The translations under genes were made by a program, and so were the position numbers. Shown in pieces: positions 1-64,000 of a stretch of DNA of 64,000 nucleotides. The stretch is taken from NCBI GenBank assembly GCA_963836755.1, contig CAWIKF010000002.1, positions 992,001-1,056,000 on the forward strand. The letters run 5' to 3'. Source of the stretch: an uncultured Verrucomicrobiae bacterium (GTDB lineage: Bacteria > Verrucomicrobiota > Verrucomicrobiia > Chthoniobacterales > Chthoniobacteraceae). Under the pieces are notes generated by a model that did no database searches, was not told the origin of the DNA, and saw nothing but the letters and a program-made list of their open reading frames with translations. Numbering within the stretch: position 1 is the first letter of the stretch; the number at the start of each line of letters is the position of its first letter.

Positions 1-1247
1 GTCATGCGCCCGAGGACGATGCAGGAGTTAATCCCGCCAAAGCCGAACGCATTGCTCATGATGTAGTTGAGCCGTTGTGTGCGTCCGTAATTTGGCACGA
101 CATCGAGGTCGCACGCCGGATCCGCGTTTTTCCAATGCAACGTCGGCGGGATGAAATCGTGCTCCAACGCCAGCGCGCAAAGCACCGCCTCGATTGCGCC
201 GGTCGCTCCGAGCGGATGCGCGGTGTAGGCCTTTGTGCCGCTGATTGCGAGCCGGCTCGAGCAGCCATTGAAGACTTCCTTGATGCATGCGCACTCGTTT
301 GAATCATTCAGCTGCGTCGAGCTCGCGTGCGCGTTGATGTAATCGATTTGCTCCGGCGCGAGCTGCGCGTCGGCGAGCGTGTCACGCATGCATTGCGCGA
401 CTGCCTCTCCGCTCGGGAGCGGCGAAGTCATGTGATACGCCTCATTGTTTAACGCGTAGCCGAGCACCTCGGCGTAAATGTGCGCGCCGCGTTTTAGCGC
501 ATGTTCGAGTTCCTCGACAACCAAACTCGCGGCGCCTTCCCCCATCACGAACCCGTCGCGCGCCGCATCGAACGGACGGCACGCGCAGCCCGGTTCATCG
601 CCCGAGTAGCGGCTCATCGTCTTGATGAAATCAAACGCGCGGTATGTCAGCGGGCTCAGCGGCGCCTCGGCCGCGCCGGCGACCATCACATCCGCCATCC
701 CATCGCGAATGTAACGCAGCGCTTCGCCGACCGACACCGTGCCGCTCGCGCAGGAGTTGGAATTCGTCGTGCCGGTGCCGCGAAAGCCGCACTCGATCGC
801 AATATTCGAATGCGCCGAACCTCCGAAAACTTGCAACGCCAGGGTTGGATTCACACCGCGCGCGCCTTTTTTTAAAAAACTTTGATGCTCGGCCTCGGCG
901 TTTGCGATTCCGCCGAGCGCCGTTCCGAAACTGACGCCAATCCTTTGCTGAGGCTGTTCGCGGGACCATGGCAGCTTCGCGTCCTCCAGCGCAAAGAGCG
1001 CCGATGCGACCGAAAATTGCGCGTAACGATCGAGCCGCTTCAACCGATGCGGAGGGAAAATCTGCGTTGGATCCCAATCGCGAATTTCCCCGCCGCAACG
1101 CGCTTTCAACTCGCTCGTGTCAAAACCCGTGATGCGCGAGATGCCACTTTTTTGCGCCAAGATTCCGCGCCAAAACGCATCTTTACCGATGCCGATGCAC
1201 GTGATCGGGCCGAGGCCGGTGATGACTGCTCGGCGTTTAGCGGCCAT
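1..1247 (-). CDS. fabF: Beta-ketoacyl-ACP synthase (FabF/KAS II family); 3' end runs off the window
   Basis: Manual translation from ATG 1247: MAAKRRAVITGLGPIT...NSNSCASG (catalytic Cys)...PFDAARDGFVMGEGA...INAHASST...HPLGATG...SNAFGFGGIN. No stop before base 1, so it is absent from the ORF track. Confidence 0.9.
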   Translation of the reverse strand, partial: MAAKRRAVITGLGPITCIGIGKDAFWRGILAQKSGISRITGFDTSELKARCGGEIRDWDPTQIFPPHRLKRLDRYAQFSVASALFALEDAKLPWSREQPQQRIGVSFGTALGGIANAEAEHQSFLKKGARGVNPTLALQVFGGSAHSNIAIECGFRGTGTTNSNSCASGTVSVGEALRYIRDGMADVMVAGAAEAPLSPLTYRAFDFIKTMSRYSGDEPGCACRPFDAARDGFVMGEGAASLVVEELEHALKRGAHIYAEVLGYALNNEAYHMTSPLPSGEAVAQCMRDTLADAQLAPEQIDYINAHASSTQLNDSNECACIKEVFNGCSSRLAISGTKAYTAHPLGATGAIEAVLCALALEHDFIPPTLHWKNADPACDLDVVPNYGRTQRLNYIMSNAFGFGGINSCIVLGRM

Positions 1248-1677
1248 TTTCGAGATGCGCTTTCATGCAGCGCAGCGTCTCGGCCGCGACGTGATGGATG
1301 AAAAAATCGCCGATGATTTTGTCCGCGATGGGAGCCAGAAACGGCAGGCGAAACTTTAGGTCGTGCAGGATTTCAACCAGCACGCCGTCTGGCGTATCGG
1401 TAAAAGTCCAGACCACGTCCATTCCTTTTGTAAAAGCTCGCAGATGATGAAATCGCACTTCGAGTTTTACGTGGTCGATGACCTGCTCGGATGTCCACGC
1501 GATCGGAATCCCAGAACGCGTCGCCGCCATTTTCACAAGGTTCCGATTCGGTCCGCGCTCATAATAATGGATGTAACGATAGTGCGGAAGAATCTCCGGC
1601 CAGCGCGCGAGGTCCGCCGCCGTCTCGAAGATCTGCTGCTTCGGCGCGCGAATGAGAATGGAATTTCCGGTGTGCAT
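1237..1677 (-). CDS. SRPBCC/polyketide cyclase-dehydrase (START-fold) family protein
   Basis: MHTGNSILIRAPKQQIFETAADLARWPEILPHY... is a typical SRPBCC N-terminus. Its stop overlaps the KS start. Confidence 0.8.
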   Translation of the reverse strand: MHTGNSILIRAPKQQIFETAADLARWPEILPHYRYIHYYERGPNRNLVKMAATRSGIPIAWTSEQVIDHVKLEVRFHHLRAFTKGMDVVWTFTDTPDGVLVEILHDLKFRLPFLAPIADKIIGDFFIHHVAAETLRCMKAHLENGR

Positions 1678-1824
1678 GAAAGTGTTAACGGGTTGTGGTA
1701 AGGCGACGCGGGGCCGGACTCTCGCGCATGCTCCACGTGCGCGCAAACATTGGGGTCAACTCCCGATATTTTAGGCATGCGAAATTTATTGCTTTCATAA
1801 AATCGGCGTCAGAACATTTCGCAC

Positions 1825-2250
1825 ATGGATGTTCAACTTTCCGCCCTGTGCGATTCCGCAGTCGATTATGCCGGCAAACTTATTGTCATCGGCACTTTCG
1901 ACACCATTTCCGCTCCGCAACTTCCGTTCGCGCTCGCGTCGTGCTCCGTCGCGCTGCGCCTGGTTTTTCGCGAGGGAAGTGAGAAAAAAGAGCAGCACTC
2001 GCTGCGCGTCGATCTCGCTGATGAAGCCGGAAACTTTGTCGTCCAGCCGCTCGAGGGCACGTTCGAAATGAAGCTCGAGCCCGGCACGCCGTTCATCTCG
2101 AACAACTTTGTCTTCAACTTTTTCCGCATTCAGTTTGAGCGCGCCGGGATGTATGACTTTCACGTCACGATCGACGGCCGCAAACGCGCGAGCCTGCCGC
2201 TGCGCGTGATGCATCGCACGCAGGAAACTGCCGCCGCGCCGAAACTTTAG
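1825..2250 (+). CDS. Conserved hypothetical beta-sandwich protein (DUF6941-like)
   Basis: LCDSA..GKLIVIGTFDTI...FERAGMYDFHVTIDG pattern. Confidence 0.7.
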   Translation: MDVQLSALCDSAVDYAGKLIVIGTFDTISAPQLPFALASCSVALRLVFREGSEKKEQHSLRVDLADEAGNFVVQPLEGTFEMKLEPGTPFISNNFVFNFFRIQFERAGMYDFHVTIDGRKRASLPLRVMHRTQETAAAPKL

Positions 2251-2984
2251 ACGCGATTTTTCGCGCGCCGGACACGGTAGCGCAGGAAACATTCGTCCCC
2301 TTCGATTTTCATTTCCGCGAGATCGCATGCGATCGTGCGCGGAAGAAAATCGTGCGGAATTCCTGTAAGCGTTGGTGCATTCTCGCCACCGAAAAGTCGG
2401 GGGCAGATCGTAAGATTGATCTCGTCGACAAAGCCGCGCTCGAGCAGCGAGCGGAGCAACATCGGCCCGCCCTCGCAAACAATTCGGTTAATTTTGTAAA
2501 CGCTGCGCAAGTCGCGGAGCATCGCTTCGAGATCGACGCTTTGCGCGTCATCCAAATGCAGAATCGTCGATGACTCCAGTGCGCGCCGTGTGCGCGTGGG
2601 CATTCGCTTCGTGGAATAAATCAGGACCGGCGCGACGTCGTGTTGAAAAACTTTCAGCGCAGTTTTGATGCAGCCGGAATTGCTGACGATGACGCGCAGC
2701 GGCCATTCCGTCTGCTTCCGCCGGACGCGCGCGGCGCGCAGATCGGCGGCCGGCAATCCCATCGACATATTTTCCTTTTCCAGCGTTCCTTTGCCGACGA
2801 GCACCGCGTCGCCGCTCGCGCGGATTTCCAGCAGCCGGCGCTTGTCGCGCGGCGATGAAAAATCGGACGGCGTGAAATTTCGCGTCGAAATTTTGCCGTC
2901 AAATGTCTGCGCAAAATTGACGCTGACAAACGGCCGCGGAAACTTTGACGCCGAAGCCTCTGTCTTCGGAATGCGTTTACCCAT
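2247..2984 (-). CDS. RibD C-terminal (pyrimidine reductase/DHFR-like) domain protein
   Basis: PFVSVNFAQTFDGKI, DAVLVGKGT, VCEGGP, VDEINLTICP motifs; start at MGKRIP. Confidence 0.85.
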   Translation of the reverse strand: MGKRIPKTEASASKFPRPFVSVNFAQTFDGKISTRNFTPSDFSSPRDKRRLLEIRASGDAVLVGKGTLEKENMSMGLPAADLRAARVRRKQTEWPLRVIVSNSGCIKTALKVFQHDVAPVLIYSTKRMPTRTRRALESSTILHLDDAQSVDLEAMLRDLRSVYKINRIVCEGGPMLLRSLLERGFVDEINLTICPRLFGGENAPTLTGIPHDFLPRTIACDLAEMKIEGDECFLRYRVRRAKNRV

Positions 2985-2995
2985 GCGACCCGCGA

Positions 2996-4087
2996 TCAAT
3001 CCGACTCGGCGATCTGGTGCTCGATCGCGTGCACTTCCTTCTCGATTTCGCTGAGATTCGCGTGCTCGCTCGGCCGATAGAAAAGATAAATCACGCCGCC
3101 GATCACGCCCCAGAAAAGGATCAGCACGAAACCGGTGAGCGAGATCGCGACGGACTGGCCGGGATTGATGCCGCACAGTTCGTTCAACAATGTCTGGAAC
3201 ATTCCTTCGCGCGGGCCGGTGCCGCCGACGCTGATCGGCAGCGACGAAAGCGTGTTGATGATCGGCATCACCGAAGCGAGATCCCAAAACGAAACGGCCG
3301 CAGCGAGCGAGCGCGCGGCGCAAAAGAAAACTGTGAATGACGCCATATGCACGCCGAAGGAAAGGAAGATCGCGGCGACCGACGATTTCCACGCGCGTGC
3401 GTAGGCGTTGTAGGCGAGCGCGAGATCGACAAAAATGTCGCGTTTTGGAAAATGCTGCGGAAGCTTTTGGACAAGTCCAAAACCGGTGATGATGAAGGAA
3501 GTGGCGATGCCGAGAACGCTCGCGCCGAGCACCACGAGCAAAATATAAAGCAGCTTTGTGGTGTCGGGGATTTGCCCGAGCCAATTTTTCATGTCCGCCG
3601 GCGAGAAAAGCCACGAGGCGGAAAAGTGTGGAATCGGCTGGCCCTGCGTGAGCCAATCCCAGCGCCAGATGATCAAGGCGCTCGCGACAAAGATCAGCCC
3701 GACCAGGCCGATGAGGCGGTCGATCAGCGCGGCCAGCACGGCCTGCGGTTTTTTGCCCGGCGTTTCTTTCAACAGGTAATAGATTTTGACGACATCGCCG
3801 CCGGTGCCGCCGGGCATGAATTGATTGAAGAAAATCCCGATCATGAGCAGCCCGCAAAGCCGGAAGGAACTGACGTGCACGCCTTGCACGCGGAGCAAAA
3901 TCTGCCATCGCGCGGCGGCGAGAAGCTCGACGAGCCCATAAGCCGCGATGCCGGCGACAAGCCATGCGATGCTCGCGTTTTTGACGGAATTCCACATTTG
4001 GTCGCGCTTCGTTTTGTCGTGAAAGATCCAGATCAAAATGCCGACCGTGACGACGACCTGGAGCGTGGTGAGAATGATCTTTTTCAT
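2996..4087 (-). CDS. UPF0104/lysylphosphatidylglycerol synthase TM-domain (flippase-like) membrane protein
   Basis: RWQILL, FFNQFMPGGTGGDVVK, DRLIGL, LPISVGGTGPRE motifs; multiple TM helices. Confidence 0.85.
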   Translation of the reverse strand: MKKIILTTLQVVVTVGILIWIFHDKTKRDQMWNSVKNASIAWLVAGIAAYGLVELLAAARWQILLRVQGVHVSSFRLCGLLMIGIFFNQFMPGGTGGDVVKIYYLLKETPGKKPQAVLAALIDRLIGLVGLIFVASALIIWRWDWLTQGQPIPHFSASWLFSPADMKNWLGQIPDTTKLLYILLVVLGASVLGIATSFIITGFGLVQKLPQHFPKRDIFVDLALAYNAYARAWKSSVAAIFLSFGVHMASFTVFFCAARSLAAAVSFWDLASVMPIINTLSSLPISVGGTGPREGMFQTLLNELCGINPGQSVAISLTGFVLILFWGVIGGVIYLFYRPSEHANLSEIEKEVHAIEHQIAESD

Positions 4088-4998
4088 TCGCCGAACCGCT
4101 CTTTCCACTTGTTTAGCGACGTGCGAATTTCGTCGGCTTTGCGGCGGGGACTCATCTCCCAGACAAACAAACAGTTTTTCGGCGTGAGGGGAACGAGTTT
4201 GTCGTAATCGATCGTGCCGGTGAACGGTGCGCGATGGTCATTCGCAGGCCATTCGACATCGTGCAAATGTGCGCCGAGCATGCGCGGGCTGATGTAGCCG
4301 AGCCATTGCGCGTGGTCGGCGAAGCCGAGATTTTCCTTCACTTGGATGTGGCCGAAATCGTGCCAGTAGCCGAAAACTTCAGGCGCGTTCAGTTCGTCGA
4401 GCAAAGGCGCGAGCTCGTTTTCATTGGGAATTTCCTCGTAGCCGAAACGCCCCTCGATGCCGAGTTTGATTCTTTTTCCCGCGGCGTGCTCGGCGACTCG
4501 CAGCAGACATTCCTTTGCGCGGCGCACGTAGAACGGCCCTTTTTTTTCGCGCTCCTTCACGGCCTTGATTTTCATTTTCACGTATTCGCGCGAAAGATGT
4601 TTGCCTTCCTGCGCGAGAGTGATGAGTGGATCGCTGATGGGAGCCATCGGCACACGGCCGAGATGCATGACCACGAGCGGCGCGCCGAGTCGTGCGGCAA
4701 AATCGATCGTTTGCAGCGTGAGCTTGATCGCGCGCTCGCGCTCCGGCTCGCGATGCGAGGAAAATTCGTAGCAATCGGGCGCGGAATGCGTGATCTCGAT
4801 CGGCAGCGGACAGAAATTGTGCAGGCTCGAAAATTGCAATTTACCGTCGTCGTAAAAGCGTTGCGCGCCTTCCATGAGCGAGAGCCGGATGCCATGCCCG
4901 AGCTCGACGCGCTCGAATCCGAGGTCGAGAATTTCCTGCAGCATTGTGTCGCCCTGCGTGTGGCGGCCGGAATTCCAACAAGTTGAGCAGGAGAGCAT
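4084..4998 (-). CDS. Sugar phosphate isomerase/epimerase (AP endonuclease 2-type TIM barrel)
   Basis: LGIE, WHDFGH, HLHD, DHRAPFTGTID, WE metal-binding pattern. Confidence 0.8.
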   Translation of the reverse strand: MLSCSTCWNSGRHTQGDTMLQEILDLGFERVELGHGIRLSLMEGAQRFYDDGKLQFSSLHNFCPLPIEITHSAPDCYEFSSHREPERERAIKLTLQTIDFAARLGAPLVVMHLGRVPMAPISDPLITLAQEGKHLSREYVKMKIKAVKEREKKGPFYVRRAKECLLRVAEHAAGKRIKLGIEGRFGYEEIPNENELAPLLDELNAPEVFGYWHDFGHIQVKENLGFADHAQWLGYISPRMLGAHLHDVEWPANDHRAPFTGTIDYDKLVPLTPKNCLFVWEMSPRRKADEIRTSLNKWKERFGE

Positions 4999-5074
4999 GC
5001 GGGCGGCCGAAAAAATTAAACGGCCATGCGCAAAGCTTTCAGCGGAAAGCCAGCCATCTGCAATCGGCGAAACT

Positions 5075-7645
5075 CTATCGCGCCCACGTGATCAGCCGCA
5101 ACTCGTGCCCCTGCGAGAGCGCTGGATGCGTGGGAATGACGCGGACGTTGAAGCCGTAGGCGCCGCTTTCACCGGCGGGAATGGCGCCGCGATAAATGTA
5201 ATCGCCGTTGCTGAGTTTCTCGCCGTTTTCCAGATCCGCGACCGTCGCCTTCGAGATCGTGCTGTCGCTGGTTTCGCCGAAATACGCCTGCACGCGGACA
5301 AATTTCGGATTGATCTTGCCGAGATGCACGTGCGCGGTGATCGGCAGCGAATCGCCCACGAGCACGCTCGTGCGATCCGCCATCGGATTCTGCACCTGCG
5401 TGATGCGAATCGCGGGCCAGACCTCGCGCATCTCATTTTTCCATTTGCTGATATCTGCGGCCTTTGCCGCCTTGTCGCCCGCCAGTTCCGTCTGGCGCGC
5501 CGCGGCCGGTTCGTAAAGTCGCTCGGCGTATTCCTTCACCATGCGATGAGTGTTGAACACAGGTGTAACGCTGCGGATCGATTCTCGCATGAGCTGCAGC
5601 CACGCGATCGGCAGCCGGCCATCCGGCTTCGCATAATAAAGAGGCACCACCTGCGTCTCGAGCGCGTGGAAAAGGCTCGCGCTATCGACCTCGTTTTGGA
5701 ACTCGACTGACAAGTCCGGGTCCAGCGGATCGAGGATTTCCGCGCCGATCGCCCAGCCGTTTTTGCCGTTGAACCCTTCGCACCACCAGCCGTCGAGCAC
5801 GCTCAGGTTCAGTCCACCGTTGGGCGGGAGTTTCATTCCGCTCGTGCCGCTGGCTTCGAGCGGACGGATTGGATTGTTTAACCAAAGGTCAACACCCTGC
5901 GTGAGCCGCCGCGCGATGTAGGTATCGTAATCCTCGACGAAAACGATGCGGTTCTCGAACTCGGGCTCGCGCGAAATTTTGTAAACTTCCTGGATGAACT
6001 TTTTGCCGCCTTCGTCCTTCGGATGCGCCTTGCCGGCAAAAATGAACTGCACCGGCTGGTTTGGATTTTTCAAAATCCGCCGCAGCCGCTCGATGTCGGA
6101 AAAAAGAAGATTGCCGCGCTTGTAGGTCGCAAAGCGGCGTGCGAAGCCGATCGTCAGGATTTCCGGGTCGAGCAGCCGGTTCGCCTTGCGGATATTTTCT
6201 GGCGACTCGCCGAGCCGCTCGCGCTGGCGTCGCGCGCGCTCGCGAACAAAGTTGATCAGCCGCGCCTTGAGCATCTGGTGCGTTTCCCAGAGCGCCTCGT
6301 CGGGAATGTCGATGACGCCGCGCCAGAAATCCTCGTCGAGCAAATTTTCCTCCCAATCGCCCATGTATTTTTCGTAAAGCGCGGAAAATTCCGGCGCCAT
6401 CCAGGTCTTCGTGTGGACGCCGTTCGTGATGCTCGTGATCGGCACTTCCTCCTGCGGCACACCGCTCCAGACATCTTTCCACAAGCCGCGGCTTACTGCG
6501 CCATGCAGCTCGCTCACGCCATTCGCGTGGCGGCTCGTGCGCAAAGCGAGGATCGTCATGCTGAAGGCCTCGGCGGGATTTACGCTCGTCTGGCCGAAGC
6601 CGAAAAATCGATCGAAATCGATGCCGACCTGCTCGGGATATTTTCCAAAATACATGCGCATCAGCTCGCGCGGGAACGCGTCGTTTCCGGCCGGAACCGG
6701 CGTGTGCGTCGTGAAAATATTGCCCGCGGCGACGAGCTGTAGTGCGCTGTAAAAATCGAGCTTCTGCTCCGCGACATATCGCCGGATCAACTCCAGCGAA
6801 AGGAAGGCCGCGTGTCCTTCATTCATGTGATAGACCTGCGGGTCTATGCCCATTTCGCGCAGCGCCCGAGCGCCGCCGATGCCGAGCACGATCTCTTGCC
6901 GGATGCGCATTTCCAAGTCGCCGCCGTAAAGATGCGCGGTGATCAAGCGGTCTTCGGCACTGTTCTCCGGCACGTCCGTGTCGAGCATGTAAAGATTGAT
7001 GCGGCCGATCGCGAGCTGCCACACTTTCGCCGAAACGTTGCGCCCGAGCAGATCGACGGTCACGAGCAGCGGCTTTTCGGCCACGCGCACTTCTGTGATC
7101 GGCAGATGATGGAAATTTTGATTCAGCGAAACGCTTTCCTGAACGCCGTCTTTATTAACCTGCTGGCGGAAATATCCGTGCCGATAAAGCAGCGTCACTG
7201 CGGAAAAATTCAGATCAAGGTCGCTCGCCGATTTGCAATGATCGCCGGACAAAATGCCGAGACCGCCGGAATAATTTGGCACGCTTTCATGAAAGCCGAA
7301 TTCCGCGGAGAAGTAGGCGACGGGCCGTTTCAGCGGACTTTCCTTGCGCATTTTCCCGTAGGTGTCCGGGCGAGCCATGTAGTCTTTGAATTTCTGGTGC
7401 ACCGCGCGCAGCTCACGCACGAAATCCTCATCGCGCGCCACTTCGAGCAGGCGCGCCTGCCGCGAAAGCTGCAGCATCCGCAGCGGATTGTGGTTCGTGC
7501 GATTCCAAAGATCGGGATCGAGATGGCGAAAAACTTTTCGCGCGGCCGGCTCCCACGTCCACCAAAGATTGTAAACAATCTCGCGCAACGGCTCGAGCTC
7601 TGCCGGCAGTTTTGGGACGACGTTGTAAGTAAATAATGGCTGCAT
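5075..7645 (-). CDS. glgP: Alpha-glucan (glycogen/maltodextrin) phosphorylase
   Basis: YSGGLGILSGD, HMNEGH, ARRFATYKR, EASGTSGMK (PLP lysine). Confidence 0.97.
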   Translation of the reverse strand: MQPLFTYNVVPKLPAELEPLREIVYNLWWTWEPAARKVFRHLDPDLWNRTNHNPLRMLQLSRQARLLEVARDEDFVRELRAVHQKFKDYMARPDTYGKMRKESPLKRPVAYFSAEFGFHESVPNYSGGLGILSGDHCKSASDLDLNFSAVTLLYRHGYFRQQVNKDGVQESVSLNQNFHHLPITEVRVAEKPLLVTVDLLGRNVSAKVWQLAIGRINLYMLDTDVPENSAEDRLITAHLYGGDLEMRIRQEIVLGIGGARALREMGIDPQVYHMNEGHAAFLSLELIRRYVAEQKLDFYSALQLVAAGNIFTTHTPVPAGNDAFPRELMRMYFGKYPEQVGIDFDRFFGFGQTSVNPAEAFSMTILALRTSRHANGVSELHGAVSRGLWKDVWSGVPQEEVPITSITNGVHTKTWMAPEFSALYEKYMGDWEENLLDEDFWRGVIDIPDEALWETHQMLKARLINFVRERARRQRERLGESPENIRKANRLLDPEILTIGFARRFATYKRGNLLFSDIERLRRILKNPNQPVQFIFAGKAHPKDEGGKKFIQEVYKISREPEFENRIVFVEDYDTYIARRLTQGVDLWLNNPIRPLEASGTSGMKLPPNGGLNLSVLDGWWCEGFNGKNGWAIGAEILDPLDPDLSVEFQNEVDSASLFHALETQVVPLYYAKPDGRLPIAWLQLMRESIRSVTPVFNTHRMVKEYAERLYEPAAARQTELAGDKAAKAADISKWKNEMREVWPAIRITQVQNPMADRTSVLVGDSLPITAHVHLGKINPKFVRVQAYFGETSDSTISKATVADLENGEKLSNGDYIYRGAIPAGESGAYGFNVRVIPTHPALSQGHELRLITWAR

Positions 7646-7758
7646 GGTTCTCCTTTTTTTTCGGTTTGCCGGGGGAGAAATGTGAAAGCTATCGGGCGCA
7701 AACCACGTGGCAAGACAAATGCCGCCGCCAACGTCGCGTCATTATTTGCCGCTAAAAA

Positions 7759-8643
7759 TTACGCTGCGGGATTGGACGAAAGGTTGCCGGCGGCTTCTGC
7801 CTGCGCCGCGCAAATGCAACCGCCGAGGATGATGATCGAGCCGGACAAATAAATCCACATCAGCAGCGCGACCACGCCGCCGAATGTGCCGTAAAGCGCG
7901 TTGAAGTGGCCGAAATTTTTTGCGTAGAGAACGAAAAGTGCCTGCAAAATTTGCAGCGAAAGAGTGACGAACGCCGCTGCAGCCCAGACTTCGCTGAAAA
8001 GTGTGCGCCGCCGCGGCGCGAATTTATAAAACATGCTGAAGCCGTAAAAAAGGACGAGCGATGAGATCAGCCAGCTCATAAACCGGAACACGCCGACCAT
8101 GATTTTTGCTCCAAAGCCAAACGCGAGCTGCCAGTAATACCATTCGAGATATTTCACGAACACCGGCACGAGGATGCCGAGCAGCAAAGCGCTGGCGACG
8201 ATTGCGACCATCAGGAAATTTTTGATCGGGATGCGCCACCACGCGTATTCCTTTGTGCCCCACGCGCGATTCACGCCGCGCACGAGCGCTTGGAAAAAAC
8301 GGAGCGCGCTCCATGCCAGCCCGAGGAATGCAATCGCGCCGGCGCTGTTGCGCGTTTTCATCACGCCGTTGATCGTCATGGTCACGATGTTTTCCTCGCC
8401 GACATTCACCGGAATGTAATCGGCGACAAAGTTGATGATCGTCGCAGTCGCGCTCTGCTGGTCGACGAATGTCGAGCCGATCGAGATGAACAAAAGGATC
8501 AGCGGGAACAGCGCGAAAAAGGCGTAATACGCAAACGACGCCGCGCGCTGCTCGCCATCTGTCTCGGAATATTTCCGCAGCGTGAGCCACGTGATTTTTG
8601 CCACGCGCTGCCACCATGAGGTGCGAACTGTCTCGACGTTCAT
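7759..8643 (-). CDS. YihY/virulence factor BrkB family membrane protein
   Basis: AASFAYYAFFALFP, NALYGTFGGVVALLMWIYLS motifs; start at MNVETV. Confidence 0.9.
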   Translation of the reverse strand: MNVETVRTSWWQRVAKITWLTLRKYSETDGEQRAASFAYYAFFALFPLILLFISIGSTFVDQQSATATIINFVADYIPVNVGEENIVTMTINGVMKTRNSAGAIAFLGLAWSALRFFQALVRGVNRAWGTKEYAWWRIPIKNFLMVAIVASALLLGILVPVFVKYLEWYYWQLAFGFGAKIMVGVFRFMSWLISSLVLFYGFSMFYKFAPRRRTLFSEVWAAAAFVTLSLQILQALFVLYAKNFGHFNALYGTFGGVVALLMWIYLSGSIIILGGCICAAQAEAAGNLSSNPAA

Positions 8644-8722
8644 GAGCGGCGACACTAAAGCCGCGATACCCGCGCAACGCGAGACGTATTGCAGTTCAAA
8701 TATGCATTGATAGCTTCCGCTT

Positions 8723-11700
8723 GTGACCGAGCCAAAATCGGAAAAACCCAGCTCCAAGCCCAAACGCCACTGGCTCCGCCGCATCGGTTACACGCTGCTC
8801 GCGCTGCTTTTTCTCCTCGTCGTCTTTCATCGGATGATTTTGATCTGCGGTCATCCACCTCGTCGCGATCAAAGTCGCCGCGAAACAGCACATCGCTCTG
8901 ACGCTCGACGTCGAGGGAACAGTGCTGACGAATCTGCGGCTGAAAAATATTCACGCGTTGCCGGAGGGAAATTCTCCGACGCCAGTCATCCGGATCAGCA
9001 TCGACGAAGTCAGCGTCCAATACACGCTCATCGGCCTGATCCGCCACGGCGCGCAGGATTTTCTAAAAAGTTACACGCTGCGCAACGCCGACATCCAGGT
9101 GCAGCCCGTCGCCGGTTCGCCCGAGCAAAAGCACGACCTCGCCTCAACGCTTCACGGCTTGATCCAGCAGCCCGCGCTCTTCAGCGACCGCGTCGATATT
9201 GAAAATATAAATCTCGTCGCGCATCTGCCCGATGGAGATTTCGCATTGAAAGGCGTCAATCTTTTACTCGATCCCACGCAAGCCGGCGAGCTGCGCATCG
9301 CGCTGTTGCAAGTCCCGCGCGTGCGGACGTGGGAAAATCTCCATGCAACGACGACCTACGCGCGTCGCGATTTGATCATCCGCGACCTGACGCTCGATCC
9401 GCAGATCGTGATCGAAAAATTCGAGCTCGACGCGTCGCAGCGAGCGCAGGGAATCAACCGGCTCGCGGTCGATGGAACATTTTTCGGCGGCTCCGCGGAG
9501 TTTTCGATGTTCATGCAGGAGCTCGGGAAAAATAAAGCGAACGTGAAAATCGAATCGCACCTCAAGGATTTTTCGCTCGAGAAAGTCAGCAAATATTTCA
9601 ACGCGCAGACGCCCGCGCTCGGCAGCATCACAGACTCGAGCATCGAGCTTTCCGGCGACCCGAATGTGCCCGCGTCGTGGACTGGCTCGATCGTTTCCAG
9701 CGCCGGCCCGCTGCACGCGGGAGCTTTTACGCTCGATCAAATCTCAGCGCGCGTGGATGCGAAGGCGGGGACAACGACGTTGAACGTAGCGTTAAACACC
9801 GGTCGCAACACGATCAACGTGCAGGCGCAATGCGCGCTGCCGCAAACGATGGACGGATTTGCCGGCACGAACATTGACGGAACTTTGACCGTGGCCGCCG
9901 ACGAGCTCGCAAAACTTTCCCCGCAGATCACCGGCGGTAACGTCGCGGCGAATGGAAGCTTTGCGCTGAAAAACAAAATGTTAACGGCGAAATTTGACGC
10001 GACCGCTGGCGCGATTGCCGGGAAAAACTTTGGTTTGGACAGTGCGACAGTGCACGTGACCGCAAGCAAGTCGCTCGAGGATAATTCGCAGCAGCCCGCG
10101 CCATTCGATGGCCTGCAAACCGGCATCAATGCAAGCTTCGCGGGCATCCACGCGCAGGATTACGCGATCGATTCCGGCACCCTCGATGTCGCGTCGCATG
10201 ACGCGCGAGTGCAGATCACGCAGCTGAATTTTAACCGCGACAAAAGCACGATCAGCGCGACCGGCGAATATACTTTGCCGCGCGACATGAAGTCGTTCGC
10301 TACTGCGCCCGGCTCGGTAAAATTTTCCGCGAGCGTGCCCAGTCTCGCCGCGTTCCGCACCGTGCCGGACTTGAACCAACCGAACGCGCAGATCGAAGCC
10401 GGCGGCAATCTTTCCAATGGAATCGACGGCTACGGCGGCGACGTGAAATTGACTGTGAGCAACATCACGTATCAGGATTTCTCCGCGAAAAATCTCGCGC
10501 TCGACGTCACGATTTCGCACAGCGTAGCCACGATCGACGCGCTGAACTTTGCTCTCAATGACACCGACGGATTTTCCGGAACGGGCCGCGTGGATCTGCG
10601 CACGCCGTTTGTTTATGACGGAAAATTGCAGGCAAATTTGCACGATTTATCGAAGTTCAACGCGCTCGTGAAAAATATGCAGGGCGGCCTCGCGGGCTCG
10701 CTGTGGCTTGATTGGCAGGGACACGGCCGCGTCGGCGATGTGCAGCATTCCGGCAACGTGCAGTTCATGATGAGCAACGGAAAAGCTGCGGGCGTGCAGG
10801 CGATCAACGCAAAAATCGCGGGCAGTTATTCGCCGGAGCTGATCGATCTGCCGACCTTTTGGATCACGACGAGCAAGGGAAATCTGGCCGCGACGATCGG
10901 CCTGAAAAATAATGTGCTGACGATCGGGCAGATCGCCGTGACGCAAGCAAAGAAGCCGCTTCTGACGGGATCAATCACGCTGCCGCTCGATTTGCGGAAC
11001 CCGAAAAATATCGAGTCGATCATCCCGATGAATGGGCCGGTGTCGGCAAATATTTCATCCGCCGATCTCGCGATCGATTCGTTTTTTCCAAAGGATCAGG
11101 CGCCGGCGCGCGGGACGGCAAAGCTGACGCTGACAGCATCGGGGACGATTGCGCAGCTCGATGCGCGCGTGCAATTGGCTGTGCAAAAGTTGCAGGCTAA
11201 AGCCGCCGCGAGTCTCGCGCCGACGAACATCAACTTTGACGCGCGGCTCGTGCAGGATCAGCTCTCGCTCAAGGGGCGCATCGACCAGCCAGCGATCAAG
11301 TCGATCGAAATCGCGGGCACGCTGCCGCTGCCGGTGCGGCAAATCATCGAGCAGAAAAAGATCGATCAAAATTCGCCGGTGCAGCTTTCGGTGCGGCTCC
11401 CGCAATCGTCTGTCGCTTTTTTAACGAAGGTGACACCGGCGATTCGTTATGTGGAAGGAACGGCGAGCGTGAATGTGGATGTCGCCGGCACAATTGCGCA
11501 TCCCGATTTCGCGGGCTCGGCGCTGCTGAATTTGCCTGCGATTCGCTTTACCAATCAGGATTTGCCGGCGGTCAGCGGATTCCGCGGCGACATCGGTTTT
11601 GCAAAAAACAAGCTGACGGTGAATCGGCTCGGCGGCGATATCTCCGGCGGCTCGGTGAATGTCACCGGCAGCGTTTTGTTTGCGACGTTGGCGAATCCGC

Positions 11701-12602
11701 AGATTGATTTGCGGATGACTTCAAACGAGGCGCTGCTCGTGCGCAACGAGTCGCTGACGGTGCGCGCGGATTCGGATTTGCGCGTGACCGGGCCGCTGGC
11801 CGGCGCGACGGTCGCCGGGACGATCGGCATCACGCACAGCAAATTTTTCCGCGACATCGATATCCTGCCGATCGAGCTGCCAGGCCGTCCCGCGCCGAAA
11901 CCGCCGGAGACGACGGCTGGATTTTCGATCGACAAACCGCCGCTCAGCAATTGGAAATTTGACCTCGCGATCAAGACGAAAGATCCGCTGAAAGTGCGCG
12001 GCAATCTTGCGAACGGCGCGGTCGTCATTGATATGAAAGTGGTCGGCACGGGCCGCGCGCCGGCGCTCGACGGCTCGGTGCGGATCGAGAATTTCATCGC
12101 GTCGCTGCCGTTTTCAAAACTCGAGGTGCGCTACGGCTATGTCTACTTTGCGCCGGACGAACCGTTCGTGCCGAAGCTCGACATCCAAGGGACATCGACG
12201 ATGCGCGACTACAATATCAGCGTTTACATTTTCGGCACCGCGAGTGATCCGCAGACGGTTTTTTCATCGGAGCCGCCGCTGCCGCAGGAGGACATCCTCG
12301 CGCTGCTGGCCACGGGGACAACGGTTTCGGAATTAACCGGCAATGCCGACGTGCTCGCGGGTCGCGCCGCGTCGCTGTTGTTTCAAAAAGTGTATCACAA
12401 GTTTTTCAAATCGAAGGAGCCGTCGGAAAACGAATCGTTCATCAGCCGCTTCAGCGTGGATCTCGGCGGCGTCGATCCGAAAACCGGCCAGCAGGAAGTC
12501 AACACGCGCTTCAAGATCGGCGAAAACTTTTACCTCATCGGCGATCTCGATGTGGGTGGAAATATTCGCGGCGAGGTGAAGTATTTGCTGCGGTTCCGAT
12601 GA
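8723..12602 (+). CDS. tamB: TamB/AsmA-like translocation and assembly module protein, frameshifted near 8846
   Basis: N-terminal signal anchor (8723 frame) joins the 1226-aa beta-rich frame after TTGATCT|GCGGTC. C-terminal TamB motif FSSEPPLPQEDILALLATG. Directly upstream of an Omp85 gene. Confidence 0.85.
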
Positions 12603-14713
12603 AGCGCATTCTCTCGCGATGGAAAACTTTTCTGCTCGTGCTTGGCTGCGCGGGTCTCTGCATCGGCCTGCGCGCGGCGGAGCAGCCGAAGAATAATCCG
12701 CCGAAGCTCGAGGAGAATCCCGCAGCGTCGATGCCGCCGACGCCGCCGAAAAAGTCGAACGTGCAGGTGCGGTTTGAGGGCGCATCGCATTTTCCCGAGG
12801 CCACTCTGCGCGCGGCGATCGCAGAGCAGATTACGGTGATCGAGCAGCAATCGCTCACGCCCGCGCTCGCGGACGACACCGCATTTTTTCTCGGCATTTT
12901 CTATCGCAAAAACGGTTACTCTCAGGCCGACGTGAAGTTTCGGATCGATGGTCCGCGCGCGCTTACGCTGACGGTTGCTGCAGGGCCGCTCACGACGCTT
13001 GGCGACATCACGCTCCACGGGAATTCGGGCGAGCCGGATGCGACTTTGCGCGACTACATCATCGGTGCGACGCGCGAACGCTTTCCGCACACGAAGACGG
13101 CGCTGCCGTTCGTGCAGGCGGACGTGGATACAGGCGTGGAGCGGATTCGCGGGCTGTATCGCTCCGAGGGATTTCTCGACGCGGTGGTGGACGACGCGAA
13201 AGTCACCTTCAATCGCGACCACACGCGCGCGGACGTTTTCGTCAATATCCACGAAGGGACGCGCTACCGTTTCGGCAAGATCGATTTCAACGGCGACATC
13301 GTCTTTTTCCACGGCGGCGATACCGACCCGGAGTTGCAGAAGCTCGTCAAGCCATTCGCGGAAAAACCTTACACGCCGCAGCAGGTCACGAACATGCAGC
13401 GCGCGGTCGTTTATTTTTATAAAACCCGCGGCTACTACGACGTCAAAGTAGACGTCGACAGCGACCCGGCCAATGCGCACGACGGCGCGGTGCCGACGAC
13501 ATTCCGCATCGATTCCGGCAACGTCTATCGCTTCGACGGCGTGAGCCAGGAAGGGCTCGATCGGCTGAGCGCAAAGTTTCTGCCGAGCCGTTTCGCGAGC
13601 CTCAGCGGGAAATTCTACAACCCGCAAGTCCTCGACGAAAAGTTCCGCGAAATGATGCGCACCGGCCTCTTCAAGCAGCTCCGCATCGAGCCGCGCCCGC
13701 TGCCGGACCACACCATCGAGCTCCACATGAAAGTCGAGGAAGCGAAGGCGAAAGAACTCGGCTTCCTGCTCGGCTACGGCACTTACGAGGGCGCGATCAT
13801 CGGCGTCTCCGCAGCAGACCGCGACCTCTTCGGAACCGGGCGCCCGCTCACCACGAAGATCGAGCTTTCGCAGCGGTTTCTAAAAGGCGAAATCGTTTAT
13901 GACGATCCCTGGTTTTGGGAAAGCCCATACGAGCTGCGGCTTCGGCTCTACGGCATCGGCGCGAACTTTGACGGCTATAGCAAAATCGAGGAAGGCATTC
14001 GCGCCGAGCTGAGCCGGAAGCTCACAAAGAAGCTCGAGGCCACACTCTTCGTCGGCACCCGGCACGAGAGCATCACCGACGACGGCATCGTGCCGGAAGT
14101 GCTCGGCCCCACCAGCTATCTCGTCAACGCCATCGGCTCCGCCATCACCCTCGACTACCGCGACAGCGCGATCAATCCCACGCGCGGCTCCATCCTGAAC
14201 ACCACCGTCGATTACGCCGGCAGCGTCCTCGGCAGCGACATCGACTTTGTCCGCAGCACAGCGCGGTTCTCTTATTATATCCCGATCAAAAAAACCACGC
14301 TCGCCTTCGGTGCACGCGCTGGCATTCTCGTCCCGACCAGTGGCAGCACCGAGGATATCCCGATCGACGAGCGGTTTTTTAATGGCGGCAGCCGCAGCGT
14401 CCGCAGCTTCAGCGAGCGCGACCTCGGCCCGCACGATCGCCACGGCTATCCGATCGGCGGCGATTCCTTCAGCGTCTTCAATGTCGAATACACCTTCCCG
14501 ATCTGGGGCGATCTGCTTGGGGCGACCTTCGTCGATGCCGGCAGCGTCGGGCGCGACTCCACGTCCTTCGGCGTCATGCGCTACGGCATCGGCGGCGGCA
14601 TCCGGTATCGCACGCCAGTCGGGCCGCTGCGCATCGACTACGGCGTGAACCCATCGCCGCGCAACCACGAACACGCCGGCGCGCTCAATATCTCCTTCGG
14701 CGTCGCCTTTTAG
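12599..14713 (+). CDS. tamA: Omp85/TamA-BamA family outer membrane protein
   Basis: POTRA-like repeats, FFNGGSRSVRSF, TPVGPLRIDYG, C-terminal Phe. Confidence 0.9.
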   Translation: MKRILSRWKTFLLVLGCAGLCIGLRAAEQPKNNPPKLEENPAASMPPTPPKKSNVQVRFEGASHFPEATLRAAIAEQITVIEQQSLTPALADDTAFFLGIFYRKNGYSQADVKFRIDGPRALTLTVAAGPLTTLGDITLHGNSGEPDATLRDYIIGATRERFPHTKTALPFVQADVDTGVERIRGLYRSEGFLDAVVDDAKVTFNRDHTRADVFVNIHEGTRYRFGKIDFNGDIVFFHGGDTDPELQKLVKPFAEKPYTPQQVTNMQRAVVYFYKTRGYYDVKVDVDSDPANAHDGAVPTTFRIDSGNVYRFDGVSQEGLDRLSAKFLPSRFASLSGKFYNPQVLDEKFREMMRTGLFKQLRIEPRPLPDHTIELHMKVEEAKAKELGFLLGYGTYEGAIIGVSAADRDLFGTGRPLTTKIELSQRFLKGEIVYDDPWFWESPYELRLRLYGIGANFDGYSKIEEGIRAELSRKLTKKLEATLFVGTRHESITDDGIVPEVLGPTSYLVNAIGSAITLDYRDSAINPTRGSILNTTVDYAGSVLGSDIDFVRSTARFSYYIPIKKTTLAFGARAGILVPTSGSTEDIPIDERFFNGGSRSVRSFSERDLGPHDRHGYPIGGDSFSVFNVEYTFPIWGDLLGATFVDAGSVGRDSTSFGVMRYGIGGGIRYRTPVGPLRIDYGVNPSPRNHEHAGALNISFGVAF

Positions 14714-15210
14714 CCCTCGGCCTCGGCCATCCGCTTCCGGTTCAGGAAAGCGCGGCACGCGCCTTTGATGCGCGTCAAAATATAATAAACCGTCTGCGAG
14801 CGCACCCGCACGAGCTGCCCGCCCACGATCTTCGGCACGAAATCCGCCGGCACATCGAGGATTTCCTGCAGCGCGCACCCTTCCAGTCCCTTGCACAAAA
14901 TCGTCGCCATCGCTTTCGTCAAAATCTGCACCTTTGGCCCCAGCGACAGCCGCAAGTGCGCTTCGCCGCCCGCATCGACCCGCAGATGCACGCCCACGGT
15001 GTCCGCGCATTCCTCATCCTTGCGCACATCCTCGAGGTCAAACTTTTCGCCATCGCGCGGCCCGCAATTGCGCGCCTGGTCGGCATACGCGATCAAATTC
15101 TCGCGCTTCTCCTCCTCCGGCAGCATCTCGAAAAGCGACACGATCGCCTGCAACTTCCCCGGGTAAACCGACGCCGGATTCTCCTCCGGCTCTGGACAAA
15201 TCTTCTTCAT
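14710..15210 (-). CDS. sufE: SufE family sulfur acceptor protein
   Basis: Length and pattern (KLQAIVSLFEMLPEEEKRENLIAYA...ECADTVGV...EILDVPADF) match SufE-like proteins. Confidence 0.75.
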   Translation of the reverse strand: MKKICPEPEENPASVYPGKLQAIVSLFEMLPEEEKRENLIAYADQARNCGPRDGEKFDLEDVRKDEECADTVGVHLRVDAGGEAHLRLSLGPKVQILTKAMATILCKGLEGCALQEILDVPADFVPKIVGGQLVRVRSQTVYYILTRIKGACRAFLNRKRMAEAEG

Positions 15211-15280
15211 GAGTAAAAAAAGCCGTCACACGCGGCGAACGGCGCACCGTAATGCGCAAATCCCGGGCTTGCAACGCCAC

Positions 15281-15575
15281 AAACCGGTATCCATCGTCGG
15301 AAACCCATCTCGCATCATCGGAAACCGGTCTTGCATCGTCGGAAACCGGTCTCGCATCGTCGGAAACCGGTCTCGCATCGTCGGAAACCGGTCTCGCATC
15401 GTCGGAAACCGGTCTCGCATCGTCGGAAGCCCGTCTCGCGTCATCGGAAACCGGTCTTGCATCATCGGAAACCAGTCTCGCATCGTCGGAAACCCGTCTC
15501 GCGTCATCGGAAACCGATCTCACATCGTCGGAAACCAGTCTCGCGTCATCGGAAACCGATCTCACATCGTCGGAA
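15281..15575. repeat. 21-bp tandem array, about 13.5 units, consensus CATCGTCGGAAACCGGTCTCG
   Basis: Unit starts from 15292 to 15565 are exactly 13x21 bp apart; all six frames are open across it. Confidence 0.97.
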
Positions 15576-15629
15576 CGCATCTTTGGTTGCCTATCAACAA
15601 TCATCCAGCTGTATTAGCGCCCCGGAAAC

Positions 15630-16070
15630 ATGAACGCGACCGACCTCCCTCAATACATCCTCGACACTTTCCCGGCGGTGGAAACAGCGGAAAACTTTGG
15701 CTACCAGTTCTTCTTTTATGGCGCCGACCGGATCCGGCCGTTCGCTTCGCTGGCGACCGCGGATGCCGAGTATGACCGCTTTTCCAATCTCGACCGCCCC
15801 GGCGTCTATCGCCTGAACTTCGGGATTCGCAGGGCGAGTTTCGAAGCGCTCTTTGGCACGGACCCGCTCGATCTCGCCGATTACGATTTCACGGCGCTCG
15901 ACCGGATCATGCCGCATCCCGAGTATTCGCCGCAGTTTTTCGTCTGCGTGCTCAACCCGAAGACGACATGGCCGACTGTGGAAAAGCTGCTGGCCGAGGC
16001 GCATGAGATCGCCATGAATCGCCACGCGAGGGCCGAAAAGTCGCGCGATCCGAAAGCCGCAGACGCCTGA
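15630..16070 (+). CDS. DUF6194-like hypothetical protein
   Basis: SNLDRPGVYRLNFGI...DFTALDRIMPHPEY...VCVLNP pattern. Confidence 0.75.
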   Translation: MNATDLPQYILDTFPAVETAENFGYQFFFYGADRIRPFASLATADAEYDRFSNLDRPGVYRLNFGIRRASFEALFGTDPLDLADYDFTALDRIMPHPEYSPQFFVCVLNPKTTWPTVEKLLAEAHEIAMNRHARAEKSRDPKAADA

Positions 16071-16074
16071 ACTT

Positions 16075-17064
16075 TTACGGCACCGGCAGGCCGGCAAAGA
16101 TTTTCTCGATGATCGTCTCGCTGGTAATGTTCTCCGCCTCGGCCTCGTAGCTGACGATGATGCGGTGCCGCAGCACGTCGGCGCCGATGCTTTTCACATC
16201 CTGCGGCGTCACGTAACCGCGGCCTTGCAGGAAAGCGCGGGCGCGGGCGGCGAGGGTGAGATTGATCGTCGCGCGCGGGCTGCCGCCGTAGCGGATGAGG
16301 CCGTCGAGCTGCAGGTTGTAGCGCGCCGGTTCGCGCGTGGCCCAGACGACGTCGACGATGTAATCTTTCACGCGGTCGTCGATGTAGATGTCGTTTACAA
16401 TGGCGCGCGCGCGGATGATGTCCTGCACTTGCACGACTGGGTTCACGTCGAGCCGCGGCGAGCTGGTGCCCATCAAGTCGAGGATCTGCCGCTCCTCGAT
16501 TTTCGTTGGGTAGCCGACATTGAGCTTGAGCATGAAGCGATCGACCTGCGCCTCGGGCAGTTGATACGTCCCTTCCTGCTCGATCGGATTTTGCGTGGCC
16601 AAAACGAGGAACGGATCGGGCAATTTATACGTCGCCTCGCCGATCGTGACCTGCCTTTCCTGCATCGCCTCGAGCAGCGCGCTCTGCACTTTCGCGGGCG
16701 CGCGATTGATTTCATCGGCGAGGATGAGATTGGAAAAAAGTGGGCCGTGCTTTGTGGTGAATTCGCCGCTGCGCGGGTTGTAGATCAGTGTGCCGATGAG
16801 GTCGGCGGGAAGAAGGTCGGGCGTGAATTGAATCCGCTGAAACCCGGTCTGGATGCAGGCTGCGAGCGTGCGGACGGTGAGAGTTTTCGCAAGACCCGGC
16901 ACGCCCTCGAGAAGCACGTGGCCGTTGGTCAAAAGTCCGGTGAGCAAGCCTTCGATGAGATATTTCTGACCGATGACGACGCGCGAGATTTCCCGCTGCA
17001 GCGGTTCGATCCATGCGCCTTCCTGCTGGACTTGCTGTGTGATTTCTTGTGTGGATGTCGCCAT
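16075..17064 (-). CDS. moxR: MoxR family AAA+ ATPase
   Basis: LEGVPGLAKT, RIQFTPDLLPAD, DEINRAPAKVQSALLEAMQE, ATQNPIEQEGTY. Confidence 0.95.
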   Translation of the reverse strand: MATSTQEITQQVQQEGAWIEPLQREISRVVIGQKYLIEGLLTGLLTNGHVLLEGVPGLAKTLTVRTLAACIQTGFQRIQFTPDLLPADLIGTLIYNPRSGEFTTKHGPLFSNLILADEINRAPAKVQSALLEAMQERQVTIGEATYKLPDPFLVLATQNPIEQEGTYQLPEAQVDRFMLKLNVGYPTKIEERQILDLMGTSSPRLDVNPVVQVQDIIRARAIVNDIYIDDRVKDYIVDVVWATREPARYNLQLDGLIRYGGSPRATINLTLAARARAFLQGRGYVTPQDVKSIGADVLRHRIIVSYEAEAENITSETIIEKIFAGLPVP

Positions 17065-17150
17065 AATTTTTGCCGGCAGGGTGACAATTTAAGACAACGC
17101 CGCGCGCCATTCGTTCGATAACGGCGGTCAATTTCGCAGCGAGGCTCGCG

Positions 17151-17705
17151 CTATTGTTTGCGAAATTCCTCAGTCACCTGCGCGACGATGATGCCAGATT
17201 TTCGGATCGTGTCGCGGTTGATCATCGTGCGGCCGTCGGGCTGCAGATACATCCATTGCGTGAGACGGACGCGGCTGAGCGGATTGCCGGGCGCGAGCGC
17301 GACGGTGAAGCTCCAGCGAAATGCATTGCCATAGGCGACGCCGTGTGCGGTGCCGATGACGTCATTCGCCGTGGCCTCGTAATGATGCGCGTCGAGCCGG
17401 CGCAATCGCCACGAGCGGTGCTGGCGCTTGCCGCTTTCAAACGCGAGATCCTGCTCGAGGTGCAGCACGCTGCCTTCCCAATGTCCCCACGTCTCGGTCG
17501 TGATCCGCTGCGTCGGTGCGCCGCCGCGCGTCTCAAAAATTCCCCACGAGCGCGTGTGGCCGGTGAAAAACTTTTCCGGCTCGAAAAGCGGGCGGCCGTT
17601 TGCGAATGCGTCCGGCTTCATGCTCGCGCAACCTGCGAGCATCGAGAACGCGAGCAAAGGCAGCGAAAGTTTTTTCGCAGCCGTGAAGAAAATTCCAAAG
17701 CGCAT
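17151..17705 (-). CDS. DUF3833 family lipoprotein
   Basis: Lipobox LAGC; FEPEKFFTGHTRSWG...QWMYLQPDG...INR pattern. Confidence 0.8.
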   Translation of the reverse strand: MRFGIFFTAAKKLSLPLLAFSMLAGCASMKPDAFANGRPLFEPEKFFTGHTRSWGIFETRGGAPTQRITTETWGHWEGSVLHLEQDLAFESGKRQHRSWRLRRLDAHHYEATANDVIGTAHGVAYGNAFRWSFTVALAPGNPLSRVRLTQWMYLQPDGRTMINRDTIRKSGIIVAQVTEEFRKQ

Positions 17706-17765
17706 GCGCTGGAAAATCGCGCCGGTGCGCGGCTTTGGCCGTGGCGAACAAAGTTCGCGCCTGTT

Positions 17766-18329
17766 TTACAGCTGTAAAAAGTTCTGCAACAACTTTTTGC
17801 CGGCCAGCGTCAGGATCGATTCCGGATGAAACTGCACGCCGTGGATCGGCAGCTCGCGATGCCGCAGGCCCATGATTTCTTTCTCCGCAGTCTCGGCGGT
17901 GATCTCGAGGCACGCCGGCAACGTGTCCCGCTTGACGATGAGCGAGTGGTAACGCGTCGCTTCAAATGGATTCGGCAGCTCCGCGAAAACGCCTTCGTCG
18001 TTATGCAGGATCGGCGAGGTTTTTCCGTGCATGAGCCGCCCAGCGCGGACGACTTCGCCGCCGAAAACATCGCCGATGCATTGATGGCCGAGGCAGACGC
18101 CGAGCAGCGGTAAACTTTTTCCAAAATGCAAAATCACGTCGTTGCTGATGCCCGCTTCTTTCGGCGTGCACGGGCCCGGCGAGATGACGATCCGCTCCGG
18201 TTTCATCGCGGCGATTTCATCGAGCGTGACCTCGTCGTTCCGCTTCACCACAGGCTCCGCGCCGAGTTCGCCGAAATATTGGACGAGGTTGTAGGTGAAC
18301 GAATCGTAGTTATCGATGACGAGCAGCAT
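17766..18329 (-). CDS. trpG: Anthranilate synthase component II / glutamine amidotransferase
   Basis: [31 protein letters not shown]. Confidence 0.95.
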
Positions 18330-18359
18330 GGGAATCGAGAATTTGAATTTTGACTTTGT

Positions 18360-19874
18360 TTAAACTTTTTTCGCGCGCGAAATCGCCGTCATCATCCCCA
18401 TCGCCTTGTTCACCGTTTCCTGAAATTCGCCCTCGGGCGTCGAATCGGCAACCACGCCGCCGCCCGCCTGCACAAAGGCTTTGCCGTCTTTCAGCACCAC
18501 CGTCCGCAGCGCGATGCACGAGTCGGAATTCCCATCGAATCCGAAATAGCCGACCGCGCCGGCATAGGTGCCGCGTTTACTTTTTTCAAACTGGTTGATG
18601 ATTTGCATCGCGCGCACTTTCGGCGAGCCGCTGACCGTGCCCGCGGGAAATGTGGCGCGCATCACGTCGTAGGCATTTTTGTCCGCACGCAAATCGCCGA
18701 TGACGTTCGAGACGATGTGCATGACGTGACTGTATTTTTCAATCGTCATGAAATCGGTAACGCGCACGCTGCCGAATTCCGCGATGCGGCCGACGTCGTT
18801 GCGCGCGAGATCCACGAGCATCAAATGCTCCGCGCGCTCCTTCGGATCGGCGAGCAATTCGCGCGCGTTCGCCTCGTCCTGCTCCGGCGTCGCGCCGCGC
18901 CGCCGCGTGCCTGCGATCGGGCGGATTTCGACTTTGCCATTGAGCGCGCGCACGTGGACTTCCGGCGAGCTGCCGACGAGCGCGAATCCTTTGCCAGAGC
19001 CGCTTTCAGGTTCATCGGGAAATTTGAAACAGAACATGTAAGGCGATGGATTCACGAAGCGCAGGCTGCGATACAACGTCAGCGCGTCGCCCGCATATTC
19101 CGTCTCGAAACGCTGCGACGGGACGATCTGAAAAATGTCGCCGGCGTGGATGAACTCATGCGCGTCGCGCACCATCTGCTCGTATTCCGCGCGCGTCGTA
19201 TTGGATCGCGGCGTGAGCGATTCGGGCTCGCGGTGAATGTTGATCGCAGGCAGCCGCGCGGGCTCCGCGAGTTTTTTCAAAATCGCGCGAATCGCCGCGC
19301 AAGCGTCGTCAAATGCCCGGCCGGGATCATCGCCGATCTGCGCATTCGCGAGCACGCGGAGGCGTCGCAGTTGATGATCGAAAATCAGCAGCGTGTCCGT
19401 GATGAAAAAAAACGACTCGGGCAAATTCAATTCGTCCGGCGGTGGCGCGCCGATGCTCGGCTCGAAAAAGCGAACGACATCGTATGCGAGATAGCCGACC
19501 GCGCCGCCGACGAAACGCGGCAGGTCCGGCAGGCTGACCGGCTTGAATCGCGCCATCAATTTTTGCAACTCGCTCAACGGATCGTCCGTCGATTCGAACT
19601 CGCGCACCGCGCCATTTTCCACGATGCGAATGGTGCGTCCGTTGCTTTGAAAAATGATGCGCGGATTACTGCCGACGAACGAGTAGCGCCCGCCCTGGTC
19701 GATGTGCTCGGCCGATTCCAGCAGGAACGAATGGCCGCCGCCGTCGATTTTTGAAAACGCCGAAACCGGCGTCTCGGCGTCGGCGATGAGTTCCGTGTAA
19801 ACGGGAATCAGGTTGCCGTTTTTCGCCAGCTCGCAAAATTCCGCGCGTGACGGTTTGAAAATTTCCTCGTCCAT
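18360..19874 (-). CDS. trpE: Anthranilate synthase component I
   Basis: LLES, NPSPYM, SSPE, PIAGTRRRG, EHLMLVDLARND, FPAGTVSGSPK; true start MDEEIFK. Confidence 0.95.
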   Translation of the reverse strand: MDEEIFKPSRAEFCELAKNGNLIPVYTELIADAETPVSAFSKIDGGGHSFLLESAEHIDQGGRYSFVGSNPRIIFQSNGRTIRIVENGAVREFESTDDPLSELQKLMARFKPVSLPDLPRFVGGAVGYLAYDVVRFFEPSIGAPPPDELNLPESFFFITDTLLIFDHQLRRLRVLANAQIGDDPGRAFDDACAAIRAILKKLAEPARLPAINIHREPESLTPRSNTTRAEYEQMVRDAHEFIHAGDIFQIVPSQRFETEYAGDALTLYRSLRFVNPSPYMFCFKFPDEPESGSGKGFALVGSSPEVHVRALNGKVEIRPIAGTRRRGATPEQDEANARELLADPKERAEHLMLVDLARNDVGRIAEFGSVRVTDFMTIEKYSHVMHIVSNVIGDLRADKNAYDVMRATFPAGTVSGSPKVRAMQIINQFEKSKRGTYAGAVGYFGFDGNSDSCIALRTVVLKDGKAFVQAGGGVVADSTPEGEFQETVNKAMGMMTAISRAKKV

Positions 19875-20251
19875 CAGCGGTAGGTTTTTTCCGCGTCGAA
19901 AACTTTTTCCTCGGCGATCGGCACGGGCGATCCGTCGCGATCGAGCTGCTGGAAAAAACAGCTTTCGTAGCCTGTGTGGCACGCGCCGCTGGTCTGCTCG
20001 ACCTCGAACAGAAGCGTGTCCGCATCGCAATCGACGAACCAGCGGACGAGCCGCTGCGTGTGGCCGCTCGTCTCGCCTTTGATCCAAAGTTTTTTGCGCG
20101 AGCGGCTCCAGTATGTCATCAGACCGCTTTCGCATGTTTTCGCGAGCGATTCGCGGTTCATCCACGCCATCATCAGCACGCGCCGGCTTGCGGCGTCCTG
20201 CACGATCGCGGGGATGAGGCCGTCGGCATTGGTTTTAAAATCGAGATTCAT
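19874..20251 (-). CDS. hisI: Phosphoribosyl-AMP cyclohydrolase
   Basis: [36 protein letters not shown]. Confidence 0.95.
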
Positions 20252-20261
20252 ACGTTTGTTT

Positions 20262-20306
20262 AAAAAAAGAAAAAGCCCGACGATTCATGGGATGGAATCA
20301 TCGGGC
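20262..20306 (-). terminator. Intrinsic terminator in the hisI-trpEG leader (putative attenuator)
   Basis: Minus strand GCCCGATGATTC-loop-GAATCGTCGGGC followed by TTTTTCTTTTTTT, about 10 nt before the hisI ATG. Confidence 0.8.
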
Positions 20307-20361
20307 GAAAAAGTTCGACGCACAGCGCGGCGACCGCGGCAAAAAAGCCGCGAGCCCTTGT

Positions 20362-20388
20362 TTAAATGCGCCAGTGCGAAAAAATCAC
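20362..20388 (-). promoter_or_regulatory. Putative leader peptide MIFSHWRI (His-Trp) of an attenuator
   Basis: GTG ATT TTT TCG CAC TGG CGC ATT TAA, preceded by promoter-like TTGCCG-N17-TACAGA. Confidence 0.55.
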
Positions 20389-20446
20389 GTGGCGTTCTGT
20401 AACGCCGCGCGCCGGCCGCGGCAAGTGGAAATTTTTCGCGCGAGCG

Positions 20447-21403
20447 CTAGAAAACAAGCGGCTGGCCCTCGGTCATGATCGAGACGCGATCCTCGATTCC
20501 ATGCGCGCGCGCGCAGGCGAGCAGGCGGGCGGGCGGTTCATCGAGCGGCTCGTAGCTCAGCCTAAAAGTTCCGTAATGCATCGGGATGAGCCGCTTTGCT
20601 TTCAGCTCAAAAAACGCGCGCACTGCTTCCTCAGGATTCATGTGGACTTCGCGCCCGCTCGGCGGGTCGTATGCGCCGATCGGCATCAGCGCGAGGTCGA
20701 TCTCGTGCCGCTCGCCGATTTCGTTGAAGCCGTCAAAGTAAGCGGTGTCGCCGCAATGAAAAATCGAGCGCCCGCCCGCCTCGATGACATATCCGCCGAA
20801 GCCGCGATGCGAATCGTGCAGCACGCGCGCGCCCCAATGATGCGCCGGCGTGAGCGTGATTTTCAGCGGCCCGTGCTGATAACTTTGCCAATAATCGAGT
20901 TCATGCACGCTGTGAAAACCGAGGTCGTGCACGAGATTACCGACTTCAAATGGGACGACGATCGGCTGCTGGTCGGCCACTTCGCGCAACGTCTTGCGAT
21001 CGAGATGATCGAAATGCGCGTGCGTCACGAGCACGAGATCGATCTGCGGCAGATCATGCAAATGCAGGCCGGGATGCTTCACGCGCTTGATGACTTTCAG
21101 CCACTTCGCCCAGTTCGGATCGATGAGGATATTCAGCCCGTGCGTTTGCAGAAGGAACGACGCGTGCCCGATCCACGTGAGACAAACCTGGCCGTCATTG
21201 ATCGGCGGAAAAAGCGCTTCCAAATGACTGCCGTGGCGCGGCGTGAAGAGCGATGGAATCAAAACCTGCGTCAAAAAATTCCGCTTGTGCCAGCCCTTCG
21301 CCGGCTTGAGCCCGATCTTTTTTCCGGCGTCGTCGGTCGCGCGCCGCGGCTTGGGCTTCGAGTCGATGGCGCTGTTTTCCGAGCTGCTGTTCCGGGCTTC
21401 CAC
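20447..21403 (-). CDS. MBL-fold metallo-hydrolase (NAPE-PLD-like)
   Basis: TWIGHASFL, THAHFDHLD, GDTAY, PIGAY, PMHYGTF; start uncertain (GTG 21403). Confidence 0.9.
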   Translation of the reverse strand: MEARNSSSENSAIDSKPKPRRATDDAGKKIGLKPAKGWHKRNFLTQVLIPSLFTPRHGSHLEALFPPINDGQVCLTWIGHASFLLQTHGLNILIDPNWAKWLKVIKRVKHPGLHLHDLPQIDLVLVTHAHFDHLDRKTLREVADQQPIVVPFEVGNLVHDLGFHSVHELDYWQSYQHGPLKITLTPAHHWGARVLHDSHRGFGGYVIEAGGRSIFHCGDTAYFDGFNEIGERHEIDLALMPIGAYDPPSGREVHMNPEEAVRAFFELKAKRLIPMHYGTFRLSYEPLDEPPARLLACARAHGIEDRVSIMTEGQPLVF

Positions 21404-21486
21404 GGCCAAAAAGTTTAACGCGCCGCTAAAATGGCGCAATGAATTAACGTTTCGCATCTATGCCGCGAGTTGCGTTTACTCGTGTG

Positions 21487-22030
21487 ATGATCGGCAAGCC
21501 GGAACTGCGCGGCGCGGTGCGCGAAAAACTGCGCGCAATATCCGTCGGCGAACTCGCGGAAAAATCGGCGAAAATCGCGCGCGCACATCCGCGCATTGCC
21601 GCAGTGGAAATCCGCGCGCATCGTCGCATTTTTCGCCGCACACACCGCCGAGCCCGATCTCGAGGAACTTTGGTCCGCAGCGGCGGGGAAAACAATTTGT
21701 TATCCAAGAGTGAACGGAGTGGAAATCGACTTGATCGCCGTTCCGAGTCCATCCGCGCTCGAAACTTCGCGCTGGCAATTGCGCGAACCGATGCACGACG
21801 AGACGAAAATCATCACTCCGGCGCAGCTCGATTTGATTTTCATTCCCGGCCTCGCCTTCTCGCGAACAGGCGCGCGGCTCGGGCGCGGCGGCGGGTTTTA
21901 CGATCGCCTGCTGGTCCGATGCCCATCCGCATTCAAGGTCGGCATTTGTTTCGAGGCGCAAATTTTTGACGACATCCCGCGCGACCCGCACGATCAGCGC
22001 GCGGACATCGTCACCACCGAATCCGGCTAA
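21487..22030 (+). CDS. ygfA: 5-formyltetrahydrofolate cyclo-ligase, frameshifted near 21577
   Basis: N-terminal MIGKPELRGAVREKL lies in one frame; DLIFIPGLAF..GARLGRGGGFYDR and HDQRADIVTTE lie in the +1 frame. Confidence 0.85.
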
Positions 22031-22404
22031 ACCGGCACGCGCATTTCAAACTGCGGGATGCGCACAACCACGATCTCGCCCGCGTCGCTGATGCCGATGA
22101 ATGCGCCCTCCGCGACGCTGTCGCTGCCGATCGTGTGGTAGCTGTTGTAGGAAAAATGTTCGCCCGGTTCAAGCCGTGGAAACTCGCCGACCACGCCGTC
22201 GCCGAGGAAAACATCCTGCCGTCCGTGCGCGTCGGTCACGATCCATTTGCGGCCGTTGATCGTCACCGTCTCCGCCGATTGGTTGTCGATCGTGATGAAA
22301 TAAACAAACGGATGCGGCTGCTCCGGCGTCGCCTGCAGATGCGGCATGTAAACCACTTTATCGATCCTGACGCGCAAATCCTCGAGCTCGCGAAAATCGG
22401 ACAT
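22027..22404 (-). CDS. apaG: ApaG domain protein
   Basis: FVYFITIDN, RKWIVTD, GDGVVGEFPRLEPGEHFSYNS. Confidence 0.9.
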   Translation of the reverse strand: MSDFRELEDLRVRIDKVVYMPHLQATPEQPHPFVYFITIDNQSAETVTINGRKWIVTDAHGRQDVFLGDGVVGEFPRLEPGEHFSYNSYHTIGSDSVAEGAFIGISDAGEIVVVRIPQFEMRVPV

Positions 22405-22484
22405 CGCCCGCAAAGTAAGCGCCGGCCGGTGCGTTGGCGAGTCTTCGCTGGCAATCGCGCCGCGCATTTCCGAGCATCAAAAGC

Positions 22485-23267
22485 GTGTCATCGCCGCCCG
22501 TAGCTCTCACCATCGCCGGCTCGGACAGCAGCGCGGGAGCCGGAGCGCAGGCGGACTTGAAAACTTTTTCCGCGCTCGGCGTTTACGGATTGACGGCGAT
22601 CACATGCGTCGTCGCGGAAGTGCCCGGCAAAGTCGGCGCGATCCAGCCGATCGACTCCGAGATCGTGGCGGAGCAAATCGCACTTTCATTCTCCGCGTTC
22701 CCCGTCGCAGCGGTGAAAACGGGAATGCTGCATTCGCGCGCGATTGCTGAAGTTGTTTGCGATGCGATGGAAAAAAATCCGCGCCCGCTGGTCGTCGATC
22801 CAGTCATGATCGCGACGAGCGGTGCATCGTTGCTGCAAACGGACGGCAGCGAAATTTTTACAGAGCGATTGTTTAAGCTCGCGGCAGTCGTCACTCCGAA
22901 TCTCGACGAAGCTGGCGCGCTACTCGGCCAGCCCGTGACGACGCTGGAGGAGATGCGCGATGCGGGGCGCGCGCTCGTGGAAAAATTCGGAAGCTCGTGG
23001 TTGTTGAAAGGCGGCCATCTTTCTGGCGCCTGCGCGACCGACCTTCTTTTTTCGGACGGAAAAATCGCCGAGTTTTCCGCGCCATTCGTTCCCGGAATTT
23101 CCACCCACGGCACCGGCTGCACGACCGCTGCGGCCATAGCGGCCGGCCTCGCGCGAGGGCTCGACCTGCGCGACGCCGTCGCTTCGGCAAAGGATTTCGT
23201 CACGCGCGCCATTGCGCAAAATTTGCGCTGGGGCGACACGCACGCGCTCAATCATTTTGCGTTTTAG
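22485..23267 (+). CDS. thiD: Hydroxymethylpyrimidine/phosphomethylpyrimidine kinase
   Basis: ALTIAGSDSSAGAG.QADLKTF, KTGML, VDPVM, TPN..EA, KGGH, THGTGCT. Confidence 0.95.
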   Translation: MSSPPVALTIAGSDSSAGAGAQADLKTFSALGVYGLTAITCVVAEVPGKVGAIQPIDSEIVAEQIALSFSAFPVAAVKTGMLHSRAIAEVVCDAMEKNPRPLVVDPVMIATSGASLLQTDGSEIFTERLFKLAAVVTPNLDEAGALLGQPVTTLEEMRDAGRALVEKFGSSWLLKGGHLSGACATDLLFSDGKIAEFSAPFVPGISTHGTGCTTAAAIAAGLARGLDLRDAVASAKDFVTRAIAQNLRWGDTHALNHFAF

Positions 23268-23294
23268 CAGCCGGTTTTTTACGCTGCGCGCCGC

Positions 23295-24566
23295 ATGAAA
23301 ATCCTCGTCCTCGGCAGCGGCGGGCGCGAGCACGCGCTGGCATGGAAAATCCGGCAGTCACCGCGCGTGAAAGAAATGTTTTGCGCGCCCGGCAACGCCG
23401 GCACCGCTCAGATCGCGAAAAATTTGACGATTCCCGTTTCCAATCACGCCGCGCTCGCTGACTTCGCGGTCACGGAAAAAATTGATCTCACTGTCGTCGG
23501 TCCGGACGACGCGCTGGCCGCGGGAATCGTTGATCATTTTCAACGGAAAGGGCTGCGCATTTTCGGCCCGACGCGCGAAGCGGCGCGGCTCGAGTCGTCG
23601 AAGATTTTCGCGAAGGAATTCATGCAGCGCCACGGCATTCCGACGGCGCGGTTTGGTCAATTTTCGTCCAGCGCAGATGCGTATCGCTTTTGTCAAACAA
23701 CGTCGTATCCGGTGGTGATCAAGGCTGACGGCCTCGCGCTTGGCAAAGGGGTGATCATCGCGGAAAATTTCGAAGCCGCTGCGAATGCGATCCATCGCCT
23801 CATGGACGCCGAAGCCTTTGGTGAAGCGGGGCGCCGGGTTGTGATCGAGGAATTTCTGAGCGGTCAGGAATGCTCGCTCCACGCGCTGGTCGACGGCTCG
23901 CATTACGCACTTTTTCCTTCCGCGCAGGATCACAAGCAGGTGTTCGACGGCGATCGCGGCCCGAACACCGGCGGCATGGGCACCTATTCTCCCGCGCCGA
24001 TTTTCACGCCGGAAATCCGCGCGCGTGTCTGCCGGGAAATCATGGAGCCGTTCATGCGCGGGCTCGCGGCGGATGGCATCAATTTTCGTGGCCTGATTTT
24101 TCCGGGGCTGATGCTGACGGCGGACGGGCCGAAGGTGCTCGAATTCAATTGCCGGTTCGGCGATCCGGAGACGCAGGTGCTTTTGCCCCGCTTGAAAAAT
24201 GACCTCGTCGATTTGCTGGACGCGACGATTGACGGGACGCTCGACCGGCAGGCGATGGAGTTCGATGAGCGCGCCGCCGTGTGTGTGGTGATGGCCTCCG
24301 GCGGCTATCCCGAAAAATATGAAACGGGTCTGGAAATCAGCGGACTCGAGCAATTCCTCGGATCGCGCGACGTGATGATTTTTCACGCGGGGACGCGGCA
24401 CGACAGCGATGAAACTTTGACGGCAGGAGGTCGTGTGCTCGGCGTCACGGCGCTGGGCGACGACATCCGCGAGGCGCAGGCGCGCGCGTATGCGGCGGTC
24501 GAGAAGATTCATTTTTCGGGCGCGCATTTCAGGCGCGACATTGCGGCGAAGGCGCTTGCGCAGTAG
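23295..24566 (+). CDS. purD: Phosphoribosylamine-glycine ligase
   Basis: GSGGREHAL, KADGLALGKGV, QDHK..FDGDRGPNTGGMG, EFNCRFGDPE. Confidence 0.97.
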   Translation: MKILVLGSGGREHALAWKIRQSPRVKEMFCAPGNAGTAQIAKNLTIPVSNHAALADFAVTEKIDLTVVGPDDALAAGIVDHFQRKGLRIFGPTREAARLESSKIFAKEFMQRHGIPTARFGQFSSSADAYRFCQTTSYPVVIKADGLALGKGVIIAENFEAAANAIHRLMDAEAFGEAGRRVVIEEFLSGQECSLHALVDGSHYALFPSAQDHKQVFDGDRGPNTGGMGTYSPAPIFTPEIRARVCREIMEPFMRGLAADGINFRGLIFPGLMLTADGPKVLEFNCRFGDPETQVLLPRLKNDLVDLLDATIDGTLDRQAMEFDERAAVCVVMASGGYPEKYETGLEISGLEQFLGSRDVMIFHAGTRHDSDETLTAGGRVLGVTALGDDIREAQARAYAAVEKIHFSGAHFRRDIAAKALAQ

Positions 24567-24577
24567 CTTCGCGCCTT

Positions 24578-25747
24578 ATGAAACGGTTCGCGCTTTTGCT
24601 TGCGCTCAGTTCCACCGCGCTTTTTGCGCAATCGCCGGCGCCAACGTTGCCGAGCGGCGGCCTGCCTCCGCCGGAAAAAGCGCCGTCGCAGAGCCCGGCA
24701 CCCGCGCCGAGCGAGACGCCCTCGCACGCTCCAGCGCCGGCCGCGACGCCAAAAAAATCGTCGCCAGCAAAAACCGATTCGCAGAATCCGATTGACGCGC
24801 TCACCGCCGCAGAAGTTCAACAGGCGTTAACGCTGTTGAAATCAAAGTTTGTCCACGCAGATCAGCTCACGGATGACGAGATGGAACGGGCGAAGCTCCA
24901 GGGTTTGATCGCGCGCTTGTCGCCCGGTGCGTCGATTTTAGTGTCAAAGCCGAATCCGGCGCCCAGCGTTTTTCATTCGGAAATGCCGACAAAAAACATC
25001 GGCTATCTGCGCCTCGGCAGTCTTTCCAAAACAAATCTCGATGAACTTTCATCCGCGTTAAAAAATTTGTCGCAAAGTTCCGTGAGCGCCGCGGTGCTCG
25101 ACTTGCGCGCGACGCCCGCGTCCAGCGATTACGAAGACGCGGCGGCGGTGCTCGAACATTTCTGCGCAAAAGGGAAAACGTTTTTTACGCTGGAAAAACC
25201 GGCGGAAAATTCGGCGCAAAAATTTGCCGCGAAAGGTGATCCGGATTTTTCCGGCGTGCTCGTGGTGCTCGTCGATCACGAAACGGCGGGCGCTGCGGAG
25301 GCGATCGCGGCGGTGCTGCGCGCACAAGCGCACGCGCTCATCGTCGGTGAAAAAACGCAGGGACAGGCGCTGGAATTTTCCGATCTGCCGCTGGAGGGCG
25401 GCGAGGTTTTGCGCGTGGCCCTGGCGGAGGTCGCGCTGCCGGACGGCGCGTCATTTTCACGCGAGGGGGTAAAGCCCGACATCACGGCGAGCACGCAATA
25501 TGAGCGCGCGGTTTTGGAGATGGAGCTGCAGCACGGGGTGCTGCCGATGGTCGCGGAAACGGCGCGGCCGCACATGAATGAAGCGGCGCTCGTGGCCGGC
25601 GCAAACCCGGAAATTGACGCCTTCGAAGCGGCGCAGCGCGAGAAGCCGACGCTCAAGCCGATGTTGCGTGACGTGCAGCTGCAGCGCGCGCTCGATCTGT
25701 TGACGACGATTCGCGTTTACGAAAAATCGTCGGCGGAGAAAAAATAA
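24578..25747 (+). CDS. Secreted S41 (CtpA/Prc-like) peptidase homolog lacking the catalytic Ser and Lys
   Basis: Signal peptide, Pro-rich linker, IGYLRL, VLDLR, GVKPDI, DVQLQRALDLL. TAGAAE replaces SASASE and TQGQA replaces TFGKG. Confidence 0.8.
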   Translation: MKRFALLLALSSTALFAQSPAPTLPSGGLPPPEKAPSQSPAPAPSETPSHAPAPAATPKKSSPAKTDSQNPIDALTAAEVQQALTLLKSKFVHADQLTDDEMERAKLQGLIARLSPGASILVSKPNPAPSVFHSEMPTKNIGYLRLGSLSKTNLDELSSALKNLSQSSVSAAVLDLRATPASSDYEDAAAVLEHFCAKGKTFFTLEKPAENSAQKFAAKGDPDFSGVLVVLVDHETAGAAEAIAAVLRAQAHALIVGEKTQGQALEFSDLPLEGGEVLRVALAEVALPDGASFSREGVKPDITASTQYERAVLEMELQHGVLPMVAETARPHMNEAALVAGANPEIDAFEAAQREKPTLKPMLRDVQLQRALDLLTTIRVYEKSSAEKK

Positions 25748-27095
25748 CTACGGTTTGGCGGAGGGCGATGCGCTGGGACTTCCGGAGGCGGATGGGCTCG
25801 CGGCTGCCGAGGGCGATGCGCTCGGCGATGGCGATGGAATGGGCGTTGGCGTCGGAACGGGCTTCGTCACATCGGCCCATGCGTGGAGCTCGCCCGTGTG
25901 GCCGCCGAGCTCGGTGAGGAGCTGATCGCAGCGCGCGCGCCATTTTTCGAGGTCGGGCGCGGCGAATGGTTTATCCGCGGAACCAGGAAAAACGAGATAG
26001 CTCACTTTGAGCGGACTGACCGGTCGATTGTCGGCGCTCGCGCGCGGGTTGATTTCTTTGCCGAGCCGCAGCGATGCCTCGCCGATTTTGTCGCGCGGGC
26101 CGACGTCGCCGATGACCGCGGGATACAAAACATTTTGATAAATGACGACGCAGTAGTCGCCGATGTGCGGCGCGAATGGCGAGTGATCCGCGCCGAGAAT
26201 CGAGCCGGGCAGCACGATGAATGGGTCGGCCGTGGCCACGAGGAAGCTGTTCGTTTTGAGCTGCCGGATCTCGTAGCGCAGCGCGCCGAGCTGGTCGCGG
26301 ATGTCACGGGTCGGCGATTTTCCAGCGGCGATTTCGAGCTGCTGCAAACGGGCTTCGCGCGCGGCGAGGAAGGGATTTGGCGCGGCGGTTTTCTTCGGCC
26401 ATTTGTAGCTCGTCATCGTCTGGAACGTCGGCGAATCGGCGTCGAGCGGCGCGATGCGGTCGCCATCGGAGCCGTCGGTATCGATGTCCATGTCGGCCTG
26501 GATGAATAGCGCGCGGCGCTGCGTGGTCGTCTGCAAAAGTTCCAGGATCGTCTCACAATCGTAAAAATTGTGTCGCGTGAGCAATTGGTCGAGTCGCGCG
26601 AGGTTTTGGCGCAATGCGGCAAGTTTCAACTGGTAAAAAGTCTCGAAAAACGGCGACACCTTCGCCGCGGAAATCAGCGCGGGGAGCGCGGGCAGCAGCT
26701 CCGGCAGCGCAGGGTTGAGCGCAGCTGATGTCGCTGAAGGCAGTGGTCGCCTTTGGCACGAGGATGCGGAGTTGCAGGTCGAGCTCGTAGCTCGACGGCG
26801 TGTCGCGCTCGGCGGTCGCACTTTTGCCGGGCTCGGTGACGAACGTGCTGCGCATCTGGATGCCGTTGAAAAGTTTTGAGGTCTCGATTCGCTTCTGCGG
26901 CACGTAGATCGACGGCGGCGTGGCGGGCGCGGCGGACGGGGTGGGAGAAGGTTTGGTGGGCGTCGCGCTTGCGGCAGGCGAGGCGGCTGGAGGGGATGGC
27001 GATGGCGACGGCTCCGTATCCACGTGGCGTGGCGGAGAACAGGCTGTTAACGCCGCGCAAACCAATGCCGGCAAAGTGCGCGCGCCGATTTTCAC
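25748..27095 (-). CDS. Lipoprotein with a GH75 (chitosanase-like) domain, frameshifted near 26725
   Basis: Lipobox LTAC and Pro/Ser linker in the 27095 frame; DMDIDTDG and GDVGP..KIGEAS GH75 motifs in the 26821 frame. Confidence 0.75.
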
Positions 27096-27149
27096 CGCGA
27101 AAAAAAGAGGAGGGAAGCCGCGCGACTGCCGCCAAAGTTTTTCAAGGCG

Positions 27150-27470
27150 CTATTTTCTTGTCCACGAAATCAGCGTGAGCGCGATGGACGCCGCGCTGAG
27201 AAGCGCCATCAGCCCGCCGGGCACGAGCGCTTTTTTGTGGATGAAATCGGGGATGAATTTTCCGGCGAGCAGCACCGAGACGATGATCGCGAGCAGCATC
27301 CCCGCTACCGGATGCACTCGCATCAGCACGCTCGCGACGATGAGGAGCACGCCGGAGACCGAGCCGGCGATCAGCGACGCGCGGCTCTTGGCGGAGACGA
27401 ATCCCATGACGCCGCCTGCAATCGTGAGCAGGCCGAACACCACGTAAAAGATCGGTAAAAGCTGACTCAT
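27150..27470 (-). CDS. TMEM14 family membrane protein
   Basis: GGVMGFVSAKSRASLIAG...KKALVPGGL motif. Confidence 0.85.
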   Translation of the reverse strand: MSQLLPIFYVVFGLLTIAGGVMGFVSAKSRASLIAGSVSGVLLIVASVLMRVHPVAGMLLAIIVSVLLAGKFIPDFIHKKALVPGGLMALLSAASIALTLISWTRK

Positions 27471-27564
27471 GGCGCTGGAGTTAAATCTAACGCGAGCGCA
27501 GTTACAACTTTTCCGTGGCGTTCCGGCCTGCCGGCGCGGCGCGGTTTTACGAGATCACGCCGGC

Positions 27565-27843
27565 CTACCGCTCTTCAAAATGGCCGGGAATCCAGACGTA
27601 ATGCCACTTGTGCCATTGGTAATGGCCTTCGACCCAGGCTCCGTGCTCATGGTAATCGCGGTCGTGGTGGTCGCGGTCGTGGTCGTGGTCATAGTCATGG
27701 TGATCACGATCATGGTCGTGATCATGGTCGTGATCATGGTCACGGCCGGACTGCACGACGATATCGAGGGCGCGCGCGGCCGACGGCGCGAAGCCGCCCC
27801 ATGCGATGAGTGCGGCTGTGGAGAGGATGAGACAACGTTTCAT
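27565..27843 (-). CDS. Small secreted Asp/His-rich protein with YXWGXW-type repeats
   Basis: Signal peptide, (DH)n tract, WVEGHYQW...YVWIPGHF. Confidence 0.75.
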   Translation of the reverse strand: MKRCLILSTAALIAWGGFAPSAARALDIVVQSGRDHDHDHDHDHDRDHHDYDHDHDRDHHDRDYHEHGAWVEGHYQWHKWHYVWIPGHFEER

Positions 27844-27925
27844 ACATTGGGAAATCGATCTGCGCACTGCGGTTGCGCGCAGCGAAGCTTTGCATCCGCC
27901 TTTCAAATTTCGTATCCCACGACGC

Positions 27926-28282
27926 ATGATGACCGTGCGAAATCTCGAGGCGCAGACGCCTTTCACCACCGCGGACGGCTCGACGATCCGCAGCATTCTC
28001 GACTCCACGAACGCCCCGGTCGCGCATCAAAGTCTCGCCGAGGCGCGCCTGCCCGCCGGCTCCGCCACACAGCGGCATCATCACAAGGCGAGCGAAGAGT
28101 TTTACTTCATCCTCGAGGGCGAGGGGACGATGGAGCTCGATGGCGAGACGCGTGAGGTCGGCCCGGGCGATGCGATTTTGATCCCACCGGGCGCGTGGCA
28201 CACGATCACCGCGCGCGCCGATCTGCGGCTGCTCTGCTGCTGCGCGCCGCCGTATTCGCACGACGACACGTTTTTTGCCTGA
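27926..28282 (+). CDS. Cupin domain protein
   Basis: HHHKASEEFYFILEGEG...GPGDAILIPPGAWH. Confidence 0.9.
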   Translation: MMTVRNLEAQTPFTTADGSTIRSILDSTNAPVAHQSLAEARLPAGSATQRHHHKASEEFYFILEGEGTMELDGETREVGPGDAILIPPGAWHTITARADLRLLCCCAPPYSHDDTFFA

Positions 28283-28284
28283 GG

Positions 28285-30471
28285 CTAAAACGCGGGCGCG
28301 GCGGCGGGCTCGGGCGCGGGATCGACCCACTTCCCATGCTCGCGGATCAAGTCCTGGAGCCGATCGACGGCCTCCGCCTGCGGGATGTTGAATTTCACCG
28401 GCGTCTTGCCGACGTAGAGATTGATCTTCCCCGGCGCGCCGCCGACGTAGCCGAAATCGGCGTCAGCCATCTCGCCCGGCCCGTTCACGATGCAGCCCAT
28501 GATCGCGATTTTGACGCCTTTCAAATGCACCGTCGCAGCCTTGATGCGCGCCGTCGTTTCCTGGAGGTTGAAAAGCGTCCGCCCGCAGCTCGGGCAGGCG
28601 ACGTAATCGGTCTTGAAAATGCGCGAGCCGGCGGCCTGCAGGATGTTGTAGGAAAGGCGCAGCGCCTGTCCCGGCGCATCCTCGCCCTGCACCAAAATCG
28701 CGTCGCCGATGCCGTCGCAGAGGAGCGAGCCGATGTTCGTCGCGGCGGTCAGGAGCGTGGTGAGGAAATCCTGTCCGTCCCCTTTCGCGTTTGAAAACGG
28801 GAGCGCGGGCTTCCAGCCTGCTGCGTCCGGCATCCTGCCGGATGCATCTGCGGGCGCAGTCTCGACGGAGGAACCGGGCAGGGATGCCCGGTTCGGCAGG
28901 CTGGAAGCCCGCGCTCCCGGCAGAACATCTTTCAGCAAAATCGGGTGGCGCGCATCGAGCCGCGCGGCGAGCAGGCGGAAGGCGGCGATCACGGGCAGCG
29001 CGGTCGTGTCGGATACGGTGACTAAAAGCTCAGTTTCGCTTTGGTTCAGAGCGGCGAGGGCGGCTTCGTCGCGGGGATCGACTTCGCGGACATCGGCGTT
29101 TTCCACGACGATCTCGGGCTTGTAATCGCCCATTCGGTCGATTTTGTGCGCGATTTTCTCGAATTGCGCCTGCCGGATGAAGACACGGATCAGCTCCTCG
29201 CCGCCGAGCCGGACGCCGCCGCGGTCGAGCGTGGCAGTCGCGCGGCGTGTGTAGGAAAACGGGTCGTAGGAGAGGACGTCGAGCGGAACGGCTGGGTCGT
29301 TGGAAGGAACGGCGGGACCGTTGGAAGGAACGGCGGGACCGTTGGAAGGAACGGCGGGACCGTTGGAAGGAACGGTGGGACCGTTGGAAGGAACGGTGGG
29401 ACCGTTGGAAGGAACGGTGGAACCGTTGGAGGGAACGGTGGGACCGTTGGAGGGAACGGCGGGACCGTTGGAAGGAACGGTGGGACCGTTGGAAGGAACG
29501 GTGGGACCGTTCTCAACAGAGTAATTCGCCGTCTGCGCCTCGCTCGCGGACGCCGCGGGCGACATTTTCCCCTGTGACTGAAGCGCGTTGAACGGCGCGG
29601 CGAGCGCCTGCGCCACGGGAATCTCGTGGACGCTGTCTTCGGTGAGCGAAACGCGGATGGTATCGCCGATGCCGTCGCTGAGCAGTGAGCCGATGCCGAT
29701 GGCGCTTTTGATGCGGGCATCCTCGCCGTCGCCGGCCTCGGTCACGCCGAGATGGATCGGGTAATTCCAGTCCGCGCCTTCGTCATTGAGCCGGGCGACG
29801 AGCAGCCGATACGCCTCGATCATCACCTTCGGGTTGCTCGATTTCATCGAAAAAACAAAGGCGTGAAAGTCGAGGTCGCGCGCGATGCGGGCAAACTCCA
29901 GCGCGCTCTCGACCATGCCGAGCGGGGTGTCGCCGTAGCGGTTCATGATGCGGTCGCTCAGCGAGCCGTGGTTTGTGCCGATGCGCATGGCGACGCGGCG
30001 CGCCTTGCAAAGCTCGACCAGCGGCGTGAAGCGCTCGCGGATGCGGGCGAGCTCGGCGGCGTATTGCTCGTCGGTGTATTCGAGAATCTTGAACTTCTTG
30101 CTGTCGGCGTAATTGCCGGGATTGATGCGGACTTTTTCCACCCACTTCGCGGCTTCCATCGCGGCCTCGGGCTTAAAATGGATGTCGGCGACGAGCGGCA
30201 CGTCGCAGCCTTTTTCCAAAAGCCCGGCCTTGATGTGCTGGAGATTCGCGGCGTCCTTCACCGTCGGCGCGGTGATGCGGACAATCTCGCAGCCGACTTT
30301 CACGAGATCGAGCGTCTGCTGGATCGACGCCGCGGTGTCCATCGTGTCGCAGGTGATCATCGACTGGACGCGGATCGGGTTTTGCCCTCCGACGCCGACT
30401 TTGCCGACGAGCACCTCGCGCGTGGCGCGGCGCTGGTAGGTGAATGGGTTCGCGCAGTAGCTGGCGCTCAT
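28285..30471 (-). CDS. ispG: HMBPP synthase (long form) with two in-frame repeat insertions
   Basis: PIRVQSM, ADIHF, RINPGN, RIGTNHGSL, HLGVTEAG, GIGDTIRVSL, ACPSCGR, MGCIVNGPGE. Confidence 0.97.
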   Translation of the reverse strand: MSASYCANPFTYQRRATREVLVGKVGVGGQNPIRVQSMITCDTMDTAASIQQTLDLVKVGCEIVRITAPTVKDAANLQHIKAGLLEKGCDVPLVADIHFKPEAAMEAAKWVEKVRINPGNYADSKKFKILEYTDEQYAAELARIRERFTPLVELCKARRVAMRIGTNHGSLSDRIMNRYGDTPLGMVESALEFARIARDLDFHAFVFSMKSSNPKVMIEAYRLLVARLNDEGADWNYPIHLGVTEAGDGEDARIKSAIGIGSLLSDGIGDTIRVSLTEDSVHEIPVAQALAAPFNALQSQGKMSPAASASEAQTANYSVENGPTVPSNGPTVPSNGPAVPSNGPTVPSNGSTVPSNGPTVPSNGPTVPSNGPAVPSNGPAVPSNGPAVPSNDPAVPLDVLSYDPFSYTRRATATLDRGGVRLGGEELIRVFIRQAQFEKIAHKIDRMGDYKPEIVVENADVREVDPRDEAALAALNQSETELLVTVSDTTALPVIAAFRLLAARLDARHPILLKDVLPGARASSLPNRASLPGSSVETAPADASGRMPDAAGWKPALPFSNAKGDGQDFLTTLLTAATNIGSLLCDGIGDAILVQGEDAPGQALRLSYNILQAAGSRIFKTDYVACPSCGRTLFNLQETTARIKAATVHLKGVKIAIMGCIVNGPGEMADADFGYVGGAPGKINLYVGKTPVKFNIPQAEAVDRLQDLIREHGKWVDPAPEPAAAPAF
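28798..28919. repeat. REP/REPIN-like palindromic element inside ispG
   Basis: Perfect 24-bp inverted repeat (CGGGAGCGCGGGCTTCCAGCCTGC at 28798-28821, reverse complement at 28896-28919) enclosing two further hairpins. Confidence 0.9.
29285..29511. repeat. 21-bp tandem array (about 11 units) in frame within ispG, encoding (NGPTVPS)n
   Basis: Consensus GGAACGGTGGGACCGTTGGAA; unit starts from 29285 to 29495 are 10x21 bp apart. Confidence 0.97.
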
Positions 30472-30543
30472 TTGCTAAAAAAGTGCGCAGTCATTGGTGC
30501 CGAGAATAACGTGTTGCCGTGCCGAGTGCAACGAGTCCGGACT

Positions 30544-32196
30544 TCAGCGCGGCTGCTCGCTCGCGGCCGGTTTCGTGAATTTCATCGTGTCGCTTTTTCC
30601 TCCGAACAAGTCCTGCACGTCGAAGAACGCGATGTAGAGCATGAAGCCGATGATGAGCATCGCGCAGCCGGTCTGCACGATCTCGAGCACGCGGATATTC
30701 ACCGGGCGGCGGCGCACGGCCTCGACCACGGCGAGCGTGATGTGCCCGCCATCGAGCACGGGGATCGGCAGGAGATTGAGCAGCGCGAGATTGACGTTGA
30801 GCACGACCGAGAACCAAAGCGCCATGCGCCAGCCTTCCTTGCTTTCAAACATCAGATAGTAAATCCGCATCATCATCACGGGCCCTCCCATGTGCTGGAG
30901 TTTCACGTCACTTTTGCGCGAGGCAATGGCGCCGACGGTGCTGAAAATCGAGGTCATGCCCGCCTGGATCTGCTCGAGCGGCGACGGATGCAGCACGTGG
31001 AAGCGGCCGTATGCATCGAGCGAAATGCCGTAATCCATGTCCCACGCGATGCCGATGCGCGGCGTGGTCTCGCCGACGGGAAGCTCGGGAGTAACTTTGG
31101 TCTCAATCGTTTTGCCGTCGCGTAAAAGTGTGAGCGCGATGGTCTGGCCGCGATGCGCCTTGATGTAATCGGTAATGGCGAGCGCGCTCTCCATTTTGTG
31201 CCCATCGACTGCGGCGACGACATCGCCTTTTTGCAAGCCGGCTTTTTCCGCGGGGCTGCCGGCGATGACGGTGTCGATCGCCGCGCCGCCGGGATTGAAT
31301 GTCAGCTGCACCGGCGCGCCGTTGCGCTCGACGGTGAGCGCGAGGCTTTCGCCCTGATGCTGCTCGATGAAAGTCGGCAGTTGATCGATGTGATAAAGCG
31401 GTTGGCCATCGACTTTCGTGATCAGGTCATTCCGCTGCAGCCCGGCAGCGGCGGCGGGCGAATGGGGCTCGACCTTGGCAACCATCGGCGTTTGCGCGGG
31501 CTCGATCTCGATTTGCCGCAGCGCCTTCCGCGACCACGCGCGGGTATCGGGGATGAGCGGCTTCGGGTAAAGCGTAAGCTCTTTTTGCTCGCCGTTGACG
31601 TCGCGCTCAACTTTGACGGGGATCGACGCGCCTTCGCTGCGAACGATGCGCCACGTGACGCTATCCTCGCGCATCCCGCCGAAGCGCGTGACGGGCTGGC
31701 CATCGACGGCGAGAATTTTGTCGCCAGCCTGCAAGCCAGCCTTCGCGGCGGGTGAATCGGGAACGACATAGCCAATCGTCGTGGTCGCTTCCGCTTCGCT
31801 CACCGGCCGGCCAATTGCCCAGACGACGAAAGCAAAAAAGATCGCGAGGCCGAAGCTGAAAACCGGCCCGGCAAATGCGACCAAAATTTTGTCCAAGGCG
31901 CTGATCGGCGGCAGCGCCTCGCGCGGGATATCGACTGCGCCCTCGAGCATTTCCATCGGCGCGAGCTGCGGCAGCGCGACGAAGCCGCCGGCGGGAATGG
32001 AGCCGAGGCTGTATTGGACGCCGCCGATGGTTTTTTTCCAAAGCGGCTTGCCGAACCAGATGCCGAATTTCTCGATGACGAGCCCACGCCAGCGCGCGGC
32101 GAGGAAATGCCCGAGCTCGTGGACGATGATCATCAGGTTGAAGAAGGCGACGACTTCGAGCGCGATGAGGAGGAACTTGAGGATGCTGAGGAACAT
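30544..32196 (-). CDS. rseP: RIP metalloprotease RseP (M50, multiple PDZ domains)
   Basis: HELGH, AGP, repeated SPAAKAGL PDZ motifs, NLLPIPVLDGGH. Confidence 0.95.
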   Translation of the reverse strand: MFLSILKFLLIALEVVAFFNLMIIVHELGHFLAARWRGLVIEKFGIWFGKPLWKKTIGGVQYSLGSIPAGGFVALPQLAPMEMLEGAVDIPREALPPISALDKILVAFAGPVFSFGLAIFFAFVVWAIGRPVSEAEATTTIGYVVPDSPAAKAGLQAGDKILAVDGQPVTRFGGMREDSVTWRIVRSEGASIPVKVERDVNGEQKELTLYPKPLIPDTRAWSRKALRQIEIEPAQTPMVAKVEPHSPAAAAGLQRNDLITKVDGQPLYHIDQLPTFIEQHQGESLALTVERNGAPVQLTFNPGGAAIDTVIAGSPAEKAGLQKGDVVAAVDGHKMESALAITDYIKAHRGQTIALTLLRDGKTIETKVTPELPVGETTPRIGIAWDMDYGISLDAYGRFHVLHPSPLEQIQAGMTSIFSTVGAIASRKSDVKLQHMGGPVMMMRIYYLMFESKEGWRMALWFSVVLNVNLALLNLLPIPVLDGGHITLAVVEAVRRRPVNIRVLEIVQTGCAMLIIGFMLYIAFFDVQDLFGGKSDTMKFTKPAASEQPR

Positions 32197-32253
32197 ATTT
32201 TTACCGTGGGGAGCAAAGACCGCGCTCGGCGCTTCGCCGTTCAATTCCTCTCG

Positions 32254-33405
32254 TCATCGCGAAGCAAGAATCTCGGCGGCACGCGCGCGCGTCTCGGAAT
32301 CGGCGGCCACTATAGCATCGAGCCCCGCGTGCGCAACGGGCCGGTGCTCCTCCATCACGCGCGCGACCGTTTCCCAGATTTCGGGAAAGCGAATGCGCTT
32401 TGCGAGAAAGGCGTCGACGGCGATTTCATTCGCGGCATTCAAGACTGCCGGCAAAGTTCCGCCGGTTTCGCCCGCGCGCCGCGCGAGATCGAGCGCCGGA
32501 AAATCAGCCGTGCGCGGCGCTTCAAATTCCAGCTTCGCGAGCTGCGCGAAATCGAGCGGGCGCAACGTATTCGGCACGCGCTCCGGCCAGGTCACGGCGT
32601 ATTGAATCGGGAAGCACATGTCCGAGTGCGAAAGCTGCGCGAGCACCGAGCCATCCACGAACTCGACCATCGAATGCACGATGCTTTGCGGATGGACGAC
32701 GACCTCGACGCGCGCCATCTCCACGCCGAAAAGCCAGCGCGCCTCGATCATCTCCAGCCCTTTGTTGAAGAGGGTTGCGGAGTCGATCGTGATTTTCGCG
32801 CCCATGTTCCAAGTCGGATGTTTCAGCGCCTGCTCCGGTGTCACGTCGCGCAAAAGTTCGCGCGGCGTTTCGCGGAAAGGCCCGCCGCTCGCGGTCAAAA
32901 TCAGCCGCGTCACTTCGCTGACGTTGCGATTTTCGAGGCATTGAAAAATCGCGTTGTGCTCGCTGTCGACGGGCAAAACTTTGACGCCTTTCTTGCGCGC
33001 CGCTTCCATCACGATCTCGCCGGCCATCACTAAAATTTCCTTGCTCGCAATCGCAACGTCCTTGCCGGCTTCAATCGCCGCGAGCGCCGGTCGCAAGCCG
33101 CCGGTGCCGACAATCGCGATCAGCACGAGATCGGCTTCGGGCAAAGTCGCGAGCTCGATGAGCCCTTCTTCGCCGGGAACTTTTTTCACAGGAATCCCGC
33201 TCGCGCGAAAGGCCGCCGCTGCTTCCGGATCAACAACGCAGAAAGCGGCGTGTGGAAATTCGCCGGAAAGTTCCGCGAGCAGTTCGACATTCCGATGCGC
33301 GGAAAGTCCGACAATTTCCATCCGCTCCGGAATGTCGCGCGCGACGCGAATCGCGCTTTGGCCGATGGAGCCGGTCGCACCCAAAACGACGACGCGCTTT
33401 TTCAT
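32254..33405 (-). CDS. dxr: 1-deoxy-D-xylulose 5-phosphate reductoisomerase
   Basis: LGATGSIG, LPVDSEH, LTASGGPF, HPTWNMGAKITIDSA, NKGLE. Confidence 0.97.
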   Translation of the reverse strand: MKKRVVVLGATGSIGQSAIRVARDIPERMEIVGLSAHRNVELLAELSGEFPHAAFCVVDPEAAAAFRASGIPVKKVPGEEGLIELATLPEADLVLIAIVGTGGLRPALAAIEAGKDVAIASKEILVMAGEIVMEAARKKGVKVLPVDSEHNAIFQCLENRNVSEVTRLILTASGGPFRETPRELLRDVTPEQALKHPTWNMGAKITIDSATLFNKGLEMIEARWLFGVEMARVEVVVHPQSIVHSMVEFVDGSVLAQLSHSDMCFPIQYAVTWPERVPNTLRPLDFAQLAKLEFEAPRTADFPALDLARRAGETGGTLPAVLNAANEIAVDAFLAKRIRFPEIWETVARVMEEHRPVAHAGLDAIVAADSETRARAAEILASR

Positions 33406-34280
33406 CCGAAGCGCATGACGAGGCGAACGTAGAAAAAGAGCAGCGGCGCCGTGAACAACAAACTATCGATCAAATCCAGCGCGCCGCCGATGCCGGGCAG
33501 CATGCGGCCGGAATCCTTCACGTCGCAGCTTCGCTTGATGATCGACTCGGCCAGATCGCCGATGATTGCCGCGAAGCCAAGCAGCAGGCCGAGCACCGTC
33601 GCGTGCACCGATGTCAGCGCCGACAAACTATGCGGCATCAATTTCCATGCGCCGAAACTTCCGAGCACCGAAAATGCGAGCGCGCCGAAAAAGCCTTCCC
33701 AAGTTTTCTTCGGCGAGATGTGCGGGATCAGCGGATGCCGCCCGATCAAGCTGCCGGTGACATACGCGCCCATGTCGCTGAATTTCGTCACGATGATCAA
33801 GTAGAGCACGTAAAAATGTCCGGTCACGTGGCCGTTTTGTTGGGGGAAAACGTAAACGATTTTCGTGATGAAATTAAAAAGCCAGAGCACGTAAAGAAAA
33901 CCGAAAGTCGTGTAAGCCATCGCCTCGAGCGGCGAGAAATGCCGCGTCCGCTCGAACATCTGCCGCGCGAAAACGATGAGCAGAAAAAAGAGCAGCACCG
34001 AGACTTCGTAATCATACGACTGCGCCGGGCCGACCTTCCTGAAATAGTAAAAACTGCCGCCGATGAAAAACAGCCCGCAGACCATCGCGAGGATCTTGAA
34101 ATTCGGCAGCCCCTTGTGATCGAGCATCCGGTAAAACTCCCAGAGCGCAAGCAAACCGAGGCTGCTGATCAGGCAAAAAAATCCGATCTCGAATCCGGAG
34201 AAAATGATCCAGAGCGCCACTGCCCAAAGCGCGATCGAACTGCAAAGTCGCGAGAAAAAAATGGCGCGGGTGCTTGGCAT
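33402..34280 (-). CDS. cdsA: Phosphatidate cytidylyltransferase
   Basis: SDMGAY, ISPKKTWEG, GDLAESIIKR..VKDSG..LPG.GG.LD..DS. Confidence 0.95.
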   Translation of the reverse strand: MPSTRAIFFSRLCSSIALWAVALWIIFSGFEIGFFCLISSLGLLALWEFYRMLDHKGLPNFKILAMVCGLFFIGGSFYYFRKVGPAQSYDYEVSVLLFFLLIVFARQMFERTRHFSPLEAMAYTTFGFLYVLWLFNFITKIVYVFPQQNGHVTGHFYVLYLIIVTKFSDMGAYVTGSLIGRHPLIPHISPKKTWEGFFGALAFSVLGSFGAWKLMPHSLSALTSVHATVLGLLLGFAAIIGDLAESIIKRSCDVKDSGRMLPGIGGALDLIDSLLFTAPLLFFYVRLVMRFG

Positions 34281-34385
34281 GTTTTTTTGGACGCGCAGGA
34301 TTGAAGATGCGCCTCGCGAAGGCAAGGCTGGAAATGCCGGAATCTCGAATCGGCGGCTGACCAATGCGCGTTACGTTTGTGAGGA

Positions 34386-34991
34386 CTACCTGGGATGCGA
34401 GTTGTGCTTCGCGGGAGTAGTGGCCGTCACCGAGAAATCATCCACATAAAACGGCCCACTGGAGTTCAGCGCCTCGATTAAAAACTCGTGCCGTAATTCC
34501 TCGATCTTGGAAAAATGGACGGTGATCGTCTTCCAGCGGCCCGAACGAGCCACCCCGACCTCAGTGATGCGGGAATCATATTTGGCGCTATACAGCCGCA
34601 CCCGCAGGATCAGTTCTGAATCGTCGTCGGAATTCAACTTCAGCTTCTTCGGCGCGAGCACGCGGAAATGCGCGGTCACTGCATCCACGGAGTCAGGGAT
34701 GGCCAACGGCGCCGATGCAGCAGGGATCTGCTTGTCGCTCAGCGACAGCACATGATTTTTCGCGTTCACCGGATCGGGCACCACCTGGCCGCTTATTTGC
34801 CACCCTGCAGCGCCATTCTCGAAATCCCCACTCACCGCCAGCAGGCCAGACTTCCCCGTCCCGCCCGGTGGCGGGGAGGGCGAAGACTGTGCCGGTTCCG
34901 CCGACGGAGTCGGAGAAGCTGTCGGCTCCGCGCCCAGCGCTTGCAACCCGCAGACGAAAAGGATCAACAGCATTGCGGGCACTCTCTTCAT
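34386..34991 (-). CDS. Secreted hypothetical protein with a CBM-like (galactose-binding fold) domain
   Basis: Signal peptide, Pro/Ser linker, GDFENG..GW...FYVDDFSV. Confidence 0.6.
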   Translation of the reverse strand: MKRVPAMLLILFVCGLQALGAEPTASPTPSAEPAQSSPSPPPGGTGKSGLLAVSGDFENGAAGWQISGQVVPDPVNAKNHVLSLSDKQIPAASAPLAIPDSVDAVTAHFRVLAPKKLKLNSDDDSELILRVRLYSAKYDSRITEVGVARSGRWKTITVHFSKIEELRHEFLIEALNSSGPFYVDDFSVTATTPAKHNSHPR

Positions 34992-35042
34992 AGCGGCACG
35001 ATAACGCCACGGCCCCGGAAACCAATCTGCATTCGAAACTTC

Positions 35043-35783
35043 TTACACATGGAGGACCTCGCACTCCGCGAAGCGTTTGCCCGCCGTAACCGAAAAATCC
35101 CCGTCCCACGAAACGAACACCGGAAGACTTTCATCACACTCATTGAAAGAGTGGAACAGGGTCAAGCCGGTGCCAATGGTGCTCATGGTGAAATCGGTGC
35201 CAGCGCCGTTGCCGCGTCGCTGGGGCAGGCCACAGAGCTTCGAGCCGGAGAGTGTCAGAGAGCCGCAGGGAGCCGCGCCGTTGGTGCTTCCGCTTGTAGA
35301 AGAGTGGGCCAAGGTAAAGCCGGTGCCGCTGCTGCCGCCGGACTCAGTCTTGCCTTCGCCCTGCGAACCAGATCGTCCCTCCACGCTGCCCGTGCTTCGG
35401 CGTCCGAGCCGGGCCCCGCGTCTCGAATGGCGGCGCACCCGCTGCAAGCCAAGCAGCGCCCCCAGCCCGGTCGCCAGCATTGCCCACGTAGAATACTCGG
35501 GCGCTAAATCCGCGATGGTGGTGCATACGGACGAATAAAACGCGGGGATGAGGCTGGAGGCGCATGGGGCCGTTCCCAGATTGCTGAACGGGTCCGCAGC
35601 CCCCTGTTCGACATTGCTGGCGACGTCCGCAGCGATAGCCTCGAAGACGCCTGTTGTCCCGAAGACGTTTGCCGACCAGCCAAAGTTCTCACCGCCCCCG
35701 CCGGCGGCGAAGTCCGCAGCCCATATCGTCCGAATCCCCGCAAGCAGCAAGACCGCCACTGCGAGAGTAGTTTTGGTTTTCAT
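35043..35783 (-). pseudogene. Degenerate secreted-protein relic with an internal PEP-CTERM-like anchor and decayed GloVer (TIGR03803-like) repeats
   Basis: APEYSTWAMLATGLGALLGLQRVRR lies mid-ORF, followed by GTGFTLAHS..GAAPCGSLTLSGSKLCG..GTGLTLFHSF. Confidence 0.55.
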
Positions 35784-35868
35784 GGTTTCTTTCCTCTGTT
35801 TCCGAAGCGGCTCTACCAGCCGCCAATTGTCCTGTTGGTTCTGCTTCCGTTTTTGCCGACAGCCGCAC

Positions 35869-36484
35869 TCAGCCCGCAAACGCCACCTGCACGATGTCGC
35901 TCATCTCGCCGACTTCCTCGTCGTTAATCACCCCACGCGCGGCGTATTCGCGCGTCTCCGCCATGCCGGGAGTTTTCAGCGGCGTCTGGTCGTCGAACGG
36001 GAATTTCTTCCGCTGGATGCCGACAAGCCTCCACGAGGTCGTGCCGCCGATGCGCGTGTAGATGTTCACCAGCTCGGCGTAAGCCTTTGAGCCGGTGATG
36101 CGCACGCTGCCCGGAAACGCCTCCGCCTTGATCTTCGGCTTGATCGCGTTTGGATCGTGCGCCGTCGTCTTGGTAAAAACATTCATCGATGTCGCCCATG
36201 CCATCGGTGAATTTCGTGTTGTTCTTCAGGTTATTGATGAACGCTCGCAACGCCTCGCTTTGCTGCGAATAAAGCTGCGCGGCATTGGCGGCGGCCGCGA
36301 CGACGGCGTTCTCGGCATCGACCAGCGTCTGGTAGGTGGTGATGAGCGGGATGAGCAGCGCGTCGGCGGCGGCAAGGTCGGCCGCATCGAGGCCGAGCGC
36401 GACAGCATTGGCATGGGTTTGCGCTTTGAGGTTGATGAAAAACGCGAGCCGGTTTTCGTGGGAATCTGGGATGAAGTCTGCCAT
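35869..36484 (-). CDS. Hypothetical protein (helical N-terminus + Fn3/Ig-like C-terminus), frameshifted near 36190; adjacent to a 21-bp array
   Basis: MADFIPDS...FTDGMG (36484 frame) continues as MNVFTKTT...ETREYAARGVINDEEVGEMSDIVQVAFAG (36204 frame). Confidence 0.7.
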
Positions 36485-36648
36485 GGGATTTTGTTTTCTG
36501 GGGTTTACTGCTGCGGTTTCTAGCCGCGGGTTTTGTTTTGCTGGAGTTCGCGCTTCAAAGCGCTGCTACAGCGGATCGTGGAGAGTTTCTGGGGTTTTAT
36601 GCTGAAAATGAAGGAGTTGCGTCAAAAATGCGCCGTTTCGGGCATGAA

Positions 36649-36900
36649 CCGTCGTCTCCCGGGTCGGAACCGGGACGTCCCGGCTCCGATCCGGGAGCTC
36701 CCGACTTTGACCCGGGACGTCCCGGCTGTGAACCGGGAGCACCCGGCTGGAGCCCGGGAGTTCCCGGGCCGGACTTGGGACGTCCCGACTTTGACTCGGG
36801 AGCACCCGGCGCGGACCCGGGAAGCGCCAACTCCGACTCGGGACGCCCCGGCTTGCAGACGGGAGACGACGGGGGCGAGCCGGGAAGCGGCGTTGAGCCG
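36649..36900. repeat. 21-bp array: 14-bp palindrome CCGGGACGTCCCGG plus variable 7-nt spacer
   Basis: Units at 36670, 36691, 36712 ... 36880 with exact 21-bp spacing; degenerate units extend from 36649 to about 36950. Confidence 0.92.
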
Positions 36901-36951
36901 CCGCATCGCCGGGAAAAGCCGCCGGGCGGCGTCTCCGTTCCGCCGGGGCAC

Positions 36952-36976
36952 AAAAAAGCCGTCCAATAGGACGGCT
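36952..36976 (-). terminator. Intrinsic terminator
   Basis: Minus strand AGCCGTCC-TATT-GGACGGCT followed by a T run. Confidence 0.8.
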
Positions 36977-37009
36977 GGGAAATTCGAGATTTAAAACTTC
37001 ACCGGACGC

Positions 37010-37097
37010 CGAAGCATCGGGGGTCGCGGGATTTGGCCTTTTGAAAGCGCCACACTCGTCGAACCGCAACCCCGATATTCCACGCATCGCGGCTTCG
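37010..37097 (-). ncRNA. Candidate structured RNA (long hairpin), unidentified
   Basis: Complementary pairs ATCGGGGGTCGCGG/CCGCAACCCCGAT and CGAAGC/GCTTCG; lies between a promoter-like TTGCAG-N18-TAAGCA and the terminator. Confidence 0.3.
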
Positions 37098-37185
37098 TGC
37101 TTAGCAGGAATCCCGAAACCGCTGCAAGCAAAACTTTAAAAAATGTTTTTGCCCCCGTTGATTCGCGTTCGGTGGGAAGAAAGAC

Positions 37186-38910
37186 TCAGCTTTTGCGCGT
37201 CATCCCGAGGTCTGCGGAGGCTTTGCCAAAGGTCTCTTCAAGCTGCCGCGTGCGCATGACGATCGGCTCGTAGATTTTCCGCTGCGCCGCGCAAAAAGTC
37301 TGCAGCGGCTGGAAAATCAACGTCAGCTCCTGGTAGAAAAGTGCGATCGCGTGCCGCAGATGATCCTCGACGGGCGCGAGCACTTCCTCGCGCTTGCGCG
37401 CCATCTGCGTGCGGAATTCGGCGATGATTTTGTTGCGTTTCGCAACCGCAACGCCTGCGCCGAAAAGGGCCGCGACGCCAGCGACCATGCCGGTGACATC
37501 GACGATGGCGATGTGCGCGAGCGCCGCTGCGATGGCCGCCGCGCCGCCGAGTGCCGCGATTCCGGCGGGCACGCGCAGCCATGCGGAGGCATCGCTGAAC
37601 GCCTTCGTCATCTGATCCTCGATTTGTTTGTTCGACATCTTTTCCATCAACGTCAGCGCGATTCGCTGGAGCAACGCCTCGCGCTCGCGGACAAAGTCGG
37701 GCGGGCTCGATGGCATGTGCATCTCGGTGGTGAAATTTTTCAAAAGCGATTCGTGGAGCTGTTGCCAGACGCTTTTCAAGTCGCCCTCGAGCAGCTCGAT
37801 GGAGTTCTCGATCTGCCGCTTCAAGGTGTCGTGCAGACTCTGGTCGATGCTTTCCTGGAAATCGGCGTGCCACTTTTCCTTGCGGAAGATCAGCTTCAGC
37901 GTCTGCGTCCACGTGAGCCGCTCCTGGAGCAATTCCTCGGCGCCTTTTTGCGAGCGCTCGTAGCTTTGCGAAAGCGACCACATGACGCCGCCGACCTGCC
38001 GCAGCGATTGCTCCTCGCGCTCGTCGAGGATGCGCTCGAGCTCGTGCAAACGCTCGATGTCTTTTTCCACGGTCGTGAATGCGGCCGCCGCTTTTTCGCC
38101 GAGCTCGCGCAGCACGACCTGCCCGGTCTGGCAGACGGAGCGGAGCTTCGCGAGCCGCGTCTCGCCGTGGGCGACGGTCTGGTTGATGTAATCCTCGACC
38201 TTGTCAAAGTTGCTTTCCTTCAGCATCCGTTCCTTGTCCGTCGCGTGAGTTTTTGCGAACAAGGCGTTCTTTGCCGAGACGGCGAAAACCGGCGGGCTCG
38301 TGCCGAGTTTCTCGCGAGCGGTCTGTTGTAAATGTTTGACAACCGCGTCCACTTCGGTCGCGCTGCGCAAGTCCGCCTGCTGGACGATGAAGACAACGTG
38401 CTTGAGCCATTTTTTCTGCACGAGATGGAGAAATTCCCACGCGGAGGCGGCCCACGGGTTTGTGATGGAAAAAACGAAAATCACCAGGTCGGCCATCGGC
38501 AGGAATTGCTCGGTGATGGTCTGGTGATCGGCGATGATCGTGTTCGTGCCGGGCGTGTCGACGACGTTGAAGTCGCGCAGGAAATTGCTCGGGCGGTAAC
38601 ATTCCGTGAGCTTGTCGCCGATGTTCACGTCGCGCTCCTCGCCGTATTTGAAGACGTAGATTTTGTCCGTGGCGGGCAGCACATCCACGCGGCAAAACTC
38701 GCGGCCGAAAAGCGCGTTGAGCACGCTCGATTTGCCGGCTTTGACCTCGCCCATCACGACGAAGAGAATCGGCTCGCGCAGGCTCGCATTCAGGTTCTGC
38801 AGCGTTTCGAGCGTCGCCGGTTCCGCATGCAAATCATGCGCGAGCGTCGAGAGAGAAAACAGCGCGGTGCCCAGCTGCGCGCGAAGCTGAAAGTAGTCGT
38901 CGCCGATCAT
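37186..38910 (-). CDS. Bacterial dynamin-like GTPase
   Basis: G1 GEVKAGKSS, G2 PAT, G3 DTPG, long helical stalk, C-terminal hydrophobic paddle. Confidence 0.85.
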   Translation of the reverse strand: MIGDDYFQLRAQLGTALFSLSTLAHDLHAEPATLETLQNLNASLREPILFVVMGEVKAGKSSVLNALFGREFCRVDVLPATDKIYVFKYGEERDVNIGDKLTECYRPSNFLRDFNVVDTPGTNTIIADHQTITEQFLPMADLVIFVFSITNPWAASAWEFLHLVQKKWLKHVVFIVQQADLRSATEVDAVVKHLQQTAREKLGTSPPVFAVSAKNALFAKTHATDKERMLKESNFDKVEDYINQTVAHGETRLAKLRSVCQTGQVVLRELGEKAAAAFTTVEKDIERLHELERILDEREEQSLRQVGGVMWSLSQSYERSQKGAEELLQERLTWTQTLKLIFRKEKWHADFQESIDQSLHDTLKRQIENSIELLEGDLKSVWQQLHESLLKNFTTEMHMPSSPPDFVREREALLQRIALTLMEKMSNKQIEDQMTKAFSDASAWLRVPAGIAALGGAAAIAAALAHIAIVDVTGMVAGVAALFGAGVAVAKRNKIIAEFRTQMARKREEVLAPVEDHLRHAIALFYQELTLIFQPLQTFCAAQRKIYEPIVMRTRQLEETFGKASADLGMTRKS

Positions 38911-38923
38911 CCCTCGCGCTCGT

Positions 38924-39769
38924 TCAGCGCGCCGCGTTTGCCACGGGCGAAGCCGCCGCAGATGGCGAAGCCGCGGGGACATCCGGCGTTTTTTTGTTTA
39001 CTGCGCTTCCTTTTTTCAACTCCGGCCGCGGGCCGCCTTTGTCCATCGCGATCAATTCCGAGACGGTGACGAATTTGTAACCACGCGCCAGCAGCGTGTC
39101 GAAAACTTCGGGCATCGCCGCGATCGTCGTCGCATGGATATCGTGCGACAAAATGATCGAGCCGGGGCGCACGCCGGCGAGGATGCGGCGCGCGACGGTG
39201 GCGGAGTTGCGGTCTTTCCAATCGAGCGGATCGACGTCCCACAAAATAATTTTGAACCCGAATTCCGCGTGCGCCCACTGGCGCTGTTTCGCCGTGAAGT
39301 CGCCATACGGTGGCCGCATCAGCGTCGGCGTCACACCGCCCGCCTGCGTGATGATGTCCTGCGTTTTTTGCAACTGGTTGCGCACGGCGGCCTCGGGCAT
39401 TTTCGCGAAGTCGGGATGCGTGAGCGAATGGTTGCAGACCTCGTGGCCTTCCGCGATCTCGCGCTTGACGAGTGCTGGATTGGCCGCCGCGTTTTCGCCG
39501 ATGAGGAAAAAGGTGAGCTTGATGAGTTTCTTCGCCGCGAGGTCGAGCAGGCGCGGCGTGTTCGTCGCGTGCGGTCCGTCGTCAAAAGTCATCGCGATGT
39601 AAGGCCCGTCGACATTGACTTCCGAGTAAGTGATCTTCGGCGCGGCGGCAGTTTTCGGCGCCGCAGCGCCGGCGGGATCGACCGGCGAAGCTGTGGCAGC
39701 GGGCGTTTGCGCCGGGGCGGAAGCGGCGAGCATCGCGCAGGCCGCGGAGAGAAAAAAGGTTCGAACCAT
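38924..39769 (-). CDS. Polysaccharide deacetylase (CE4/NodB family), secreted
   Basis: TFDDGP, HSLTHP, RPPYG, DPLDW, ILSHD. Confidence 0.93.
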   Translation of the reverse strand: MVRTFFLSAACAMLAASAPAQTPAATASPVDPAGAAAPKTAAAPKITYSEVNVDGPYIAMTFDDGPHATNTPRLLDLAAKKLIKLTFFLIGENAAANPALVKREIAEGHEVCNHSLTHPDFAKMPEAAVRNQLQKTQDIITQAGGVTPTLMRPPYGDFTAKQRQWAHAEFGFKIILWDVDPLDWKDRNSATVARRILAGVRPGSIILSHDIHATTIAAMPEVFDTLLARGYKFVTVSELIAMDKGGPRPELKKGSAVNKKTPDVPAASPSAAASPVANAAR

Positions 39770-39834
39770 TTTCAAAAAACTTGTGCGTGACCTTATGACG
39801 GCATCTCGCGAAATCAATGCGCGATTCGCTTTCG

Positions 39835-40701
39835 CTAGAGGAATCGCGTCAAAATTGGCGCGAGCTTTGTCGCAGTCGCCGCCGGCCAAAGCGATTTGTC
39901 GGTGACGAGCGCGCCGTCGAGCGAGCGATGCTCCGGCCAGTCCGGCGTTAGCGGAATCTGCGGAATCACGTGCGCGAGAATCTTTTTCGCCGCCGCGGCA
40001 TTCGCGAGCAAATGCGCGATAACTTTGTCGGCAGTCACCGGCTCCTCGTCGATTTTCCAGCAATCGTAATCAGTGATCATCGCCATCGTCGCCAGCGCGA
40101 TCTCAGCTTCGCGCGCGAGCTTCGCTTCGCCGAGATTCGTCATGCCGATGACGTCAAAACCGAGCCGGCGATTCGTCTCCGATTCCGCGCGCGTGGAAAA
40201 CGCCGGGCCGTCCATGTTGACGTAAGTGCCGCCGTTGTGCGCGGTGTAGCCGAGCTCTTTCGCGGCGTTAAACAAAAGTTGACGCAAGTTTTTGCTGATC
40301 GGATCGGCGAAACCAACGTGCGCCGCGATTCCCTCGCCAAAAAAAGTGTGCGTCGCGCGCTGGCTCGTCCGGTCAAAAAATTGATCCGGCAGCAAAATGT
40401 GGCGCGGCTCGTAGGCGGCCTGCAAACTGCCAACCGCGGTCACGCAAATGATCCAGCGCACGCCGAGCGAGCGGAGCGCCCAGATATTCGCGCGATGATT
40501 TAACTCATGCGGCAGGATGCGATGTCCGCGCCCGTGCCGCGGCAAAAACCAAACCTGCCGCCCCTCGATTTTGCCGCCGAAGATTTTGTCCGAAGGCGCG
40601 CCGAATGGCGTCTCGACTTCGTGCTCGATGGGGTCGGTCAATCCCTCGATTTGATAAAGTCCGCTGCCGCCGATGATGCCGATGCCGGGCTCGTCCGTCA
40701 T
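39835..40701 (-). CDS. mtnP: S-methyl-5'-thioadenosine phosphorylase
   Basis: GIIGGSGLY, RHGRGH, GPAFSTRAES, IGMT, TDYDCW. Confidence 0.95.
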   Translation of the reverse strand: MTDEPGIGIIGGSGLYQIEGLTDPIEHEVETPFGAPSDKIFGGKIEGRQVWFLPRHGRGHRILPHELNHRANIWALRSLGVRWIICVTAVGSLQAAYEPRHILLPDQFFDRTSQRATHTFFGEGIAAHVGFADPISKNLRQLLFNAAKELGYTAHNGGTYVNMDGPAFSTRAESETNRRLGFDVIGMTNLGEAKLAREAEIALATMAMITDYDCWKIDEEPVTADKVIAHLLANAAAAKKILAHVIPQIPLTPDWPEHRSLDGALVTDKSLWPAATATKLAPILTRFL

Positions 40702-40804
40702 TGCCGCGGCGCGATTAAAGGTGGGGAAAATTGCGCGTGAAAGTTCATGCGTTCGCGCACGCCATTAAACGAAGCGCGCGGCGAGGGGAAGCGAAAGATG
40801 CGCG

Positions 40805-41695
40805 TCAAAAATCGTCGAGCGGATGGTGCAGCAGCGCGATGAATTCCTTTTGCGCGGATGTGCGCGGATGATTGCGCCTGCTCAGGATGCCGAGCGGCCG
40901 CCGCATTTCCGGCTTCGAAATTTCCACCGCGGCGAGCGTGCCGCTTTTAACTTCCTGCAGAATCGTGTTTTCAGGGACAATCGAGACGCCGTTTTCGATT
41001 TCGACCGCGCGCTTGACCGTCTCGATGTTGTCAAACTCGATCGCCTGCACAATCGAAACGCCCTCCGCCCGAAAGTGCTTGTCGAGCACTTTGCGCGTCG
41101 GCAGGTCGGGCTCAAATGCGATGAATTTTTCGCCCTCGAGCTCGCAAAGTTCGATCCGTTTGCGCGCAGCGAGCCGATGGCCCGGATGGCAGATGAGCAC
41201 GAGCCGATCGGTGAGAAATTCCTCGCATTGCACGCCGTGCCGCTTCGATGGATACGAGACGAGGCCGAGGTCGACTTCGCCCGAAAGGACGAGGCCGTAG
41301 ATTTCCCACGAGCGCCGATACTCGATCCGCACCGCGACGTTCGGGTGCAGCGCGCGAAACATTTTCAAATACGGCGGCAGCTCGTGCAGTCCGATGCTGT
41401 AAATGACCGCGATCTTCAAGTCGCCGGCGACAATGTTTTGCAGTTCGTTCAGCCGCGAGGCGAGGTGCTCGTAGATGCCGTTAATCTCGCGCGCTGCCGC
41501 GAGAAACGCGTCGCCTTCCTGCGTCAGCGCGAAGTTGCGCGGGCCGCGTTCGATCAGCTTCACGGCGAACTTTTTTTCGAGCGCCATGATCTGCTGGCTG
41601 ACGGCGCTTTGCGTGATGCGATTTAATTTCGCAGCTTGTGAAAAACTGCCGGTCTCGGCGAGGTCGCAGAAAATTTTAAACGTTTCGATTTGCAC
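40805..41695 (-). CDS. LysR family transcriptional regulator
   Basis: HTH GSFSQAAKLNRITQSAVSQQI; GTG start. Confidence 0.92.
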   Translation of the reverse strand: MQIETFKIFCDLAETGSFSQAAKLNRITQSAVSQQIMALEKKFAVKLIERGPRNFALTQEGDAFLAAAREINGIYEHLASRLNELQNIVAGDLKIAVIYSIGLHELPPYLKMFRALHPNVAVRIEYRRSWEIYGLVLSGEVDLGLVSYPSKRHGVQCEEFLTDRLVLICHPGHRLAARKRIELCELEGEKFIAFEPDLPTRKVLDKHFRAEGVSIVQAIEFDNIETVKRAVEIENGVSIVPENTILQEVKSGTLAAVEISKPEMRRPLGILSRRNHPRTSAQKEFIALLHHPLDDF

Positions 41696-41728
41696 GCGGC
41701 GGCGGGAAAATGCGTGATCGTTTCGCGC

Positions 41729-42436
41729 ATGGACATCATTTCGCACCGGCTCGATGAAGTGAATGGAAAAATCGCAAACGCCGCTGCGAAGTCGGGCCGG
41801 CGGGCTGATGAAATCGAACTCGTCGCCGTTTCCAAGACACATCCGCCGGAGGCGATTCACGAGGCGCTCGATGCGGGCCAGACGCTTTTTGGCGAGAGCC
41901 GCGTGCAGGAGGCGCGTGCGAAAATTCCGCTGCTGCCGGGCCGCGCGCGGTGGCATTTCATCGGACATTTGCAGAAAAATAAAATCCGCCACGCGCTCCC
42001 GCTTTTCGAACTTTTTCACGGCATCGATTCGATCGAGCTCGCGCGGGATTTGCAGCGAATCGCGGACGAAGCCGGCGCGCGGCCGCGCATTTTGCTGGAA
42101 GTAAATGTCGCGGGCGAAGCGTCAAAGTTCGGCTTCAAACCGGAGACGCTCCGCACGCAAATCGAGGAGCTGGTCGCACTCGATCGGCTGGAAATCGAAG
42201 GGCTGATGACGATCGCGCCGTTCGCGCCGGAGCCGGAAAATTCGCGTCGATATTTCGCGGCGTTGCGCGAGCTGCGCGATGATTTGAAAGTCCAGATCGC
42301 GCTGCCGCAGCTCTCGATGGGAATGAGCGGCGACTACGCGGTTGCCGTCGAGGAAGGCGCGACGCTTGTGCGCGTGGGCACGGCGATTTTTGGCAAGCGC
42401 AGCGGGAAAAATTTTCGCGCAGCCGATGCGCCTTGA
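41729..42436 (+). CDS. yggS: YggS family PLP homeostasis protein
   Basis: LVAVSKT, WHFIGHLQKNK, LSMGMSGDY..A..EGAT.VRVGT.IFG. Confidence 0.95.
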   Translation: MDIISHRLDEVNGKIANAAAKSGRRADEIELVAVSKTHPPEAIHEALDAGQTLFGESRVQEARAKIPLLPGRARWHFIGHLQKNKIRHALPLFELFHGIDSIELARDLQRIADEAGARPRILLEVNVAGEASKFGFKPETLRTQIEELVALDRLEIEGLMTIAPFAPEPENSRRYFAALRELRDDLKVQIALPQLSMGMSGDYAVAVEEGATLVRVGTAIFGKRSGKNFRAADAP

Positions 42437-42472
42437 ATTGCCGCGTTCGCTTTTTTCTGATAGCGCAACTGC

Positions 42473-43411
42473 ATGAACTTTTCTCACGTGACGCGGCGCG
42501 AGGCAGTTCGGCGGATGCTGCTTTTCAGCGCGGGGCTCGCGACTCCGGGAATGTTTGCGCGCGCGGCGGAGAAAAGTGGGGACGGCGCGCTGCATCTTTT
42601 TTTCATCGGCGACTGGGGCACCGGCGATGCGAGTCAAAAGTCGGTCGCGGCCGCGATGCAAACTTACGCGCGGGCGAGCGGTGTCACGCCGCATGCGCTA
42701 TTCATGCTCGGCGACAATTTTTATGGCGCGCTGAGCGGGCCGGATTCGCCGCGCTGGAAAAACGAATTTGAGGAAATGTATCCCGCGTCCGTTTTTCCCG
42801 GCGCGTGTCACGCGCTGCTCGGCAATCACGATTACGATGACCAGCCCGGTGGCGAGCTTTTCCAACTCGCGTATGCGCGCAAGGCCGGCACGCGCTGGCG
42901 GATGCCCGCGCGATGGTATCGGCTCGATTTGCCGGAGGAAAAACCGGTCGCGACTTTTCTCTGCACCGACACGCATTTTGCGAAGCTCAGCCGCAAGGAA
43001 ATCGCGGCGCAGGCGGCGTGGTTGAAGGCTGAGTTTGCGCGGGCGCGCACGACGCCGTGGATCTTTGTTTGCGGCCATCATCCGGTTTACAGCGTCGGCA
43101 CGGAGCACGGAAACACGCCGGAGCTCAGTCCCTGGCGCGAACTTTTTCCGCGCGAAAAAGTTGCCGCTTATATTTGCGGCCACGAGCACGATCTCCAGCA
43201 TTTGCGGAACAGCGACGACTCAACCGATTGGTTCATCTCGGGCGCGGGCGGTCGCGCGTTGTATCCGGTCAAAGCCGGCACGCACGCGAGCTTCGCGCAA
43301 TCGGCTTTCGGTTTTCTCCACATGGCGGTCGGCGCACGGAGTTTCGAGGCGAAATTCATCGGGCAAAACGCGGACGCACTTTACCAGTATGAGCGCAAGG
43401 CTGTCGCGTAG
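42473..43411 (+). CDS. Tat-exported metallophosphoesterase (purple acid phosphatase-like)
   Basis: Twin-Arg-like signal; GDWG, GDNFY, GNHD, GHHP, GHEH. Confidence 0.9.
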   Translation: MNFSHVTRREAVRRMLLFSAGLATPGMFARAAEKSGDGALHLFFIGDWGTGDASQKSVAAAMQTYARASGVTPHALFMLGDNFYGALSGPDSPRWKNEFEEMYPASVFPGACHALLGNHDYDDQPGGELFQLAYARKAGTRWRMPARWYRLDLPEEKPVATFLCTDTHFAKLSRKEIAAQAAWLKAEFARARTTPWIFVCGHHPVYSVGTEHGNTPELSPWRELFPREKVAAYICGHEHDLQHLRNSDDSTDWFISGAGGRALYPVKAGTHASFAQSAFGFLHMAVGARSFEAKFIGQNADALYQYERKAVA

Positions 43412-43460
43412 TGCGCGGAAAAACCGCGCGTCACGGGCGCGGGCTGCGTTATAATTTCCA

Positions 43461-45080
43461 ATGGATGCTGAAATGCCGGCGACAACGGATTCGTATCTCG
43501 ACGAACACACCGTCCGCTCGTGGCTTTTGACGACGGATCACAAGCGGATCGGCATCCTGTATTTGCTGACGATTCTCGTCTTTTTTTTCATCGCGAGCGT
43601 GGCCGCGGCGATCATGCGGCTCGAACTGCTGACGCCGCAGGGCGACCTCGTCACGAGCGAGACTTACAACAAACTTTTCACGCTGCACGGGACGCTGATG
43701 GTCTGGTTTTTTTTGATTCCGGCAGTGCCAAATGTGCTCGGAAATTTCGTGCTGCCGATGATGCTCGGCGCGCGCGACGTCGCATTCCCGCGACTCAATT
43801 TACTGAGCTGGTATATTTTCCTCGGCGGCGGTTCGCTGGCGCTCTGGTCGCTGATTCATGGTGGCGTCGACACCGGCTGGACTTTCTACACGCCTTACAG
43901 CTCGACCTATGCGAACTCGCACGTGATCTCGATGGCGGCGGGGATTTTCATCTCGGGATTCGCATCGATTTTGACCGGACTGAATTTCATCGTGACCATC
44001 CACAAGATGCGTGCGCCGGGTTTGACGTGGTTTAAACTTCCGCTGTTTGTCTGGTCGCTCTACGCAACGAGCCTCATCATGGTCCTCGCGACGCCGGTGC
44101 TCGCGATCACGCTCGCGCTGATGTGCGTGGAACGGGTCTGGGGCGTCGGCATTTTCGACCCGAAAATCGGCGGCGATCCGATTTTATTCCAGCATCTGTT
44201 TTGGTTTTATTCGCACCCGGCGGTTTACATCATGATCCTGCCGGGAATGGGCATCATCAGCGAAGTCATCACCTGCTTCGCGCGCAAAAAAGTTTTCGGC
44301 TACGGCTTCATCGCGGCTGCGAGCATGGCAATCGCAATCCTCGGGTTTTTGGTCTGGGGCCATCACATGTTTGTAAGCAGCCAATCGATTTATGCCGGCA
44401 TGGTCTTTTCGATTTTGAGCTACCTCGTCTCGATCCCGTCCGCGATCAAAGTCTTCAACTGGACGGCGACTTTATATAAAGGCTCGATCACTTTCGGAAC
44501 GCCGATGTTATACGCGCTCGGCTTCATCGGGCTGTTCACGATCGGCGGGCTGACCGGACTTTTCCTCGCGGCGCTCGGCATCGATGTGCATGTGACTGAC
44601 ACCTATTTTGTGGTCGCGCATTTTCATTACATCATGGTCGGCGGAATGGTGATGGCGTTCATGGGCGGGCTGCACTTTTGGTGGCCGAAAATCACCGGCC
44701 GCATGTATCCGGAGTTTGCAGGGAAGCTCTCGGCGATGATCACGTTCATCGGATTCAACCTGACTTTCTTTCCACAGTTCATTCTCGGCTATCTCGGAAT
44801 GCCGCGGCGCTATCACGCGTATCCGCCGGAGTTTCAATTTTTTCACATCATCTCGACGGCCGGCGCATCGATCCTCGGCGTCGGCTATCTGCTGCCGTTC
44901 TGTTATTTTTGGTGGTCCTTAAAATGGGGACGTCGCGCGAGCGGCAATCCGTGGAAGGCCACGGGCCTCGAATGGCAGACGCCATCGCCGCCGCCGAAGC
45001 ATAATTTTGCCGAAACGCCGGTCGTGACGAGCGGGCCGTATAATTACGACCCGAACGAGGAAACGTTGATGCCAGCTTGA
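43461..45080 (+). CDS. ctaD: Cytochrome c oxidase subunit I (A2-type)
   Basis: [23 protein letters not shown] (A2 YS motif), WGHH, AHFHY, GMPRR. Confidence 0.96.
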
Positions 45081-45083
45081 TTT

Positions 45084-45731
45084 ATGGAGCGTGCCGAAGC
45101 TCTCGCAGAGCAGTTTAACGACATCGAGCAGCAGCATTCCGCTGACCTGCTGGGCATGTGGATTTTTCTCGCGACGGAAGTGATGTTCTTCGGCGGGTTG
45201 CTGCTCGGCTACATCGTCTACCGATATTCTTTTCCGACAATTTTCGAGCACGCGAGCCATCATCTCGACGTGCTCGCGGGCACTGCCGACACGGCGATTT
45301 TGCTCACGAGCAGCCTCACGATGGCGCTCGGCGTGCGCGCGCTGCGAGTGGGCCAGCGTCAGTTGACAGTCGCGCTGCTGCTCGCGACCGCCGCGCTCGG
45401 CGTCGCATTTCTGGTGCTGCACGGATTCGAATATCACAACGAATGGAAGGAGCATCTCGTTCCCGGCCCGCGTTTCAACATGCACGGCGCCGACCCGCAA
45501 AAGGCGCAAATGTTTTTCTGGCTCTACTTTGCCACCACTGGGCTGCACAGCCTTCACGTCATCATCGGCGTGCTGCTGATGCTCACGCTGACCGTTCTGG
45601 TTTGTTTAAAAAAAGTCGACGCGGAGCGATTCATGGCCGTCGAGATCGGCGGGCTTTACTGGCACTTTGTCGACATCGTCTGGGTCTTTCTTTTCCCGCT
45701 CTATTATCTCGCCGGAACCGCGACGAAATGA
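45084..45731 (+). CDS. ctaE: Cytochrome c oxidase subunit III
   Basis: GMWIFLATEVMFFGG, TGLH.LHV, GLYWHFVDIVW. Confidence 0.95.
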   Translation: MERAEALAEQFNDIEQQHSADLLGMWIFLATEVMFFGGLLLGYIVYRYSFPTIFEHASHHLDVLAGTADTAILLTSSLTMALGVRALRVGQRQLTVALLLATAALGVAFLVLHGFEYHNEWKEHLVPGPRFNMHGADPQKAQMFFWLYFATTGLHSLHVIIGVLLMLTLTVLVCLKKVDAERFMAVEIGGLYWHFVDIVWVFLFPLYYLAGTATK

Positions 45732-46027
45732 CGACCGCGATCCTTCCCACGCGCATTTATTTGAAGACGTTCGGCGCGCTGCTCGCGCTGCTGCTGCTCA
45801 CCGTCGGCGCGGCATGCGTGAACCTTGGCCCGCTGAATCTTGGCATCGCTCTCGCCATTTCCATCGCGAAAACATTGTTGATCGTTTTGTTTTTCATGCA
45901 CATGCGCGGCGGCGGTAAATTGCTGCATCTCGCGGCGTTTGCGGGCGTGCTTTGGTTTGGCATCATGATCGCGCTGACGCTTTGCGATTATACATCGCGA
46001 AGCTGGGTGCCGCTGACGCATCGCTGA
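45728..46027 (+). CDS. ctaF: Cytochrome c oxidase subunit IV family
   Basis: LL.LT...K.LLIVLFFMH motif; ATGA overlap with ctaE. Confidence 0.88.
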   Translation: MTTAILPTRIYLKTFGALLALLLLTVGAACVNLGPLNLGIALAISIAKTLLIVLFFMHMRGGGKLLHLAAFAGVLWFGIMIALTLCDYTSRSWVPLTHR

Positions 46028-46097
46028 GCGCGGCGCGCCCATCCGAGCCGCGGCGCGCGCACGAAATGCTGCTGCCGTCCTGAGTTTTCGCAGCATT

Positions 46098-46979
46098 ATG
46101 AAACCCACTACCATTGCTCAATTCTTCGCGCGTCAAAGTTGGCTCGAGCCGCTCGAGCACGCGCTCTCCGCAGTCGCCTCAGTCACGTTGAAACCGGCCG
46201 GGCAGAGCGTCCGAAATTTCCTGCACGGCACATGGTTTGGCCATCCGCTCCACCCGGCGCTGATCGATGTGCCGCTCGGCGCGTGGAGCGTGACGACGCT
46301 GCTCGATCTTTATGAATGGAGCAGCGATGACACTTCGCTCGCGCGCGGCGCGGACGCGGCGCTCGGCATCGGCCTCGTCGCCAGCCTCGGCGCGGCCGCA
46401 AGCGGATTGAACGACTGGAAGGATACCGACAAGCCCGCGCGCCGCATCGGCGCATTGCATGGCATGCTCAATCTCACCGCGATGGGACTTTATTTCACTT
46501 CCTGGTTGAAACGCAAAAGCGTCGACTGCGATGACCGCGACACCGCGCTTGGCCTTAGCTTCGGCGCGTGGCTGCTCGCGATGTGCGCCGCATATCTCGG
46601 CGGCCATCTTGTTTACGGCGAGCGCATCGGCGTCGATCACGGCGAGCGCGAACCGGTGGCAAATTTCACGCCAGTCATGCCGGAAAAAGATCTCGGTGAG
46701 AACGAACCGCGCCGCGTGCGGGCAAATGGCGTCGACATTTTAATCGTGCGCCGCCTCGGCAAAATCTTCGCAATCGGCGAAAAGTGCGCACATCTCGGCG
46801 GCCCGCTTTCTGAGGGAAAATTTGAGCGCGACACCGTCACCTGTCCGTGGCACGGCTCGCAATTTTCATTGGCCAACGGAGCGGTGCTCAATGGCCCGGC
46901 GGTCTTTGGCCAGCCTTGTTTTGAAACGCGCGTGCATGAGGGAAATATCGAGGTCCGCTCGCGAAAAACAGAAGCCTGA
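46098..46979 (+). CDS. DUF2231 membrane domain + Rieske [2Fe-2S] fusion
   Basis: GHPLHP..DVPLGAW, HG..N, YLGGHLVY; CAHLGGPL...CPWHGSQF. Confidence 0.88.
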   Translation: MKPTTIAQFFARQSWLEPLEHALSAVASVTLKPAGQSVRNFLHGTWFGHPLHPALIDVPLGAWSVTTLLDLYEWSSDDTSLARGADAALGIGLVASLGAAASGLNDWKDTDKPARRIGALHGMLNLTAMGLYFTSWLKRKSVDCDDRDTALGLSFGAWLLAMCAAYLGGHLVYGERIGVDHGEREPVANFTPVMPEKDLGENEPRRVRANGVDILIVRRLGKIFAIGEKCAHLGGPLSEGKFERDTVTCPWHGSQFSLANGAVLNGPAVFGQPCFETRVHEGNIEVRSRKTEA

Positions 46980-47029
46980 GGCTTGCCTCGGACGTCAGCC
47001 CGGCAGATGCTTCCTCGCAAAGGAGAGAC

Positions 47030-47224
47030 ATGAAAAGCGTAACTTTGAAACTGCCGCAAATCGCCCTGATCGCCGGCACGCGCGCGCTGCTTGGCGCAGG
47101 CATCGCTTTGCTGCTCGCGGATAAATTGGAGAAGGACGAACGCCGCATCGTCGGCTTCATCCTCACAGGCATCGGCGTTCTCAGCACCATCCCGCTCGCC
47201 GCAGAGATTTTTGACGAGCTTTAA
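47030..47224 (+). CDS. Small two-TM membrane protein
   Basis: Strong RBS AAGGAGAG; two hydrophobic helices. Confidence 0.7.
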   Translation: MKSVTLKLPQIALIAGTRALLGAGIALLLADKLEKDERRIVGFILTGIGVLSTIPLAAEIFDEL

Positions 47225-47268
47225 CGCCTCATTGACCGGCGGCGGCGCGGAATTTAAGCTGCCTGACG

Positions 47269-47589
47269 ATGCGTCTTGCCCCGGCAAACATCCAGGTCAT
47301 CGGCGACGAGCTTGCGGTCGCGTGGAATGATGGGACCGAAAGTTTTTTAAAACTTGAAAACATCCGCCGCGCCTGTCCCTGCGCCGGTTGCAGCGGAGAG
47401 CCGGATGTGCTCGGGCACGTGGCCGCGCCGGAGTTGTCGCACACGCCCGGCAGTTTTCGCCTGCGCAGTTTTCAATTTGTCGGCGGCTACGCGTGGCAGC
47501 CGACGTGGGAGGATGGGCACGCGACGGGGCTTTACGCGTTTCCGTATTTGCAGCGGCTCGCCGCAGAGACACTTGAGGAAAAGCGATGA
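47269..47589 (+). CDS. DUF971/GBBH-like N-terminal Zn-binding domain protein
   Basis: WNDG...RRACPCAGC...VGGYA....W.DGH.TGLY. Confidence 0.88.
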   Translation: MRLAPANIQVIGDELAVAWNDGTESFLKLENIRRACPCAGCSGEPDVLGHVAAPELSHTPGSFRLRSFQFVGGYAWQPTWEDGHATGLYAFPYLQRLAAETLEEKR

Positions 47590-48047
47590 AGCAGCGCGGC
47601 AAAGTTTTCCTCATGGTCTTTTGTTTCGCCGTGTGCGCGACGGCCGCCGTGCTGAATCATCGCTGGCAAACGCCCGCCGATCGCGTGCGGCCGGCGGAAC
47701 TTTACTCGATCGTCAACAGCCAGCTCGCCGCATTTCGCGAAGCCGATTTTGTGCGCGCGTATGACGCGGCATCGAGCGGTATCCAACAAAAGTTTAACGT
47801 CCGTCAATTCACTGAGATGATTCAGGCGGACTACGCGAGGATGGTTCGCGCGGATCGGGTCGAGTTTGGCTTCGTTGAAACCGAAGGCCGGCGCGCGATC
47901 ATCCAGGTTTTTTTCATCGATAAAATCGGGCAGGTGACCCCGTGCCTTTACACGTTGGTGAACGAAGGCGAGACGTGGAAAATCGACGGCGCGCGCCTGC
48001 TGCGCCGCTGGCCAGCCGAGGCGCGGCTCGGCGGAATCTGGAGCTGA
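47586..48047 (+). CDS. DUF4864-like exported protein
   Basis: QLAAFR..D...AY..AS..IQ......F..MI..DY...W.IDG. Confidence 0.75.
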   Translation: MKQRGKVFLMVFCFAVCATAAVLNHRWQTPADRVRPAELYSIVNSQLAAFREADFVRAYDAASSGIQQKFNVRQFTEMIQADYARMVRADRVEFGFVETEGRRAIIQVFFIDKIGQVTPCLYTLVNEGETWKIDGARLLRRWPAEARLGGIWS

Positions 48048-48050
48048 TTT

Positions 48051-48995
48051 CTAGAGCGGCAGCGTTGTGCGCAAAACGCTTGCGGAGCCGCTCTGCGCCT
48101 TGATTGCACGGATTTCCAGTGAAGCGGGAACGAGGAAAAAGTCCCCGGCATTGAATCCGGCTCCCGCGCATTCCACGCTGCCTTCGAGCACCGTGAAAAG
48201 TGCGCACTCTCCTTGCGGCGCCGCTTCCCGCGGAGTGGCGAGTTCCCAGCGCTCGATGCGGAAATATTCGCACTCGACGAGGATATCCGCGGCGGGCCGT
48301 TGCAGCGTCGGCGCGACGTCGTCAAAGTCGATCGATTGCAGCGATTGTTCGATGTGCAACTCGCGCGCTTTTCCATCGAGGCCGACGCGATTCCAATCGA
48401 ACACGCGGTAAGTCGTGTCGCTGTTTTGCTGCACCTCGACGATCACGTTTCCGGCGCCGATCGCGTGCACGCGGCCGCTCGGGATGAACATCGTGTCGCC
48501 GGCCTGCACAGGCACGCGATGGATTTTTTTCTCGACCGTGCCGTCCTGCAGCGCCTCGGCAAAACTTTCACGCGTCACGCCCGGCTCAAGTCCGGCGAAG
48601 ATGTCGCCGTCGCCGTGATTTTCCACGATGAACCACATCTCGGTTTTCGGTTCGCCGTTCAATTCCGGCGCGATTTTTGCCGGCGGATGCACCTGCACCG
48701 AAAGACGCTCCTGCGCGTCGAGCAGCTTGAATAAAAGCGGGAAACGCGGCGTGACCGGCGCGCTCGCGCCGAAAACCGGCTGGCGGTAATCGGTCCAAAG
48801 TTCGTGCAAAGTTTTACCGCGCAGCGGGCCGCTGTGAACCACGCTTTGCGCTTCCTCCCGGTCCACGATCTCCCACGATTCGCCGATGCGCGCGGTCGGC
48901 GGCAACTTTTTGCCGAAGAGCGTTTCGAGCCGGCGCCCGCCCCAGACGCGCTCCATGAAAAGCGGTTCAAAAATGATCGGCTCGGTGATTTTCAT
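48051..48995 (-). CDS. manA: Type I mannose-6-phosphate isomerase
   Basis: RVWGG, GESWE, LSVQVHP, KTEMW, HAIGAG, EVQQNSDTTYRVFDWNR. Confidence 0.93.
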   Translation of the reverse strand: MKITEPIIFEPLFMERVWGGRRLETLFGKKLPPTARIGESWEIVDREEAQSVVHSGPLRGKTLHELWTDYRQPVFGASAPVTPRFPLLFKLLDAQERLSVQVHPPAKIAPELNGEPKTEMWFIVENHGDGDIFAGLEPGVTRESFAEALQDGTVEKKIHRVPVQAGDTMFIPSGRVHAIGAGNVIVEVQQNSDTTYRVFDWNRVGLDGKARELHIEQSLQSIDFDDVAPTLQRPAADILVECEYFRIERWELATPREAAPQGECALFTVLEGSVECAGAGFNAGDFFLVPASLEIRAIKAQSGSASVLRTTLPL

Positions 48996-49139
48996 AAGGT
49001 TGGTTCGCGCGCGACGCGGGACGCGACTGGATGAAGCGTTTTTCCCTCGTTCGCTGTGGTGGTGCAAAATACTTCGGGCGCAAAGTCTGGCGCAATCTTC
49101 AATTGAAAGCGGAACAGTTGAGCTTAGTATGGGCCGCTA

Positions 49140-51545
49140 ATGCCACGCAGGGAGGAAAATCACACGCTGAGCGAAGTCATCGGTCTGCTTTTGCTCATGC
49201 TCGGCACCGGGCTGTTCCTCGCGTTGATTTCCTACAAGCCGAAGGACGTGCCGGAATGGGTGCCGATCATTTCGCACAGCGCGCCTGCGAATCATCCGGC
49301 GCAAAATTTCATCGGGCCGCTCGGTGCGATCGTCGCGGGCCTCTCCTATTTTTTATTCGGCGCGGCGTCGTTTTTGATCGCAGCTGTCATGCTCGGCTAC
49401 GGCGGCGCGAAGCTGCTCGTGCCGGACGTGCGCGTGACGGCGCGCTCGGTCTGGGTGATCGCGTTCGTCATTTCCGGCGCATGTCTCGTGGAGCTGCAGC
49501 CGCTTTTTTTAAATGACTGGACGGCGCTGATGAAAATTCCCGGCAAGGGCGGCTGGATCGGCCATTGGCTCGGCGTCAAACTTTTCTTCAACTCGCTCGG
49601 CCCCGTGGGCTCGCGCACTTTGCTGGCGTGCATTTATCTGACGAGCCTCGTGCTGATGACTGGCGTGCGGCCGATTCGTCTGCTGCGGCAGATCATCGCT
49701 GCGCCCGGCATTTGGCTCGAAAAACATCGGCAGTGGAAAATGGCGCGCGCGACTGAGCACGGCCGTCTTGCGATGCAGGAGCAGAAAATCAAACGCGAGC
49801 AACAGCGGATCGAAAAGCAGTTGCGCAAAAAGAAATTCGACGCGCCGGCCGAGCCCGAAATGGACCTTGACGACGCTGCCGCTGCCCGCCCGCTGCCGCA
49901 GATCATCGACACCGCGATCGCCACGCCGAAGTCGGCCAATGAAAAGGCGAAGCTCGTCCCGCGCGAGCCGATCAGCTACGAAAATTATTCGCTGCCGGAG
50001 CTCGATTTGCTCGAAGCGCCGGACATGGAAAATCGGCTCGCCGCGGACCCGAACGAATTGAAGGACGTGCAGGCGACGCTCATCGAGACGCTCGCGCAAT
50101 TCGGCATCAGCGTCGCGCCCGGCGACATCACGCGCGGACCGACGATCACGCGCTACGAGGTTTACCCGGCGAAAGGCGTGCGTGTGGATAAAATCGTGGC
50201 GCTCGAGCGCGACCTCGCCCGCGCCACGCGCGCCGAGCGGATCAACATCCTCGCGCCGATTCCCGGCAAGGACACCGTCGGCATCGAGATTGCGAACTCG
50301 AGCAAGATGAAAGTCACGCTGCGCGAGCTGCTCGAATCCGACGATTGGAGCAACACGAAAGCGAAAATCCCGCTCGCGCTCGGCAAGGATGTTTACGGAA
50401 AAACGATCATCGCAGACCTCGCGGTCATGCCGCATTGCCTCGTCGCCGGCACGACCGGCTCGGGCAAAAGTGTCTGCATCAACTCGATCATCGCGAGCAT
50501 GCTTTACCGCTTCACGCCGGACGAAATGCGTTTCGTAATGATCGACCCGAAAGTCGTGGAAATGCAGGTGTATAACACTTTGCCGCACCTTGTTGTCCCG
50601 GTCGTGACCGATCCGAAAAAGGTGCTGCTGGCGCTGCGCTGGGTCATCGACGAGATGGAGAAACGCTACAAAATTTTCGCGAAGACAAACGTGCGCAACA
50701 TCACGAGCTTCAACGCGCGCCCGAAACCGAAATCGCAAAAGGAGCTCGACGCCGAGGCCGATGCGAAAGCTGAAAAACTTTCTGCCGATGAAATGGACGA
50801 GCCCGCCGCGGAAGGTTCCGTCGAGGAATATCTCCAGAGCGTCACGAACATCCGCGTGCCGCGCGAGGATGACATCATTGTTCCCGATCACATGAGCTAC
50901 ATCGTGGTCATCATCGACGAGCTCGCGGACTTGATGCAGACCGCGCCCGCCGATGTCGAGAGCGCGATCGCCCGCATCACGCAGATGGCGCGCGCGGCCG
51001 GCATTCACATGATCGTCGCAACGCAAACGCCGCGCGCGGATGTCGTCACGGGCGTCATCAAGGCGAACATCCCGAGCCGCATCGCCTTCCAGGTGGCGTC
51101 AAAACTCGATTCGCGCGTGATCCTCGATGAAAACGGCGCGGACCGGCTGCTCGGCCAGGGCGACATGCTTTACCTGCCGCCCGGCACTTCGCGCATGACT
51201 CGGGCGCAGGGCGTGCTCGTGACCGACGAGGAAATCCGCCGACTCGTCGAGTTTGTCTCGGCACAAAGCGCGCCCGCCTTTGAAACGGACATCCACGAAA
51301 AACTGCAGTCGAGCGGGAAGATCGAGGAAGACGTCAGCGAGGAAGATGAAGAGCTCGTGCAAAAATGCATCGAGATCATGCGGCAGGAAAAAAAGGCGAG
51401 CACGTCGCTTTTCCAGCGCCGTCTGCGGCTCGGATACACGCGCGCCGCGCGCGTCGTCGATATTCTCGAGCAGCGCGGATATGTCGCCCCGGGCGATGGC
51501 GCGAAGCCGCGCGAAATCCTCGTCGATCTCGACGCGCTTGTTTAA
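49140..51545 (+). CDS. ftsK: DNA translocase FtsK
   Basis: N-terminal TM domain, GTTGSGKS, IDELADLM, LLGQGDML, gamma domain QRRLRLGYTRAAR. Confidence 0.97.
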   Translation: MPRREENHTLSEVIGLLLLMLGTGLFLALISYKPKDVPEWVPIISHSAPANHPAQNFIGPLGAIVAGLSYFLFGAASFLIAAVMLGYGGAKLLVPDVRVTARSVWVIAFVISGACLVELQPLFLNDWTALMKIPGKGGWIGHWLGVKLFFNSLGPVGSRTLLACIYLTSLVLMTGVRPIRLLRQIIAAPGIWLEKHRQWKMARATEHGRLAMQEQKIKREQQRIEKQLRKKKFDAPAEPEMDLDDAAAARPLPQIIDTAIATPKSANEKAKLVPREPISYENYSLPELDLLEAPDMENRLAADPNELKDVQATLIETLAQFGISVAPGDITRGPTITRYEVYPAKGVRVDKIVALERDLARATRAERINILAPIPGKDTVGIEIANSSKMKVTLRELLESDDWSNTKAKIPLALGKDVYGKTIIADLAVMPHCLVAGTTGSGKSVCINSIIASMLYRFTPDEMRFVMIDPKVVEMQVYNTLPHLVVPVVTDPKKVLLALRWVIDEMEKRYKIFAKTNVRNITSFNARPKPKSQKELDAEADAKAEKLSADEMDEPAAEGSVEEYLQSVTNIRVPREDDIIVPDHMSYIVVIIDELADLMQTAPADVESAIARITQMARAAGIHMIVATQTPRADVVTGVIKANIPSRIAFQVASKLDSRVILDENGADRLLGQGDMLYLPPGTSRMTRAQGVLVTDEEIRRLVEFVSAQSAPAFETDIHEKLQSSGKIEEDVSEEDEELVQKCIEIMRQEKKASTSLFQRRLRLGYTRAARVVDILEQRGYVAPGDGAKPREILVDLDALV

Positions 51546-51558
51546 CGATTTGTAAAAA

Positions 51559-52398
51559 ATGGTCGAAACCGTCGGTAAAAAACTCGAGCTGGCTCGCAAG
51601 CGCAAACAAATCTCCATCGAGGAAGCCGCACGCGCCACGCGCATGCGCCCGGACAAAATCCTCGACCTCGAAAAGGACAACTACACGAACTTTCCGAACA
51701 TGACTTACGCGAAGGGCTTCCTGCTCATCTACGCGAAGTTTTTGAACGTTGAGGTCAGCGACTTTGCCGACACCCTCGCGACCACGAACCCGGTCGGCAT
51801 CGAGGATTACGAGTATCTCAACGCCAGCGAACGCCGCGTCCCGCACGCCGCGCATCGCGCTCCGCGGCCCGCGCTCTGGCCGTTCTTCATGGTGATGGCC
51901 GTCGTCTTCGGCGCGATCTGCGTGATGTATTTCATCCTCACGCTCAAGCGCATCGCCGCGCCCGACACCAGCGACATCGCGCTCCTCGCCTCGCCATCGC
52001 CGCTGCCATCGGCGTCGCCTCAGGCGTCGGTCGAAGTTCGCCGCGTCTCGGCCGTTGCTTCGCCGCTCGCGATGGCCGCAACTCCCGCGCCGTCCGCGAT
52101 TCCCGCGCCGTCGGCGATGCCGACCGTTGCCTCCACGCCGGAGCCGACAGCGACGCCGACGCCTGTGCCGGTCTTGAAAGACGTGGCGCTGAAGCCGATC
52201 AAAAAAACGTGGGTGAAAGTCGTCAAAGATGTGCAAGATTCACCGCCCATCTTCGAAGATTATCTCTATCCCGATGCGCACGGCCTGAAGTTCCGCGGCT
52301 ACAAATTCTGGATCGACGTCCGTGAGAAGGACGCAGTGGAAATCACAAAAGATGGCGCGCCCGTCGCGATCGATGGGAACTCCGTCACCATCGAGTGA
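51559..52398 (+). CDS. rodZ: RodZ-like HTH membrane protein
   Basis: GKKL..AR...SIEEAA..TR...YAKGFL..YAKFL, single TM; conserved ftsK-rodZ-rimO order. Confidence 0.8.
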   Translation: MVETVGKKLELARKRKQISIEEAARATRMRPDKILDLEKDNYTNFPNMTYAKGFLLIYAKFLNVEVSDFADTLATTNPVGIEDYEYLNASERRVPHAAHRAPRPALWPFFMVMAVVFGAICVMYFILTLKRIAAPDTSDIALLASPSPLPSASPQASVEVRRVSAVASPLAMAATPAPSAIPAPSAMPTVASTPEPTATPTPVPVLKDVALKPIKKTWVKVVKDVQDSPPIFEDYLYPDAHGLKFRGYKFWIDVREKDAVEITKDGAPVAIDGNSVTIE

Positions 52399-53786
52399 AT
52401 TCCAAAATCGAAACTCCAGATTCCAAAATCGCGAAGGTCGGCATGATCAGCCTCGGCTGCGCGAAAAATCTCGTCGATGCCGAGATCATGCTCGGCGGCG
52501 TCGCGCAAAACGGCATGCAAATCACCGCCGATGCGGACGACGCCGATGTGCTCATCGTCAACACCTGCGCGTTCATCGACTCGGCGAAGGAGGAATCGAT
52601 CGACGCCATCCTCGACGCGCATGCGCAGCGCGGCCTGCGCAAAAAACCGGGGCAAAAATTGATCGTCAGCGGTTGCATGGCGCAACGTTTTTCAAAAGAA
52701 CTCGCGCGCGAGATGCCGGAAGTCGATGCGTTCATCGGCCTCGACCAGGTCGCCGCTGCCGGAAACATCGTCAGCAACGTTTTAGCGGGTGAAAAATCCG
52801 CGCCGCTCGACCTCGTCACGCGCCGCCCGACTTACATTCCCGATTACGACACGCCGCGCTTCCGCCTCACCGCGCCGCACACGGCCTACGTCAAAATCGC
52901 CGAGGGGTGCAACCATCCGTGCAGCTTCTGCGTCATCCCGCAAATGCGCGGACGCCATCGCAGCCGCACCATCGAATCGGTCGTCGCCGAAGTGCGCGCG
53001 CTCGTCGCCGACGGCGTGCGCGAGATCAATTTGATCAGCCAGGACACCACCTATTTCGGCATGGATCTGTGGGAGCAGCGCGCGAACCCGACGCAGCCGG
53101 TCGATTCCAGCCGCGGGCCGACTTTGACGAAACTTTTACGCGCGTTGCAAAGCATCGACGGCGATTTCTGGATTCGGCTGCTCTACACGCATCCGGCGCA
53201 TTGGAGCGACGAGCTCATTGCCGCCATCGCCGAATGCGACAAAGTCGCCCGCTACATCGACATGCCGCTCCAGCACATTCACGGCGAGATGCTTGGCAAA
53301 ATGCGGCGCGAGACGACCAGCGAACACATCGAGCAGCTCATCGCGCGCATCCGCGCCGGCGTGCCCGGCATCGCGCTGCGCACCACCTTCATCGTCGGCT
53401 TTCCGGGCGAGACCGCGGAACATTTCGAGACGCTCCTCGCCTTCATCGAGCGGACGCGCTTCGAGCGGCTCGGAGTTTTTTCCTATTCGCAGGAGGAAGG
53501 CTCGCGCGCGGCGAAGATGGAGGGTCAAATTTCCGCGAAAATCAAAACCACGCGTTTCCAGCGTGCGATGAAGCTGCAGCAAAAGATCGCCCGCGAGCAT
53601 TCCGAGTCGATGATCGGCAGAACTTTGCGCGTGCTCGTGGAGAAACCGCTGCTCGCTCGCGGCGAATCTGACGCGCCCGAAGTGGACACGCAGATCATTT
53701 TGAAGACGCCGGCGCCCGTCGGCCAATTCGCGAACGTCCGCATCACCGGCACGCAAGTTTACGACCTCCTCGCCGAGCCGGCCTGA
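52395..53786 (+). CDS. rimO: Ribosomal protein S12 methylthiotransferase
   Basis: SLGCAKNLVD, NTCAFI, KIAEGCNHPCSFC, TTFIVGFPGET, APEVD. Confidence 0.96.
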   Translation: MNSKIETPDSKIAKVGMISLGCAKNLVDAEIMLGGVAQNGMQITADADDADVLIVNTCAFIDSAKEESIDAILDAHAQRGLRKKPGQKLIVSGCMAQRFSKELAREMPEVDAFIGLDQVAAAGNIVSNVLAGEKSAPLDLVTRRPTYIPDYDTPRFRLTAPHTAYVKIAEGCNHPCSFCVIPQMRGRHRSRTIESVVAEVRALVADGVREINLISQDTTYFGMDLWEQRANPTQPVDSSRGPTLTKLLRALQSIDGDFWIRLLYTHPAHWSDELIAAIAECDKVARYIDMPLQHIHGEMLGKMRRETTSEHIEQLIARIRAGVPGIALRTTFIVGFPGETAEHFETLLAFIERTRFERLGVFSYSQEEGSRAAKMEGQISAKIKTTRFQRAMKLQQKIAREHSESMIGRTLRVLVEKPLLARGESDAPEVDTQIILKTPAPVGQFANVRITGTQVYDLLAEPA

Positions 53787-53794
53787 GCGCAGGA

Positions 53795-54030
53795 GGAGGT
53801 TTCGAAAACCAATCCCGGTCTTCTCGACACCTCGGCTTCCCTCGACGAGACCTCGGACGGGGCTTTGCGCGACCTCCATTGCCCTTTCCGAGACCAAATT
53901 GCCCTCGCGGAGAGAAAGATTGCCCTCCGCGAGACCAAATTATCCGTCGCCGAGACCAAATTTGCCCTTTGGAAGGCCTCCATTGCCCTCGCGAAGCTCG
54001 AAAGAGCCCTCGCCGAGACCTCCCCCGGCG
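53795..54030. repeat. Degenerate 21-bp array (about 11 units), minus-strand consensus AATTTGGTCTCGGCGAGGGCA
   Basis: GAGGGC/GGTCTC recur at about 21-nt period; the plus frame reads heptads IALAERK/IALRETK/LSVAETK/FALWKAS. Confidence 0.85.
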
Positions 54031-54062
54031 TTAGCCAGGGCAATCCGGCCCGTCAGAACCTG

Positions 54063-54542
54063 CTACTTTGCAGGAGCTTGCCCCGGTTTTGCGGGCGTCG
54101 CCCGGCCCGGATACCGCGTCGCGAGGTCGGTGTGGATGTCGCCCGCGCTGGCCGCGCCGTGCTTGGCGGCTTCGGCCGTGTTGTTATAGTAGGCGAGGTC
54201 GGCATACATGATTTCGTTGCCGATCACGTTGAAAGTATCGTCGGCCTTTTCCACCAGCAGGCGGAGTCGGGGCAAAAACTTCTGGAATTGCGCGCGCGCC
54301 GTCCGGTCCTTGGTGACCTCGGCGGGGTTCACGAAGCTGGGGAGAAACTGCGGGTTGCTCGCCATGTAGCCCTCGGCTTTTTCGTCAAAAGCGACCGATT
54401 TTTCGCCCAACAGCACCGTGTCATCGCCCGCGTCGCGGCTGATGAGGAAGTTGAGGACCGACTCGATGCCTGCAATATGGGCGTTTACGTCGGTAACATT
54501 CTGGTCGGTGATGGTGACGGAGATGCGGTTTTGGTTGGGCAT
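54063..54542 (-). CDS. Small all-helical hypothetical protein adjacent to a 21-bp array
   Basis: NRISVTIT...GEKSVAFDEKA..Y...NPQFLPSFV...DDT....G.E.....LAYYN...AAK.G....I..DL..RYP. From memory this resembles a widespread uncharacterised family; not verified. Confidence 0.8.
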   Translation of the reverse strand: MPNQNRISVTITDQNVTDVNAHIAGIESVLNFLISRDAGDDTVLLGEKSVAFDEKAEGYMASNPQFLPSFVNPAEVTKDRTARAQFQKFLPRLRLLVEKADDTFNVIGNEIMYADLAYYNNTAEAAKHGAASAGDIHTDLATRYPGRATPAKPGQAPAK

Positions 54543-54644
54543 AGGTGAGGACGGTTCTGTTGAACAAACGAGTTGAGGTCAAGGGAAATCCGGCCCCGAG
54601 CGGGCGCGTTTCAATACCAAAACAGATTCTTTCGGTGACTTCCT

Positions 54645-56417
54645 TCAAAGGTTCCGGCTCACCGCGCGCCACACCGCGCGGGCGATGAAGAAATCGGCGA
54701 CCGCCGAAAAAATGCACGTCAGGACGATGAGTTCGCTGTTGTGGACGTCGTCGTAGTTTCGCGTCCAGAAGTGCAGTGCAATTCCGGCATTGAAGATTAA
54801 AAATGCAATGGCCACATCCAGCGCGAGCAGCGGGAACAGCAGCCCATCGAAAACCGCGAGCCACAGGCCATGAAGTTTGCCAGCCGAGCGCCGAATTTGC
54901 GTGACGGAAATCCAGCCGAAAATTGTCGTGTTAACGGCAAACAACAGCGCCACCAACTGGAAGATGCCGATCAACAAACGAACCCCTCGTTCAGAAAGAT
55001 CAAGCGGACCAATCAAGGCCGGGCCGATGACGACAATGGCGAAAGGCAGAATGGCAAGACACGCGCCCACAATGGCCGTGCGCGAGAAGCGCGGGGTCGA
55101 AATCACCTCCGCGTGCGTCTCGCGGGGGAGGTTCGGTTTTTGCTCAAATTTCCAGTCAAACTTCCACCCCGTTTTTTGACTGTAGCGTATCCCCACAAAA
55201 GCCGAGGCGATGATCAGAATGATGCACGCCTCGATCCAATGGTCCCAAGTTTTGCCATGGCCCGACCCGAGCAAAATCAGAATGAACGAGACGAGCCAAA
55301 ACAGGCGCCAGCCCCAGCGCTTGATTAAATCAACGTCGTCGTTGCTGTCGTCGTCGCGCGTGTCGGCGGCGGCTGGTTCGGACGCTGACTTGCGGCTGTC
55401 CGAGCCGGGATCGGCCGCGATCGTTTCGACCTGCGTTTTAAAAATGCTCGCCTGCTGGTAACGGCGGTCGGGATCTTTTTCCAAGGCGCGCAGCACCACT
55501 TCATCGAGCCGCACGTCGATCTGCACTTTGCGGGAGGGCGGCTCGATGCGTTTCGCGGGAAGCTCGCCGGTCAGCATTTGGTAAAAGACAACGCCGAGCG
55601 CGTAAATGTCCGCGCGGTGATCGACTGCCCCGGGATGCTCGGTCTGCTCCGGCGCCATGTAGTTCGGCGTGCCGATGACTTTGCCGGCCTCGGTCAATTC
55701 CGCTGCAGCGCCGGTGTGTGACCGCCGCAAGTTTTCGTCGTCCGAATCCCGAGCCTCAGTGGCTGCCGCTACGATTTTCGCAACTCCGAAGTCTGCGATT
55801 TTCACTTGTCCCTCTTTGTTTAACAAAATGTTTTCGGGCTTGATGTCGCGATGAACGATGCCGTGGTCGTGCGCGAACTGAAGCGCATCACAAATCTGCG
55901 GGACGATCGCGAGCGCCTCGCGCGGCGAGATGCGCTCGCCATGCAAGAGCTGGCGCAGGTTTACGCCGTCCACAAATTCCATGAGGAAGTAGTAAAGTGG
56001 AGAGCCGCTTTCTTCGCGGATGGCGGTCTGGCCGAACTCGTAGAGCGTGACGATGTGTGGATGATGCAGCTTCGCGAGCGCCTTCGCTTCGCGCGCAAAT
56101 CGCGCCGCGAACGCCGGATCATCGCCGATGCCGGGCGGCAGAATTTTCAGCGCGACGAGCCGGTCGAGCTGTTTTTGGCGCGCTTTGTAGACCGCGCCCA
56201 TTCCGCCTTTGCCGATGAGTTCCAAAATCTCGAGCTGCGGAAAATGCGGCGCGAGTTCCGCGGGTGCGGGCGGCTGAAAGGCGCGCAATTTTTCCAGATG
56301 CGCTTCGTCGGTGATCGCGCCGAAACCCGCGCTCAGCAAGCATTCCGGGCAGATGCCCATCGGCGCGTCGGCGGGCAGCGGCTTTCCGCAGGTGGGGCAG
56401 GTGATGACGGTATTCAT
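54645..56417 (-). CDS. Membrane Hanks-type Ser/Thr protein kinase with an N-terminal Cys4 Zn finger
   Basis: CPTCG...CPECLL; IGKGGMGAVY, HRDIKPEN, DFG, GTPNYMAPEQ; C-terminal TMs. Confidence 0.95.
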   Translation of the reverse strand: MNTVITCPTCGKPLPADAPMGICPECLLSAGFGAITDEAHLEKLRAFQPPAPAELAPHFPQLEILELIGKGGMGAVYKARQKQLDRLVALKILPPGIGDDPAFAARFAREAKALAKLHHPHIVTLYEFGQTAIREESGSPLYYFLMEFVDGVNLRQLLHGERISPREALAIVPQICDALQFAHDHGIVHRDIKPENILLNKEGQVKIADFGVAKIVAAATEARDSDDENLRRSHTGAAAELTEAGKVIGTPNYMAPEQTEHPGAVDHRADIYALGVVFYQMLTGELPAKRIEPPSRKVQIDVRLDEVVLRALEKDPDRRYQQASIFKTQVETIAADPGSDSRKSASEPAAADTRDDDSNDDVDLIKRWGWRLFWLVSFILILLGSGHGKTWDHWIEACIILIIASAFVGIRYSQKTGWKFDWKFEQKPNLPRETHAEVISTPRFSRTAIVGACLAILPFAIVVIGPALIGPLDLSERGVRLLIGIFQLVALLFAVNTTIFGWISVTQIRRSAGKLHGLWLAVFDGLLFPLLALDVAIAFLIFNAGIALHFWTRNYDDVHNSELIVLTCIFSAVADFFIARAVWRAVSRNL

Positions 56418-56467
56418 GGCTTCACCCGATCAGAGGGAGCGCGCGGAAAATGTTACACGCCGCGCGT

Positions 56468-57190
56468 TCAGCGTGAAAGAATCCGCCGCAGATATTGCAG
56501 TTCCTCGAGCATTTCCTCCTCGCTGGAAACCGTGTGCAGAAGCTCCTCGCGCAGCGCCACGCGATATCGCCGCCGCAGCCGGTGGATCGCCACCCGCACC
56601 GCTGCCTCGCTCATTTCCAGCCGCGCCGCGAGTTCGCAGGACGGCGTCTCGCTCTTCTCGCCAGCCAGCGCAAAACGCAATTCGGCGAAAAGTTTTCCGC
56701 GCCCCGATTCCTCGTATTCCCGGGCCAGACGCTGCATCACGGTTTCGAGCAGCGTCAGCGCCCATTGCCGCTCAAAGGCTTGATCGGGCGAAAGCGCGCC
56801 GCTCGGCACGGAGCGATAGCGTTCCTCCGCCGCGGTCGAATCGAGCGAAAAAGAAAGCCGCGCATCGCGCTTGGCCGCGAATGCAAAGTCGCGCTCATCG
56901 GCGAGAAAATGTTTGAGCGACGCGAGCAGAAACGCGCGGAATTTCCCGTGCGCCTCGTTGACATTTCCCAGCGAATCGAGCCGCAGCAGCCGCGCAAAAA
57001 ATCCCTGCGTCGCATCGCTCGCGTCGTCCGGCGAGCGTCCGGTGCGGCGCACATAGGCATAGAGCGGATACCAGTAAGTCTGGCAAAGCTCGGCCAGCGC
57101 TGCATGCGCGCCGGTCGTGTCCGCGCCGCGCGCGCGCCGGATCGTCGTCCAGCGCGTGGTGACGAACAAATCATCCGCGTGATTTTTCAT
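56468..57190 (-). CDS. ECF-type sigma-70 factor (kinase-associated, PVC type)
   Basis: F.TTRW...AL.ELC..YWYPLYAYVRR...D.TQGFF...G.FR.FL; region 4 A.RL.MSE.AVRVA.HRLR. Confidence 0.9.
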   Translation of the reverse strand: MKNHADDLFVTTRWTTIRRARGADTTGAHAALAELCQTYWYPLYAYVRRTGRSPDDASDATQGFFARLLRLDSLGNVNEAHGKFRAFLLASLKHFLADERDFAFAAKRDARLSFSLDSTAAEERYRSVPSGALSPDQAFERQWALTLLETVMQRLAREYEESGRGKLFAELRFALAGEKSETPSCELAARLEMSEAAVRVAIHRLRRRYRVALREELLHTVSSEEEMLEELQYLRRILSR

Positions 57191-57373
57191 GAGCTAAAAA
57201 TGCGGCATGGGAAAATTCTCTCACAGATCTTCATCGGCATTTGCTCGGAAATGTTACCGCACACCAGCGGCAACGCCGAGGCGCTTCATCCGAATCGGAA
57301 CTTTTACAATTCCTTAAACATTTTTTCCGCGACGAAGAATCGGGTGAATGGTTCGTTACTAAAATTCCTCATC

Positions 57374-58081
57374 ATGCACGAAAATCCTGCTTCACTTTCG
57401 CGGCGTCATTTTCTGCGCACCGCCAGTCTCGCGGCTGGCTTCTTCACCGTGCGCGGCACCTTTGCGGAAGAGCTTTCGCGGCAAACGGCGTGGGTCACGG
57501 AAGGCCCGTTTTATCCGCCAAAACTTCCGCTCGATACCGACAATGATTTGCTGATCATCAATGACGCGATCACGCCCGCGGTCGGCGAGATCGCGCACGT
57601 GAGCGGGCGGTTGCTCGATGCGAAGGGCAGCCCGGTCAGGAACGCGGTCGTCGAGATTTGGCAGTGCGACAGCGCGAAGGTTTATCTCGCCGAGCGCGAC
57701 AAGCGGGAAAAGTTTGATGCCAATTTCCAGGGCTTCGGGCGATTCCTCACCGGCTCGACCGGCGAGTATTATTTCCGCACCATCAAGCCGGTGCCGTATC
57801 CGGGCCGGCCCGCGCCGCACATCCATTTCAAGGTCAAATCGAAAGGCACCGAGCCGTGGACGACGCAGCTTTTCATCAAGGGCTTCCCCGGCAACGCACG
57901 CGACGGCGTCTATGGCGGCATCGGCGATGCGAGGGCGCAGGAGACGGTGACGACGGATTTCGTGCCGGTGAAAGATTCGCGCATCGGCGAAGTCGCGGCG
58001 CGGTTCGACATTATCTCTGGCGCGACGCCGCGCGAGGAACACGATCAAGGCCCCGGTTTTGGCCGGCCGCCTGGCCGCTAA
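57374..58081 (+). CDS. Tat-exported intradiol ring-cleavage dioxygenase-like protein
   Basis: SRRHFL signal; EGPFY, VEIWQCD...Y, FRTIKPVPYPGRPAPHIHFK. Confidence 0.88.
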   Translation: MHENPASLSRRHFLRTASLAAGFFTVRGTFAEELSRQTAWVTEGPFYPPKLPLDTDNDLLIINDAITPAVGEIAHVSGRLLDAKGSPVRNAVVEIWQCDSAKVYLAERDKREKFDANFQGFGRFLTGSTGEYYFRTIKPVPYPGRPAPHIHFKVKSKGTEPWTTQLFIKGFPGNARDGVYGGIGDARAQETVTTDFVPVKDSRIGEVAARFDIISGATPREEHDQGPGFGRPPGR

Positions 58082-58094
58082 TTTTAGACAGTTT

Positions 58095-58883
58095 TTAAAA
58101 ACACGACCGCACGACGCCGCCGTCCACGCGCAACGCCGCGCCATTCGTCGCCGACGAGCGCGTGCTGCAAACATAAACCACCAGATTCGCGACCTCCTCT
58201 GTCGCGGCAAAGCGCCGCAGCAGCGAAGTCGGGCGCGCGGTTTTGAAAAACTCCTCCTCGAATTCCGCAAACGGCTTTCCGCCGCTGAGCTGCTTTACGA
58301 ATTCACTCACCCCTTCCGACCGCGTCGGCCCCGGCAGCACCGCATTCACCGTCACGCCGGTGCCCGCGCACGTCTCGGCCAGGCCGCGCGACACGGCGAG
58401 CTGCGCGGTTTTCGTCATGCCGTAGTGGATCATCTCGGTCGGAATCTGCACGCCGCTTTCGCTGCTGATGAAAACGATGCGGCCCCAGTTTTTCGCCTTC
58501 ATCGCCGGCAGATACGCGCGGCTCAGCCGGACGCCGCTCAGCACATTCACGTCGAAAAATCGCTGCCAGTCCGCGTCCGGGATTTCCTCGAACGGCTTCG
58601 GCTCGAAAATGCCGAGGTTATTGACGAGGATGTCCACCGCCGGGAATTGCGCGACGAGTTTTTCCACAACGGCGGCGTCCGTGAGATCGCCCGCGAAACT
58701 TTCCAGCTTTGCCTCCGGCGCGCCGTCTCGGATTTTCGCGAGCGCCTCGTCCACCGATTTTTGCGAGCGTCCGTTGACGATCACGCGCGCACCTTCGCGC
58801 GCGAGGCCGGTGGCGATGGCGAGCCCGATCCCTTTGCTGGAACCGGAAACCAGCGCGAGCTTTTCAGTCAATTCGAAGTCCAT
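58095..58883 (-). CDS. SDR family oxidoreductase
   Basis: SGSSKGIG, NNLG, Y..TK, VNAVLPGPT, LRVDGG. Confidence 0.93.
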   Translation of the reverse strand: MDFELTEKLALVSGSSKGIGLAIATGLAREGARVIVNGRSQKSVDEALAKIRDGAPEAKLESFAGDLTDAAVVEKLVAQFPAVDILVNNLGIFEPKPFEEIPDADWQRFFDVNVLSGVRLSRAYLPAMKAKNWGRIVFISSESGVQIPTEMIHYGMTKTAQLAVSRGLAETCAGTGVTVNAVLPGPTRSEGVSEFVKQLSGGKPFAEFEEEFFKTARPTSLLRRFAATEEVANLVVYVCSTRSSATNGAALRVDGGVVRSCF

Positions 58884-58908
58884 GCGGCAAATCTTACATC
58901 TGCGGCCG

Positions 58909-58984
58909 GCTCGTCAATCGCGGCCGCTAATGCGCTGGATCGGCTCGACGATTTAGATGGCGTCAAAGTCGGCGCCTTTTGAGC
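58909..58984. repeat. Degenerate direct copy of the asd 3' end (matches 59427-59501)
   Basis: GCTCGTCAATCGCGGCCGCT..TGCGCT.GATC.GCTC..CGATTT.GA.GGCGT....GGCGCCTT.TGAGC is shared by both copies. Confidence 0.85.
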
Positions 58985-59068
58985 CAGCACCTTGGTCACA
59001 ATGGACGTTATCCTCGACAAATGCGCATTCTATGACGCATGGGGAGTCTCCTTCTTGTTAGGCATATC

Positions 59069-59413
59069 ATGACGTTCAGCGTGGTAATCCTTGCAGCTGT
59101 TCTGATCTGCATCGCGGTCGTGATGTTTCTCTTCGTGTCCGTTCATTGCGCGTTGAATCGCCTTTGTGTGCGGCACGGTCGCGCGTTCTGCAAACGAAAC
59201 GGCTTCGACGTTCGCCGCGTGCGGTGGCGGCCGGCTTTTAAGTCAAATGGCGTCAAAACCGAATCCACATTTGTGCAAGTAGATTGCATCGATTCGCACC
59301 AACAGCGTCGATTGCTTTCGCTTCTTGTGTGGCCTTTCGGTTTCCGCAAGCTCGTGAGTAACGAAGCTTTTCCCGAGGCATCCGATGAACAGTGGCCGCA
59401 ACAACGCGCGTAA
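59069..59413 (+). CDS. Hypothetical membrane-anchored protein with integron-cassette-like ends
   Basis: GTTAGGC lies just before the ATG; the stop codon is embedded in GCGTAAC. Confidence 0.6.
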   Translation: MTFSVVILAAVLICIAVVMFLFVSVHCALNRLCVRHGRAFCKRNGFDVRRVRWRPAFKSNGVKTESTFVQVDCIDSHQQRRLLSLLVWPFGFRKLVSNEAFPEASDEQWPQQRA

Positions 59414-59452
59414 CCGCGTCGCAGCCGCTCGTCAATCGCGGCCGCTGATGCG

Positions 59453-60451
59453 CTAGATCAGCTCCGCGATTTGGACGGCGTTGAGGGCGGCGCCTTTGAG
59501 CAATTGGTCGCCGGCGATCCAGAAGGCGAGGGCGTTGTCGAGCGCACAGTCGATGCGGATGCGGCCGATTTCGCAGTCGTCCTGCTCGGCGACGTTGAGC
59601 GGCTGGGGGTATTCGTTGTTCGCGGGATCGTCGACGAGTTTGACGCCAGGTGCCTGCGCGATGGCGGCGCGCGCTTTTTCCACGGAGACGGGGCGCTCGA
59701 ACTCGGCGTTCAGCGCGACGGAGTGCGCGCGGTAAACGGGGACGCGCACGCAGGTCACGCTCGCGCGGAAGTCGGGCAGATGCATGATGCGACGGCCTTC
59801 GTTTTGCATTTTCATCTCCTCGCGTGTGTAGCCGGTGTCGAGGAAGGAATCGACGTGCGGGAGAACGTTGAAGGCGATCTGGTGCGGGTAAACTTTTTTC
59901 GTAATTGCGCGCTGGCCGGCGATGTCATCGACCTGCTGGCGCAATTCCTCGATGGCCTGCGCGCCAGTGCCGGAAACGGCTTGATAACTGGCCGCGATCA
60001 CTCGTTTCACACCGAACGCCTGGTGCAGCGGCCACAATCCCATGAGCGTGATCGCGGTGGTGCAGTTCGGGTTGGCGATGATGCCGCGGTTGCGCGCGAT
60101 GTCGGCGGCGTTGATTTCCGGGATGACGAGCGGGACGGTTTCGTCGCCGCGGAACGCCGAGGAATTGTCCACGACGACTGCGCCGGCCTGCACGGCGAAT
60201 GGCGCATACTGTTTCGAGATGCCCGCGCCGGCGCTGAATAACGCAATGTCCACCCCCGCGAAGGAATCCTCGCGCAACTCGAGCACCGGGATTTGTTCGC
60301 CTTGAAATTCCATCGTTTTGCCGGCGGAACGCGCGGAGGCGAGCAGCGTGAGTTTGCCGACGGGGAAGCGCCGTCTCGTCAGCGTCTTCATCAGCTCGAC
60401 TCCGACGGCGCCGGTGGCTCCGACGATTGCGACATGCAGTTTGCGGCTCAT
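59453..60451 (-). CDS. asd: Aspartate-semialdehyde dehydrogenase
   Basis: GATGAVG, DNSSAFR, NPNCTT, YQAVSGTG, CVRVPV..AHS, LLKGAALNAVQIAE. Confidence 0.97.
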   Translation of the reverse strand: MSRKLHVAIVGATGAVGVELMKTLTRRRFPVGKLTLLASARSAGKTMEFQGEQIPVLELREDSFAGVDIALFSAGAGISKQYAPFAVQAGAVVVDNSSAFRGDETVPLVIPEINAADIARNRGIIANPNCTTAITLMGLWPLHQAFGVKRVIAASYQAVSGTGAQAIEELRQQVDDIAGQRAITKKVYPHQIAFNVLPHVDSFLDTGYTREEMKMQNEGRRIMHLPDFRASVTCVRVPVYRAHSVALNAEFERPVSVEKARAAIAQAPGVKLVDDPANNEYPQPLNVAEQDDCEIGRIRIDCALDNALAFWIAGDQLLKGAALNAVQIAELI

Positions 60452-60810
60452 AAAAAGGGACGAGATTCTATGCCGCGCGCGCCGATATGCAAGATGCGGG
60501 CGCTTACTCCGAGTCCCGCCGCTTGCGAATCGTCACCTGCCAGATCGTTGTCTTGCCGTCGTCGGAGCTGATTGGCTCAAACGTGAGATGCAGCGTGTAA
60601 TCGCCTGCGACTTCTTTTGGCTTGGCGTCAAACTAGATCGGGCCCGGATGCAAGTGCGACCCAAGGAATGGCGAAGAGTGATGCTTGAGAAGTGTATCGG
60701 GTGCTCATAGCGGATGTGTTGAGGATGTGAATTGTGGAAATGCGTAGCTGCGCCTACCACATAATTAGGCCGACTGGTGTTGGTCTAGTCTCAAAGTCTG
60801 TGTCGGCGTA

Positions 60811-60849
60811 AGGGGGAGCGGAGCGGTTCGCTGCAGCGCGTGGTCAGGC
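60811..60849 (-). mobile_element. Half attC-like site (R''/L'' portion) at the end of 60844..61152
   Basis: Minus strand GCCTGACCACGCGCTGCAGCGAACCGC overlaps the stop codon. Confidence 0.5.
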
Positions 60850-61152
60850 GTCCGTTGAATCGCGCTCCTTGAGATCGATGGAGATGCCTCCGAAGATCCG
60901 CGCGTAAAAGTTATAGACCCAGGCGATCAGGATACCTTCGACCACACCGGCAATGGTGTTGGCAATCGGATGGAGGAGCAAAAGTCCGTTCGAATATCCA
61001 CCAGTGAAGGTGAAGGAAAAAAAGCCGTTTAGCGACACGGTGCGACCGGGGCCCATCGTCGCATATGCAAAGATGACCACGGGGACCGAAATGAGGAACC
61101 CAATGAACCCAAGAAAAAGCCCCGAGTCTCCCGGTGAAATGCGTGTTTTCAT
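60844..61152 (-). CDS. Hypothetical membrane protein
   Basis: Two hydrophobic segments; C-terminal YN..A...GGI.I.L. Confidence 0.6.
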   Translation of the reverse strand: MKTRISPGDSGLFLGFIGFLISVPVVIFAYATMGPGRTVSLNGFFSFTFTGGYSNGLLLLHPIANTIAGVVEGILIAWVYNFYARIFGGISIDLKERDSTDA

Positions 61153-61297
61153 CGAAATGCGCCGCGACTCGCCTGATGGAAAGCCGATTCGCTCGAGGAT
61201 TTAAACCAGCGAGGCACGTGAATAGAGATCGATCATGCGGAGAAATGGGCGGCACGTTGTGTGCCGGGCGATTCCCGTTTCGCGCGAAATCCCTCCA

Positions 61298-61420
61298 TTC
61301 TGGGCAAGAAAAGATTTCGGAAGCCCTTCCGGAAATAATTCTCAGGAAGAAGAAGTTTCGGGAGCCGAGAACTGATTGATTCTCGGGAAGAAAAAGTTTC
61401 GGAAGCCGTGGATTGATTCC
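61298..61420. repeat. 41-bp tandem repeat, 3 degenerate copies
   Basis: TTTCGG anchors at 61315, 61356 and 61397; unit approximately TTCTCRGGAAGAARAAGTTTCGGRAGCCG..GATTGA. Confidence 0.75.
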
Positions 61421-61617
61421 GCCACCGTAGACTGGAATTACATTTCTGGCTCGTTGTCGCATGACAAACTGCAATGCGGTCAGATGTCATTGCTTGATCG
61501 TGGCTGGGGCGATAGTTTTTGATCGGACTTGCCGAAAACTTTGACGCCGATGAAAATCAAAACCATCCTCGCCGCCGTTCTGCTTGCGGCCGTTCCGCTT
61601 GGCGGTCTTGAGGCATC

Positions 61618-62007
61618 ATGAGCAGCCCGCGACTCACCTCCAGCGCCGCCGTTTTGCTCGTGAAGGATGTGCACGCGGCGGCGGTGCATTACCGCGACAA
61701 GCTCGGATTTGCCTACGATCAGTTTTACGGCGAGCAGCCGTCGTTTTGCATCCTGCGGCGCGACGGATGCCATCTCATGCTCAAGCAGGCCGACGATCCG
61801 AAGGATGTGGTGCCGCATTGGACGGTGTCGGACAAGCTGTGCAGTGTTTATTTTTGGGTGAAGGAGGCGGATGAACTTTGCCGCGAATTTGCGGAGCGCG
61901 GGGCGACGATCGACTACGGCCCGTGCGATCAGCCGTATGGCTGCCGCGAGTTTGGCATCCAGGATCTCGACGGCCACGACATCAGCTTCGGCCAGTTGGT
62001 GGATTGA
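61618..62007 (+). CDS. VOC/glyoxalase family protein
   Basis: V.DV.AA..HYRDKLGF...QPYGCREFGIQDLDGH.I.FG. Confidence 0.9.
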   Translation: MSSPRLTSSAAVLLVKDVHAAAVHYRDKLGFAYDQFYGEQPSFCILRRDGCHLMLKQADDPKDVVPHWTVSDKLCSVYFWVKEADELCREFAERGATIDYGPCDQPYGCREFGIQDLDGHDISFGQLVD

Positions 62008-62120
62008 CGGCGCGCGAGCTGCGCGAAATTCTTGGTGAGCGCACGGCGTAAAAGTTTTGGCGCACTTGCCTTTGCCACGCAAACGCGCAAGATGCGCTTT
62101 TCAAACGAACTCACAAAACC

Positions 62121-62735
62121 ATGCCACACGAACTACCTCCTCTGCCTTACGCGGCCAATGCGCTCGAGCCTCACATCGACGGTCGCACGATGGAATTCCA
62201 TCACGACAAGCATCACGCCGCCTACGTCAACAATCTCAACAACGCGCTCAAGGGGCACGCCGAACTGGAGTCAAAGTCCGCGATTGATTTGATCAAAGAT
62301 CTCAACGCAGTGCCGGAGGGCATCCGCACCGCCGTGCGCAACAACGGCGGCGGCCACGTCAATCACACCATGTTCTGGCAGATCATGGAGCCGGACGGCG
62401 GCGGCGAACCCCGCGGGAAACTTGCCGAGGAAATCGCGTCCGCGTTTGGAAGTTTCGAGGAATTTAAAACAAAGTTCGAGGATGCGGGTGTGAAACGGTT
62501 TGGCAGCGGCTGGGTCTGGCTGGTCAAAAAAACCGGCAAGCTCGAGATCATCTCCACGCCAAACCAGGACAACCCGATGATGGCCGAATACGGCGCGCAA
62601 CCGGTGCTCGGCAATGACGTGTGGGAGCACGCCTATTATTTGAATTACCAAAACCGCCGGCCGGATTATTTGAAGGCTTGGTGGAATACGATCAACTGGG
62701 ACGAGGTCGAGCGCCGCTTCGACGAAGCTTCCTAA
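62121..62735 (+). CDS. sodA: Superoxide dismutase (Mn/Fe family, likely Mn)
   Basis: [36 protein letters not shown]. Confidence 0.96.
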
Positions 62736-62773
62736 AGGCGCGGCGGACTTTTACCCGCTGGCTCGGGATTAAA

Positions 62774-64000
62774 TCACGCCTGCGGGAGCGCGACGAAAAA
62801 CGTGCTGCCCGCGCCTTCGATCGATTCGACCCAAATCTTTCCGCCGTGCCGCTCGACCATTCGGCGGACGAGCGCGAGGCCGATCCCTTCGCCGGGCGCG
62901 GCTTTGCCGTGAAGGCGCTGAAAAACGACGAAAACTTTGGCGTGATACGCTTCGGGAATGCCGAGACCATTGTCCTCGACGAAATAAGTCTGCAAGCCGT
63001 CTCGCGGCGGTAGCGCGCCGATTTTCACGCGGCCGGGTCGCGTCGGATCAAGGTAGTTGAGCGCGTTGCCGATGAGGTTCGCGAAAATCTGCTCCACCGC
63101 CGTCGCGTCGCCAAAGGCCGGCGGAAGATCGTCGACGGTGACTTTTGCGTTGCGCTCGTTGGTCGTGCCGCGCATCGCCTCGAGCACGCGCTGGATGATC
63201 GCTTTGAGATCGAGTGGCTCGGTCCGATATTCGATGCGGCCGGCGCGTGAAAGCCGCAGCAGCGCATCGATGATGGACGCGAGTCGGGTGACGGCTGTTT
63301 CGATGAAGTAGACCGCTTGTTTGACATCGTTCGAGAGCACGTCCAGCCCGCGAGTGCGGCAGGCCGCAGGCATTTCCTCGGCGTCAAAAATCTGGCGCAG
63401 CTCTCCGCTGGCGGCCGTGAGCTCGCGGCTGAAGCCCTGCAAGTTCACCAGCGGCGAGCGCAGATCGTGCGAGACGCTGTAAACAAACATTTCGTTTTCC
63501 TCGCTCTTTTGCTTGAGCTCGAGGTTCGTCGCGGCGAGCTCCTCCGCGCGCTTCTCGAGCGCGACGCGATGCTCGCTTTCCTTCACGCGCGCCTCGGCGA
63601 GATTGGCCGACATTTCATGAAAAGTGCGGTCGAGCCGCGCGATCTCATCGTCGCCGGAGAGCGGCTTCGCGAGTGATTCGCCACCGCTCAGGCGGCGGAC
63701 ATTTTCGTTCAAAATGGCGAGCCGTCCGATGATGCCGCGGCTGAAAAATGCCGCCGCGAGCGTGGAGACGAGCACCATCAAAATCGCGCCGCCGCTGAGC
63801 AAAAGATTTTCGTCCACGTCGCGTTGATGCACCTGGTCGACGCGCTTTTTGTCGAGCGCCGCTTCCTCGTCGAGAAAGCGGTCGAGGTTCTTGCGAATGA
63901 CGCCGATCTGTTCCTTGCCCGCCAAAGTTTGCACGCGCGCGCGAGCCGCCGAGAGGTCATGCGCGTCGACCATTTCATTCGTCACGCGCAGCCGCGCGAT
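62774..64000 (-). CDS. Sensor histidine kinase (CHASE3-like/HAMP/HisKA/HATPase); 5' end outside the window
   Basis: DEIARL HAMP, SHDLRSPL, NLIGNALNY, DNGLGI, GIGLA, GSTF. Confidence 0.93.
   Translation of the reverse strand: MARLRVTNEMVDAHDLSAARARVQTLAGKEQIGVIRKNLDRFLDEEAALDKKRVDQVHQRDVDENLLLSGGAILMVLVSTLAAAFFSRGIIGRLAILNENVRRLSGGESLAKPLSGDDEIARLDRTFHEMSANLAEARVKESEHRVALEKRAEELAATNLELKQKSEENEMFVYSVSHDLRSPLVNLQGFSRELTAASGELRQIFDAEEMPAACRTRGLDVLSNDVKQAVYFIETAVTRLASIIDALLRLSRAGRIEYRTEPLDLKAIIQRVLEAMRGTTNERNAKVTVDDLPPAFGDATAVEQIFANLIGNALNYLDPTRPGRVKIGALPPRDGLQTYFVEDNGLGIPEAYHAKVFVVFQRLHGKAAPGEGIGLALVRRMVERHGGKIWVESIEGAGSTFFVALPQA

Follow-up and report, generated by a model that had tools for sequence, protein, structure and literature searches.

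The gene-array unit described here is real, undescribed and widespread, and it is new in its anatomy. It joins a gene for a small protein, half helical and half beta sandwich, to an upstream array of tandem 21-bp units. The window, meaning the whole stretch of 64,000 nucleotides that was analysed, is G000:C2:992001-1056000 in the genome of an uncultured Verrucomicrobiae bacterium (G000, GCA_963836755.1; 3.18 Mb in 4 contigs, 96% complete), and most of it matches one sequencing run, a soil metagenome; the bacterium is taken to be a soil Verrucomicrobiota. The locus has the following features:

34386..34991, minus strand: 201-aa ORF without family, within a 2.8-kb block
35043..35780, minus strand: ORF downstream of the gene, with a signal-like start and a weak PEP-CTERM likeness (E 0.016, below the cut-off)
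35869..36484, minus strand: gene for a protein of ~205 aa, helical hairpin plus fibronectin type III (FN3) domain, in two frames with an extra base near 36191
36592..36892, no strand assigned: sharp-edged block, the array with its 57-bp gene-side flank, with a gene-less sister elsewhere in the genome
36594..36609, minus strand: weak variant CAGCATAAAA of an array-end motif, at the edge of the copied block (score 16 against the motif CAGAGTAAA)
36649..36900, no strand assigned: 21-bp array of 12 units, from the lag scan, TRF and unit-by-unit symmetry
36947..36976, minus strand: hairpin with U-run, terminator-like, beyond the array as seen from the gene, from a hairpin scan

Thirty unique homologues were of full length and had 300 bp or more of upstream sequence; of these, 26 had a 21/42-bp array upstream and none had one downstream (0/30, maximum signal 0.49). 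The cut of 0.54 in the lag-21/42 signal was chosen after the data had been seen, and at 0.56 the count is 23/30, as three borderline loci drop out. Partial matches, six of them without an array, were excluded from the count. The expectation that homologues would have 21-bp arrays beside them was thus borne out on the upstream side, and all eight paralogues found in G000 by HMM alone likewise carried an array (8/8). The gene-linked arrays have mostly 9-14 units (45 of 48 have between 7 and 17) and terminate roughly 50-300 bp ahead of the gene start. The misses were four of the 30 homologues and one full-length paralogue of a second group. No neighbour recurred among 64 proteins from 25 loci, which included no transposase, one integrase and no recurring motor. 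A search of 41 relatives found the family in seven, and 21 out of 401 genomes in the order contain close members. The sequences show the gene and its upstream array as a single cassette that stands alone, turns up at unrelated sites and is patchily spread. The initial annotation had proposed an undescribed protein-plus-array unit, and the linkage supports this; full-text searches of largely open-access papers gave no description of such a module.

The gene runs on the minus strand from its start at 36484 to its end at 35869 and is read in two frames in GCA_963836755.1. A contig from the sequencing run X1 (494 bp, depth 4.8) is the same as positions 35781-36275 except for one base fewer at 36191; this comparison is with a single contig, and X1 may be the source sample. 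In addition, 11 of 145 conserved orthologues in the assembly have a frame change or stop by tblastn, some of which are alignment run-through. It is therefore probable, on these sequence comparisons, that the frameshift, although present in the assembly as first noted, is an assembly error, as it is absent from the near-identical X1 contig. Elsewhere in the window, the frame of a conserved gene at 41475-42436 (C2:1033475-1034418) changes compared to its orthologue in the relative G002, which is likely another assembly indel.

The gene is not the orphan it had been taken for. There are 24 close homologues, mostly of 204-206 aa and 52-74% identical over the C-terminal half, and a profile search matched 1,172 clusters at E<=0.001. 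The closest homologues are in Chthoniobacterales/Spartobacteria records, and in the Atlas the family forms unnamed clusters in Verrucomicrobiota and Bacteroidota. No match of substance was found in Pfam, NCBIfam, PHROGs or PADLOC for the family or its all-helical counterparts, nor to a known DNA-binding family in Pfam and NCBIfam; phages, plasmids and viral contigs gave no match with P0001, A1 or A3, and BFVD gave generic FN3 matches only. No signal peptide was seen. The family genes at five loci (L042, L047, L050, L052, L056) seem, as read by eye, to bear an in-frame N-terminal extension upstream of the usual start, which is conserved between genomes and rich in W-D motifs (for example WDxGxWD and WNDPN).

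The AlphaFold2 model of one homologue, P0001 (pLDDT 89, pTM 0.47), has helices at residues 10-26, 35-89 and 95-101 followed by a beta sandwich, in agreement with the helical N-half and beta C-half first noted. Residues 110-205 have the seven-strand sandwich of the fibronectin type III fold and match 4yfd_A (Z 11.4, rmsd 2.0 Å, 87 residues aligned), with 10-20% identity; the Foldseek E value is 6.6e-5. The FN3 fold says nothing on the function of the protein. Homodimer prediction with the own alignment of P0001 scored 0.68 compared to 0.00 for the best of three controls, reaching a mark that solved homodimers attain in 20 of 30 cases and monomers in 1 of 23; the runs agree in at least 80% of contacts, with pLDDT of at least 84. 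The best contacts have i+j of 116-127, mostly 120-124, and these sums indicate antiparallel pairing through the long helix with its axis near residue 61. The cassette protein is thus predicted by the model to be an antiparallel homodimer. Position 81 is basic in 0.89 of the alignment rows and position 88 in 1.00, positions 134, 145 and 179 are further conserved basic ones, and the FN3 half also has conserved acidic positions. With a median net charge of 0 (N-half +1) the protein is about neutral, and on this ground the idea of an acidic DNA mimic was discarded.

In the array of the window, all 12 units between 36649 and about 36900 stand in phase at exact 21-bp steps, with no indel, and the array fades by 36921, so the period first reported was correct. 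Its self-match reaches 0.61 at a lag of 21 and 0.60 at one of 42, compared to at most 0.38 at other lags from 3 to 49, and TRF detects it as well. The unit core is CCGGGA-NN-TCCCGG. The 14-bp palindrome that each unit had been said to contain is perfect in two of the 12, while four more match at 12/14 and two at 10/14. The variant GGGAGCTCCC, which had been described as preserving the symmetry, was seen once, and most variants break it. Units are best preserved on the gene side and the distal ones are degenerate. The block of array and flank has a gene-less sister at G000:C2:578468-578747, which is 79% identical, exactly 21 bp shorter and sharp-edged, with the same unit order. The likeness of CAGCATAAAA to the motif CAGAGTAAA at the edge of the block may be chance, as the motif was trained on such flanks. 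The terminator said to bound the array corresponds to a hairpin with U-run at 36976-36957 on the minus strand, but the scan finds 2 such sites against 2.9 in shuffles, and the hairpin is not significant alone. No sigma-70 promoter was found by consensus scan.

How such arrays behave was followed in 48 gene-linked arrays, 45 of them with at least eight units. A single phase is kept by 37 of the 45, and unit-to-unit identity drops only from 0.60 at lag 1 to 0.55 at lag 10. Even lags are always above odd ones, indicating that units tend to alternate. Gene-proximal units are better preserved in 26 arrays and distal ones in 10. The units are not homogenised, and copies keep position-specific variants; the unit sequence changes fast under the fixed period, and there is no common unit sequence or clear 10.5-bp A/T pattern across arrays. 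Conservation has its highest power at 10.5 and 21 bp, its autocorrelation has no clear peak at lag 10-11, and the 21-bp arrays have no 7-base sub-period (lag 7 is at background). Self-complementarity exceeds column shuffles in 38 of 48 arrays. Stems average 4.3 bp over the 48, compared to 3.5 in shuffles; the layout of palindrome plus spacer thus holds locally in the window array and is not general. That all units are palindromic was rejected, as a global measure gave p<0.05 in 8 of 62 arrays. Folding has no strand preference (26 vs 22), and compensatory changes are not in excess (87 seen vs 81 expected, 774 one-sided). A 3-base rhythm of conservation is not found (power 0.074 vs 0.10 for flat; autocorrelation negative at lags 3, 6 and 9). 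Stop codons are rarer on the strand of the gene in 30 arrays and on the other in 11, with sense-strand ratios to Markov expectation of 0.75 for TGA, 0.71 for TAG and 1.0 for TAA; 83 of 144 sense frames are open compared to 52 of 144 antisense frames, and in 5 of the 48 arrays every sense frame is closed.

Unit sequence follows the protein to some degree. Array similarity and protein identity correlate with a Spearman coefficient of 0.26-0.31 over 25 loci, which are kin and not independent; unit similarity grows with identity and is above background in about half of the pairs at 60-69%. Still, proteins 74-76% identical may bear unrelated units, as do the genes C1:228561 and C2:1903743 (74% identical), which have both flanking motifs in common. 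Three GGCGG-type arrays accompany L81/R88/K51, and at L012 the residue is Q81 despite a CCGG-type array. These three form one tree branch and thus count as one event, so that covariation of residues and array is a sequence-based lead only, with too few independent changes. A second conserved motif, AAATCTTAACACTAAA, is set within inverted repeats and found next to three gene-linked arrays and, once, downstream of a gene (G000:C1:228600, C2:1903702, C2:2228662 and C2:2229923); it is possibly an operator.

A second array-linked family has 233 aa in two helical repeats, with runs at 31-83 and 145-198, each broken midway and similar in length to the one at 35-89 in the model of the window family. 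The two have no profile likeness (hhalign 0.2%). The second family is 59% identical to proteins labelled Accumulibacter, and at eight loci other than its own that cover the N-terminus, four had an array and four did not; close members in three genomes have an array motif in common, by eye. As for all-helical partners in general, the three proteins compared with DUF6261 (PF19775) have no Pfam match to it, and an Atlas neighbour at 0.88 is a cluster in which 32% of members are DUF6261; kinship is a lead only. A fold search with an all-helical partner gave unrelated bundles with a best Z of 9.8 and no Foldseek match under E 0.001.

In G000 as a whole, periodic regions number 54 at lag 21, 49 at lag 42 and 13 at lag 41, and all remaining lags between 12 and 45 have four or fewer. 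With looser settings 66 regions came up, of which 62 remained as arrays after one duplicate and three coiled-coil genes were removed, and these 62 form 34 sequence families. Twenty precede genes of seven helix-rich sequence groups, which were picked by eye from flanking ORFs; 36 are gene-less, with no intact partner gene (two retain part of one), and six lie in frame within genes. The window holds three that are not gene-linked:

15281..15575, no strand assigned: gene-less array that shares 89% identity with a gene-linked one at C4:55943
29285..29511, no strand assigned: array in frame within ispG, with a relative that precedes the paralogue C2:2229027
53878..54013, no strand assigned: short gene-less array, for which the genome gave no relative in sequence

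An empty site for the array at 15281 was not recovered, and its flanks are not syntenic. The array in the ispG loop was not seen at the same loop among the 16 relatives listed. The in-frame hosts are ispG, named by Pfam, and five genes that we take from motifs to be alaS, leuS, valS, nrdJ and an RND-type efflux pump gene; the arrays in alaS and ispG, two of the six, are sequence relatives of gene-linked arrays. The surroundings of gene-less arrays show no clear preference (22 tandem, 8 convergent and 6 divergent vs 378/125/175). In alaS an in-frame Y1 transposase and an in-frame 21-bp array (C1:60318-60581 and C1:61210-61448) lie ~600 bp apart in an open frame of 1200 aa. In ispG (28285-30471) a second in-frame insert at about residues 520-560 has the look of a REP-type palindrome and, by eye, resembles the sequences that flank the alaS transposase. 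Two compound arrays (C1:543692-544252 and C2:1782308-1782696), in which two unit families abut, belong to a four-member family with no partner gene in the assembly.

The number of arrays differs between relatives: six at lag 21 in 452 kb of G002, six in 200 kb of G004, one in 239 kb of G001, which has the end motif, and none in 200 kb of G022. A restriction of arrays to genomes with the window family was rejected, since G004, with no match to alignment A2, and G001 carry arrays without a family match. G004, which matches neither family searched, also has a 42-bp-type array at C13:58481-58808 upstream of another helix-rich unnamed ORF. The valS loop (L120, L126, L124) and the alaS loop (L119) hold unrelated non-repetitive inserts of 60-115 codons; by their sequences, these loops are general insertion sinks in relatives.

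The position near cdsA, to which the initial annotation had drawn attention, is coincidental, as is any link to uppS. The gene does not lie directly upstream of cdsA, since 1.5 kb and two ORFs (35043..35780 and 34386..34991) intervene; both belong to the 2.8-kb block between cdsA and a dynamin-like gene, and neither is a conserved partner. The uppS gene lies at C2:1760168 and is absent from the place upstream of cdsA in five of five relatives (translations read). The dynamin-like neighbour is resident in cassette-free relatives: in G022 it abuts cdsA, and G002 has another gene there and no cassette, which makes the cassette lineage-specific at this site. In G004 a two-gene unit, presumably a nucleotidyltransferase pair, lies between cdsA and its upstream genes (L090:2590-3527), and the site thus appears to be an insertion hot spot.

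What the array does is best explained, tentatively and with somewhat less than an even chance of being right, by a double-stranded DNA platform that would take up one dimer per two helical turns, likely the cassette's own product. Of the three mechanisms initially offered, a phased DNA platform is the best fit, given the lack of compensatory excess, strand bias and codon signal, and the pattern fits loosely symmetric double-stranded sites with selection for phase, as far as sequence can tell. The array would offer serial binding sites to a protein of two-fold symmetry, for which the predicted antiparallel dimer of the cassette is the most likely candidate; once coated, the array would control the expression of the gene itself. 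Recombination or repair by the host would spread its copies. As 21 is a multiple of 3, in-frame arrays would survive in protein loops. A helix rises 1.5 Å per residue and DNA 3.4 Å per bp. Positions 81 and 88, the most conserved basic ones in the helical half, would come close to either end of the dimer rod, and the ~47 residues between them correspond to 70 Å, compared to 71 Å for 21 bp, so that rod length would fix the period and let the unit sequence drift; the 70 Å are arithmetic from the dimer contact numbers of the model. This match favours the dimer of the cassette as ruler and reader, with autoregulation like that of a centromere repressor. On the other hand, positions 81 and 88 may be structural, as an alternative to DNA contact, and the neutral charge and the unrelated units at 74-76% identity speak against the own-dimer reading, as do the lack of a match to known DNA-binding families, the lack of a clear autocorrelation peak at lag 10-11, the scarcity of sense-strand stops and the loci that have no array. 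A stronger form, in which helical rod proteins would serve as rulers in general, polymerising on their own array with one dimer per 21 bp, specific to the paralogue and seeding the gene-less platforms, some of them within essential genes, is conceivable from the model but doubtful.

Plasmid centromeres are the proposed model for how the cassette works. In parC-ParR, tubC-TubR and parS-omega, as described in PMC5016525, tandem sites lie upstream, and a small dimer coats them and represses its own operon. The cassette likewise has its tandem repeats ahead of a gene whose product is small and predicted to be a dimer. In contrast to partition systems as presented there, it is chromosomal, occurs about 20 times per genome and has no conserved NTPase partner (no NTPase motor recurs among the neighbours), and its model, a helical hairpin and FN3, may differ from the ribbon-helix-helix, HTH or winged-helix folds of centromere binders; the whole protein gave no Pfam or NCBIfam match.

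An account that is also unlikely, though it deserves to be kept in view, is that the array is read by a host factor, such as a nucleoid-associated protein, gyrase or RNA polymerase, or acts through DNA shape, and controls the downstream gene, the job of the product being unrelated. As seven protein groups have one period in common and the two tested lack profile likeness, a host factor would be the simpler account of this. It is also consistent with the charge-neutral cassette protein, with the units replaced between flanks that were retained (C1:228561 vs C2:1903743), and with the 8-mer CAGAGTAA, which lies within 120 bp of 15 of the 62 arrays compared to 0.15 expected. However, the near-exclusive attachment to small helix-rich genes is left unexplained, and a common unit sequence or A/T pattern for such a reader is lacking, the array sequence following the protein family instead.

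It seems rather improbable that the arrays are a selfish minisatellite or MITE-like element, moved or made by a trans-acting enzyme that measures 21 bases, with the gene as passenger or helper. This would suit the 42 of 62 arrays without a gene, 23 of which belong to a family with a gene-linked one, the sharp-edged sister copy, the patchy family and its site empty in relatives, and the two HUH (Y1) transposases in the genome, one inside alaS. Also in its favour, homology among copies stops at the end motif in one array family. A matrix of this motif, in-sample as it was trained on the same flanks, scores at least 14 at 22 arrays and in 0.2% of random 180-mers; most of the sites are directed toward the array, and one array copy has the motif at both ends. 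However, the flanks of the 42 unlinked arrays have no excess of repeats over background (direct 7.3 vs 7.5, inverted 7.8 vs 7.4), in a test where array ends are approximate and short TSDs would be missed; no transposase occurs among the neighbouring proteins, and the position-specific variants kept between copies do not agree with homogenised units. G002 bears different arrays in the same loops, a 21-bp one in alaS and a 42-bp one in leuS, which would suit such an element, but no siblings of them were found in that 91%-complete assembly, and the same loops accept other inserts.

Mobile repeats of known kinds differ from the arrays in several ways. BrickBuilt of Porphyromonas gingivalis (PMC4596501, in part) has one 23-nt unit and no partner gene, is always intergenic and ends in inverted repeats, which may be lacking here; as a MITE it shares with our arrays the many dispersed, non-coding tandem copies with a leader, but not the at least 34 sequence families at one 21-bp period, the 20 partner genes or the six in-frame cases. 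Rickettsia palindromic elements and intragenic REPs place repeat DNA in frame in housekeeping genes, and GTAG repeats inside genes reach their highest number in the verrucomicrobium O. terrae (passages of PMC10969869 and PMC3733652). Those are single hairpins or dimers, compared to 4-12 tandem 21-mers here. The in-frame copies are a known kind of event with little novelty. The REP/BIME-RAYT system, in the part of PMC3733652 available, is similar in its short palindromic units, clusters and gene-less copies, and here the genome has its two Y1 transposases; yet our units have no GTAG foot, the adjacent gene is no transposase (not Y1_Tnp) and the period is fixed. The flanks of both Y1 genes hold other palindromes, by eye. 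Heptamer repeats (TAACTGA/STRR; PMC4679880 and PMC6344855, in part) likewise form genome-wide arrays of one favoured period and are not known to have a function, but the 21-bp period has no 7-base sub-period and is tied to gene families; the main text of PMC6344855, in the part available, makes no mention of 21 bp, and its supplementary tables may list such regions. Short heptamer repeats were seen near the cassettes in the flanks of L002, L008, L039 and L056, apart from the 21-bp arrays.

That the array works as RNA, either as a structured leader or as the source of short guide-like RNAs to which the protein would bind, is improbable. The window array does fold far better than dinucleotide shuffles (z -7.6), and arrays lie 50-300 bp upstream of the start. 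Nevertheless, the excess of compensatory changes and the strand preference of the hairpin or guide RNA first suggested are both lacking, about a fifth of the arrays fold no better than column shuffles, three Rfam matches are chance ones with none near the gathering score, and the terminator-like hairpin here would block read-through into the array. CRISPR has a period of about 58-81 bp with unique spacers of 25-60 bp (PMC6344855, in part), while the period here is 21 and the variable part is 7 bp and partly repeated. No PF01867 (cas1) match was found in the 96%-complete genome (the control was positive in 7 of 14), so the early statement that this is not CRISPR was correct. In type III toxin-antitoxin systems a terminator lies between the repeat array and the endoribonuclease gene, while the terminator-like minus-strand hairpin here lies beyond the array, and PADLOC gave no match of substance. 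TIGR-Tas has about 36-nt dual-spacer units and a Nop-domain protein, unlike the period of 21 and the lack of a Nop family match here. Finally, a heptad-repeat peptide, encoded on the strand of the gene and not in the antisense frame, is very unlikely: the more open and stop-poor sense frames and the six in-frame arrays would agree with it, but conservation has no 3-base signal, the sense frame is closed in some arrays, no peptide is common to the arrays, and the plus-frame heptads initially pointed out are not special, as five of six frames are open across the window array.

A fixed 21-bp period over at least 34 unrelated repeat sequences and several unnamed families points to a physical constraint, and one genome offers twenty natural protein-array pairs. 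In case the helical rods do measure their arrays, this would be a new kind of DNA-coating protein with a set of orthogonal operator arrays; if they do not, the reader would be a host factor. If a self-targeting rod is the right reading, the cassettes would bind DNA through a new kind of architecture, and nature would supply many pairs of protein and array that are orthogonal to one another.
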